A stretch of 64,000 nucleotides of DNA from Squalus acanthias (taxonomy: Eukaryota). The stretch is taken from the NCBI GenBank assembly GCA_030390025.1, contig CM059425.1:206584001-206648000 (forward strand), given 5' to 3'. The position numbers and the translations under genes are program-made. The notes beneath the pieces are model-generated. The model worked only from the letters and a program-made list of their open reading frames with translations. It did not search any database and was not told where the DNA came from. Below, piece by piece: positions 1 to 64,000 of this stretch; position 1 is the stretch's first letter, and each line of letters starts with the position of its first letter.

Positions 1-467
1 CAGGAATGACGTATGAAGAGAGATTGGGTCGATTGGGCTTGTATTCACTAGAGTTTAGAAGAATGAGAGGGGATCTCATTGAAACTTATAAAATTCTAAC
101 AGGACTAGACAGACTAGATGCAGGAAGGATGTTCCCGATGGTGGGGGAGTCCAGAACCAGGGGTCACAGTCTAAGGATAAGGGGTAAGCCATTTAGGACT
201 GAGATGAGGAGGAATTTCTTCACCCAGAGAGTGGTGAACCTGTGGAATTCTCTTCCACAGAAGACAGTTGAGTCCAATTCATTAAATATATTTAAGAAGG
301 AGTTAGGTATATTTCTTAAGGCTAAAGGGATCAAGGGATATGGGGAGAAAGCAGGGACAGGGTACTGAATTTGGATGATCAGCTATGATCTCATTAAATG
401 GCGGAGCAGGCTCAAGGGGCCGAATGGCTTACTCCTGCTCCTATCTTCTATGTTTCTATGTTTCTAT
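1..467 (+). mobile_element. CR1 LINE 3' end (ORF2 C-terminus and 3' UTR)
   Basis: ORF 6..368 (YEERL..LYSLEFRRMRGDLIETYKI..RNFFTQRVVNLWNSLP) is the CR1 ORF2 tail. It ends in (TTCTATGT)n repeats and is near-identical to the copy at 23320-23770 (-). Confidence 0.95.
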
Positions 468-596
468 AAGGGATATGGGGAGAAAGCAGGGACAGGGTAC
501 TGAATTTGGATGATCAGCCATGATCACATTGAATGGCGGAGCAGGCTCGAGGGGCCGAATGGCCTACTCCTGCTCCTATCTTCTATGTTTCTATGT
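468..596 (+). repeat. Tandem second copy of the last ~130 bp of the same CR1
   Basis: Direct repeat of 333-467 with a few substitutions and its own TTCTATGT tail. Confidence 0.9.
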
Positions 597-604
597 AACT
601 CGTC

Positions 605-770
605 CTTTATCTCATTTTTATTTGTGGGGCCTTGCTGTGCACAAATTGGCTGCAATTTCCTACAAAACAACAGTGGCTCCACTTCAAAAGTAATTCATTG
701 GCTGTAATGTGTTTTGGGACGTCTTGAGGACATGAAAGGCGCTATCTAAATGCAAATTCTTTCGTTCTTC
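605..770 (+). mobile_element. Deu-domain SINE (SacSINE1/AmnSINE1-like), 3' half
   Basis: Matches the 3' part of the copies at 2353-2782 and 52663-53111 (cttcaaaagta..cattggctgt..aaaggcgctat..aaatgcaa). Confidence 0.8.
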
Positions 771-1032
771 TATTGGGAGAATATGATTAATTTTTGAGCG
801 ATGTTTATAACTAACTTACCTGAAGCATAGTTCATGATATTACTTAGTATAAAATGACAAATATAATTTATTTTTCCAGTAACAAGAGTAGTTTATCAGC
901 AGCAACAGTAATTTGTTGGTTTAAAAATATTCTTCTTTTCAATAGAAAATTAAATAATTATATTTAATTTCACTCTGCCAATTTTTCCCCTCTTCTTTAC
1001 TGAAGGCATTGGTTCATTATTGTGGTACAGTT

Positions 1033-1922
1033 TGTAGAAAGTATATGCAGACCCTTAATTTTTAATTCTCATATATATTGAAATGCTTTACCAGGCCAAA
1101 AGGTTTTTTTCAAAGTGAAATAAAGTTGGTGAATGTAACAGACTGTCTTTCACTGATAAGTGGACATGGAATGTGCTTTACGAAAAGGCAGCAAACATGG
1201 TTGTGACTGCAGGGAGTAGTAATAGACAACAGAAATAAACAACCCCCCTTAGATGTTGCAGACTTCATGACTGCAATAAATAGGTCACAAAGTTTTAAAT
1301 CGACTTTTTGGTGGCTAAAGGGGAGTCAAACCTTTGAAGTTTTGAAATGCAGAATACGACGTAACACATGAACTGTAACCAATTGGTTTTCTGCCACTTT
1401 TGTAAACCTTGAGTGAATGAACAATTTTGGGCTTTGATAAAGGCAACTAGTGGCTAGCGACACAGGATGTGTGAGTGTGAACGATTGACAGCTCAAACCA
1501 TTCAGGCCGAACATTAAAGGAACATTTCAATCTCTGATGATTGATTTACTGAGAAAGGCAAAGAAAACTGTATAAAACACGGTGGCTAAAGAATATCGGC
1601 ACTGCAGTCAGAAGAAGATGGTTTGGCCAGTCATCTCACCTGCGAGGATCAGGCTGCAGTCAGAAGGAGGGGCCTGGCCAGTCTTCTTGCTTAAGAGGAC
1701 ATACAATCAACGCTGGACTGATCATCGGCGGGTGGTTGTATGTATGATTTCTTGTAATATTATTGGTGAACTGCTCGAATAGTGGTTGGGGTTTTGATTT
1801 TGTCTTCGGAACAATAAAAGGTTAAAGGCAGAACCCGTGTGTCTGGTGTAATTTCTCATAAGTCTCAAGTCTGAACTCTATACCTGTTGGACGGGACGAG
1901 GGGTTATTTCGTACATCCTACA
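1033..1922 (+). mobile_element. Solo LTR
   Basis: TGTAG...CTACA termini, 4-bp TSD AGTT (1029-1032, 1923-1926), TATAAAA 1571-1577, AATAAA 1813-1818. Confidence 0.8.
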
Positions 1923-1926
1923 AGTT

Positions 1927-2240
1927 TCTCGGGTGCCTTTCATTTTCTGGTACCTTGCCTAAGTTACAATTCTTCATGTGTGAGCCTTGACAATGAATGC
2001 TGACAAGTTTGACTGGATGAGGGTAACACAGCCAAGCCCAATTGTGCCCTCACGTGACATCCACAAATCTGCACTTCCATTCGGGGTTGATGGATCGCAA
2101 TTTGGTGTGGTTACCTGGATAATTTATTCCTCCAACTTTAGTGTCCTGCTTCTGCACGGCTGAGATCAGATAACTCAGCACAGATCAGGAAGTAAACCTT
2201 TATGTGCATGGATCAGCTATTCACTTGATAGATGCATCGA
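1927..2240 (-). mobile_element. Old, diverged SINE-like repeat that hosts the LTR; related copy at ~30285-30530
   Basis: Shared blocks gggtgcc..aagt..attcttcatgtg between the two loci; family not firmly identified. Confidence 0.4.
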
Positions 2241-2352
2241 GCTATACGGATGCTAATGCTTTGAGTTACAGAAGCATGTATATAACTATATATATATGTG
2301 TGTGTGAAAAGAAAGAATTATTAAATAAAAAGAAAGAATTATTAAATCATTT

Positions 2353-2782
2353 TCAGTGGCAGGACTCTCACCTCTGAGTTAGAAGGTTGTGGGTTTAAGC
2401 CTCACTCCAGAGACTTCAGAACAGAAACCAAGCTAACACTTCATTACAGTACTGAGGTAGAGTTGCACTGCTGGAGGTGCCATCTTTCGAATGAGACATT
2501 AAACCATGTTCCCGTCTTTCCTCTCTGGCGGATGTAAAAGATCCCATGGCACTATTCGATGAAAAGCAGTGTCCTGGTCAATATTTATACCTCAATCAAC
2601 ATCACTAAAAGCAGATCATCTTGTCATTTATCTCATTGCTGTTTATGGGATCTTGCTGTGTGCAAATTGGTTGCCGTGTTTCCCTACATTACAACAATTC
2701 AAAAGTACTTCATTGGCTGTGAAGCACTTTGGGATGCCCTGAGGTCATGAAAGGCTCCATATAATTGCAAGTCTGTCTTTCT
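2353..2782 (+). mobile_element. tRNA-head Deu-domain SINE (SacSINE1-like), near full length
   Basis: Degenerate B box gggtttaagcc ~2391, Deu-like core (gatgtaaaagatcccatggcactatt), L2-like tail; colinear with 52663-53111 (-). Confidence 0.85.
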
Positions 2783-3690
2783 AAAATCCAGGAACTAGTT
2801 CTGAATAGGCATAGTTATTGAATATAATTGCATTGTATGGCACCCCCAACATGCACATTTATATCCACGACACTATGCCATTAGTGCTATTATTATTGAT
2901 TTCTTTTTTAATTTAATGTATACAAATAATAATATAATGTTTATAGAGATTGTGTATAGATAATCATTAGCTGGAATTATGATTTATATCAAGTTCCCCA
3001 TTGTATGTATGTTGCAGTTTGCATTTTCAGAAAACTGTCTTCTCAGATCACAGTATAACATTGATTCCCATTAGTGAACTATGATACGGAAACTATACCT
3101 TTTTTAATAGTCTACAACTCGCATAGGAGTATACTCAAGAGTGAGCAATTCCCTTTCTTATTGTACTCTACTTACTGGAATTAAAGTAGTCTCAAACCAT
3201 TCTACAAAATTCCTTCAGAATGACTGTTATTAACCACAAAACTGGCTGCTTATTGAATAAAAGAGCTAATATATTTATTTAGACTTAGTGATATGAAGTA
3301 CAAAAATTGGGAAATGAGAAAGTCTATAATGGGTTGATTAGCTTTGGTAAAAATATAAGAATATAAAAGTCTCTAGTGTGTAACGCTGATTTGACGCACA
3401 ACCTGCCATTTTTGACGTCGCCGCTCCATTCAACCCCTCTCCAAAACACAAACAACTGAATGAGCATTCAGCTGCACGAGAGACCCTCCACCAGCGCTAT
3501 TTAAAGGGATTAGCAACAATTTGCAGGTGACTTGCTTTTTGATTTCTGCTGGCTCTGTGTAAGTTTGTGCAACTGTTTGGAGCTTTCTACAGTTATTTAA
3601 AGTTGGTGAGGTGACAGGGAGTGTTGCTGCAAGTGGAGAAGGCTTTGCTTCTGAATTCAAGAGTTCTGCTCAGACTACTTGCTCCCAGTC

Positions 3691-5790
3691 ATGGGGCTCA
3701 AGTTGCAGTCCCCCTCGCGCTGGAGCATGACAGGGAGATGAAGCAGAGGCAGCGAAGAAGAGGACAAGCTGCTCGCAGAGGGAGGTGGAAGGGCAGGAGG
3801 GCCCTCAGCAGGAGGCCTTACCCACCTAGAGTCTTCCGAGAGCACTTTTCTTACTGCTCTTAAGCCAGGAGCAGTGTATTTGGAGACTCCGCTTCACCAA
3901 GGAGGTGGTCACAGAACTCTGCCACCTCCTGGAACCAGACCAACAGCCTCAGAACAGGGGGACGATGGCGCTGCCAGTGGCCTTCAAGATCACCGTGGCC
4001 CTCAATTTGTTTGCCACCGGATCCTTCCAGTCTGGAGCAGGAAACATAGCTAACATCTCCCAGTTTGCCGTCTATCGGTGCATCCGGGAGGTCACAGAGG
4101 CTCTGTACTCCAGGAGAAGCGACTTCATTGTCTTCTCTCTGAACAGAGAGAAGCAGGAGGAGTGCACATGTGGCTTTGCCAGGATATCGGGCTTCCCCAT
4201 GGTGCAGGGCACTATCGACTGCCCACACGTGGCTTTGTGGGCATCGCATATCAATCCTGAGATGTACCGTAACCGCAAAGGCTATCACTCACTTAATGTG
4301 CAGTTGGTGTGCGACCATGCCCAGCATATCAAGGAGACCTAGTAAAATTGAAGTCAATGGGAATCAGGGGAAAACTCTCCACTGGCTGGAGTCATACCTA
4401 GCGCAAAGGAAGATGGGTGTAATTGTTGGAGGTCAATCATCTCAGCTCCAGGACTTCGCTGCAAGAGTTCCTCAGGGCAGTGTCCTAGGCCCAACCATCT
4501 TCAGCTGCTTCATCAATGACCTTCCCTCCATCATAAAGTCAGAAAAAGTGGGGGTGTTCGCTGATGATTGCACAGTGTTCAGTTCCATTCACAACTCCCC
4601 AGATAATGAAGCAGTCCATGCCTGCATGCAGCCAGACCTGGACGACATTCAGGCTTGGGCTGATGAGTGGCAGGTAACATTCACGCCACACAAGTGCCAG
4701 GCAATGACTATCTCCAACAAGCGAGAGTCTAACCACCGCCCCTTGACATTTAATGACATAATCATCGGCGAATCCCCCACCATCAACATCCTGGAGGTCA
4801 TCATTGACCAGAAACTTACCTGGACCAGCCACATAAATACTGTGGCTACAAGAGCAGGTCAGATGCTGGGTATTCTGTGCTGAGTGTCTCACCTCCTGAC
4901 TCCCCAAAGCCTTTCCACCATCTACAAGATGCACTGCAGCAATTCGCCAAGGCTTCTTCGACAGAACCTCCCAAATCTGCAACCTCTACCACCTAGAAGG
5001 ATAAGGGCAGTAGGCGCATGGGAACACCATCACCTCCAAGTTCCCCTCCAAGTCCCGTACCATCCTGACTTGGAGATATATTGCCGTTCCTTCATCGTCG
5101 CTTGGTCAAAATCCTGGATCTCTCTCCCTATCAGCACTGTGGGAGTACCTTCACCGCACGGACTGCAGCAGTTCGAGAAGGCGGCTCACCACCACCTTCT
5201 CAAGGGCAATTAAGGATGGGCAATAAATGCTGGCCTTGCCAGCAATGCCCACATCCCATGAATGAATTAAAAAAAAATCATGATGGTGAATGCCCGGTAT
5301 CCTGGCAGCAGTCATGATGCCTTCATCTTGCACCAGTCTGGTCTGCCAGCAATCTTCCAGCCATCACGTCGAACCCGAGGGTGGCTGCTTGGATACAAGG
5401 GCTATCCACTCTGCACTTGGCTGATGACTCCCCTCCACAACCACACCACTCATGGCCAGCAAGCATATAATGAGAGCCATGCTGCCACAATGAACCTCAT
5501 CGAGCAGACCATCAGGATGCTTAAGCAATGGTTTTGCTGCCTTGACTGCTTGGGAGAGCCCTCCAATACAGGGAGGAGCCCTCCATTACATGCTGGAGCA
5601 GGTGTCCCATTTTGTGGTGGTCTGCTGCATCTTCCACAACTTGGCCATCATGAGGCCCTTGCCACCACGGATTCAGCAACCACCACAGGAGGAGGAGGAA
5701 GAGGAGAAGGAGGAAGGGAGGAGGCAGGCAGCAGATCCTTTTTCCGGACGGGCTGTCCATGAGCCCTGCATCAGAATCCGGTTCCCCTGA
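3691..5790 (+). pseudogene. Harbinger (HARBI1-like) DDE transposase, disrupted
   Basis: Motifs [47 protein letters not shown](Y)KGYP (conserved D changed to Y), IEQTI, CCIFHN; frameshifts and a LINE insertion at 4332-5276. Confidence 0.92.
4332..5276 (+). mobile_element. 5'-truncated non-LTR retrotransposon (CR1-group family 'B', clade unassigned)
   Basis: RT motifs VPQGSVLGP and FADD, AATAAA then A tail, TSD ATCA (4328-4331, 5277-5280); removing it restores transposase QHI|MMVNARYPG. Confidence 0.92.
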
Positions 5791-5959
5791 ATGAAACCGC
5801 AGATCCCCGTTGCTCACCACTTCCCCACCTTACCATCCCTCTGTCATGGAACATCACAGCTTCCTCTTGGGCACAAAGCTGAAATGAAAGCCACCAGAAA
5901 ACAAACATTCCAAACATAATTTATAAATGAATCAATGCAAAGCTACATACCAATATCAA

Positions 5960-7862
5960 CTAATCACTCTTGTGGATTAGCTTAGTGTCTATCTTTTGCG
6001 TTCCTTTGCCTAATCTAGTGCTCCTACAGTGCCACCCCAGTGGCTGCAGCATGGCTGGTGGAAGGCTACAGAATTTCCATGGTGGAGCCTGCAGATGGTC
6101 TTGCAGGACGACCTCGAGCAGCTCTGGGCTTAGAAGGCCCGGCTGTAGACTGCACCACCTCAGCTTGGGTGACAGCAGTCTGGGCTGGCTGACAGGCAGA
6201 GCAGCAAGGGCATTGGTCGAGTGGCAGTGGTGGGAATAGGAATGCTGTCATCCTGAGAGAGGACACCAGGTTCTTGCTCCACGGAGCCACTGCCATTCCC
6301 TGGGGGCAGTGCCTCAGCATTCCTAGCCATCACAGATGGCTGGACTGCTGTGAGACCCTGCAAGCCCCTTTCCACTCTAGTAAACCCAGCCACAATGGCA
6401 TCAGTCTGAGCTTGCGTGTCGACAAGCTGAGGCTGCATGAGAACAGTCTGAGCTTCCGCTACAGCACTGAAACGTTGGGTCGCTTCCTCTTGTACTGCAA
6501 TGGAAGCTGCGACAGTGCCCATTGTACCCAGTATCATGGTTGGGTCCACAAATGTCCTAACGGAGTTGCCCATCATGGAAATCCTGGGCTCCAAACTCCA
6601 TGCAAAGTCCTGTGCAACATTGAAGCCGCACTCCTCCATTCTCCTTGACACTGATAAGAGGCTCTCTGGCAGGCTTGCCATTGCACCAAGCATTTCTGTC
6701 TGCATGCCCATCACCCTTCTTCTGAAGGCCACCCACCCCATCAAAGTCATCATCTGAGTCCTGTGCAGCAGAACTTGTGCGCGAACCTGCCCTCCGGGGA
6801 GCAGGCACCCGAGCTACCCTTTCTCCCTGGCCTGGCTGCAGCCCACCCGTACCCAGTGACTCACCACATGCAGATCCCGCCTCAGTGCTACCCTCTGAAA
6901 TACGCACAGTGCCATTTTCTGAGCTGGTGCCTGGGAGTGTCAGATCGAGTGACGGTGCCTCCTCTTCTCCTTCACTCTCCTCCTCTAAAAGTCGGGGACA
7001 GGCTGGGCTGCTGGCAGTTCTTGGGTATCTGAAAGGAGAAAGGCACAAGGGTTGGTTTGTGGTGAGGGGAGGGGGAAAGCAAAATGTGCATGCTTACTCC
7101 ATCAGCAGCTTGTCAGTGAGAAGAAAATGTGTGATGAGGGGGAAGTGGGATGTGAGAAAGAGGATTAGGTATGAGCATACCATCATCAGCAATGCTTTCA
7201 ACCTCACCACTCGCAACAACCTCAGTGACGGCCCCTCCAATGATCTCCAGCTCTGTCTCCTCAAACTCAGTGAGGTTCTGAAGATGTGCTTCCACTCTGC
7301 CCATCTGCTGCTCATGCCTGTTGTGTGCCACCTTTGCCTGCAAGAGAATGGGAAGTGTGTCAGTGAGTGTGGTGCAATGTGTTTGAGTGAAGTGCCTGTC
7401 ATGCTTGAATAGCTCGCAGTGTGTGCAAGGTGTGAGATGTGGGTGGAAGTCCTACAGTAGTGGTAAGTATGTGAAGGTGAGGTGAAGCTATGATTGTGAG
7501 GTACGAGTCGTGATTGTTAGAGATTGTTGGTAGGTCAGTGATGGGGGTGTGGTGCATTGAGCCGTGTGTGAGGATAGTGGTGCAGTTGGTGGGATTTGGC
7601 ATTTGAAGATGCATTCACTCACCTTGACCACTCGTGTGAGGTCATTAAACTTCTTGCGGCACTGGATCCAGGTCCTCGGGGAAACGCACATGGCAATGAT
7701 GGCTTCTGCTATCTCCTCCCAGTGCCTTCTGGCGTGTTGCCTGGGTGGCCTCCTGTCTCCCCGAGGGTAGAGGACCTGTCGTCTCCTGTGCAGCCCAAGG
7801 ACCAAGGCCTCCAGTGCCGCATCTAATAACCTCCTTGCCCTCTCTCTTCCATGTTGAGCCAT
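5960..7862 (-). pseudogene. Three-exon Myb/SANT-like DNA-binding partner gene of Harbinger (NAIF1/MSANTD-like)
   Basis: Exon 1 7862-7623 (80 codons; ALEALV..WEEIAEAI..RTWIQCRKKFNDL; donor GTGAGT), exon 2 7337-7181 (acceptor ttgcAG, donor GTATG), exon 3 from 7028 (acceptor tttcAG) with frameshifts. Confidence 0.85.
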
Positions 7863-9953
7863 GGCTTCATCCAGACTGACAATGAGGTGCTTCTGCAACA
7901 AAGTACCTCACCTTTAAGTAGTGCAGAGAGCCTAGGCCAAAGTTTACTGGCCAGTAGACGGCACCTGATATTGGCCCCTGTTTTGAGTGCTAAGCCAACC
8001 AGCAGCGCGTTTAGCATTGAGCTCAGCGCTCCAATCATGTAAATGAGCAGGCAGCACGAATTTTTCATTCTGCCTGCGCCACTTTGAACAGGCGCGGGCA
8101 GATCACGCTTCGCGCTCCCCGCACCCGTGAGCTTAATCGAATTTCAACGCCTTTAACTCCATTTCCACCTTTCTGCCATCACCTAGCAATCACGAATGAC
8201 TCTTTTAGTCAAATGTTTTTTGGGGGAGTGGGCCATAGGCATTAAGAGAGGAAAATGCAATGTTGCACTTTGAAAAGCCATTTAAATCTCACTTATGAGT
8301 GACAGGCTGGAATACAGCAGGAGGTCACCCACATTGTTGGCTGAAGAAAATTGCAACAAGGGTTTTAACATATGGGTGCTTGTTCTGACTGTCCCAAATC
8401 CACCCCAAAATCATAGAATCATAGAATAGTACAGCATGGGTGGCAAATGTGAAGAAAATATAACCCTGTCTATCTCCCTCCCTCTTTATTTTCACAGTAG
8501 TTAGCAATTGAAATATTTACATTTTCTAAATATTAACAAAGTGCAGGTAATAATTAGAGGCTTTTTGCTTTTGAAATTCAATTCATTTGATTTTTTCGAT
8601 AATAAATTCAAATTAGGATGAATAGCTTTGAATTTCCTCAGGGTCTGGGGCGACATACAGCATAATTGGAGTGGGTAAGGACAGACGAGGTGGGAAATGG
8701 GGAAGGCCCTTGGTGCTGCTGGGTTACTAGGCAAAGCATAACTTTTTAAAAATTATTTTTTTATTCACAGTGTTGGGGGTAGGTGACCTGGTGGCAGTGG
8801 AAATACTGCTGGGAACCTGGCAAAAACTCAAATGAACCTGACCCCAGAAGATTCACTGCAGTCAGTGGACACAGAGCCAGGTGGCGTAAAGCCTGCCCCG
8901 CAACCAATCCGGCAGGACTCCCATTGAATAGGAAAATCTAGGCCTTGAGGTATTATGGACACCGAGTCTACATTGCCATGGGAACCTTTGCCAACTGGGA
9001 GTGCATATTAGAAATTTGGATGTGCACTTCCCAGGATTTTCTGATGATTCATTTTAATGATTGGAAAATTGTGGGCAGTGTGTATCTCTATTTCTGATTT
9101 GAGCTCCAAGTGGGTGAGGCTCTCCACCAATGGGGTGAGCTCCCTCTGGGCTGGATGCCTGAAATGTGACAGGAAGTGCACATATAAATAAAGTTTTTAT
9201 ATTAGTACCAACTGACCTTCCTTGACTTTGGTCATGGTAAGTCATTGGCTACATTGTTTTACAATGACAGGAGTCTTATACCATGTAACACATATAGTGC
9301 TATGAGATCGTGGGCACTACATTGCAGAGGATGGAAGAAAGTTGAATGATTACCTGGTACGCATGATATTTAATGAGGGATAACAGGACTTGATATTAGT
9401 TTAATCAAAGTGGTTTTGGACTAGGTGGTGCCTAAACAAGTATATAACAGGTTATAAGATAAATGGTCACTGTCTCTCATGAATTTTTGGTCCTACCTGT
9501 GATAGTTGAAGTGTCAAAGAAGATAGCAGTTTCACTAAAGTAATTACAGAATGTGGATGGATTCTACTGTTAGAGTTATTTAAATATTTTGCTGTCAGTT
9601 TTTTAAATTAACACTAAGTGAGTTATCACTGTTGATATCGTAGATGGATAAGTGTTCAACAATTTACCAAATAGTGACACCAGCGTGAACCACTTACAAC
9701 GTAGCAGAGATTGTCTTTTATATTTTTCAGTCAGTCTAGAAACAGCAGAAAATAGTTAACTAAATCAGGGCCTTGAAGTGATGCAGTGAGACTCTTTCTG
9801 TGTTGCAGGATACTGCTATTTTTGTCACCATCCATCAATGTCAGGGAATTGATGTGGAGGAGAAGCACCTCCAGATGTGCTAAGTAGTTGTTTGTGTCTT
9901 GATGTGGATGAACTGTTAGCTTTGGTATATTGACTGTAGGCTTCTATAAGCAA

Positions 9954-10628
9954 TGTTGGACATGTTGGAGAGTTAAGCGCTAATAATTGAACTGACTTGT
10001 ATCATAGAATAACAGGCTTTCTAAGATAAACAGGATAACAGCAGGGTGCCATGAGAAGGAAGGATAGATTTTGTTCTGCTCCAAACGTCTGATTATTATC
10101 TACGAGAAATGCTGGTGCAAGGAAATAAGTGACTAGAACAACATCGACCATGAGTGATTAATGTATAAATTTAATGACTAGTGTAATAAACATAGGCAGA
10201 GGGATAAATTAACCATGGTATAGAGTAGATGTCTAGGTAATAAACTGTTCTTCAAAGGATCCGAGAAAAGATATATTGTGACGTCTTGTTTATGAGAAGT
10301 ATCTTTGGAGTGGATAACTAAGACTATTTATGTAAATTAACTCTTAAAAGAATCTAAGAACAGATAAATCATGAGGCCTTCTCTGTGAAATATACCATTG
10401 AAGTAGGCAAACTGAGATGTATAAAAGAGGATGTGTTTCCAGAATTATTTGGAGAGCTCGAAGAGAGGGAAACCAGAAGCTACTCTTTGTATTGTATAGA
10501 TAGACAGCATAGGTAATCAATGAATAATGTCTGTTCTGTATACTCCACCATCAGATGTCTTGTGATTACTCGAAGCATGTCATTGTGAACCATAAAAGGA
10601 AGGAGGTTGACTCACAGTTGATTCAACA
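9954..10628 (+). mobile_element. Probable solo LTR
   Basis: TGTTG...CAACA termini, flanks AGCAA/AGCAG (4 of 5 match), TATAAAA 10420-10426; poly(A) signal degenerate. Confidence 0.55.
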
Positions 10629-10729
10629 AGCAGGTGTTACCTGTGTTCTTGAATATCTTGAAAGTCAGGGCTACTGTTGTGTTTTGGTGAGTGGTTCCAT
10701 TCAATTTTGGAATTAACCAGATTTATTCT

Positions 10730-10801
10730 CAACAGCAACAACAACAACAACAACTTGCATTAATATAGCGCCTTTAACGTAATAAAACGTCCCAAGGCAC
10801 T
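10730..10801 (-). mobile_element. L2 LINE extreme 3' tail with (CAA)n
   Basis: Matches tails at 18101, 30790 and 63305. Confidence 0.8.
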
Positions 10802-11714
10802 AATCTCATTTTTGGGGTATGATTGTAATTTCATTGCCCATAGGGCAGATATTTGACAGGTAAAAAACAAAAATAATCATTAATACTTAAGAATTTAATT
10901 AACATTTAAACAACCAGGAACCGCACATGATGTTTGAGAAGTAATTTCAAAAAGTACATTATATACCATCAGAAGTCATGCGTCAATACGGAATGGATCC
11001 CGTTTTCTTTTGTTTGGGCATAATTTGGAGGCAGGGTTTTCAGCAAATAATTGCTGATTTGTGTCTGTACACAAAATCAAAATAATCTTTTTAGGATTTG
11101 TTGGGGACAGTTGCATAGTGATCAAATCATGATGTACATGGTAAGCAGCCAGTGTTTGACTTGTGAATGGGAGGAATGAATGCTCTTAAGCTACAATTCC
11201 TCCTGTTCTTAAGAGTTAATTGTGTCCATTCTAAGTTGTAAAAATATTGATTGTGGCTGCTGCAGACAGTTAAGTCCTGGGTAGACTCAGATCTTGTCTG
11301 CAAGTATGGATTATCACAGTCAAGCTGAAAACCAAAGTATATGTAAACTAAGGTTACTGTTAACATGATCTTCTGCATGTAATTGAATGCCATGTCTGCC
11401 TTGTCAGTGGGCACAGACAAAATGTCTAGAGGAAAAGCATAGAGTGAGCAAATGGGCACTTTTGATTAGGATTAAAAAGCCACAGGGTTGGATAATGCAT
11501 CCCTAGTGATTATGCTCTTTGGATGCTGTGATGCATGCTGCTAATTTTATGCTATAATGTAAGGTCAGCTCATTATAATAAATATTCATTGCTCGGTGCA
11601 TGATGTGCTGGAAGAGACATGGGATTAAGGTATAGATTGTCAAGCAACAGCAACACTTAAAGGACTGCTGGTCATCCTTAAAGTTGTACTACAACTGAAA
11701 GGGAGATTGGTTAG

Positions 11715-12300
11715 AGGCAGACAAGGGAGTGGACTTCTCCATTTCGTGATAAAGCTTTGGAGGTCCTGCAGAGGAGTAGCTCTTTTTGAAGGTGAAGACC
11801 ACCCCGCAATAAAAAGCAGTGCCAGAGCAACATGAGGTGATAGAGGAGTCTCACCTGTGTCTGCAGCCTGCGAACAGGTGAGGAAGATATTTTCTGGGCC
11901 AAAGTAAGTGTGCTAATACTTGGCTTTCATTTTACAATGTTAGCTTGCAATGCATTTTAAGTGCACTTCATCTAAATTTAGTGCACAGCACAGTGCGTAA
12001 ATGTACTGCACTTTGACTACTGGTCATCTTTCTAAATGCACAGGTATGCTCATGTTTTTCCTGAGCCAAGTGTCATGTTGCCATATCAACATGTTGACTG
12101 TGTGGCCTTTAAATATACCGAGCAACAAACTGGACTATAGATAATAGGAGGCAGCACAACCAGAAAAGAGTGGTCACCGAAGCTGCTCTCCTTGACTCCT
12201 TATGAGGAGAGGGGTATATTGATTTTGATTGTGAAGGCACTAGAGAGAATGGTAGAGGGGGAGATTTGAGGCAATTTCTTGCTATGTGAGGGATGTTCTA
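11715..12300 (+). pseudogene. Highly decayed Harbinger Myb-like gene remnant
   Basis: PFRDKALEVL..GEDH..CEQVRKIF followed by GTAAGT; downstream LTPYEER resembles exon 2; similar remnant at ~43400-43620 (-). Confidence 0.35.
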
Positions 12301-12809
12301 CTGCATTGTAAATACATTTTGCTGCTGCTCCTTTATGCACTCAAGAGGAGAAGGTGGCAGCATTTGATATACAGCCTCAATTCAGCATCTCACAGAACCC
12401 TGTGTTATATCACAGATATATCTATTTCAGGGGTTTAGCTAGCAGGAAGAAGCACTTGGTGATTCACAGAGCATGAAGAAGAACAAATGCAGGTGGCATT
12501 CCAGTCCAAGGGCAACTTCAGAATATGAATAACAAGACTTGCATGGATGACGGGGACGCCAGGGCCATATCTCCCAGCTACCCCACTCAAATGACTCCAG
12601 ACATCTACCAAAGGTGCAGATTTATGCTCAATTAAGACCCTAATGAAATTATGTGCTACATTGTACCTCTCCTCAGGTTTTGTCGTTGGGTTTCACAGTG
12701 GCTGCAATACATATCCTTTGGTTGCCCAGCGGCCATTCCTACAGTCTTTGTGGCCATTCAAATAATGCTGCCATTGTGGGAGATGTGAAAGTCGCAAATA
12801 ATTCCATGA

Positions 12810-13452
12810 CAGGTAAAGAAAACTGTCAAAAAGACAAATGGAATTCTAAGCTTTATATCTAAAGAACTAGAGTACAGGAAGGTAGAAGTTATGCTACAGC
12901 TATATAGAGCCCTGGTTAGACCACACCTGGAGTACTGTGAGCAGTTCTGGGCACCACACCTTAGGAAGGATATATTGGCCTTGGAGAGAGTGTAGCGTAA
13001 ATTTACTAGAATCATACCAGGACTCCAAGGACTAAATTACGAGGAGAGATTACCCAAACTAGAAGGTTATGGGGTAATTTGATCAAAGTTTTCAAGATAT
13101 TAAGGAGAATTGATAGGGTAAATAGAGAGAAACTATTTCTGCTAGTTGGGGAGTCTAGGACTAGGGTACATAGCCTAAAAATTAGAGCCAGGCCTTTTAG
13201 GAGTGAAATTAGGAAACATTTCTACACACAAAGGGCAGTAGAAGTTTGGAACTCTCTTCTGCAAATGGCAATTGATGCTGGATCAATTGTTCATTTTAAA
13301 TCTGAGATTGATAGATTTTTGTTAAGCAAAGGTATTAAGGGATACTGGGCAAAGGCAAGTATATGGAGTTAGGCCAAAGATCAGCCATGATCTCATTCAA
13401 TGACAGAACAGGCTCGAGGAGCTAAACGGCCCACTCCTGTTTCTATTTTTCT
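12810..13452 (+). mobile_element. CR1 LINE 3' fragment (older)
   Basis: LVRPHLEYCEQFWAP; ORF 13079..13372 (SRTRVHSLKI..FYTQRAVEVWNSL); CR1 3' UTR. Confidence 0.9.
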
Positions 13453-13716
13453 ACTGTATACACCGTATGATATATTTGTAGTTGCAATACATCTATGTGC
13501 CAGTAGGGGGACAATTTGGTACTGAGCTTGGGGGAGGCCTGAGGCTTCACCCTTGCCTACTCCTTTGATGCTCTCATACCCAATGATGAGGAGCAGATTC
13601 TGAACTCTCCTCCAGTTCTGGTCTGTTCCCTATTCCCTTTTATTATGGGCCATCTTGTTCAGAGGACAAATAAATAGTCTTGAATGATTGCAGGTTTAAA
13701 GAACACAATCAGTGAC

Positions 13717-13940
13717 CATGATGCGGAGATGCCGGTGTTGGACTGGGGTGGACAAAAATGAGAAGTCGCACAACATCAGGTTATAGTCCAACAGTTTTAT
13801 TTAAAATTACGGGCTTTCGGAGCTGCTGCCCCTTTGTCAGGTAAAGGTACTTTTACCTGACGAAGGGGCAGCAGCTCCGAAAGCTCGTAATTTTAAATAA
13901 AACTGTTGGACTATAACCTGGTGTTGTGCGACTTCTCATT
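13717..13940. mobile_element. Penelope-like pLTR-derived palindromic insertion
   Basis: Near-perfect inverted repeat 13757-13940; 12-bp TSD ACAATCAGTGAC (13705-13716, 13941-13952); arm matches 14928-15014. Confidence 0.9.
13853..13890 (+). ncRNA. Minimal type I hammerhead ribozyme motif
   Basis: UUAC-CUGACGA-A-GGGGC(AGCA)GCUCC-GAAA-GC-UC-GUAA; stem I is UUAC/GUAA. The antisense arm copy 13807-13844 has a mutated core (CUGACAA, no NUH). Confidence 0.8.
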
Positions 13941-14625
13941 ACAATCAGTGACAGTCATCTGCTCAACCAACAGTCCATCCAATGTGTCATTAAATGAACA
14001 TGAAACAAGCAGCTAGGTTATGTTACAAGGATTTGCAAAGCCCCTTTAAGATTTTAGTGTGGACAACAGTTTCCATTGTAAATTGCGGCTTCTGCTTCAG
14101 TCATGCTGTGATATGGCAATGCACTGGCAAGCATCGATGGACAGATTATCTCCTGGCAGGATTGCATAGGACAAGATTGTACGAATGCTTTGGATAGGTC
14201 AAGGGCACATTAGTGACAGGTTTGAGGGAACTTTTTGCCGCATATATACTCAGGGCAGCTATTTGGCATCAAAAGCTATTCACAGCCTTACTTTGGCAAT
14301 TTATTTTTAGGCCTGCCACCTTCTTTGATATTTGAATTTAGGACCGCTGAGTTGTGCAGACAGCACTGACCCTGACTACTATTTCCAGCCAAGCTTGCTG
14401 TACCAGTTGTTTTTGTCAGGGTGCCCTTCTGTCCTGTAGAGGACAGCTCCACTTCCCCCCACCTCCTGAATGATCAGCTCCAGTATCTGGTGGTGTATGG
14501 GTATGAATGCCTTCGAGACACACGACAACGCAAAATCGTCGAGCAGAAACTGATAGCCAAGTTCGCACCCATGAGGACGGCCTCAACCGGGATCTTGGGT
14601 TCATGTCACGCTACATGTAACCCCA

Positions 14626-14736
14626 CCTGACGTAGAGTCATCCAGACTCGAGTCGTTGTTGGCTTGTTCTCTCTACACAGATGCGGCCGGACCTGCTGTG
14701 ATTTCCAGCAAAAAAAGTTTTTTGTTTTCCATACAG
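14626..14736 (+). mobile_element. Short Penelope pLTR-derived retrocopy with a degenerate hammerhead at its 5' end
   Basis: TSD ACCCCA (14620-14625, 14737-14742); starts C-CUGACGU-A-GAGUC(AUCCA)GACUC-GAGU-CGUU; body resembles 62905-62960. Confidence 0.65.
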
Positions 14737-14894
14737 ACCCCAGCATCTGCCACATTGTCTTTGATGTAATGTTTTCCTGACTGACCTGTTTGAACACCAT
14801 TCACACCTTTGATTGCCGTGATTATCTCTCTGCCGAGGTGTGATAAAGGGCAGTTAGAAAGATTAACTGTAATCATCTGGCAGTGTTCTCTGAC

Positions 14895-14929
14895 TATATA
14901 TGCTGTGCTGATATACATCTCTTCACTTC
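14895..14929 (+). promoter_or_regulatory. Putative pLTR core promoter (TATA and Inr)
   Basis: TATATAT 14895-14901; TCACTTC (YYANWYY) with its A at 14925, 30 nt downstream. Confidence 0.5.
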
Positions 14930-14964
14930 ACCTGACGAAGGAGCAGCGCTCCGAAAGCTTGTGA
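14928..14964 (+). ncRNA. Minimal type I hammerhead ribozyme motif (intact core)
   Basis: UCAC-CUGACGA-A-GGAGC(AGC)GCUCC-GAAA-GC-UU-GUGA; stem III reduced to the palindrome AAGCUU; stem I covaries with the 13853 copy. Confidence 0.85.
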
Positions 14965-15299
14965 TTTCAAATAAAATTGTTGGACTATGGCCTGGTGTTG
15001 TGTGACTTCTCACATATGGGTATGAAGCCTGCAGTTTTTTGTTGTAGTTTTGCTGCATTGTGTCCTCCCCCCTCCTGTTCCAGGCAAGAATGCAGCTATT
15101 TAAGTGACTGCTTGAGGTGACCATTCCATTAGCTGTTTCTTTATGTAGGCGGGAACTCACAAGATCTGCGTGGAATGCAAATCAAGAACTTCAGGGGTTA
15201 ACAGACGACGGAGTCAACTCTGGAAAACAGCACACAATGCTAGGCCCCAATTTGTGCACAAACAGAAATTTTCAGGCTTTTGAGTGCAATTTGCATTTC

Positions 15300-16015
15300 G
15301 GGCAGGAGTTTCCACGAGGTTACGCAGTTTTTTTAGCGCAATTCACCTGAAATCTGCCAAACCAGCGCAAAAATCGCAGAATTTTAAGCTCAAGTTACAC
15401 TCACGCAAATCGAGTTCTGCGATCTTTTGCGCTAACTTAAAACACATCGCGCTAGAAGCTGGCTCTGCCCATAAAACTGGTCACGTCCCAGATCAAATTA
15501 ATCACCATTGCGAGTTTCTGATAATTGCACCCATTTGCGGGCCTTCAAGGAGGCTCTTAAAATTGAGCTTTTTTTTAGGTGCAAGGACACTAATAGGCAT
15601 GTTTTAAAAGCTTTTAAATATTTTTTTTTGTACTTTACTAAGAAACTGACTACTGCACACCAATTAGTAAATGGTTCTGTATAGTTTTTTTAAAGTCATT
15701 TTCAGTTATTTAAAATCGGTGGTGGACTAGACTGATTAAAAATGCTTATTTTTTGTGATAAACCCATTTTCAGCTGTATTAATAAAGCTGCACTAGGTTA
15801 CCACTCTTAAATATATCAAGGAATATTTTTTGATGCAAAACAGTTTTTTTTAAATTACATTCTAAAACGCTGCCTCGAGGGCAGATTTTATGTTTGCCAA
15901 TATGCAAATGAGTTTGAGCAGAAACTTGAGCAAAAAAAACTTCTGAAACTAGCACAATTTGGAGTGCACTTTGCGCCTGGATCGCCGATTGTGCCCAAAG
16001 CAGAAACTCTTGGTC
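15300..16015. mobile_element. Non-autonomous Harbinger-like element
   Basis: Imperfect TIRs gggcaggagtttc / gaaactcttggtc; internal block shared, inverted, with 16935-17360; no TSD evident. Confidence 0.5.
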
Positions 16016-16934
16016 GAATTGTTTAATTCCCTGGCAGTAACTCTAAAGTGTAGGGATGCAAAACATACTCATCAAAATAATGAAGGAGTACGGTTGCTTG
16101 TCCAATATAGTGCTATTTCTTTTAGCCGGAAGGGTTATTTCTGATTATTATAGCAATTCATTTTTAATTACTTTGTCTGACATAGCGATAATGCACTGAT
16201 CAGTCCTTCAGAGATCAACCTAAAATGCAATTACATTTTATACATAATTTAAAAACTGGCTGATGGAATTACTGATAAAATTAAGGTACATTTAGTAATT
16301 TTACCCCAGGGCAAAACACAGACTTGCCTGTTTGTTAACATTCTGACATTTTTGTGAATATTTGTCAGACTCTGTATGTTACAGAATCATTAATAAACCA
16401 TTTCGATTGCAATAACAAGAATGGATTTTAATGGCAATGTTGAATCAGTTTCTATCAACAGTGTGGGCACAGAAAATGACTCATCTCGCTTTATGTTTTA
16501 AGGGCTTAATGGGAAAAATATAATTAAAGCCATACTGCCAGTTATGCTAATATTCAGGAGGTACCTTCTCAAATAACCAACAATGAACTTAATTTACAAA
16601 GAAACCGATTGTATTACTTTGTTTGGCCCAGTGCCAATATAATATAAAAGAGAAAATTGAACCATGTTTCAGTTATTATGCACTGTCAGTGTTACCAGCA
16701 GAAAACAATATTTTAATATCTTTAATTATTTAATCTTGGAAACAATAAGTTGGAAAAAAAAGCTAACTTGCTGCTGAAAAAAAGTGTTTAAAGATCCTCA
16801 CCACTTGATTAGTCATACTTTTGTGACTCACTTACAAAAGAACTACGGGTTGGAAATTCCTGGGACCCCACTCCACTGTCGTAAATGCAGCGGAGCAGAA
16901 CCCCCGCTCACCCGGTCCCAGAGCTGGAGGCCCT

Positions 16935-17360
16935 GGGGTAGAGTTTCCACTTTGAGCAATCTTGAAATTGCGCCCAAAATGCGCTTGAAGTTGCACTGGT
17001 TAGGTTACAGGTGAAGTTTCCGATAAAATTAATCTGCATAATCACAATCTTCAATGCACCAGCGCAATCGGGCAGTGTAATAGAATGTAATCATTTTTAT
17101 TTCTTTCCATTAAAAGTATTCCTTGATGTATTTAATAGTGTTAACCTGGTGCAGTTTTATTAATACAGCTGAAAATGGGTTTAACACCAAAAATAATCAT
17201 TTTTAATAAGAGGGTCCAGTGCTCCACCTGTGAGTAGTCTGATGTGGTTTTGGGTGTAACTCACTTATGTTTAAAATTCCATGATCTTTTGTGCTGGCTC
17301 CCATGATTTTGCCCAGATTGCGCTGATATTACTAACGTAAACGAGTGGAAGCTCTACGCC
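16935..17360. mobile_element. Harbinger-type MITE nested in an older element
   Basis: TIR ggggtagagtttccact / agtggaagctctacgcc; TSD CCT. Confidence 0.8.
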
Positions 17361-18387
17361 CCTATCCCATATCCCAGGGACGTATCAGTGGCAGCTTGCC
17401 TGGCTCGAGCCGATCTGCCCTTGTAAGGTGGAGCAGAACCTTCCTGAGTCCAAATGGGCGGAAGAAAAAAAATGTTTTAAAATAGTTTTTGGCTCCTGCT
17501 GGAGCCACTCTGACTAGAAAAGGTAATCAATCTCCTGTGGGATCTATTACCTTATACTAGTAAATGTTTGGAGCCTTCAGAAGGCCTCAAAGAGATGCAC
17601 GGCAGGTCTCAACCAATATTCCGTCAGGTTGGGTTTATAACAAGCGGCCGATCCAATATCGCCCGTTTTACACCATAGCTGAAAATTAAAATGACCCCCG
17701 TGACACTTTCCCTTGAAGAAATAGTGGGTGAGTGTAAGGACACTGTGATACTTTAAGAAATTGTTCGAAGCTGAAACTACATACGATGAGCCTGCCCCAG
17801 ATAAAGTTACATTGTTCCTTTAAAAGTGTCCTTGAAAAAAATGGCCTTTGTGCCCCTGCCAAAGTTGAATTTCACCCCCATTGTTTTTTTAAATATTTTG
17901 ACAGGTTGGCCTCCTTGTCCAAGGGTGATTGGGTACAATCATTGGCAGGCGCGCACCAGAGATGCGACAAAGTAGCATGTTCCATGTAAATGAGGTGCCC
18001 TCCCAATGACTTCGCAAACTCTGGTAGGGTCTACGCTAGAAGGCACCGTTTGGCTTGATCCTGGCATAACTGCACAACGGAAATTTGGGTCCACTCACTA
18101 CAGCAACAACAACAACAACATTTATATAGCACCTTTAAAGTTGTAAAATGTCCCAAGGCGCTTCACAGGAGTGTTATCAAACAAAATTTGACACAAAAGG
18201 TGATCAAAACCTTAGTTAAAGAGATAAGTTTTAAGGGAGGAGAGAGAGGCGGAGAGGCTTAGGGAGGGAATTCCAGAGCTCTGGACGTAGGCAGCTGAAG
18301 GCACGGCCGTCAATAGTGGAGCGATGAAATTGAGGATGCTCAAGAGGTCAGAATTGGAGGAGCGCAGAGATCTTGGAGGGTTGTAGG

Positions 18388-18512
18388 TAATGGTTCCTTT
18401 AAGCTGCGCGGCTGTGTGGGGCTCTGCAGGTCCCACGCAGCCAGTGAGCCAGCTTCTAAATAGAAAAACTGTACACGCACGGAATTTTGAAAAAAAATTA
18501 GAGGGAACATTG
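18388..18512. mobile_element. hAT-type MITE (125 bp)
   Basis: 8-bp TSD GTTGTAGG (18380-18387, 18513-18520); TIR taatggttcctttaa / ttagagggaacattg. Confidence 0.85.
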
Positions 18513-20626
18513 GTTGTAGGGCTGGAGGAGGTTACAGAGATAGGGAGGCACGAGGCCATGGAGGCATTTGAAGTCAAGAATGAGAATTTTAAAATTGAAG
18601 CATTGCCAGATTGAGAGCCAATGTAGGTCAGCGAGCACAGGGGTGATGGGTGAACGAGTCTTGATGCAGGCTGGGATACGGGCAGCAGAGTTTAGGATGA
18701 GCTCAAGTTTACAGAGAATGCAAGGTGGGAGGCCGGCCGGGAAAGCATTGGAATAGTCGAGTCTAGAGGCAACAAAGGCATGGATGGGGGTTCAGCAGCA
18801 GATGAGCTGAGGCGGGGCAGTGATGTTACAGAGTAGAAGTAGGGGGTCTTGGTGATGGAGTGGATATGGGGTCGGAAGCTCAGTTCAGGGTCAAGTAGGA
18901 TGCCAAGGTTGCAAACGGCCTGGTTCAGCCTCAGACAGTGGCCAAGGAGAGGGATGGATGTCGATGGCTAGGGAACTGAGTTTGTGGCGGGCACCGAAGA
19001 CGATGGCTTTGGTTTTCCCACTATTTAGTTGGAGAAATTTTCCACTTGTCCAACACTGGATGTTGGACAAAGCAACGGCAGTGGAGGGGTCGAGAGAGGT
19101 GGTAGTGAGGCGAGCTGGGTGTTGTCAGCAGACATGTGGATCCTGACGTTGTGTTTTTGGATGCTGTCACTGAGGGGCAGCATGTAGATTAGAGATAGGA
19201 GGGGGGCAAGGATAGATCATTGGGAGACTCCAGAGATAATGGTGGGGGAACAGGAATAGAAGCCATTGCTGGTGATTCTCTGGCTCTGACTGGATAGATA
19301 GGAATGGAACCAGGTGAGGGCAGTCCATCCAGCTGGACAACGGAGGAGAGGCGTTGGAGGAAGATGTTGTGGTCAACTGTGTCAAAGGCGGCAGACAGGT
19401 CGAGAATGATGAGGAGAGATAGTTTACCATGGTCACAGTCACAGAGGATGTCATTTCTGACTTTGATAAGGGCCGTTTCAGTGCTGTGGCTGGGGCGGAA
19501 ACCTGATTGGAGGGGTTCAAACATGGAGTTGCGGGAAAGAATGGCACGGATTTGGGAGGCAACAACACGTTCAAGGGCTTTGGAGAGAAAAGCGAGGTTG
19601 GAGTTGGAAGGACAAAGGGGTCAATGGTGAGTTTTTTGAGGAGGAGGTGATGATGGCAAATTTGAAGAGCAGGGGGGCAGCGCCTGAGGCGAGAAAACCG
19701 CTAACAATATCAGCTAACGTGGGGCCAAGAAGGGAAGTTGGGTGGTCAGCAGTTTGGTAGAAATAGGGTCATGGGAGCAAGAGGTGGGTCTCATGGACAA
19801 GATGAGCACAGAAAGGGTATTAGTCACTAGCCACATGTGGTGAATTGGGAATCCAGATGTGGAATTTGCATTTCTGATTCTAAACAAAAAATGACCACTA
19901 GCCACTGTCATTGGGCGTGTGATCTCAACACTCATATTTGCATAGTGTGTTCATGTGAACTTTAACCTTTTTGTGCGTTTGTTGGTAAAATGGTGTTCGA
20001 GTGTTTTTTTGATCGTTGTGAGTGCTTTAATTCCGTGGTTACAGAATGGTGGCAGATGTTTGTTAAGTAAATATACATGTGTGAAGTATATTTGCCTGTA
20101 TTGTGTAAGTGTATGCAAGGTGTTTTTTTTAACTAAAATTAGTGCATGTGATAAAACGGTGTCGCAGTAGCCACACCTGTAGCTAGGCAGCAATTTCTAT
20201 TGGACAACCCTGGTTTTGACAGCAGAAAATGCTCAAGACCCTGATTGATTGATAATAGTCCAGGAGCGTGATTTCTGTGAAAATAATTTAGTTTCCCAGT
20301 TTGAAGGTCTGCTCTCCCATTTCCTGACTAGGGCCAGTAAACCATCCTGTCCTTGGCTTCTGACGATGGATTTATAAAATTCGGGGTGTCTGGAATTGAT
20401 TGGTGCACCAACAAGTCAGCTAAAAGTTCCCACAAGGTGCGGGGCAGGGTTTGAAACCGTAACACGCGTGTGACATAAAAAGCTTTTCTGCACTGGTGCT
20501 ATATTGTGGGAGTTGGGGAAGGGCTTTGAACCCTATCCCCGGCAGGTCGGGATAACTGTACCCAAGTTGGATGCCTTTGCCGTGTAGAATCATATCTGGA
20601 ACAATAACCACAATATTCCCATACCA

Positions 20627-20960
20627 GTGTGTAAAATTATGAGGGGCCTAGATAGAGTGAATAGGTCCAGGGGGGCATAGATTTAAAGTAATTGGTAGAA
20701 GGATTAGAGGGAAGTTGAGGAGAACTTTTTTCACCCAGAGGGTGGCGGGGGTCTGGAACTCACTGCCTGAAATGGTGGTAGAGGTAGAAACCCTAATTGC
20801 ATTTAAAAAGTACTTGGATATGCACTCGAAGTGCCGTAACCTACAAGACTACGGACCAAGAGCTGGAAAGTGAGATTAGGCTGGATAGCTCTTTTTCGGC
20901 TGGCACAGACACGATGGGCCGAATAGCCTCCTTCTGTGCCATAAACTTCTATGATTCTAT
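20627..20960 (+). mobile_element. CR1 3' fragment
   Basis: FFTQRVAGVWNSLP; 3' UTR ending TTCTATGATTCTAT; same family as 57843-58746. Confidence 0.9.
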
Positions 20961-21303
20961 AAGGGGAGATAGGAGAGAAACTAGAGAAAAATGCGAGTTC
21001 AGGGCTAGGGAGGGAGGAACCTGAGGGAAAGTTTGGCTTGGAGGGGAAGATAGGGAAGCAAAAAAGGCAGATGGTCTCAAACTTCGGGACAAAGAAGTCC
21101 ATGAGCTCCTTGCACTTATTGTTAGAGGTGAGGGTGGAGAGGGCAGGGGAGAGTGATTTAAGATCACGATTTGAAGTGGAGAAGAGAAGCCGGGGGTTAT
21201 CTTTGCATTACAGGATGATCCTGGAATAGTTAGCATTTTTTACCGAGGAGAGCAGGACCCAACAGTTCTTTATGTGGTACAACCAGATGTGGCAATGAAT
21301 GGC

Positions 21304-22880
21304 TGTGAGAATGCTGGGAAAGTCTCCACTTCGGATTCTCCCACTAACTAATATGTTCTAAATCAAATGATACGATTATTACTTGTAGGTTAAAGATTTT
21401 ATTATGTAATTGTTGCACTTATAATCATACTTGTAACCCTGCTGTGAAATGCTCTGGGTAGACCTGGTTGGAAGGTAAGATGGAGGAAACTAAGGCTTAT
21501 GGGACTTCCTTGACCAAAAGAGAGGGTTGATGAGGGTAATGCAGTTGACGTGGTGTACACGGATTTCCAAAAGGCGTTCGACAAAGTGCCACATAATAGG
21601 CTTGCCAGCAAAGTTGAAGCCCATGAAATAAAAGGGACAGTGGCAGCATGGATACGAAATTGGCTAAGTGACAGGAAACAGAGAGTAGTGGTGAACGGTT
21701 GTTTTTCGGACTGGAGGAAGGTATACAGTGGTGTTCCCCAGGGGTCGGTTCTAGGACTACTGCTTTTCTTGATGTATATTAATGATATGGACGTGGGTGT
21801 ACAGGGCACAGTTTCAGAATTTGCAGATGACACAAAACTTGGAAGTATAGTGAACAGTGAGGAGGAGAGTGATAGACTTCAGGAAGGCATGGACAGGCTG
21901 GTGAAGTGGGCGGACATGTGACAGATGAAATTTAGTGCAGAGAAGTGTGAAGTGATACATTTTGGTGGAAAGAATGAAGAGAGGACATATAAACTGAATG
22001 GTGTAATCCTAAGGGGGAGTCACGAACATAGAGACCTGGGGGTATGTGTGTACAGGTTGTTGGGCTGGCAGGGCAGGTTGAGAAAGCAGTTAAAGGGGCT
22101 TACGGGATCCTGGGCTTCATAAGTGGAGGTATGGAGTACAAAGGTGTGGAAGTTGTGATGAACCTGTATGGAACACTGGTTCAGCCCCAACTGGAGTACT
22201 GTGTCCAATTCTGGGCACCACACTTTAGGAGGGATGTGAGAGCCTTGGAGAGGGTGCAAAAAAGATTTAAAAGAATGATTCCAGGAATGAGGGACTTCAG
22301 TTACATTGATAGACTGGAGAAGCTGGGGTTGTTCTCCTTGGAGCAGAGAAGATTGAGAGGAGATTTGATAGAGGTGTTCAAAATCATGAGGGGTCTGGTC
22401 AGAGTAGATAGAGAGAAACTGTTCCCATTGGCAGAAGGGTAGTGGAATTCAGGTGTAAGTCCATGATTGGGTTAACTGGTCTCCATAGACTTTGCTGTAT
22501 AGAAGAGGTATAAGAAGGGGCCTCTCAGGCACCAAGAGTGTAGAGGTATTCAGCCAAGAGCTTGGGACCATCCAACAGACGGGCCAAGGAGGGACAGGCT
22601 GGTGGAGGGAGCACACGTGTCTCACTGACTGGATGAAGGAGCCTGGAGGCACGGGCCAGTGGAGGGTGGACTCATGGAGATCGCGACCTTTCTACCCAGC
22701 GCATAACGGGTAATATAACTCTTGATTGCACCTTGTTTAACTACTGCTCAGATACTGTAATGTATCAAGTCTTGCTTACACTGAATAAAATATAATCACT
22801 GTCACCAATACGGGTCAAGTCAAATCTTTTGGAACTTAAGAGTGAAAGGGTTAATTGGCCAGGAGCCCAAAACTCTAACA
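21304..22880 (+). mobile_element. Solo LTR (~650 bp) interrupted by a CR1 fragment
   Basis: TGTGAGA...TCTAACA termini, duplicated GGC(T) flanks within L2, TATAAGA ~22509, AATAAA 22784-22789. Confidence 0.7.
21520..22440 (+). mobile_element. Internal CR1 RT fragment lacking its 3' UTR
   Basis: [34 protein letters not shown] (ORFs 21550..21921 and 22044..22442). Confidence 0.92.
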
Positions 22881-23401
22881 GGCTTAACCAGTTTTCCACC
22901 ATAAATGTTCAAGTATGCGTCCCTTAGACTTAAGGGGGCGAAGATCAGGGCCGTATCAGTGGGAGCTACCAGGGTGAGTGTGTAATGATTTTAAATGGGG
23001 ACAAGGGCAAAAAGGTAGAGGTGAGGGTGTGATTGAGCCGATTGATAGCTGCAAATTTGCGAATGGAGGACCAACGGCTAGACAGTTGGGAATTTGAATG
23101 TGCTGTTATAAGTGAATTTGGGGAGAGACTTTTCCAAGGGAGAAACAGAAGGAAGTAGGGTTGGGAAGGGGAAGGGGATATGGGTGGAGAGGGATACAAG
23201 AACGTGATCAGAGTTGGCTTATCTGGAGGGAGAGATTAAGGGAGGATAGGAGGACAGTGAACTCAGAGGAGAGGGCAAGGTGAGTTGAGATGGAGGTTGA
23301 AACCACCGAGGATGAAGCACAGAAGATAGGAGCAGGAGTAGGCCATTCGGCCCCTCGAGCCTGCTCCGCTATTTAATGAGATCATGGCTGATCATCCAAA
23401 T

Positions 23402-26200
23402 TCAGTACCCTGTCCCTGCTTTCTCCCCATATCCCTTGATCCCTTTAGCCTTAAGAAATATATCTATCTCCTTCTTGAATATATTTAATGAATTGGCCTC
23501 AACTGCCTTCTGTGGTAGAGAATTCCACAGGTTCACCACTCTCTGGGTGAAGAAATTCCTCCTCATCTCAGTCCTAAATGGCTTACCCCTTATCCTTAGA
23601 CTGTGACCCCTGGTTCTGGACTCCCCCGCCATCGGGAACATCCTTCCTGCATCTAGTCTGTCTAGTCCTGTTAGAATTTTATAAGTTTCAATGAGATCCC
23701 CTCTCATTCTTCTAAACTCTAGCAAATATAAGCCTAATCGACCCAATCTCTCTTCATACATCATTCCTGCCATCCCAGGTATCAGTCTGGTAAATCTTCG
23801 CTGCACTCCCTCCATGGCAAGAACATCCTTCCTCAGATAAGGCGACCAAAACTTCACACAATACTCAAGGTGTGGTCTCACCAAGGCCTTGTACAACTGC
23901 AGCAAGACATCCTTGCTCCTGTACTCGAATCCTCTCGCTATGAAGGCCAACATACCATTTGCCTTCTTAACCGCCTGCTGCACCTGCATGCTTACCTTCA
24001 GCGACTGGTGCACAAGGACTCCCAGATCTCATTGCACTTCCCCTTTTCCCAATCTATTTCCGTTCAGATAATAATCTGTCTTCCTGTTTTTGCCACCAAA
24101 GTGGATAACCTCGCATTTATCCACATTATACTGCATCTACCATGCGTCTGCCCAATCACCCAACCTGTCCAAATCATACTGGAGTTTCTCTGCATCCTCC
24201 TCACAGCACACACGCCCACCCAGCTTTGTGTCGTCTGCAAACTTAGAGATATTACATCTAGTTCCCTCGTCTAGATCATTAATATATATTGTGAATAGCT
24301 GGGGTCCTAGCACCGATCCCTGTGGTACCCCACTAGTCACTGCCTGCCTCTCGGAAAAAGACCCATTTATTCCAACTCTTTGCTTCCTGTCTGCCAACCA
24401 GTTCTCTATCCAAATCAGTACCTTACCCCCAATCCCATGTGCTTTAACTTTGCACGCTAATCTCTTATGCGGGACCTTATCGAAAGCCTTCTGAAAGTCC
24501 AAATACACCACATCCACTGGTTCTCCCTTATCTATTCTATCAGTTACATCCTCAAAAAATTCCAGTAGATTAGTCAGGCATGATTTCCCTTTTGTAAATC
24601 CATGTTGACTTTGTCCGATCCTGTCACTGTTTTCCAAGTGCTCTGCTATTACATCTTTTATAATGGACTCTAGCATTTTGCCCACTACCGATGTCAGGCT
24701 TACCGGTCTATAATTCCCCGTTTTTTCTCTACCGCCTTTTTTAACTAGTGGGGTTACATTAGCTACCCTCCAATCCATGGGAACTGTTCCAGAGTCTATA
24801 GAATTTTGAAAGATGACCAGCAATGCACCTACTATTTCTAGGGCCACTTCCTTAAGTACCCTAGGGTGTAGATTATCAGGCCCTGGGGATTTATCAGCCA
24901 TCAATCCCGTCAATTTCCCTAACACCATTTCCGTACAAATCGTGATTTCATTCAATTCCTCCCTCTCATGAGACCCTATGTTCCCCGACATCTCTGGGAG
25001 TTTATTTGTGTCCTCCTTTGTGAAGACAGAACCAAAGTATGTATTTAATTCGTCAGCCATTTCTTTGTTCCCCATTATAAATTCCCCTGATTCTGACTGC
25101 AAGGGACCTACGCTTGACTTCACCAATCTTTTTCTCTTCACATATCTATAGAAGCTTTTACAGTCAGTTTTTATGTTCCCTGCAAGCTTACTCTCATATT
25201 CTATTTTCCCCCTCTTAATTAATCCCTTTGTCCTCCTTTGCTGAATCCTAAACTGTTCCCAATCCTCAGGTTTGCTGCTTTTTCTGGCCAATTTATATGT
25301 CCTCTCCTTGGATCTTATGCTATCCCTGATTTCCCTTGTTAGCCACGGTTGGGTCACCTTTTTTGTTTTATTTTTATGCCAAACTGGGATGAACAAATTC
25401 TGTAGTTCATCCATGTGATCTTTAAATGTTTGCCATTGCCTATCCACTGTCAACCCTTTAAGTAATGCTCCCCAATCCACCCTAGCCAACTCGCGCCTCA
25501 TACCATCGTAGTTTCCTTTATTTAAATTCAGGACCCTAGTCTCTGAGTCAACTACTTCACTCTCCATCTTAATGAAGAATTCTATCATTTTATGATCGCT
25601 GCTCCCCAAGGGGCCTCGCACAACAAGATTGCTAATTAATCCTTTCTCATTACATAATACCCAGTCTAAGCTGGCCTGATCTCTAGTTGGTTCCTCGACA
25701 TATTGGTCCAGGAAACCATCCCGTATACACTCTAGGAATTCCTCCTCCACAGTATTGTTACTAATTTGGTTAGCCCAATCTATATGTAGATTAAAGTCAT
25801 CCATGATAACTGCTGTGCCCTTATTGCACGCGTCTCTAATTTCCCGTTTAATGCCATCCCCAACCTCAGCATTACTGTTTGGGGGTCTGTATACAACTCC
25901 CACTAACATTTTCTGCCCCTTGGTATTTCTCAGCTCTACCCATACAGATTCCACATCATCAGAGCTAATATCCTTCCTTACTATTGTGCTAATCTCCTCT
26001 TTAACCAGCAATGCTACCCCACCTCCTTTTCCATTTTGTCTGTCCTTCCTGAATATTGAATACCCCTGGATGTTGAATTCCCAGCCTTGGTCACCCTGGA
26101 GCCATGTCTCCGTAATCCCAATTATATCATATCCGTTTACATCTATTTGCGCAGCTAATTCATCCACCTTATTACAAATGCTCCTCGCATTAAGACACAA
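23402..26200 (-). pseudogene. CR1 ORF2 (APE endonuclease and reverse transcriptase)
   Basis: NARS, ITETW, VYRPP, (D)DFN, SDH; [20 protein letters not shown]; one frame broken only by stops at 24137-24139 and 24029-24031. Confidence 0.95.
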
Positions 26201-26390
26201 AGCCTTCAGGCTTGTTTTTTTAACACTCTTAGTCCTTTTAGAATTATTATTTACTGTAGCCCTGTTTGATTTACACCCTTGATTTCTCTGCCTTCCACTT
26301 TTGCTATTCTCTTTCCTGTCTTTTGCTTCTATCCTTGCTTCCCTTTCCTTTGTTTCCCTGAACAGGTTTCCAACCCCCTGCCATTTTAGT

Positions 26391-27147
26391 TTAAACCCTC
26401 CCCAACAGCACTAGCAAACACTCCCCCAGGACATTGGTCCCGGTCCTGCCCAGGTGCAAACCATCCAGTTTGTACTGGTCCCACCTCCCCCAGAACCGGT
26501 TCCAATGTCCCAGGAATTTGAATCCCTCCCCCTTGCACCATTCCTCTAGCCACGTATTCATGTGAAATATCCTTCTATTTCTACTCTGACTAGCACGTGG
26601 CACCGGTAGCAATCCTGAGATTACTACCTTTGAGGTCCTATTTTTTAATTTACCTCCTAACCCCCTATATTCAGCTTTTAGGACCTCATCCCGTTTTTTA
26701 CCTATATCGTTGGTACCTATATGCACCACGACAACTGGCTGTTCACCCTCTCCCTCCAGAATGCCCTGCAGCCGCTCCGAGACATCCTTGACCCTTGCAC
26801 CAGGGAGGCAACATACCATCCTGGAGTCTCATTTGCGGCCGCAGAAACGCCTATCTATTCCCCTTACAATAGAATCCCCTATCCCCACTCTTTTTCCTCC
26901 CTTCCTGTGCAGCAGAACCACCCATGGTGCCAGAAAGTTGGTTGCTGCTGCCTTCCCCCGATAAGCCATCTCCCTCACCAATATCCAAAGTGGTATATCT
27001 GTTTGAGAGGGGGATGTCCACAGGGGACCCCTGCACTACCTGCCTGCACCTACTACTCTGCCTGGTGGTCACCCATTCCCTTCCTGCCTGTGCAGCCTTT
27101 ACCTGCGGTGTGACCAATTCCCTAAACGTGCTATCCACGATGTCCTC
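26391..27147 (-). pseudogene. CR1 ORF1 with SGNH/GDSL esterase domain, truncated and frameshifted
   Basis: PLSNRY, CCLPGARV, VVHIGTND, DGLHL motifs. Confidence 0.9.
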
Positions 27148-27586
27148 AGCAGTCACTCGGTGCAGAGGCTGAGGGAGGAAAGCAGTGAAGATATCTCAGT
27201 GAGAAATGTGGCATGGTAATTGAGTGGAATGTAAAGGATGAGGATTTTAAAGGAGAGGCGAGAGGGGTGGAACAAGGTGAGATGTTCAAAGGAGGCGAAG
27301 GTGGCAGAGGAGTAGGGGTACAGACCAAGGTATGATTTGATGATAAGAGCCACACTGCCATGGCAGCGGTCTGGGCAGGGCAGGTGGTGTAAGGTATAGC
27401 CAGGCTCTTAAAAAGTCCACAATCAAAATTGCTCCTGTGAAAAATCCAGCAGGTCACTCTTTAACGACTCAGTTGTTGAAAGCCGACAACATGCCTAACT
27501 TTCAGCAACCATTTTATAGGGGCTATCTGAGCACACAGTGCATTCCGTGCAAGAAAATTGGGGAATCATGCTCGTACTCATGATAA

Positions 27587-28413
27587 TTTTTTTAATTCGT
27601 TTATGGGATATGGGCATCACTGGTAATGCCAGCATTTATTGCCCTTCCGTAATTGCCCTTCAGAAGGTGGTGGTGAGCTGTCTTCTTGAACCGCTGCAGT
27701 CCGCGTGGTGAAGGTTAGGGAGGAAGTTCCATGATTTTGACCCAGCGACAATGAAGTAATGGCGATATATTCCCAAGTCAGGATGGTGTGTAACTTGGAT
27801 GGGAAGTTGCGGGTGATGGTGTTTCCATGCGCCTGCTGCCCTTGTCCTTCTAGGTGGTAGAGGTCGTGGGTTTGGGAGGTGCTGCCGAAGAAGCCCTGGC
27901 AAGTTGCTGCACTCATCCAGGCAAGTGGAGAGTATTCCATCACACTCCTGACTTGTGCCTTGTAGATGGAGGAAAGGCTTTGGGGAGTCAGGAGGTGAGA
28001 CACTCGCCGCAGAATACCCAGCCTCTGACCTGCTCTTGTAGCTACAGTATTTATGTGGCTGGTCCAGTTCAGTTTCTGTTCAATGGTGACCCCCAGGATG
28101 TTGATGTTGGGGGATTCGGCGATGGTAATGCATTGAATGTCAAGGGGCGGTGGTTAGACCCTCTCTTGTTGGAGATAGTCATTGCCTGGCACTTATCAGC
28201 TCAAGCCTGAATGTCGTCCAGGTCTTGCTGCATGCGGGTATAGACTGCTTCATTATCTGAGGAGTTGTGAATGGAACTGAACACTGTGCAATCATCAGTG
28301 AGCATCCCCACTTCTGACCTTATGATTGAGGGAAGGTCATTGATGAAGCAGCTGAAGATGGTTGGGCCGAGGACACTGCCCTGCAGCGATGTCCTGGGGC
28401 TGAGATGATGCCT
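27587..28413 (-). mobile_element. LINE family B 3' fragment
   Basis: Reverse complement of 53950-54964 with internal deletions. Confidence 0.9.
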
Positions 28414-29091
28414 TTAATATTTTACAATATTTAACTTAAGCTCTCACATTCTGTCTAAGAGCTCTTTGGGCTGGTCTAAAATGCCATTTGGAAGGTCACG
28501 CTCTGCACTAATCAGTCATGAATTGAAGTAAACGAGCACCCACGTAATTTCCCAGCCCCAGATTGCAAATTTTGCTCTGTTGGGACCAAATCCATCAACT
28601 GGAAAATACGCTCTCTTACCACTAATTCATTCTTTGTTTTACTAAGGTTTGATTTTTTAATTATGTCTATTTATTTTAATTTATCCACTACAGCATTATG
28701 CTTTTGGAATGAATCATGCAAAATCTTGGCAGTCATACAATTTTGTAAACACAAAGCAACAGAAAATATTTTAGGGATTTGGAGAAAAATAATAATAGTT
28801 AGTGAGGAAATTTACGTGTGGCCGCCACTTGCACACCTTTAAAACACTTCCCCCGGGTTTCCTTGTGCTTTTTGAGCCTTCCTGTGTTCCGTCCACTGAG
28901 TCCTTGCTGGCCTTATTTGCATGTGTCAAAGTGAGAGCGAGCGGTGTGGTCGCTGTGAGTTTCTGGGATTTGCACTGCTATTGCAGTTTCTTAGTATGTT
29001 AGACTGAGTTATAGGAGGTGCAGCAGCTGCCAGGATCATTTGGTAAAGGCAGAAGTGAGGGTTTTGTGAACTTGAAGCATCTGGAAAATTT

Positions 29092-29269
29092 GGGGTCGAC
29101 TTTCAACTTGCTTCCCGGGTGTAAAATTAGCGTTGTGGTGCGGCCGCCTTTTATTGAAACCGCCAGATAGTCATTTCCATTGAAGTCAGTGGAAAAGAAA
29201 ATCAGGCAGAGTGTAAAGCGGGCTGTCGATGCGCTATCGCATGTTTTGTCCAAGGTGAATTTCACTCCC
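29092..29269. mobile_element. Harbinger-type MITE (178 bp)
   Basis: TIR ggggtcgactttcaactt / aaggtgaatttcactccc; TSD TTT; internal hairpin tttccattga..tcagtggaaa. Confidence 0.65.
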
Positions 29270-29425
29270 TTTTGTAAACTGATTTCTGCAGCATGGAAAC
29301 ACTTTTCGAACTTTTTTTGCATTTTTTTTGCAAAGAACTGCACTTGTCCTGACTGCCTCTCAGGCTCAACCCAGCAAACGATTTTGGTCCACCCCAGATG
29401 CAGTCAGAGGATCTTAGGAGCTGAT

Positions 29426-30160
29426 ATGGCTTTCCCTATGGGCGTACCACTCTACACCATTACCATGGCAGAAGAGGAGGAGCTGCGCACAATGAAGCAA
29501 GAGGGTCAGGCACCATTCAAGGAGGCTGCAGCCCACCAGGTATTACCTCCTCCCCTGCAAAAGAACATGCAGGCAGCACCGGTTATATGAGAAGCTTTCT
29601 GTATAAGAGTACACATCACCAAAGAGACAACAGGGTAATATCTGTGACTTGCTACGGGAAGACCTTAAGCTACATTCATCTACCAGCACTGCTTTCTCAG
29701 TGGCCATGAAGTTGACTACTGACCTCAACTTCTATGGCTTAGGGTCATTTCAGGCAGCCAAAAGGGATCTCTGCAACGTCGACCAGGGAGCAACTCGGGC
29801 ATGCATTCGTCGGCTCACTGATGGCCTTTACAGCAGAGCAGCCCAATTCAAAGCCTTTGGCATTGTAGCAAGTTAGCAGAAAGGTAGGCTCATACAGTTT
29901 TATGGGATAACTGATTTCCCTAAGTTCCAGGGTGCAATCAATCGGGTGTCAAAAATAGTGATAGCCTGTTGTACCTTTCACAACTTTGTCTTTCAGGAAG
30001 GGCTGTGCCTTGACATGACTAAGAAGGAGGCCTTGGTACTGATGGATCCAGAGCTACTTGGAGCAGACCATCAGGATGACTAGCACTCAAAGGAGTCCTT
30101 GCTGACTGCTACAAGGAACATCAGAGGACAGGTCATCTCGGAAGTCTTTTCCTCTGTCTA
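29426..30160 (+). pseudogene. Decayed, internally deleted Harbinger transposase
   Basis: LNFYGLGSFQ..DLCNVDQ..CIRRLTDGLY; FPKFQGAI; IVIACCTFHN. Confidence 0.75.
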
Positions 30161-30707
30161 ACTCTGTCTACTTTGGACACCATAGCCTGATCTCCTTCTT
30201 CCTCCACTTTCAAATAATGAGACATTCCCTCAGTCCACTACCCATCTGACAAACATGACAACACATCAGCTCCCTTTGCCTTGACACGGGTGCCAGGCGC
30301 CCTCTCGTTCCTCACCCAAGTGGCCATTATTCATGTATAAGTGTTAACAGTATTGGCAGGACATTTGATGATGGGAGAGAAGGGGTGGAAGTGGTGGGTT
30401 ATCCATGCATATGCACTTTCGGCACAGGTTGATTAATAGTGATCAAAAGTGGTAATCTGCTCCATTCTCTGGTCCCCTGTCGGCTGATCAGTGTGAGGGC
30501 CTGATTTGAGTTTCGGGCTGCTGGTCTCTGAGATACAAGGGAAATACCTAACATCTGATGTAAAAAAATGCCACAATCCGATCCCTAATGTGAAAAGACT
30601 GAGTAATGAGGACACTCTAAGGAATTTGAGACTCTTCAACCTTGAAAAGAGAATAATGTGGGGTACTTTATCGAGATATGGAAGACACCAAACATAATAT
30701 AAAAGGT

Positions 30708-31217
30708 ACAACAACAACAACAACTCTGTCTGCAACACATCAGCTCTCTTTGCCTTGACACGGGTGCCAGGTGCCCTCTCGTTCCTCACCCAACTTGTAT
30801 TTATATAGTGCCTTTAACATAGTAAAACATCCCAAGGCGCTTCACAGGAGTGTTATAAGACAAAAAATTTGACACTGAGCCACATAAGGAGAAATTAAGG
30901 CATATGACCAAAAGCTTGGTCAAAGAGGTAGGTTTTAAGGAGCGTCTTAAAGGAGGAAAGAGAGGTAGAGAGGCGGAGAGGTTTAGGCAGGGAATTCCAG
31001 AGTTTAGGGTCGAGGCAACAGAAGGCACGGCCACCAATGGTTGAGCGGTTATAATCAGGGATGCTCAAGAGGGCAGAATTAGAAGAGCGCAGATATCTCA
31101 GGGGGCTGTGGGGCTGGAGGAGATTACAGAGATAGGTAGGGGGCGAGGCCATGGAGGGATTTGAAAACAAGGATGAGAATTTTGAAATCGAGGTGTTGCT
31201 TAACCGGGAGCCAATCT
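30708..31217 (-). mobile_element. L2 3' fragment
   Basis: GGRAFCCLDPKLWNSLP..FKTLLKTYLF (ORF 30895..31251); (CAA)n tail. Confidence 0.9.
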
Positions 31218-31221
31218 GGAG

Positions 31222-31342
31222 CACTACTTTAACTTCGTGACGATACTTCAAAAGTACTTCATTGGCTGTAAAGCACTTTGGGATGTCCTGAGGTTGTGAA
31301 AGGCGCTATATAAATGCAAGTTTTTCTTTCTTTCTTTCTTTC
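31222..31342 (+). mobile_element. Deu-SINE 3' tail with (TTTC)n
   Basis: cttcaaaagtacttcattggctgtaaagcactttggga..aaaggcgctatataaatgcaag. Confidence 0.8.
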
Positions 31343-32736
31343 TAAAAGTATAAACTAGTAAGCCAAGCTGACATAAAACAGAAAAAGTCATGCAGCAATT
31401 AATATAGGAAACTGATATTTTGAAATAAGTCAGTGATTATAAATTAGCAGCTTGTATTACGTAAAATAAATGTAAAAATGTGAAAAACCTAGATAACATG
31501 GGAGGTAATCTCAGGTCCCTTCTAATATGGCTCGTTTTTTTTAGAAGTTGTGGGTGGACAAGATTGCTGTGACATAAATTTGCTCTACTCCTACACCTCC
31601 ACTTAACATGAATTATTCATTGGTGAATAGCTCTTAATATTCCTGTTACCAAAGCTGACCGCAGAGTGTGCACTTAACAGGAAGAGAAAACATATATAAA
31701 AAACACTGACGCATTGTCTTCACCTTCCACCCCACCCCCTCAATAACATATGGTGATAAAGAAGCAAAGAAAGATAATATTGAGAAACATACTCCTATAA
31801 AACAGTGTGTTATATAATACAAAAACAGTTGTCAATTTCAATTTTTTTTATCATGAAACACCCCACTTAATAAGAAATAGCTGCAGCCTATCAGAAGCAA
31901 TCATGGTTCAGCAGCTGGGAGTCAGCACAGGAACAGAAGCACGTTGAAAGGATGGTGACAGTGAAACCTTGGAAGTGGCTAAAGTAAAAGGCTCATTAAA
32001 GATACTGTATTCATGAAAGACACTCATGAAATACGCACACAATAGCTGTCATTTTGAAGAAATCTTTCCTTTCATTTAAGACTAGTGACAGGCTGACGTG
32101 TTAAATTGTGGGTTTTCTCTGCTGTACATTTTGGGCAGTATCGACTAATACAAAGTTTGGTACTGGAACTATGACTTTAAAAAGCATGAAAAAGCTGTAA
32201 ATAGTTATTGGCAGTGCAAATCTGCAAAAGGAGGGAGAAACACTGTAACCTAGAAGTTAAAGAATGAGTGTCAGTCAGAGAACGTATTTTTAAAAAATAC
32301 ATAGAATTTTGATTGATTTTGACATATTTTTGTTTCTTACAGAATTATTTAATATACTGTATTACACCATAGGGAAAGTGGAACGTTAACACCCAGATTT
32401 GCTTCCTTGGTAACTGTGATATACAATTTTTATTTTTATTATGACAAAACAACTACACTAAGTATATTTGGTGCTTGGCCTACTTTGTGTTAACAATACA
32501 TCCTTATTATTTAACACCATTATACTCAAAAACTTTCTCCAATTAGTTCCTTCAGTGATATCACAAACATTCAGTATTTAGCGAAAGAAAAATCAAATAA
32601 TTAACAATAGAAAACAGCAAGGTATTAATGTTAATGACTTTTAACTAGCATTTTTAAGAGGGGACCAGATGGTGAGACTCCCCCTTAAAAGAATTTACCA
32701 AATTATGTTTTCTGGAACAAGCAAATAGCACATTAT

Positions 32737-32798
32737 GGCCCTAAAATTCTATGGGGGTCTTGTGCTAGAGTTATAGAACTCCGTGGGATTTCAGGGCC
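32737..32798. mobile_element. 62-bp Harbinger-type micro-MITE (hairpin)
   Basis: 24-bp imperfect inverted arms ggccctaaaattctatgggggtct / agaactccgtgggatttcagggcc; flanks TAT/TAC. Confidence 0.6.
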
Positions 32799-34155
32799 TA
32801 CTAGTTTAATACAAGATTCTATATAGTACAGTGATATCTATAGTGAAACACTTGTGAGGTAATGGTTGGAAGGTACGGGAGTATCTGTTCCAATTCTATC
32901 TGTTCTATCAGTACCTGGAGGTTTTAATCGGTACCCACCCCAGCTTGGACACATCCTTCAGGATTGCATTGAGAAAGGAAAAAGGACTCTTTCTCATCTA
33001 CCTTGAATGACAGCAAATAGCAATGCAGGTTAAGCTCATTGCATATTAGATGTTTCCTAACAGTTCTCTTTCATGGTTCAGAACTCCTAAGTTGAAGGGC
33101 CGAATGGCCTACTCCTGCTCCTATTTTTCTATGTTTCTATGCAACGGAAGGTCTTCCTCCAATTTTTCTCCAGGACCAAGCAAATTAGGTTGATTTATGG
33201 CAAAAAGGGCAACAGGCTACAAGGACCGAAGCTCTGGGCTACATTAACCTGTTACGTAGTACCCTAGAAGGGTAGTCAACCTCACAGAGGGCATAGCTCT
33301 TTGCCAGAGCCCCTCTCATGAGCACCTGGGTTAAGCAGTTAGTGATCAGTAATCCTGATTCCTGACATGTGACATTGGACTTAGACATCTGAAACATCAA
33401 GATGGCTGACCTGACACAAACTGTGCTATATTGGTCCTTCCATTATGCTGAAGACAGATGTCCATTGGATAGCTGACAAAATAACTCTGTGACTTGGGGC
33501 AACTGTTGCTGGGAGGTATTACCTGGTGGTAGGTATAAAAACACATACTCTAATATCCAGGGTTTTAGAGAGGCCGGCAGCTACTCCTGATATATTGCAA
33601 TCCCAAATGGTGAAACTACCATTTCATGGGGGTATGATCTGTGTTTGTGCTATAGTCAGGAGGATGTTTGTAATGCACCCATACATTTTATGGTCGGTTG
33701 TGCTGCTCACCATCAGCTAATGAGAGAATCCTGGAACCTGATGTGAACAATGCTTATTAAAGACCTGACTGTACTGTAATAGAAAGGTACCCATAATGTA
33801 GTCTCTAGGCCAGAGCAGTGCCCATTTAGATGGTGCAGCAAGGCAGATCTGTTCCTTTCATTTGGGATCTTGTTGTTAAGAGTTCATTGGTGTTTTTCCT
33901 GTATCTGTTATTATCTCATTGGCCCTGATATTAACTGGGAGTCGCGCTGGGAGAGGTGAGGTCTGGTATCACATGGGAAATCCAGAAGTGCGTTCAGCAC
34001 ATCTGTCTGTGGCTTTTTAACACAGTAACCTCATTTTACTACGACAAATACAAAAGCAAAATACTGCGGATGCCGGAAATCTGAAATAAAAACAGAAAAT
34101 GCTGGAAATACTCAGCAGGTCAGGCAGCATCTGTGGAGAGAGAAACAGAGTTAAT

Positions 34156-35795
34156 GGGCCGAAAATTGATCCCGGGACGCGAGAGTACGCACTGCGTACT
34201 CTCGCGTATTCCCACTCCAATTGCCGGTTTTCTGCATGCCCTGCGCATGCGCTGAAAACCGGCAATTGCTCTTCAGAAAAGGGGGCGGGTCCTCGGTGCA
34301 TCGCGTGCGCGCTACAGGCTGCGCGCACGCTGTGCACTTCATGCTTTGGACGCGCAGGTAAGTACGGAAGATTTTGGAAATGTAAAAAGGAGGAGTAAGA
34401 CCCACTTTTAAGAAGGTAAGTAGTGAATTAAGTATTTTTTTGAATTTTTTTTTACAGGTATATCTTTTTTAGAGACTTTAAAGACAGGTAAGTTTATTTT
34501 TAAAACTTTTTAAAAGATTTTAAATTTTTTCAAAAATTTAATTTTTTATTTAAAATGGTTAATTTAATTAACTATACTTATTTTATTAATGTGATGGTTT
34601 TTTTTTTAAATTTAATTGAGGTTTAGCTGTTATTTTGGGGGGGTGTAAGATTCATAGGGGTAGAAATTAGGTCGCGCCCCATTTGGGGCGCAAATATCAT
34701 CCGGACGCAAATATTAGCGCCTGGCGCTAATTATCGGCACTGACGGGAAACTTCACTTTTACCGCCCCGGGAGGTGAGTGGAGCGCTAAAGCAGGCGCTG
34801 CACACCTCTCTTAAGGCGCAAAGGCCGAGCAGTGAGGCGCTAACTCGGAGCGTTGGCGAAGCTCATGTAATGTCAGTCAGCAATGGAACACACACACAAT
34901 GGCACGGGCCAGTTCTTAAAGGGGATGGTTAATCTTGCTTTCCATCCACATCCTGTTCATTGCTGCCTTGAATCTCGGCCTGGAGAGACTTGCACATCAA
35001 ATGTGCTGGAAAGAACAATGGAGAGCACCAGGCAAAGAGCTCAGTGTGCAGCTCCCACGGTCTCTGCTAAATCGATACAAGGAATGGCAAATCAAAATGA
35101 ACCTGCAAAGTGCTGCTCAGTACCCAAAACTCCTTCACACAACGTTGAATCTCTCCAGAAGTCTCTCCCTCTCTCTCTCAGAATGCGTAGTTCAAAAATG
35201 CCACCAACAATAAAAGACAGGAAGAGGCCCCCTTTAAATAGCGCCCCCCCCAGCCCCACAGCGATTGATAGCGTTCCAGTCTTCTGGTCGTTGGAAGCGC
35301 CAGGCGGTAAGGCAGGGGGCGCCACTTAATTTCCGCTACGGGGCGCCCCAAGGGCGTTGCACCATGGAATGACGTCACAATCTGCGCGCGCAGGTGGTCG
35401 CAGCGGTAAGTTTTAGCGCCGCCGCACAATCTCAAGTTAAGTTCTCGAGCGGCGCAAACATCGCTGCGCCCGGGCGTTAGCGGCTTTGCGCCCCATTAGC
35501 GCCCACTTAAGGCGCTAACGGGTGGCGCAACCAAGTGAATTTTTACCCCATAGATTTCACAGCCATGCTGTGAGACTTATGAATGGAAGATGGTGTGCTG
35601 CCATTGGCTCTAACTGAGTCACGTGATCCCACAGCTCGCACGAATTCACTACGCTGCTGGGATACGCAAGCACTGCCCAGCTGATCTCTAGAACATCAAG
35701 TTCGTGCGAGCTGGATCTGAAAAAGCACAAGCGAGGTGAGAGATCGCGGGAAAGCCTTACCCCCGCGGGAACAGAGCGAGATCAATTTCTGGGCC
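34156..35795. mobile_element. Harbinger-type MITE (~740 bp net)
   Basis: TIR gggccgaaaattgatc / gatcaatttctgggcc; TSD AAT/AAC (CpG decay); related to 47082-47821. Confidence 0.85.
34657..35549. mobile_element. Non-autonomous Harbinger (893 bp), innermost insertion
   Basis: TIR ggggtagaaatt / aatttttacccc; TSD ATA; subterminal GGCGCWAA arrays. Confidence 0.88.
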
Positions 35796-36003
35796 AACGT
35801 TTCAGGTCGATGACCCTTCGCCAGAACCTCATTTTACTTACGGGTTTCCCATCCAATCAGCAGCAGCATGCGTGATGAGGACCCACATGACGCAATCTCA
35901 ACTCCAGTATTTAAAGGGCAAATCCATAGTTGCAATTGGCAGGAGCTTGAAGTTAGAAAAGTGGCTGTTGTATGTGGTTGTGTGATGGGTCCAATGGTGG
36001 AAC

Positions 36004-37235
36004 CTAATTGAACCTCACAATAATCAGGGCATCCCAGGCAGCAAGGTACACAGGTGGTGGTGCTTTGCCCTCATCACCTTCCTCCTCCTCCTCGTCTTCC
36101 TACTCCTCCTCCTCGGAATCCTCCGAAGAGGATCTGCGCTCTGTGCCTTGGTCCTTCTGTAGGTCCAAACCTCATTGCTGCAAAATGTTGTGTAGAGCGC
36201 AGCAAACCACAACCATTCTGGAAACCCTGACTGGTACAGACTGAAGGGCGCCTCCAGATCTGACTAGGCACCTGAAGCATATCTTCAGCATCCCGATGGC
36301 TTGTTCGATGATGCATCGGGCGGTGATGTGGCATTGATTGTAACGCTCTTGGGCGTCATTCCTCGGGTTTCTGAGAGGTGTCATCAGCCACGTTTTAAGT
36401 GGGTATCCCTTGTCTCCGAGCAGCCACCTATTAACTCTGCTTCCAGGTGTGAAGACATCAGGGTGGTTGGACTGCCACAGGACGAAGGCATCATGGCAGC
36501 TTCCCGGGAATCTTGCGCAAACATGCATAAAGATCTTTTTATGGTTGCAAATCAGCTGCACATTGATGGAGTGGAAGCCCTTGCGGTTGACAAACACTCC
36601 TTGGTGATCTGGGGGGTGCCCTGATTTCGATGTGTGTGCAGTCGATGACACCCTGCACCAGTGGGAAGCCAGCTAGAGACGCAAACCTGAGCAACCGCTC
36701 ATTCTGACTGGCATCAACGCAGGCGAAATTGACACATTTGATGGCCCTGGCGAGCAAGACATCAGTCACCTGTCTTATGCATTTGTGTGCTGCCAACTGG
36801 GAGATCCTGTAAATATCTCCAGCAGGGCCCTAGAAGGATCCGGAGGCAAAAAGGTTGAGGACAGTGGTGACTTTGACAGCCACTGGTAAAGCATGGTCAC
36901 CAGGTCCAGTTGGCAGCAGGTCTTTGTCCAGCAGGCTGCAGATGTCTGCCACCACCTTACGCGACAACCTGAGCCTCTTGAGACACTGCTGTTCCGACAT
37001 GTCGAGGAAGCTGATCCTCTGCCTATCGACCCTGTGTGGTGGGTATGGCCTCTTGCAAGTGGCACCTCTTTGCTGCTGCCCTCTCTGCTGCCTGCTGCTG
37101 CCCTCTCTGCTGCTGCCCTCACTCCTGTACAGCTACAGATCTATGACCAGCAGACTGCTGCTGTTGCTGGTGTTGTTGCTGGTCATGTTGGCCCTCATCT
37201 GAGGTCCAATCTAAGGCAGCATAATCCTGATCTGA
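36004..37235 (-). pseudogene. Harbinger DDE transposase, frameshifted, conserved acidic residues retained
   Basis: [55 protein letters not shown]. Confidence 0.92.
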
Positions 37236-37837
37236 TAGATCAAACCTCCAAAATGTAGAAGAAAACTCCGAAGTGTAGAAAGTCAACTCTCAGCAGAAGT
37301 ACTGTGAACCCCCTTTCCCACTAGCAGGTAAGAAAGCAGCTGTGAGTACTTATTGCCATATTTCCCTGAGATTGATTGACCCCCTCAATTGCCGTTGTGT
37401 TCTCACCTTGCTTTTACTTACGAATTTCAGGAAGCCCTTTGAACCCATGGATCACGCATTAAACTTAAAAATCGGTGTCAATATTGCTCTAATTGAGCAA
37501 TTAACATATGGTAATTGCCAACTTGCCTCTCCCGAAGGGGTTGCGTGCACACAGCCTATGGCGCTGGAGCGAAACCCAGAAATCGGCAGGTTGGAGTTGG
37601 CTTCCCGACGCGCTGTCAATTTCACCAGCTTTAACAACTCCCCCCCCGCCCCCCCGCACCCGCTCCCAAACCCATGAGCTCCTCCATGTTAAAATTCCCC
37701 GCATTGTTTTTGTGTGACAAAGGAGGTATGGGGAATTTCTTGGATCATTCCTGAGAGCTTCTAAAACTGTGCTGCATCTCTTATCTGTGCCTATTTGCAC
37801 ATCTGAAGCTGTGAGTGAAACTCATTTGTGAGGAGCT

Positions 37838-38900
37838 ATGGGTATCCCTATGGATATCCCTCTTTATTTGCGCATTCTGGAGGTGGAGTATCAGAGAATG
37901 TATGTCAGACAGGATTGTTTGCATTGTAGATGCTCCATATGGACCTGTACTTACATCGCCACTTATGTACAGAGCCAGGCTCTCATAACAGGACCTGTCT
38001 GCACAGATTCAAATTCCCCAAGTATGACACATTACAGAACTATGAACTTTCCTGCAGTCAGACCCAGAAAGTATTTTCAGCATAGGCATTATTCTGTCAT
38101 TGGCTGTAAAGTTTACAATGCATTGAACTCTTATGCGGCAGGCTTTTTCCAGGCAAGTCTGGGATATCTCTGTCATATTTCTTAGCCTTCAGTGCACACT
38201 GCAGCTAATCAATGGGTTGTTTGCCAGGATCAGTGAATTCAGCAATTTTGCTTCAGAAAGCAACCAGCAACAGAAAGGCCCTCCATTTCTACCAAGTGGC
38301 AGGATTCCCACAAGTGCAGGGCATCATTCACTGCACTCATGTGGTCAAACACCCTATTTGACTCCATTCATGAATTGACAGGCCAGCCACTCCATAAATG
38401 TGCAAGTTGTCTGTAACAATAGGAACAGAATTATGTTTATCAATGCCCGTTACTTTGGTTCCTTCATCCTATAGCAGTCAATAGTGATAGTGCTGGTGTT
38501 ACTTGAAGGGCCAGGGAGACACTAGGGACAATTCCTGGGGGACCAAAGATATGCGCTACACCCATGACTGATGAGTGTTGCATCAGTCAAAGACTAGAGC
38601 TAAAAAAAGGTGAAATGCAGCCCACGTGTTCCACCAGCCTCATTGTGGAAAACACCTTTGACATCCTCGAACAACAATTCTAATGTCTGGAAAGAATTGG
38701 GGAAGTGCTACCATATAGCCCAGACAAATTCAGCCAGATTATTGCTGACTACTGTGTTCTGCACAACTCTGCCCTGCAAAGGGGCCTTACCATGGAACAG
38801 GCAGTATATGAAAGGCATCAATGATGCTAATCATGAGACAGAGAAATTGGCTGCACAGTGATCAATTCAGTCTGCAAGAGTCATCAGTCCGTGTTTAATC
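37838..38900 (+). pseudogene. Heavily decayed Harbinger transposase
   Basis: ALNSYAAGFFQ..LCHIS; GFPQVQGII; HSINVQVVCN; LGDQRYAL; CVLHN. Confidence 0.75.
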
Positions 38901-39561
38901 AATCAAATTTTTACTTAATTACAATTCCAAAACACAAGGGCCGTGAAATTGGGAGGCCTAGTGCCGGCCCTCAAAGCCGGTTTTGCTGAAAAAAAGGCGG
39001 CCTGCCTCGCTTCCAGTACGGAATGCAGTGGCTGCCATTTTGGGGAGATTGGCAGCACTGCCGTTGCCTGTGTTCGCCGCTCATGTGTAAATTATACAGA
39101 TCGTGATGACAATCGGCGTGCAACGCCTGAATTGACGCACGACTGTGATTTTGGACGTCGTCGCTCTTGATACCGCTCTCTCCAAACCACACACGGAAGA
39201 ATGTGCATGCAGCAGTGCAACAGAGACACTGCCAGTGCTTCTTAAAGGGACACACACATCTTTCAGGTAAGTTTAGATTTAACTTTTAGACTGTATTTTT
39301 TTTACATTTTATTGGAGTAATGGCTTGGTGCAATACATTTAAAAAGTTGTTAAAGTATGCAGGGAGTGCAGAGAGTGCTGCTGGACACTTGCATGGCTTT
39401 GGATGTTAAAGGAAGGCCTCTGAGAACACCACTTGCTCACAGTCCTGGGGGCTCTAGTTGCACGCCCCCTTAGGCTGCAACATCACATGGAGATGAAGCA
39501 GAGGCAGCAAAGAGGACAAGCTGCTCCCAGAGGGAAGAGGAAGAAGCAGCAGAAGAAGAAG

Positions 39562-41078
39562 CAGGCTGGTGGAATGGGCGGACACGTGGCAGAAGAAATT
39601 TAACATAGAAAAGTGCAAAATGTTACATTTTGGTAGGAAGAACGAGGAGAAGCAATATAAACTAAAGAGTACAATTCTAAAGCGGGTGCATGAACAGAGT
39701 GACCTGGGGGTAGATATGCACAAATCGTTGAAGGTGGCAGGGCAGGTTGAGAAAGCGGTTAAAAAAGCATACGGGATTCTGGGCTTCATGAATAGAGGCA
39801 TAGGGCTCGAATTTCCAAGCCCCGTGGAGGCGGGTTTGGAGGTGGGAGTGGTGGGAAAATTGCAGATTCGGGGGGCACGTACCCATCCTGCCCCCAACCC
39901 AACCTGTGCTGGGAGCCGCCTCCCTGAGGCGGGAAGGGGATTAGTGCCAATTAACTGCCTGTTAACAGGTAGTTAACAGGCAGTTTTTTGGCTAATCCCT
40001 ATTTTTAGCCCTGAAGTGTGGGCTGCCCGACGGCTCCAAACCACGCCAAATTAGCGAGGCGGACCGTCGGTCTGCAGGGCTTGGAGGGGTCGAGATGTCC
40101 GGTGTACAGGTGAGTGATGGGCGCATGAGTGCAGAGGTAAGTGTGTTTGGTGTGTGTAAAGTGTTTTAAGAAGTTTTACTTACCTTTACTTTCTCCTCCA
40201 GGCTTCCTCCCTTCAGGTCTCGGGAGTCCCTCAGCTCACCGGCACAGAAAGCAGAATGGCTGTCAAAAGCTGCTGCCTCGGCTTTCTGGTCTGGAGAGCT
40301 CTCTAACTGAGTCTGAGTAGAAGGACTCAAGTTAGAAGACAGATTGTCAGTGTTTGACAGCTTCACAGAGCTGTCAAATGCTGATATTTCATCTGTCAAA
40401 AGCTCTTGACAGATGAAATGTCAATCGCTGACGTCACAAGTATCCAGGTGTCCCTTAATTGGCCTGCTGAGCCCGCTGGGCGGGCTGAACAAGGTCAATC
40501 AAGGGAAAGTAGCATGGGTCGGCCACAAATCGATGGAGGCGGGACTACAACCCAAAAAGTGGGAGTCCCGCCTCCATCACGTCCCCATTGACAAAATCGA
40601 GCCCACAGAGTACAAAAGCAAGGAAGTTATGATGGACCTTTATAAAACACTGGTTCGGCCTCAACTGGAGTATTTTGTCCAATTCTGGGCACCGCACTTT
40701 AGGAAGGATGTGAAGCCCTTAGAGAGGGTGCAGAAAAGATTTACAAGAATGGTTCCAGGGATGAGAGACTTCAATTACATGGATAAACTGGAAAAGCTGG
40801 GGTTGTTCTCCTTAGAGCAGAGAAGATTGAGAGAAGATTTGATAAAGGTGTTCAAAATCATGAGGGGTCTAGACAGAGTAGATAGAGAGAAACTGTTCCC
40901 ATTGGCGGAAGGGTCGAGAACCAGAGGATACAGATTTAAGGTGATTGACAGAAGAACCAAAGGCGACATGAGGAAAAACCTTTTTATGCAGCAAGTGGTT
41001 ATGATCTGGAATGCACTGCCTGAAAGGGTGGTGGAGGCTGATCCAATCGTGACTTTCAAAAGAGAATTGGATAAGTAC
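39562..41078 (+). mobile_element. CR1 ORF2 C-terminal body replacing the transposase core, split by a MITE
   Basis: WADTWQKKFNIEKCK..; LVRPQLEYFVQFWAP..WNALPERVVE. Confidence 0.9.
39803..40604. mobile_element. Harbinger-type MITE (802 bp)
   Basis: TIR gggctcgaattt / aaaatcgagccc; TSD ATA/ACA; CR1 rejoins as aatagaggcATAgagtacaaaagc. Confidence 0.88.
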
Positions 41079-41617
41079 GGGAAGGAGGCAAGCCAGACAG
41101 CCCTTTTCTGACCGGGATATCCGGGATCGAATCAGTACCAGTGAACACAACCCCAATTCCCCTTTCAACACTTGTCCCACACCTTACCTTCCCTCTGTTA
41201 CTGACCATCACAGCATGCTCTTAGCCACAATGCTGAAATAAAAGCCACCACAAAGCAAACTTTCCAATCCAACTTTATCCATATATGCATCCAATATTAC
41301 ATTAAAAAAATCAATTAATCACCCTTGTGCATTCCTTTAGTGACTGTCTTGTGTGTGCCTTTGCTTATCCTGGTGAAGTCATGCAGTGCTACCCCAATAG
41401 CTGCAATATGGCTGGTAAAAGGCTGCTAACTTTCAGTGGTGGACACAGCAGATGGCCTTGCAGTATGACCGCGAGGAATGGTGTGGCTTTGGAGTGTGAA
41501 ATTGAGTGACGGTGTTTTTTCTTCTTCTTCTTCACTCTCCTCTCCCTCTTCTTGGTCAACCACTAGCTGAACAGGCTGGATTTCTTGGGTGTCTGAAATG
41601 AGGAAGGCACAAATGAG

Positions 41618-41750
41618 GAAGGGAAATAAACTTGCAGGGCTACAGGGATAGAGCGGGGGAATGGGACTGACTGGATTGCTCTACAGAGAGCCGGCATGGA
41701 CTCGATGGGCCGAATGGCCTCCTTCTGTGCCGTTATGATTCTTTGACTCT
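41618..41750 (+). mobile_element. CR1 3' tail
   Basis: ttgcagggctac..gatgggccgaatggcctccttctgtg..tatgattct. Confidence 0.85.
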
Positions 41751-44700
41751 AAGTGTAGGGTTGTGGTGAGGGGAGGGAGTAAAGCAAGAGGAGCATGCTT
41801 ACATGATGTGCAGCTTGTACATCAGAAGAGATCGTGGGATGAGGAGGAATTGCGATGTGAGAAGGAGGATAACATATGAGGATACTGGCATCTTTTATTC
41901 TTTCAGCCCTGCTGCTGGCCAAAGACTCAGCCATGCCCCTGCCAAGAATGGCCAGTACCGTCCCCTCCAAGGGGGTGAGGTGAAGCTGGAAATGTGAGGT
42001 TTGCTTCATGTTTGGTAGAGATTGTTGGTAGGTGAGTGATGAGGGGTGGTCGTGCATTGAGCAGTGTGTGAGGCTAGTGGTGCAGTTGTTAGGAAATGGC
42101 TTTTGAAGATGCAGTCACTGCCCTTGACCACTGGTCTCAGGTCATGAAACTTCTTTGGGCGCTGGAGCCAGGTCCTGGGGGCAACACTGCTGGTAGTGAC
42201 GTCTTCAATGATCTGGTCCCACATCCTGCTTTCTGGAGGGTCTCCTGGACCCCTGTGGATAGAGGACCTCTCTTCCAGTGTTCACCCCCTGCACAAAGTT
42301 CGAGTGCTGCATCCGAGACCTTGGGTGCCCTTTCCCTGGCCTGTTGAGCCATTTGTGTTAGTGGTGAAGCACTTTAAGTATTTTTTATGTGCAGAAGGCA
42401 GTTCAGCTTTAAGAGCTGCAGACTGCCTCGTTCTGAAGGATTCTTAATTTTTTTTGCAGAAGGCAGTTCAGCTTACAGAGCTGCAGACTGCCCGTGCCCA
42501 TTTCAGGCCTTATCGAATTTCACCTCCAAGTTGTGCCCAAGACCCTACTCTCCACCAAGCCAAGCTTCACATATAGCCCCAGAAATGCAACATAATTTCT
42601 CCACAGCTACCTTCATGCCCTTCATACCAAAACAACTGGCAGGCCCCATCAGACGTTGAGTCAAACCCCTCTTTATTAACCATTAGTGTATGGTACAGGT
42701 GTGTTCTGTTTATATTGTCCCAGTGCTTCTCCTTAGTGAAATTGTAGGATGCGTGTATTCTACTTCCTTAACGTGTACTTCTTTCAAGTGTTCCCCCAGT
42801 GGACAGAAGAAATAAGGTGGATGGTTACTGAATGTCATTGTCTTCATCTAGGGATGGATTTGGCCAGTATCTCCTTGTGTTGGGTCAAAAGATGGCCCTG
42901 CAACTATAGGCATCATGGGAGTTAATGTGGTGGCTACTTGAGCTTGTACGCTTGGGTAAAAATCTGGAATCATTTGATTGTGATGGCTGGTACTCTCCTC
43001 TTGTCTGCATGTACTGGCTTTTGTTATCTTAAGCCTTCTGCAAATAGTAAAGGGATATATGTTGGAAAGAAGGACATGAGAGAAGATGTGTACCAACCAA
43101 GTGTTCAGGCCAAAAGCTACCTTCTGGACGTATCAACATGCAGTATTCAGGTATTGTGTTTTGGTAGTGTACTTGGTTCTTGTTGTTTACCACATTTAAT
43201 GGGCTACAGGTTCAACACATTGATATGGCAACTTTAAACTGTACCATAGAAGAACAAAAGCATTCATGTCCACTAAGCAAGTTGACCACTTGGCAAAGGG
43301 CACTGCATTCTCCTTTTAAGATGGTGGACACAGCTTACAGTGAAGAGCAATGAAGCTGCTTCGCAATATATTAACATGTTGCCACATGTTATACACTTAC
43401 GTTAGCAACCTTGCGTAGTCCAGAAGATTCCTTCCTCAGCTGCTCCTGAGACTGCAACGATGTGCTCCGTCAGCTCCATTTGTCCACACAACTCTGGCTG
43501 TCTCATTGCAGAGTGGTCCTCTCCTCCAATTTGGGCTACCCTTTCCTCCAGCACTTCCTGCAGTAGGATCTCTAACACGCGATTGTTGAATGGGATTGTT
43601 CTGCCACAGTCATTTTTGACACCAAGCAAAAGCACCCCTTTAATGGCAGCCAGCAGCTCTTGAATATTTATTTCAATGAGCTGGCTTCACATTCTTGTGA
43701 GAGGTCAGCCTCTTGCCCTACAAGCATGTGCAATGCTTTCTGCGCCAGGATCTGCATTAGCTGCCTCCTATGATATAATATATATGGATAATTAACATTT
43801 AGAAGAGCATCCTGGTCATTGGTTTACTTGTCTTTAAAGGTTGAAAGCAAATGCACTCAATTAACAAATTCTACTTTACAAAAATAGGTTCCCCAGATTT
43901 TCTTTAAATATGAATTTACAATGCAGTGTTGATATTTTGACAGCTTCCCAAAGATAGTTGTGAAATTTGCACAATCCTCCACATTGATATGGCCCTGACC
44001 AAACATATTTTTAAGTGCATATGCTTTCTGAAATGCCTAAGGCCAGTGAAGCAGAATGTTGGTTCACTTTGATTTTGATCATTTGAAACACTCCCTTTTT
44101 TAGACCATTGGAAGAGACAATGCCTGTGGCTACATTTTTTGGGAGTAGAATTTCGATATTCAGAACAGAAGTTGTTTTAAAAGGAATGCAATATATGCTA
44201 AGCACAGGAGAAAATTAAGTGGATGATCTGACCTCATAAACTTAAATGTTTTATTATATAGCACTTGCCTGAAGGGAGTACAACTGCGGATAAGAAATAA
44301 AGAAGGAAATTGGACTTATATAAGGAGAGGGAATGGGATTAAAGAAAATGCATTGCACAGCAATGCAGGACACAGAAATTAAAGTAAAATACTCTATTTA
44401 ATGACATTTAGGTTTCTTAAATCAATGTTTCTGCAAACATGTTTTTCTTTGTGCAGAATACAGCTAATTCCACTTATTAGCTTTTGCTGTTATATCTGCA
44501 GCTTGGCAAACGAACAGCAATCACCTGGTGTGCAAATGATATTTTGGCAGAGTTTTAAACCATGTGTGCGTAGGTTTGCAGCTTTCAGCAAAATGTGAGA
44601 AGAGCAGCAGGGAGTGACTGCCAAAATTCAGCTCTGATAGCTGGAGATACTATTAACTGAGCTGGCCCACAACAGGAACCAATATTGTAGTTGTGACTAA

Positions 44701-47081
44701 ATAATGTTTTTCCCCCCCAAGGGACTGCAACAAAATGTCAGCATATAACTCTCAAGAACAATCTGGTATTTTAGGTCAAGTACAAAGACCATCATGATTC
44801 ATTGTGGATGATGTTGTTACCATGGTAGAGGACCCAACACTGGAGGATGAAAGGGCACTTCAATCTATAAATCACATAGAAAGACCAAATACTATGGACA
44901 CCCCACTTTGGGAGGTGTCTTAAATGTTTCATTTCACTGGTTGATTTTTTTCCCTACAACTAATTAAATATTTTGTGGGGAGATTTTTGATTAATACTGA
45001 TGATATAATAGATAATTCTTAATATTTTTCCACATAAGCAGATAGGGAGGGAATGTGGAGAATTCTCATCATTTTAAGAGGTGTCTGGACCACATAACAC
45101 CTAACAATGGCCAGGAGTTTCGATCACAGTCAATAACTATTTATCTGCAGTGCAACTGCCAATGCCTGAGGGTTCATTGTTCCATTGAAGCAGAACCATA
45201 CTGTAGCCTAAAAAAAACTAGTGACGTAATTTAAAAGGCATCTGGTGGTAATTGGAAACCAGCAAACTGCACTGTTGTGAGATTTCTCAGAGGGTTTCTC
45301 GGCTCACGCAGGTGAGGATTTATAGCTAAGTCATAACTTGGCTCGTAAAACACATACGATAGCTATAAACATACAAATAAGGTGGCTCAGAACACAGAAG
45401 TGAGGCAGTAGAACAAACAGATAGTTCAGCACACCTAGCCTTGGCTCAGAATGTTACAGAGATGTAGCTAATGTTACAGTAACATTTTCTGCAGGCTTCT
45501 TTGAAGTTTTCAAGGCCCGCAGAAGAGGATAATAAATTATTTCTATGTTCCGTGACTGGTTCAAGGTCCCAAGCCCTCACTGCCTATACCCCTCAGGTTG
45601 CAAGTCTTGGGCTTTTTGCAGTAAATAATCCTGAGACATCTGATGTGAGAAAAGGCAAGAAGAACATGCAGAAGGGAGCCAAAATAGAATTGAATGAATT
45701 AAACTCTACTTGGCCAACACTCATCTTGTATGCTAAATAAAAGCATTGTACTTGTGATAAAACCATTTGTACTTGTGGTGCAAGGGTATAGTAGGGTACA
45801 TTTTGCATGGCTCTGCTCCCAGCTCAGGCCTCTTCATGTGGATCAGAGAATGAGACGTGGAGGTCAGTGCACCCAATTCACAACAGTCCTGAATTTCTGG
45901 TGATTAAAAAAAATCCTGCAATATCAGCAGCGCTGCAAATCAAGCTGGTTAATTTTCCATTCTCACTCTTGTTAAGTAAGGCTTTGTGCTGGGATACAAC
46001 CTCATAAAATATACCCTTACGTCTTTCTGTGCATTTGTATGGCCATTTTAGGGAAAAAGATAAGCACATACAATGTGTCCAAACTAGTTCAATGAATAAA
46101 TCTGATCTGGCCATTCTTTGTGTATTCAGACTTGCAATGCAGACTGACTTTCATTGCTGATTTGTGTTTGAATCAATTGTACAAAGCTAATTTTCACTTT
46201 GGAGAAATATGTCAATGCCATCAGAAAATCACAGAAGATAGAGGCCCTGAAATTTTCTTTGCTTTTATCTTGATGGTTACTAATGATGTGCCTTTCAGCA
46301 CGAACCTCACTGGAGTTCCTAGGGTCAGTGGGAATGCACCTCAGTGTGGGTTGGCAAAAGTGGCACTTTGGATCTCGAGTGCCCACTTGCCCATGCCTGC
46401 TGGAAACTCTAGTGCCTGCCTATTCATGGGTCTGAGGGTTACACGGGCCTACAGCAGTGATCCTATCATCTGTCTGAGGGTCAAGGCTACTGGATTACTA
46501 CTACAGGTCCAGTACAGCTGCACTCAATCAGCAAATCAGCTGCCACTAATACGCCGGATCCCTTTCCAAGTTTAGGAATGGGGGCTCCGGGTTTAGGGAG
46601 ACCCCCATCTCTGGATCCGCCTCCTGGCTATCATTTGCCTTATAAGGGGTGGATGGAGGTTCTGTCTCTTACAAGACAGCCAGGAAACTCCTAGAAATGG
46701 CAAAGACCTGATAGTTATTTCAGTCTATTACTACTACAGGGCTGGGCTGTCACCTTGCCTGAGAAATTAATTTGGTCTCAGTACTCATGCTGGGCCTGTC
46801 TTGGTATCTTATTTAACGGATATAACATATATTTGTGTTGTAAAAATGTGACTCATGGGCAACACAGACTAGAATTTATAGTTATTCTTGAGGTCAAAAA
46901 CACCTCAAGGCTCCTGTGATTTGATTTGTAATTAAGTGGCAATTTGTAGGACTGTGAGGTTTAGTGAATAGTGACAGGAATATTAATTATAGATGACACA
47001 CCTCCAAACTAAAGTAAGATCAGTCCTCAATGAATCATTCACAGGCAGACTGATCCTTCCCACACACATTTTTAAGGTACT

Positions 47082-47821
47082 GGCCCAGATATTCCGATCC
47101 CTATGGGTGAGTACGTGCTGTGTACCCACCCGTAGGGACATCGGAAATGCCGGTTTCAGGCATGCACAGCGCATGCGCTGAAAGGCGGCATTTCCGATCT
47201 GTCAAGAATGCTCTTGACAGATCTTCCGGCTGCCCTGGAGAAGGGCCTCTGCGGGCGGATAGTTCCGCTTTTTGGAGACCGTCCGCCCACAGAAAACCCT
47301 TATAATTCTTACACCTGGTAAAAGCAGGCGTAAGGCCTGCTTTTACCAGGATAAGAGTTCAAAAAAGTTTAAAAAAAAAGTTTTCACTGATTTATCATTT
47401 AAAAATACTTTAAAAAAGGTAAGTTTATTTTTAGCCCCGTAAAAAACTTTAATTATTTTTTTTTAAAAATTAAAAATTTGTTTAAAGTACTTAATTTATT
47501 GTAATTTCAAGTCATTTTAAAAATGTGATTTTAAAAAAAATTTATTTAAAGTTTTACTATGTTTTTGGTGTGATCTCCATTCATATATTTGACAGGTCTT
47601 TCCTGTCAAATGTATGAAGGGAGATTCACTTCTGTGATTGGCTCCCCATGGCCCATGTGATCCCAGGGACGCTGCGAACTACATGGGCCCTGTGCACTTG
47701 GAGTTTGGTGAGGCCCAGGAGCGGAAGCGTGTGCGTCCCGGGAGCCCTCAGGTAAAGGTGTAGATTTTTCCAGATCGCAGGCCTCCACCTGCGGGAGGCC
47801 TGCGATCGGAAAATGCGGGCC
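47082..47821. mobile_element. Harbinger-type MITE (740 bp)
   Basis: TIR ggcccagatattccgatc / gatcggaaaatgcgggcc; flanks ACT/ATT; GCGCATGCGC motif and AT-rich core shared with 34156-35795. Confidence 0.85.
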
Positions 47822-48675
47822 ATTATCACATTCTGCATAATGATAGTTATGGGGAAAAAATCTATTTTAATGAATCCATAGACTAGTTGAAAATATAGGT
47901 TCAAAGTATTTTACGCTTCAGACTATATTTTGGAAAAATATTGAATTGATGCATTGATGACTGCTGTGAATTTTACCATTTAAACATCTTATTCAATTAA
48001 TATTCTGAACATTTTTAAAGAGTAAGTGGCAGTGTTTGGCACTACCTATGGAGAAGATGCTTTGAATCTATCTCAGCCATTTTTTTACATTCCTCCCAGG
48101 ATATGTCTTGAGAAGGTGGTGATGGGTCTTTTATGAAGCAATTGTTTCGTACAACTGAGTGGCTTACTAGGCCCGTTCAGAGGGTATTAAGGTTCAACCA
48201 CATAGAATGAACTAGAGCTACACATAGTCCAGAGCTCCAGACCAGGTAGAGGTGGCAAGTTTGCTTCCTTGAAGAACATTACTGAACTAGTTGAGTTTTT
48301 AAGACAACCCTGCAGCTTTCGTGATAATTTTTTCTAGTTCTGGCCCACAAATTCCCAAATTATTTAATTCAATTTTACAATTTACCATGGTGAGACTCTC
48401 AGTACCACAGCCACTGCATTACTGTACCCGTACTCATCACTCGTGAATAACTGGCAGTATCAAAAAGTACAGCTGATAGATTAGAAAGTTATTCATTTTG
48501 TTCACACTGCAGGGGCAATTTTACAAATTTGAGTACTGGGACATTAAGATTTGCACTTAGTGCAAATTCGCAAAATCTATCCTAAAATTCCAGAACGGAA
48601 AAATCAGAAAATCATTTGCTGATTGTCTGACTGCATGTATGTCGATGAAAGGTTGTGAGATGGATGCAAGTCTTT

Positions 48676-50639
48676 GGCTGGAATTTTCATGCTGCTGTGC
48701 GTGCAGGATTGGAGGTGGGTTGGGACTAAAAGTGGGAATAAATCAGAGCGCGTTGGGAACCCACCATCATCCCGCCTCCTCGCGCCTTTAACTCAAGCGC
48801 ATTTGCCAGCGCGGCACGAACCCGAACGGCAGAGGCGGGCAACCTAATTTAGATCATTATTACCTTGTTGTCAGACTCTTAACTGTGTTTTTAACCAGAC
48901 CTTTTGAATTTCACTGGATGACCACGGGAATCACGCAACTCGGGAATCACGTCGGTCAAGCTGAGGCGGAAGCTCAGTGGTCATTGAGCGAGGTCATTAC
49001 TGCAGAGCATGGAAAGCACAATAAATACTCCCACATGACACCTGCTTACATTCCTAAGAGAAAGGCTCTTGCTGAGTGCATTTTGAGCACAGATTTAGGT
49101 GTCTACAGTTTGCAAGACTTTTCTGCAAATTTAGAAGCCACTCTCACCTCATTGCTACTACCTATCACACCATTGACAGATTGCTTCTCTGATCTCGACT
49201 TGACCTGCCATCTATTATATCAGTATGGGTGCCATTTATACTGTCTCACCTCGGTCCTCAGAATCGGACCACGATAAGCTCCAACACCAGCAGCAGCAGG
49301 CACACCAGCAGCAACAGCAACACCACCAACTTTCTCCTCAATGAGCTGATGCTCCACAGGACAGAGAGCATCAGCGCAGGGCTGGACCACGCCGGAGACG
49401 ATACCCCCAACACAGGGTATACAGGCAGAGGATGAGCTTCCTCAACATGACTGAGCAGCAGTGCCAAAGGAGGCTCAGGCTATCGTGCCAGCTCGTCGCA
49501 GACATTTCCAGATTACTGGAGCAACAGCTGCAGCCCAGAGGAGCGGGTGGACATGCCTTACCAGTGGCTGTCGAAGTCACCAGCCCCCTCAACTTCTTCA
49601 CCTCCAGCTCCTTCCAGGGATCTGCAGCAGACATTTGCGGCATCCCGCAGTTGGCCACCCTCAGATGCATCACACAGGTCACTGATGCCCTGTTTGACAG
49701 ATCAGCCAATTACATCAACTTTGCCACTGATGAAGCCTGTGTGACTGAGCGGGCGCTCAGCTTTGCCACGCTGGCTGACTTCTCACGGGTGCAGGGCATC
49801 ATCGACTGCACACATGTGGTCATCAGGGCACCACATCATCACCCAGGAGTGTTTTCAACTGCAAGGGCTTCCACTCCCTGAATGTGCAGCTGGTCTGCAA
49901 CCATAGAAAGATCATCGTGCATGTGTGCGCAAAATTCCCTGGCCACTGCCATGACTCTTTCATGCTGCTCCAGTCCACCCTCCCTCAGCTCTTCGCACCG
50001 CCAAACATACTTTCCAGCTGGCTGCTTGCAGACAAGAGCTATCAATTGAAGATGTGGCTCATGACATCCTTGAGGAGGCCAAGTACCGAGGCCGAGGAGA
50101 GATATAATGAATGCCACATGTCCACCAGATGTGTCATAGGGCAGACAATAGGCATGCTGAAAATGCGCTTCAGATGCCTTGACAGATCTGGAGGAGCCCT
50201 TCAATACACACCAGCCAGAGTCTCCAGAATCATCGTTGTCTGCTGCATACTGCACAACATAGTGCAGCAACGACGATTAACGCTGCATGAGGAGCAAGGC
50301 ACTGAGCTCACAACCTCTTCAGAGGAGGAGGAGGAGCATCAGCTGGAAGACGAGGATGATGGAGCTGGAAGATGCTGAAATGTACTGCCTGCACACTCAA
50401 AGATGAACCTTCAAATGCAATGTGTCAAGGCTCCTTTAAATATCCTGGCTGGAAATGAGTCATCGATGATGTCATCAGACCCACACCCTTTAATAGGGCC
50501 AGGAAACGTGCAGGCCTGCCTTAATAGGCGCCATTAAGGGAAAGTCACTCTGAGGAGCGGGATGAAAAGAAGAATGGGGTCCCAACCTGCCACGCCGACC
50601 ACCCGCACCCGCCCCGCCCAGGTAATGAAAATTTCAGCC
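48676..50639 (+). mobile_element. Harbinger family B, complete 1964-bp transposase-only element
   Basis: TIR ggctggaattttcat / atgaaaatttcagcc (14 of 15 match); TSD TTT. Confidence 0.92.
49225..50378 (+). pseudogene. Harbinger DDE transposase, frameshifted
   Basis: [36 protein letters not shown](G)[10 protein letters not shown] (E changed to G), CCILHN, acidic tail. Confidence 0.92.
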
Positions 50640-50869
50640 TTTATGCCTGAATCATGGGGTGGTATATTGCTGCAAGACTATGTGCCAGTGCACATAATCA
50701 AGGGTGTGCCTTGAGCATGCTTGTCTGCCAGCTTGGCATTATCTACTCACTATCTGAACAATCTCTCCTTATTGCTTTGTGTGTACAGGGAGGACATTGA
50801 TGACAAGGGAATAAATAGAGTTATAGAACAAGAGTCTAAAAAGATGGTTAAACATAAAGTGAGAGGAAA

Positions 50870-51235
50870 TCCTATTAAAAATGAGTTAAACTGTCTGTAT
50901 AGCAATGCACACAGTGTGTAATAAAACAGGGGAGCTGGAGGCAATCATGCATTGTGAGGAACCAGACATAGTAGGGATTACTGAGACATGATTACAGAAA
51001 AATCAGGATTGGGAATTAAACATTGCAGGGTATAACATATTTAGAAAAGATAGAGAGGGAAAAAGGGGAAGTGGAGTAGTTGTACTTATTAGGATAACAT
51101 AATGTCAGTAGAAAAAAGCGACGCAGCTATCAGCAAGACAAAAATAGAATCCATATAGATAGAGATAAAAGATAATAAAGGATCAATCACACTAATAGGT
51201 GTAGTCTACAGACCACCTAATAGTGGAAGGGAGGT
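50870..51235 (+). mobile_element. Old CR1 ORF2 endonuclease fragment
   Basis: CLYSNA..DIVGITET..GYNIFRKDR..GVVYRPP. Confidence 0.8.
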
Positions 51236-51246
51236 CATAGAGTCAT

Positions 51247-51756
51247 GGGAGAAAAATTGGCTTGCTTTGCACCTCCCGTTAGCGCCCCGAGGCCCAAAGC
51301 AACTAGCGCCCGGGCGCGGCACCACAAATGCCTCCCGTGAAATTCAGCGGCGGTGAGGGCCTCCTGCCACTTGCCCTCCGTCTCTCCACAGCGAATGCCA
51401 ACACCTCCAATGCTTGATCGCTGAATCTGCGGGCTTTCTCCCCGGGGCGAGGATCTGCCATGAATACAGCTGCTTCAGTCCTCTGGATCCTTGAGCTGCT
51501 GTTGCTTGCTGAGGCAGCTGCACAGCTAGCAATGCTGAGAATGAGGTTCTGCAGCATCAATGAACCTCCCCTTTAAGAATTGGAAAAAGCCTGTGGCAAT
51601 CATGACTTGCGATTAGACCGCACCTGTTATTGGTCCACCCTTTCAGTGTAATGCCAATGAAATTTTGCATGCAGTCTAAAGCATTAGCGCCTGGCACTAA
51701 TTCTCCTACTTTTCTAATTATACCGCACATTCCTGGGCTACAGTGAATTTCTAGCC
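51247..51756 (-). mobile_element. Harbinger deletion derivative retaining the Myb gene 5' end
   Basis: TIR-like gggagaaaaatt / aatttctagcc; flanks CAT/TAT; MADPRPGEKARRFSDQALEVLAFAVERRR on the minus strand; TTAGCGCC motifs. Confidence 0.7.
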
Positions 51757-51879
51757 TATTATCTCATCCAGTATCATCCAGGTTTGAAGTGCAGGGGAAA
51801 GTATTGATCCCCTTTTGATAATATCAGTGTCTGCAAGTACTCAGATAAGCTCCGGAATTGTGTTATGTATCAGCAGCAC

Positions 51880-52480
51880 ACTGAAAGTAGATGCATTTTG
51901 TTATTCCTAACAGCTGAACAGTTAAGATAAGCCATTTTTTTATAAAAGCCAACCAATACAAATTTTGCCGGAATCAGTATCTTCTGGTTGTGGCAAACAT
52001 CAGGTATTATTGGCAATCAAAATATTTTTGCGAGCCAATTCCTGTCATTGCTCTTTCTTCTGATCTTTAGATTGATGGCTCCATATTTAAGAAACCATAA
52101 TGTTGCCTTTGAAACTTATTTTTGATTGATAGTTTTGTTTAATTGATCTGCCTTCGTATCAGCTTAACATCAAAGGGAAAGAGAAGGATATAACCCAGGC
52201 CAGAAGCATTTTTGTTTCAATTCCCGTCTGCTCTGCTGCTATACTGGCTTGAGGCAAACGATAGGATTCGTGTGTTGATTGTCGAACGTCAATGTTTTTT
52301 TCATGAACGTGTAATCCAAATTTATGGGAATAACTGCACTTTTGGGACTTTTAAGGGTAAATTTTGTGAGGCCCTGTGCATAATTACTGAGTGATATCCT
52401 TTCCTATTTTTGTATGGTATAGCTTGACCTGACGGAGGCTGAATGACCACGTGTGTGCAATCTTTAATACCCTGCATGCG
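51880..52480. promoter_or_regulatory. Candidate developmental enhancer
   Basis: No recognisable repeat; MEIS CTGTCA 52042, PBX-HOX AGATTGATGG 52069 and TGATTGAT 52123, TCF/LEF CCTTTGAA 52106 and ACATCAAAGG 52167. Confidence 0.4.
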
Positions 52481-52662
52481 TGGGAAGATGTCAATATCAA
52501 CAAATAAAATAACTTGCCCTTATTTAGCACCTTATTATGCCCTGAGGATGTCCTGAAGTGCCTTATATGATGGATTACTTTTGAAGTGTGGTTACTCTTC
52601 CTATGTAGGCAAACATGGCGGCCAATTTGCACATGGCCAGCTCACTCAAAAATCAAATAAAT

Positions 52663-53111
52663 AAAAAAAAGAAAGACTTACATTTATATAGCACCTTTCA
52701 TGACCACCGGACGTCTCAAAGCGCTTTACAGCCAATGCAGCACTTTTGGAGTGTAGTCACTGTTGTAATGTGGGAAACACGGCAGCCAATTGGCATACCG
52801 CAAGCTCCCACAAGCAGCAGTGTGATAATGACCAGATAATCTGTTTTTGTTATGTTGATTGAGGGATAAATATTGGCCAGGACACTGGGGATAACTCCCC
52901 TGCTCTTCTTTTACGTCCACCTAAGAGAGCATACGGGGCCTCGGTTTAACATCGCATCCGAATGACGGTACCTCTGACAGTGCAGCACCCCATCAGCACT
53001 GCACTAGAGTGTCAGTCTAGATTTATGTGCTCAAGTTCCTGGAGTGGGACTTGAACCCACAACTTTCTGACTCAAAGGCGAGTGTGCTACCCACGGAGCC
53101 ACAGTTGACAC
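52663..53111 (-). mobile_element. Full-length tRNA-head Deu-domain SINE (SacSINE1-like)
   Basis: A box GTGGCTCCGTGGGTAGC (53102-53086), B box GGGTTCAAGTCCC (53058-53046), Deu-like core, L2-like tail. Confidence 0.9.
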
Positions 53112-53754
53112 AGATCATTTGATTTTGATGGTATTTGTTGAGGAAGAATGTTGGCCAGGACACCAGGAGAACTTCCTCCTTTTGTTCATATAATACCATG
53201 ATATCTTTTACATCCTCCTGAGCAGGCCGACATGGCTAGCGGACATCCGGGCCACTCTGCGCACATCTCAGACAGACTCCTGATTGGAGTGAGCATGGGC
53301 AATGTAGCAATGGGCAGCTGCTTGAAAGTACCCTGGCTGTCCAGCCCAACAAATATATTTCAAAGGGCTTAGGTGACCAATCTGATCCATCAGCTGACTG
53401 TTCTTTGGGGGGTCCAAGCCCATATCCAGGCTTAGGCACCCAAGAGAACCCTACATTTATTGCTTAATGGGCACCTTGTTCATCCCGGCATATTAGCCAC
53501 CCAGTGTAACCCAAGCTGGGACCAAGGAAATTCCCCTGGTTAAACCCATTCTGACGTAAGGGGCCTTGTTTACAGCAGTTATAGTTTCTGCCCTAAAAAG
53601 GTCCCCCCGAAACTTGGTACTGAGTCCAGGACCTGGTGTATCTGGGTCCTGACCTAATTCGTGGACCTTCTGCTGCCCAGTCGCTACACCGGAAAGGCAT
53701 GCAAATGTTTGGAGCCTGCTCAACTCTTATAGTGGGGCTTCAATCGACAACCTT

Positions 53755-54964
53755 GGTCCAAACATGGACAAAGGAGCTGAATTCCAGTGGTGAGGTGAGA
53801 GTGACTGCCCTTGACATCCAGGCAGCATTTGACCGAGTTTGGCATCAAGGAGCCCTAGTAAAACTGAAGTCAATGGGAATCAGGGGGAAAACGCTCCACT
53901 GGCTGTAGTCATACCTAGCACAAAGGAAGATGGTTGTGATGGTTGAAGGTCAATCATCACAGCCCCAGGACATCGCTGCAGGAGTTCCTCAGGGCAGTGT
54001 CCTAGGCCCAACCATCTTCAGCTGCTTCATCAATGACCTTCCCTCCAACATAAGGTCAGAAATGGGGATGTTCGCTGATGACTGCACAGTGTTCAGCGCC
54101 ATTCACAACTCCTCCGATAATGAAGCAGTCCATGCCCGCATGCAACAAGACCTGGACGACGTTCAGGCTTGGGCTGATAAGTGGCAGGTAACATTCGTGC
54201 CACACAAGTGCCAGGCAATGACTATCTCCAACAAGCGAGAGTCTAACCACCTCCCCTTGACATTAAATGGCATTACCATCGCCGAATCCCCCAGTATCAA
54301 TATCCTGGGGGTCACCATTAACCAGAAACTTAACTGGACCAGCCACATAAATACTGTGGCAACAAGAGCAGATCAGTGGCTAGGTATTCTGCGGCGAGTG
54401 TCTCACCTCCTGACTCCCCAAAGCCTTTCCACCATCTACAAGGCACAAGTAAGGAGTGTGATGGAATACTCTCCACTTGCCTGGATGAGTGCAGCTCCAA
54501 CAACACTCAAGAAGCTCGACACCATCCAGTACATAGCAGCCCGCTTGATTGGCATCCCATCCACCACGTTAAACATTCACTCCCTCCACCACCAGCGTAC
54601 CGTGGCTGCAGTGTGTACCATGTACAAGATGCACTGCAGCAACTCGCCAAGGCTTCTTTGGCAGCACCTCCCAAACCCACGACCTCTTCCACAAGGGCAG
54701 CAGGCGCATGGGAACACCACCACCTCCAAGTTCCCCTCCAAGTCTCACACCATCCTGACTTAGAAGTATATCGCCGATCCTTCATCGTTGCTGGGTCAAA
54801 ATCCTGGAACTCCCTACCTAACAGCACTGTGGGAGTACCTTCACCACACGGACTGCAGCGGTTCCAAAAGGCGGCTCACCACCACCTTCTCAAGGGCAAT
54901 TAGGGATGGGCAATAAATGCTGGCCTTGCCAACGATGCCCATATCCCATAAGTGAATAAAAAAA
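53755..54964 (+). mobile_element. LINE family B, 5'-truncated (RT C-terminal half and 3' UTR)
   Basis: [27 protein letters not shown] (ORF 53930..54763); A tail; TSD AACCTT (53749-53754, 54965-54970). Confidence 0.93.
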
Positions 54965-56640
54965 AACCTTCTGACTCAGAGGTGTGATTGCTACTTCTGA
55001 GCCAAAATATCCTCAGAAGACTTCCTTCATGGACTCTGCTGCAAGCCAACTTCTGTGCCCCCCCACCCACCCCCTAGGAAAGCCATGGAAATCTGGGGCT
55101 GTGTAAAATGGATGGACACCTCATGATGCAGGTGTTCATCCGTTTCCCCTGACCTTTGCACCCAAGGAATTTGGTAATTTCACAGGAAAATGGTCAGGCA
55201 AATCCACCCTCTGGTCACTTTAGTATCCATAGGCAGAGCTATGGTCATGGTGGATAGTAGGGCAGAATTTCCAGAAGGACAATGGATTCTTTACAAATAG
55301 GATTATTAAAATGTGTGCAGATAAGAAGTACGTTTGAAGTGGAGTCACCGTTGTAATGTAGGGAAACATGGCAGCCAACTTGCGCATAGCAAAGTCCCAC
55401 AAACAGCAATGAGATAATGACGAGATAATGGCCGCAAAATTTGGCACCTTCGCGCCGGCTGTTAAGGCAGGTTTTGGCAATAAAATGGTGGCCGCCACAC
55501 TTCCGCTCACTCCTGGCGTGCGACGCGTCAGCTGCCATTTTGGGCAGGTCGGTAGCGCGGCCGTTGCCTGTGTTCACCAGAAGAATGGTAACGAGGCAGA
55601 TCGTGACGTCAATCAGCATGCAACGCTGATTTGACACATGACCTGCTACTTTGGATGTCGCCGTTCGACTGCACTCCCTTTCCAAAGCACGCACAGCTGA
55701 ACGTACATTCAGCTGCACGAGGGACCCCCCACCAGCGCTATTTAAAGGGATCATCAACAACTTGCAGGTGACTTGCTTTTTGATTTCTGCTGACTCTGTG
55801 TAAGTTTGTGCAACTGTTTGGAGCTTTCTAAAGTAATGTAAAGTTGGTGAGGTGACTGGGAGAGTTGCGGCAAGTGGAGAAGGCCTTGCTTCTGAATTCA
55901 AATGTTCTGCTCCCACTTGCTCCCAGTCATGGGGGCTCTACTTGCAGTCCCCCTCACGCTGGAGCATGACAAGAAGATGGAGCAGTGGCAGCAAAGAAGA
56001 GAACAAGCTGCTCACAGAGAGAAGAGGAGGGGGAGGGGCAGGAGGCCTCTCAGCAGGAAGCCTTATCCACCTAGCGTCTTCCAAGAGCACTTTTCCCTCC
56101 TGCACTTAACCCAGGAGCAGTGTATTCAGAGCCTTCGCTTCATCAAGGAGGTGGTCGCAGAACTCTGCCACCTCTTAGAACCAGACCTGCAGCCTGAGAG
56201 CAGGGCAACGATGGCGCTGTCAGTGGCCCACAAGGTAACCATGGCCCTCAATTTTTCTCTTACTGGATCCTTCCAGTCTGAAGCCGGCAACATAGCTAAC
56301 ATCTCCCAGTAGCGCCCTGCCTCCTGCTTGGGGTGTTACCATTCAATTTCGGGCGCGGGGCGCTAACTTTTTCGGGGTGCTAAAAGTAGCGTTCCGGCGA
56401 AATTATCGCCCCAAAGGGGGTGCGAGCCAATTTTCCCCCCCAAGGTGCCGTTCCTCGAGCTTATGTTGAGCTTCATTGAGGATTTCATAAAATAACACTT
56501 TCAGAGATAAAAATAAAGTTCCCATAAATATAATATAAAGTGCTGTTTAGTTAATTTGAAGTCACTTGCCTTCTTCTTCAGTTCTGCAGTCATCGTGTGC
56601 AGAAAGTGATTGATCGATTTATTGACTCTCTTCTGGTGGG

Positions 56641-57419
56641 TAGGCATGACTCCAGCCAGTGGAGAATTTTCCCCCTGATTCCCACTGACTTCAATTTTAC
56701 TAGGGCACCTTGAAGCTACACTCAGTCAAATGCTGCCTTGATGTCAAGGGCAGTCACTCTTATCTCACCTCTGGAATTCAGCTCTTTTGTCCATGTTTGG
56801 ACCAAGGCTGTAATGAGGTATGGAGCTGAGTGGTCCTGGTGGAATCCAAACTGCATGTCGGTGAGCAGGTTATTGGTGAGTAAGTGCCGCTTGATAGCAC
56901 TTATGACGACACCTTCCATCACTTTGCTGATGATCGAAAGTAGACTGATGGGGCGGTAATTGGCTAGATTGGCTTGGTCCTGCTTTTTGTGGACAGGACA
57001 TACCTGAGCAATTTTCCACATTGTCAGATAGATGCCAGTGTTGTAGCTGTACTGGAACATCTTGGCTAGAGGCGCGGCTAGTTCTGGAGCACAAGTCTTC
57101 AGCACAGCAGCTGGGATGTTGTCGGGGCCCACAGCCTCTGCTGTATCCAGTGCGCGCAGCCATTTCTTTATATCATGTGGAGTGGATCTAATTGGCTGAA
57201 GACTGGCTCCTGTGATGGTGGGGACCTCAGGAGGAGGCCGAGATGGATCATCCACTTGGCACTTCTGGCTGAAGATGGTAGCGACTGCTTCAGCCTTGTC
57301 TTTTGCACTCATGTGCTGGGCTCCACCATCATTGAGGATGGGGATGTTCCTGGAGGCTCCTCCTCCCGTTAGATGTTTAATTGCTCACCACCATTCACAA
57401 GTGGATGTGGCAGGACTGT
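56641..57419 (-). mobile_element. LINE family B internal fragment (no 3' end)
   Basis: GPDNIP..NYRPISLLS..QFGF..ALDIKAAFD (ORF 56722..57312). Confidence 0.9.
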
Positions 57420-57842
57420 ATGGTAGGATATTGCATTTGGTAGGATATTGCATTTGATGAGGCATTCACTCACCTTGACCACTCGTGCGAGCTCATTAAA
57501 CTTCTTGCGGCACTGGATCCAGGTCCTTGGGGCAACACTCGTGGCACTGATGGCTTGGGCTATCTCCTCCCACTGCCTTCTGGCATTCTGTCTGGAAGGC
57601 CTCCTGCCCCGCTGCAGGTAGAGGAGCAATCTTCTTCTCTATTCCACCAGGACCAAGGCCTCCAGTGCTGCATCTGAGAAGCGCTGAGCCCTTTCTCTTC
57701 CCTGTTGCATCATCGCTGCATCCAGAGTGACAATGAGGTGCTTCTGCAACAAAGCACCTCCACTTTAAGAACTGCAGAGAGCCTAGGCAAAATCTTATTG
57801 GCCAGTAGACTGCACCCGATATAGGCCCCCCACTTGCACGCT

Positions 57843-58746
57843 TAGAATCATAGAAAGTTACAGCACGGAAGGAGGCCATTTCGGCCCATCGTGTCCACGC
57901 CGGCCAACAAAGAGCTATCCAGCCTAATCCCACTTCCCAGCTCTTGGTCCGTAACCCTGCAGGTTATAGCATCCCAAGTGCATATCCAAGTACTTTTTAA
58001 ATATGGTTAGGGTTCCTGCCTCTCCCACCCTTTCAGGCAGTGAGTTCCACCCTCTGGGTGAAGAAATGTCCCCTCAAATCCCCTCTAAACCTTCCACCAA
58101 TTACTTTAAATCTGTGCCCCCTGGTTTTTGACCCCTCTGCTAAGGGAAATAGGTCCTCTGTATCCACTTTATCTATGCCCCTCATAATTTTATACACCTC
58201 AATAAGGTCTCCCCTCAGCCTCCTCTGTTCCAAGGAAAACAGACCCAGCCTATCCAGTCTTTCCTCATAACTAAGATTCTCTACTCCCGGCAACATCCTT
58301 GTAAATCTCCTCTGTACCCTCTCTAGTGCAATCACATCTTTCCTGTAATGGGGTGACCAGAACTGCATGCAGTACTCTAGCTGAGGCCTAACTAGTGTTT
58401 TATACAGTTGAAGCATAACCCCCCTGCTCTTGTATTCTATGCCACGGCTAATAAAGGCAAGCATTCCATATGCCTTCTTAACCACCTTATCTACTTGGCC
58501 TGCCAACTTCAAGGATCTGTGGACATGCACTCCAAGGTCCCTTTGTTCCTCTACACTACTCAGTGTCCTACCATTTAATGTGTATTCCCTTTCCTTGTTA
58601 GCCCTCCCCAAATGCATTACCTCACACTTCTCCGGATTGAATTCCATTTGCCACTGTTCTGCCCACCTGACCAATTTATTGATATCTTCCTGCAGTCTAC
58701 AGCTTCCTTCTTCAGTATCAACCAAACAGCCGATTTTAGTATCATT
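57843..58746 (-). mobile_element. CR1 3' fragment
   Basis: ORF 58033..58725 (WQMEFNPEKC..LEYCMQFWSP..FFTQRV); tail TTCTATGATTCT. Confidence 0.93.
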
Positions 58747-59961
58747 TAGCGTTTAGCGCTGAGCTCAGCACTCCAATCATTATAATGAGCAAGCAGCACA
58801 AATTCTGCGTGCTGCCTGCACCACTTTGAATGGGCGCGGGCAGATCACGCTTTGTGATTCCGGCGCACGTTTTTGGGCCAATCCAATTTCATCCCCAATC
58901 TGTTTTATTGATGTCAGTTGAGTGATCAATATTGGCCAGGACACCGGGGTGAACTCCCCTGCTCATCTTCGACATAGTGCCATGGGATTTTTTACGCCGA
59001 TTTGAGAGGGCAGATGGGTCCTCGGTTTAATGTCTCATCCATGACATTGAAAATAAGGAGGAAAGACAAGTATATGATATGACTCTGCTATATTTGTACA
59101 CTTGACTACAGTGCAGTTGACATTGAGAGCTCTTTCAAAGAATGCTGATGATACCACCTGAATTGCTATCTTTGATCATGTATAATGAATTAGGCTTGAT
59201 GGCTGATCGAAGAAAAAACATCTGCTCTTAGCTGCTCTGATCTTCCTTGCCTGGACCACATCCAGCGTGTGATGTAGCTGGACATGCAATAAAATGGATC
59301 AAACTCTTCATGCTTATAGTTCACGTAGTTTGATCATTTGAAATAAAACAAGATTGCCTTGCTTGAGTTAATTAAATTACAGTCTTTTTTGCACATGACC
59401 TTTCTTCTGCTTTTGAGGTTTGAGATTTTTTTCAGGCTTGCTTTTCATTACTATATTCAATTTCAATGTTCATGCTAATAAAACTTTTTTTTTTACATTA
59501 AGAATTTCTATATCTCATAGTCAAGCTTCTTATGCGATGTGATTTTTGAAATTGTTAACTTGGTGCCTTGCAAAATAATGCATTGTAAAATTTTGACTAG
59601 ACTAGGATATCCACAGACAAAGTAAGGGTAAAACTCAACTTTGGCAGAGGCACAAAATGGATCGGCCACCCGTTATACACCCCGCACGATATTCCTATTC
59701 ATTGACTTCTTCATCCATGATTATCTTGTAATATTGTGCTCTTACCAAACATTCAAATATCAGTCGATGCAACTTTTATTAACCCTTACAGTGCAAGGTG
59801 CCAGGGTCAAAGTTGTTCCTATGTACTGCTCCCGCATAGGAGGGCAAATCATAAATCCACCAATGAGGAAGTGGCAAAGAGAACAGTCCTTTTCATACTG
59901 ACAGACCACCCAAACTGAAATAGATAAATCCAGAAACGTAAAGCAGGAATAGAAACACATT

Positions 59962-60711
59962 GGCCCAGATTTTGCTGGAGCGGGGCATCTCGCAGCGTGC
60001 CCTGATAGTTAGAATTTTTCCCTCACCCTTCAGCTGGAAAAAAAATTCCGCCGCAAGTTGCTGGAAGTGCGAGCTGATAATGAGGTCAACGAGATATCTG
60101 GGACCTTGGTGAACGATGGGAGCAATAGTCTATCTCCTTAACCAATGAGATTTAAGGATTGAGAAAGAAACAGAGGAATGATGGAGAAGGAAATTATTTT
60201 TATTAGAGTCAAATCAGTTACAGAAAGATAAATAAAGAGAGGGAAAGAAAGATTGGATTAAGAGAAAGAGAGAAAAAAGAGACAAAGGAAAAGTAAGAAT
60301 TTTTTTTCCAAGATTTACATTTTAAAAAGCTTTAAGAACAATTTACTACCTGTAGGAATGAGAGTCGACACAGTTTCAATTGTTCCCTTTCTGGGCCGGA
60401 GAGGTTGAGTGGCATTACAGGAACGTCATTAAAAAAGATCCTTACACTGTTAAGTACTAGCCCTAACTTTCTACGTGAAATTTAATTGGTAATTAATGCA
60501 CAAATGCAGCAAATTCATGAAACTCATGGAGAGGTTGAGAGCAAACTTACATTTTTGCGTGGCTAACGGCGGAATGGTGTAAATCATCCAGCAATTTGTG
60601 GCGATTCACAACTCACAGGGTATTTCTTCACCGCCACAAATTGCTGGATGATTTACACATTAATAAATGGTATTAAACTCGCCATTATCAAACCATCCCA
60701 AAACTCTCACC
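59962..60711. mobile_element. Old Harbinger-type non-autonomous element
   Basis: Weak TIR ggcccagattttg / caaaactctcacc; TSD ATT; internal inverted repeat aaatcatccagcaatttgtggcg / cgccacaaattgctggatgattt. Confidence 0.55.
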
Positions 60712-61904
60712 ATTTCAAATGAATGCAGCAATTGCTTCTCCTGCTCTCCCCCAAGTTAGCATCTATGGTCAACAGCTTCAGTGCAAGGCGTTCTGCAGCT
60801 GCTCTAAGAGACAGCAGCCTGGGTGAACATTTATAAACTTTATCAATCCTTCCCTTGGGTTGACCTCAATTTCTTTCTGAGATCTGACAACCCGTCATAG
60901 AAGAGTGCAAGTTCTTCCTAAGATTTGCACCTTCTCCTTGGTGCTATTCTTTCCTTTACTGAGTCTCATTTGAACCTTCTGTTAAGTTCTTTGTTTTGTG
61001 GAGATTGTGTTCAAACATCATGCAGTCTCTTCCCGGGGGGTGGGGCAGAGGGGGGTGGGGTGGGGCTGATTGAATGGGAAGATATTGCATGTAAAGAGTT
61101 GCAGATAAAATTTCAAGGATGTAACTACATATGGGGGAAAAATTGTCGCAATGCTGAAAAGGCTGTGAGTTTTTTAAAAATATATTTCAGCCTTTCCAAA
61201 AACTGTATAGGGCAAAAAACAACTGCTCTGAAAATTTGTGGGCCTTTGATCCCAATGTAACTGCTGAAATCTGTCTACTGAGAAGCTCCAGTGCTGATCC
61301 TGCTGGAGTAGCTGGCCCAAGTATGGATATCACAAAATGCTGCCTGCCAACCTGTTCGACGTTTACTGTTGGCCCATGCCAAACTCTCGCACAACCTTAA
61401 TAGCTTGTTAATTTACCATCATTAACACCATAGCTTCCTGGTAGCCAAGAACACTGGTGCCCAGCATTTCAATGGCAGACATAGGATGTGTAATCAACCA
61501 CAGGGCAATTGGTTACATGCCTTTTGGCTGGAAATTTATTAACAAATATCTTCTTCAGCTGCCGTGGAACCATCTGGTCACACTCTGCTGCTCCAGGAGC
61601 CCAGGGTCACCAGCAGTGATTTTCTTCCCTCCCCTGAGGGACAGGCTCGAGTGGCTGAATGGCCTACTCCTGTTCCTATGTTCTGAGTTGGGCTGCTCAT
61701 CAAAATTATTTGAATGAGGCTGACCCCAGAAAATTCACCAGGATGGGACAAAGGGCAAAATCCACCAAAGAGGAAAGTCACAATTTTTTGGTTTGTAAGT
61801 GAAATTATGGTAGCAATGAAATCTGAACTCGCACCAAGTCCCATTCACCCATCACCCCTGTGCTCTCAGACCGACATTGGTTCCCAGTCTAGCATCATCC
61901 CAAC

Positions 61905-63006
61905 TTTCCATGGTTGACATGGCCTTCGACCATGTCCGTCCCATTTCCACCACTTCTGCTCTAACCCCTTCCCCTCCCTCCCAGAACCATGATAGGGCTC
62001 CCCTTGTCCTCACCTTTCACCCACCAGCCTCCACATTCACCGGATCATCCTCCACAATTTCCCACCACCTCCAGCGTGATCCAACCACCAAACACATCTT
62101 CCCCTCCCCTCCCCTTTCAGCATTCCAAAGGGACTGTTCCCTCCGAGACACACTGGACCATTGTTCAATCACCTCTAATACCCCTTCTCCCTCCCACAGC
62201 ACCTTCCTGTGCAAGCGCAGGAGATGCAACACCTGCCCTTTCACCTCCTCCCTTCCCACTGTCCAGGGCCCCAAACAGTCCTTCCATGTGAAACAGCGAT
62301 TTACTTGTACTTCTTGCAATTTAATATACTGTATTCGCTGCTCACGATGCGGTCTCCTCTACATTGGGGAGACTAAACGCAGATTGGGTGACCGCATTGC
62401 AGAACACCTCCGTTCAGTCCGTAAGTGTGATCAAGCTCCGGTCGCCTGTCACTTTAATTCTCCACTCCACACCCACTCTGACCTCTCTGTCCTCGGCCTC
62501 TTACACTGTTCCAATGAAGCTCAGTGTAAGCTCGAGGAACAGCACCTCATCTTTCAATTAGGCACTTCACAGCCTTCTGGACTCAACATCGAGTTCAATC
62601 ATTTCAGACCATAACCTCTGCCCCTATTTTTTCACATGGCAGCTGTTGATGTTTCTGCCATTCCCATTTATACCTCTTCTAGACTCATCTTTTGTTTCTT
62701 TACCTGTCCCATTACCATCTTCTTTTGCCTTGCACCATCATCCCTTTTGTCATTTAATCACTCCTGCCTTCCATCCTATCACAGACCTTCCCTTTTGTTC
62801 TTTCCTCCCCTCCCCGCTTTCCCTGCCCCTGCACTTGCTTAAAATCTGTTACATCTCTACCTTTTTCCAGTTCTGACGAAAGGTCATCAACCTGAAATGT
62901 TAACTCTGTTTCTCTCTCCACAGATGCTGCCTGAACTGCTGAGTATTTCCAGAATTTTCTGTTTCTATTTCAGATTTCCAGCATCTGCAATATTTTGCTT
63001 TTGTAT
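61905..63006 (+). mobile_element. Penelope-like element family B, 5'-truncated: GIY-YIG endonuclease and pLTR
   Basis: ORF 61877..62614 (NLIYCIRCSRCGLLYIGETKRRLGDRIAEH..VACHF..LEEQHLIF..PSGLNIEF). Confidence 0.92.
62869..62905 (+). ncRNA. Minimal type I hammerhead ribozyme motif
   Basis: AGUU-CUGACGA-A-AGGUC(AUC)aACCU-GAAA-uG-UU-AACU; two CpG-type changes relative to the 35796-35827 copy; TTAAAA at 62839 and Inr CCAGTTC with A at 62869. Confidence 0.78.
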
Positions 63007-64000
63007 TAAAATTCTCATCCTATTTTCAAATCCCTCCATGGCCTTGCCTCTCGCTATCTTTGTAACCTCCTCCAGCCCCCCAAGAACTCTGTGTTCCTCC
63101 AACCCTGGCCTCTTGCATATCCTCGATTTCCATTGCCTCAGCTTTGGAAGCTGTGCCTTCAGCTGACTAAGCCCTAAGTTCTGGAATTCCCTCCCTAAAC
63201 TCTCTGCCTCTCTAACTCTCTCTCTCCTCTTTTAAGATGCTCCTTAAAATCTACCTCTTTTCACCTGCCCTAATATCTCTTTATGTGGTTTGGTGTCAAA
63301 TTTTGAAGCACCTTGGGACGTTTTACTACATTAAGGCACTATATAAATGCAAGTTGTGTTGCTGTTGTGTGTGCAGACATCATTCATAGCCAGGTTTAGA
63401 AGTGGCTTTGATGAAGTGGCATGAATGGAAACTGAGTGAGTTAAATGGGTCTGTAGATGATGATGGCCCCCAAAATCCACATTAATTGCAGTATAATTCC
63501 CATTGAGGTGGATGGGGCCATGTGGGGTTGGAAATTGGACCAGGTCCAAGTTCTGCCCAAACTCTGTTCCATTTGCTGTGCACTAGCATTTCTGCCGGGT
63601 GTGCGAGGGGACGCTGCTTCAGGCCTGATGTCACTGAGAGGGGCGGAGCTGGTGAAACTTATCTCCAACATTATACATGCCCACATGACGCAGGTGTTCA
63701 TATACTGCCAGGACCTCATCCTGGTGGAAGTAGGGCCAAGAAGATTTTGAAAGGTTATATTTCCTAGGGCATCTGCTCACTGAGCAATTAGTTGGCATAA
63801 GGAAATCGGGCCATTTTGAAGATTTTTATCCATCACCACCAGCTCTCGGTCACAGCAACATGGTGCTGCTGAAAGTTCCCACCCCATCTCCACACCTCCC
63901 TCCACTCGCCCCCCTCACACCCCCACCCCCACCCCACCTAGTGTGCACTCGAGCTGTCCTGCAAATGGTGCAGGAACCTGCCTACTGTATGCTCATGTTC

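Follow-up and report, generated by a model that had tools for sequence, protein, structure and literature searches.

Promoter motifs directly before minimal hammerhead ribozymes in pseudo-LTRs of Penelope-like elements from Squalus acanthias

A 64,000-nucleotide stretch of the Squalus acanthias genome, here called the window, contains two sites, A and B, at which a TATA-like motif and a putative initiator lie directly before a minimal hammerhead ribozyme. This arrangement raises the question of whether transcription begins at the front of the ribozyme and, if it does, what the ribozyme would do at the 5' end of an RNA. The initial annotation proposed that the ribozyme forms the very end of the transcript and that its cleavage would remove a short capped leader. 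In the passages drawn on here (PMC4209133, PMC11167929, PMC8557442, PMC3846280), the literature on Penelope-like elements (PLEs) describes as open the role of the hammerhead, the origin of inversions and the strand that serves as template.

The elements and their hammerheads

Each site is the 3' end of a 5'-truncated retroelement that is present in many copies in the 3.7-Gb host genome, namely the 3' pseudo-LTR (pLTR) of a truncated Neptune-type PLE. The family A copy (14509..15015, forward strand) retains the end of the ORF, the 3' UTR and the pLTR, with the optional tail absent; the last codons of its GIY-YIG endonuclease (14509..14620, forward) carry a frameshift in the window copy and end at a TAA stop (14618-14620). 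The family B copy (61908..63003, forward) retains the thumb of the reverse transcriptase (RT), the zinc linker, the end of the GIY-YIG domain (stop at 62612-62614) and the pLTR. Because no ORF lies downstream of either copy, neither could drive an element transcript. The 5' pLTR is reached by five full-length family A relatives (L121-L125), one of which (L121) has an intact 891-codon ORF with an RVT_1 domain match. A GIY-YIG-like motif can be read by eye in the family A ORF (P0001); PF01541 is precomputed on many of its homologs and is not called on the ORF itself. The best-matching named homolog is a shark protein with 94% identity.

A single RT and GIY-YIG ORF and a CX2-5CxxC linker are among the features given for Neptune-type PLEs (PMC8557442). 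The linker lies between RT and endonuclease in both families, as CX4CxxC in family A. Family A also shows pLTRs from partial tandems, an inverted 5' copy and the optional 30-40 nt tail; its full-length copies carry the inverted 5' piece and a tail of ~40 nt. Judged by these features, with an RT tree that contained no named references for Neptune versus Nematis, families A and B are presumably Neptune-type PLEs. The sites are not non-LTR retrozymes, which are non-coding tandem repeats of 170-400 nt with a canonical hammerhead each: both run upstream into RT, zinc-linker and GIY-YIG coding sequence. No relative of these elements was found in viral contigs. Families A and C are young, with copies 97-100% identical and an intact ORF, and family C, in which at least 40 copies are identical across 161 nt, is a very recent burst; its copies were found at L017 and L228-L247.

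The family A ribozyme is a minimal type I hammerhead (14928..14964, forward) in which stem I (14928-14931) pairs with 14961-14964; the core CTGACGA occupies 14932-14938 and GAAA 14953-14956, the palindrome is AAGCTT, and the cut is predicted after 14960. Its family B counterpart (62869..62905, forward) has the core at 62873-62879, GAAA at 62894-62897 and a predicted cut after 62901. CUGANGA, GAAA, UH, stems I and II and a palindromic stem III are present, except that the palindrome of the window B copy is broken by a T at 62898 in place of the C found in most copies. Within the window, the bare CTGANGA..GAAA pattern shows no enrichment (8 matches against 5.7 expected) and no Rfam hammerhead family matches there, so the case for the ribozymes rests on the stems and on conservation within families. 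The predicted fold of 14925-14968 contains stems I and II; single-strand folds show no extra stability over shuffled sequence. Cervera and de la Pena (2014; PMC4209133) described minimal hammerheads in PLE pLTRs that share with these the type I core, the short stem I, the extra base before stem II, the palindromic vestigial stem III and the position in the pLTR.

Beyond the shark, several metagenome families (L210, L213, L216, L224, L160, L214) carry a compensatory U3-A8 change in the core, and three of these (L210, L216, L224) have a clear TATA upstream. A degenerate hammerhead relic (14627..14660, forward), changed at core A9 and in GAAA, lies directly after the family A stop; common to the copies (23 matches, loci L061-L090) and fixed in the family, it is followed by a family-B-like 3' end to ~14760. 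The stretch 14627-14760 reads as the pLTR of another family captured within the family A 3' UTR.

Other features were seen around these elements. Past the family B hammerhead, window positions 62899-62925 look like a 3' splice site, with a TTAAC similar to a branch point, then a pyrimidine tract, CAG and ATG; ~50 nt beyond there is another stretch of this kind, and no donor was found in the recovered family B sequence. Antisense to stem I and the core, L017 (minus, 1245-1262) and the family C copies resemble a strong splice donor (CAG/GTAAGT), a resemblance that is weaker in family A and absent in B. A satellite array with a unit of ~35 nt (L069, L129-L148; G000 C3267) is broken by a family D element. 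At 60577-60658 the window contains an 82-nt near-perfect palindrome with a weak miRNA-like Rfam match, below threshold.

Spacing of promoter motifs and ribozymes

Below, C3 of the CUGANGA core serves as the reference for positions; it is 14932 in family A and 62873 in family B. In family A, the TATA box TATATAT (14895..14901, forward) begins 37 nt before the core and the initiator (14923..14929, forward) contains A 14925 within TCACTT, the putative capped first base. In family B, the TATA-like TTAAAA (62839..62844, forward) begins 34 nt before the core, and presumptive starts spread over the initiator region (62866..62872, forward), which includes A 62869 within CCAGTT. TTAAAA is a weak, non-canonical TATA. 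Among the matches listed, which come from contigs of other organisms, no other letter occurs at 62839-62844, and eight places in the spacer differ. The coordinates initially given for TATA, initiator A, stems, core and predicted cuts are correct in both families. The claim of an identical 30-nt spacing applies to the two window copies; B copies in general show 30 or 31.

Across the shark families, the TATA-like motif and initiator lie at -37/-7 in family A and its relatives, at -34 or -35/-4 in B and at -43/-13 in C and D. The sister subfamilies keep the gap of ~30 nt between motif and initiator while the distance to the ribozyme varies, with stem I starting at -4 in all. The comparison outside the shark came from a metagenome scan that gave 79 loci with related ORFs; the descriptor found 21 distinct hammerheads and none at the other loci, and L216, a close relative of L210, was dropped. 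TATAWA starts within -48..-33 in 9/21 of these hammerheads, against a shuffle mean of 0.43 and maximum of 4 (0/2000 shuffles reach 9), and YATAWA does so in 13/21 (shuffle mean 0.86; 0/2000 reach the count). As the -48..-33 window was picked after inspection of the data, a best-window test was added: when the best 16-nt window was chosen from the whole 130 nt, 0/1500 shuffles reach nine TATAWA. With RTs clustered above 60% identity, the nine elements represent 9 of 14 clusters. An initiator-like motif follows YATAWA at +30..+33 in 7/13 cases (shuffle mean 1.4; 0/5000), and the leader predicted between start and cut measures 32-48 nt in 17/17 families scored. These enrichments over shuffles (9/21; 7/13) carry the TATA-initiator-core spacing proposed from two sites across further families and indicate that the TATA-initiator spacing is not chance.

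The motif is not present throughout. Even YATAWA is absent from the window of positions searched in 8/21 non-shark hammerheads, including the entire L149/L151/L155 cluster. Among six held-out Hydra-clade consensi, taken from a supplement and read by eye, two have TATAWA in place, one has TTTAAA and three have neither. In the related families L160 (2590-2600) and L214 (3380-3392), the core is preceded at ~65-75 nt by TGACGTCA, which may be a CRE-like promoter element. An AATAAA at 14970..14975 (forward), 9 nt past the cut, is a possible poly(A) signal found in shark families A, C and D only. A retrovirus-like R region closed by AATAAA was ruled out as the general layout, with AATAAA within 80 nt of the cut in 1/21 non-shark elements; such a region is possible in shark families A, C and D only.

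Comparison with described PLEs bounds how widely the layout applies. In D. virilis Penelope, promoter and start also lie within the pLTR (Schostak 2008, PMC2377424), with the start at 371 and an intron at 416-491; helix I begins at the end of this intron (PMC4209133), and from these published positions the ribozyme is computed here to lie ~45 nt from the cap after splicing. By analogy, this splicing may reach the same outcome by another route. The D. virilis promoter differs in being internal and TATA-less, with a DPE and with an intron between start and ribozyme (PMC2377424), whereas the shark elements have an upstream TATA that would have to be rebuilt by partial tandem formation, need no intron and, in family A, would start 3 nt before stem I. 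The TATA-initiator-hammerhead layout is therefore not universal. The Adineta vaga Pen2a pLTR (Arkhipova 2013, PMC3846280) has a TATATATA box, a TCACT initiator and head-to-head palindromic junctions; that account concerns one rotifer family, ascribes the junctions to an antisense template and, in the part of the text at hand, does not use the word hammerhead. The corresponding part of PMC4209133 does not place a promoter or start relative to the ribozyme and assumes processing from a precursor RNA, and the words "promoter" and "TATA" are absent from the available text of a 2026 preprint on animal retrozymes. No paper was found that links a TATA or initiator to a PLE hammerhead, or cap run-off to inversions, in a literature search for which older or subscription papers and supplements may hold precedents. 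The elements and their hammerheads were already known.

Ends of short genomic copies

If RT starts in the tail, as it does inside the RNA of Anolis Poseidon PAc (Frangieh 2024, PMC11167929), copies of the 5' part must stop at the first base of the RNA, and the ends of short genomic copies would serve as a fossil 5'-RACE. The anole element further resembles the present ones in its hammerhead, there protein-assisted, and in having uncut RNA as the main substrate in vitro; it belongs to another clade, its ORF begins within the ribozyme and its start site is not mapped in the text consulted. A single raw-read run contained no reads matching family A or B and counts neither for nor against a start site. 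None of the listed sequences that carry these families is recorded as RNA, and contigs do not show starts.

Copies were gathered without selection on upstream sequence, by queries downstream of the core (29, 29 and 38 loci) and from 1.2 Mb of unselected genome. Downstream-only queries gave none for family C and subfamily B2, and family C was sampled via the family D query. Lacking an intact core, 4/29 anchors of the family A query from the cut and 3/38 loci of the family D query lie outside the tally. Several rows were corrected by hand: L284, L285, L387(-) and L320 were recognised as diverged copies of the long kind, and the ends of L452 and L433 were placed at ~-18 and -13.

After these corrections, 26/46 elements of the -7 group, named for its initiator position, are short, mostly as head-to-head fold-backs. 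Half of the 26 ends (13) fall at -7, corresponding to A 14925, and a further 10 at -6..-2; one each lies at -8, -9 and ~-18, and no short element ends between ~-18 and -44. In the -13 group, whose initiator lies farther upstream, 10/19 short elements end at -10..-15, with no ends from -16 to -44. Ends past -9 thus number 10/19 in the -13 group versus 1/26 in the -7 group (Fisher p=2.4e-4; p=5.5e-5 with uncorrected rows). The first base of stem I is at -4 in either group, so the boundary tracks the initiator and not the ribozyme. The window itself holds one such structure, a head-to-head fold-back of a family-D-type pLTR (13757..13940; two directly abutting arms of 92 nt; hammerhead core at 13857), and both of its arms end short of or at the predicted initiator, neither beyond it.

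The base that precedes these ends bears on whether the copied RNA was capped. Reverse transcriptases that reach an m7G cap add a C opposite to it, and the sense strand then shows a G. Before the -7 A, where the family base is C, G is found in 11/13 cases (binomial versus 1/3, p=2e-4), in 9/11 when only distinct junctions are counted (p=1.4e-3) and in 11/17 without the hand corrections (p=0.008). In 6/11 G cases the G doubles as the last base of the inverted arm and is not visibly untemplated; this would be expected if the added C primes the fold-back, yet it makes those six ambiguous. In the -13 group, G precedes only 1/4 ends at -13..-15, the other three having the genomic C.

These ends also bear on a reading in which there is no start site at all: the TATA-like words would be due to chance or AT-rich sequence, and the ends near stem I to RT stalling at the ribozyme or to microhomology. 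The weak TTAAAA of family B is in keeping with it, as are the 2-4 nt of self-complementarity at many junctions and the recurrence of identical junctions, which may share an origin. It is opposed by the shuffle tests, by a boundary that follows the initiator from -7 to -13 although stem I remains at -4, and by the G in place of genomic C at 9/11 distinct junctions; taken together, these leave it very unlikely. Slightly more improbable still is an origin of the inversions from a self-priming antisense transcript whose 3' end lies at the initiator, as the Discussion of PMC3846280 proposes for rotifer elements. TATATA is bidirectional, and a reverse-strand scan finds a TATA motif in 6/21; however, an antisense template leaves unexplained both the G for C and ends that track the sense initiator in two subfamily groups, and copies that are not inverted (L343, L472, L430, L255, L256) start at the initiator too.

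Family B, read by eye, gives a broader picture. Around 13/29 anchors end at -8..0, with few ends from -15 to -140; four plain copies, each preceded by G, begin at the -4 A (two) or at -7 (two). The ends spread over 62866-62872 (-7 to -1 from the core), so that 62869 is one start among several, and the start is likely dispersed. B ends at +25..+27 were not taken for cleavage products, because their flanks resemble, by eye, the end of another repeat inserted at TTAA. At 34047-34154 (minus strand), the window carries a family B 3' fragment that begins at the stem III palindrome TTAA and adjoins another repeat's end; the same join recurs in several unselected loci.

Transcription starting at the front of the hammerhead, as initially proposed for both sites, is thus supported in family A by the cross-family spacing and by short copies ending at the initiator A; for family B it has to be modified, as 62869 is not the sole start. 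For family A these genomic patterns make a start at the ribozyme very probable, and many Neptune-type families probably share it. The ribozyme likely constitutes the capped first ~35 bases of the transcript.

Cap, cut and template

A ribozyme at this position could remove the cap, and the initial annotation raised this possibility. As a routine event, self-decapping is not supported by the copies. Of 29 family A elements recovered with a query that starts at the cut, none begins at the cut, though in one of them another arm comes within 1 nt of it, and none of 20 ORF-bearing copies begins exactly there. The G before the stop point suggests that the copied RNA is still capped, and the lack of copies beginning at the cut suggests that RNA copied near its 5' end is mostly uncut. 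This agrees with the inactivity of minimal hammerhead monomers (PMC4209133) and with an anole data set in which, as reported in the text at hand, no reads end at the cut (PMC11167929).

With promoter and start unchanged, the ribozyme might nonetheless act mainly on the mRNA 5' end, as a self-decapping off-switch or as a trigger of cap-independent translation. The geometry permits this, with the cut 32-48 nt from the predicted cap. In N. benthamiana NbRZ1, a plant retrozyme with a mapped Pol II start upstream of the ribozyme, the LTR ribozyme trims off the 5' portion of the RNA in vivo, and translation is restored when the ribozyme is catalytically mutated (PMC12029980); self-cleavage in viral UTRs can drive cap-independent translation (PMC13725137). 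NbRZ1 and newt satellite 2 (as cited in PMC2220036 and PMC7229834) share with the shark elements an internal Pol II promoter before the hammerhead and a cut that removes the 5' part, and they differ in being non-autonomous with canonical ribozymes, in the snRNA-type promoter of the newt repeat and, in the portions of these sources used, in presenting no fold-back evidence. Against a mainly decapping ribozyme stand the rarity of cut-site copies, the inactive monomers and the anole reads, and the B ends at +25..+27 that might pass for products of the cut adjoin another repeat inserted at TTAA. The rarity of cut-site copies is indecisive here, as cut RNA might be degraded and never copied, and a regulatory cut whose product is degraded unseen could exist. 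Overall, such a role is unlikely. Newt satellite 2 monomers in ovary reportedly start ~47 nt before the cut.

Copies that carry the ORF behave differently from short ones. In one set, 5/5 extend past the start site; in 20 further ORF-bearing copies, 10 of the 11 that reach the start pass it, eight of them passing the TATA, while one stops at -7 and nine fall short on the downstream side; one of the nine carries an inverted arm whose end coincides with the initiator. ORF-bearing copies pass through more often than tail-anchored ones, but not significantly so (p=0.07). Because ORF-bearing copies pass the start site, long copies need a template without a cap barrier there. A circle joined at the cut could provide it, as could a read-through RNA of tandem units; the remaining option is a template jump. 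Cervera and de la Pena proposed dimer cleavage and circular templates (PMC4209133). Their circle is favored here, as it accounts for a catalytic core retained at a short, constant distance from the start; it and the cutting step have little direct support, given the p=0.07 contrast and co-folding that likewise yields no active dimer. In the predicted free dimer fold of family A, stem II is swapped and the stem III duplex is absent from the minimum-energy form. A dimer-dependent cut is plausible.

Long copies might instead be made without the ribozyme, through read-through tandem transcripts or template jumps, leaving it as a structural signal or a passenger at the 5' end of an otherwise identical transcript. 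Partial tandems and complex junctions are indeed common in family A. Ribozyme mutants left insertion in vitro unchanged (PMC11167929), and Naiad elements thrive without canonical hammerheads, their authors suggesting that hammerheads may parasitize PLEs (PMC8557442). Retention of the catalytic core (as U3-A8 in several families) at a short and constant spacing from the TATA, in elements with 40-60% RT identity, argues against this, and the displaced hammerhead in the family A 3' UTR, by comparison, has lost its core. A ribozyme without a role in long copies is accordingly judged rather improbable, marginally more so than one that serves mainly in decapping.

The reading preferred here joins start, cap and circle in one cycle. 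A TATA and an initiator 30 nt apart, directly before the minimal hammerhead, would start transcription in the pLTR. A single ribozyme would remain mostly uncut, giving a capped RNA that could be translated; in full-length family A copies the ATG lies ~130 nt past the initiator with no intervening ATG. RT primed in the tail 90-130 nt downstream would run to the cap and add C opposite it, and the cDNA end would fold back to give short head-to-head inversions on a sense template. In the third and weakest step, the 5' and 3' ribozymes of a transcript longer than one unit would pair via the palindromic stem III and be cut. This would remove only the cap and ~35 nt, which the 3' copy would resupply, and the unit RNA could be closed into a circle on which RT would pass the start and rebuild the upstream promoter. 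Retroviral strong-stop DNA arises in a comparable way, from priming near the RNA 5' end that yields a short cDNA ending at the cap. The shark elements would work alike without tRNA primer, integrase or RNase H, and are not members of that class.

Taken as a whole, including the circle, this is considered the best explanation, with a probability of roughly 60%. Its extension to most Neptune-type PLEs, in which a TATA and initiator would make the hammerhead the capped 5' end, the cap barrier would produce inversions on the sense template, and cutting would yield a circular template that rebuilds the promoter, is more tentative, with somewhat less than even odds.

A start fixed at the ribozyme leads to single-base predictions for CAGE and for reverse transcription in vitro, and it defines the right RNA for biochemistry of this telomerase-related reverse transcriptase. 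Families A and C, being young, with copies 97-100% identical and an intact ORF, are usable test systems. PLE start sites would be readable from genome assemblies alone. If the proposed cycle is true, the pseudo-LTR, the tail, the inversions and the ribozyme would be united in one replication cycle.
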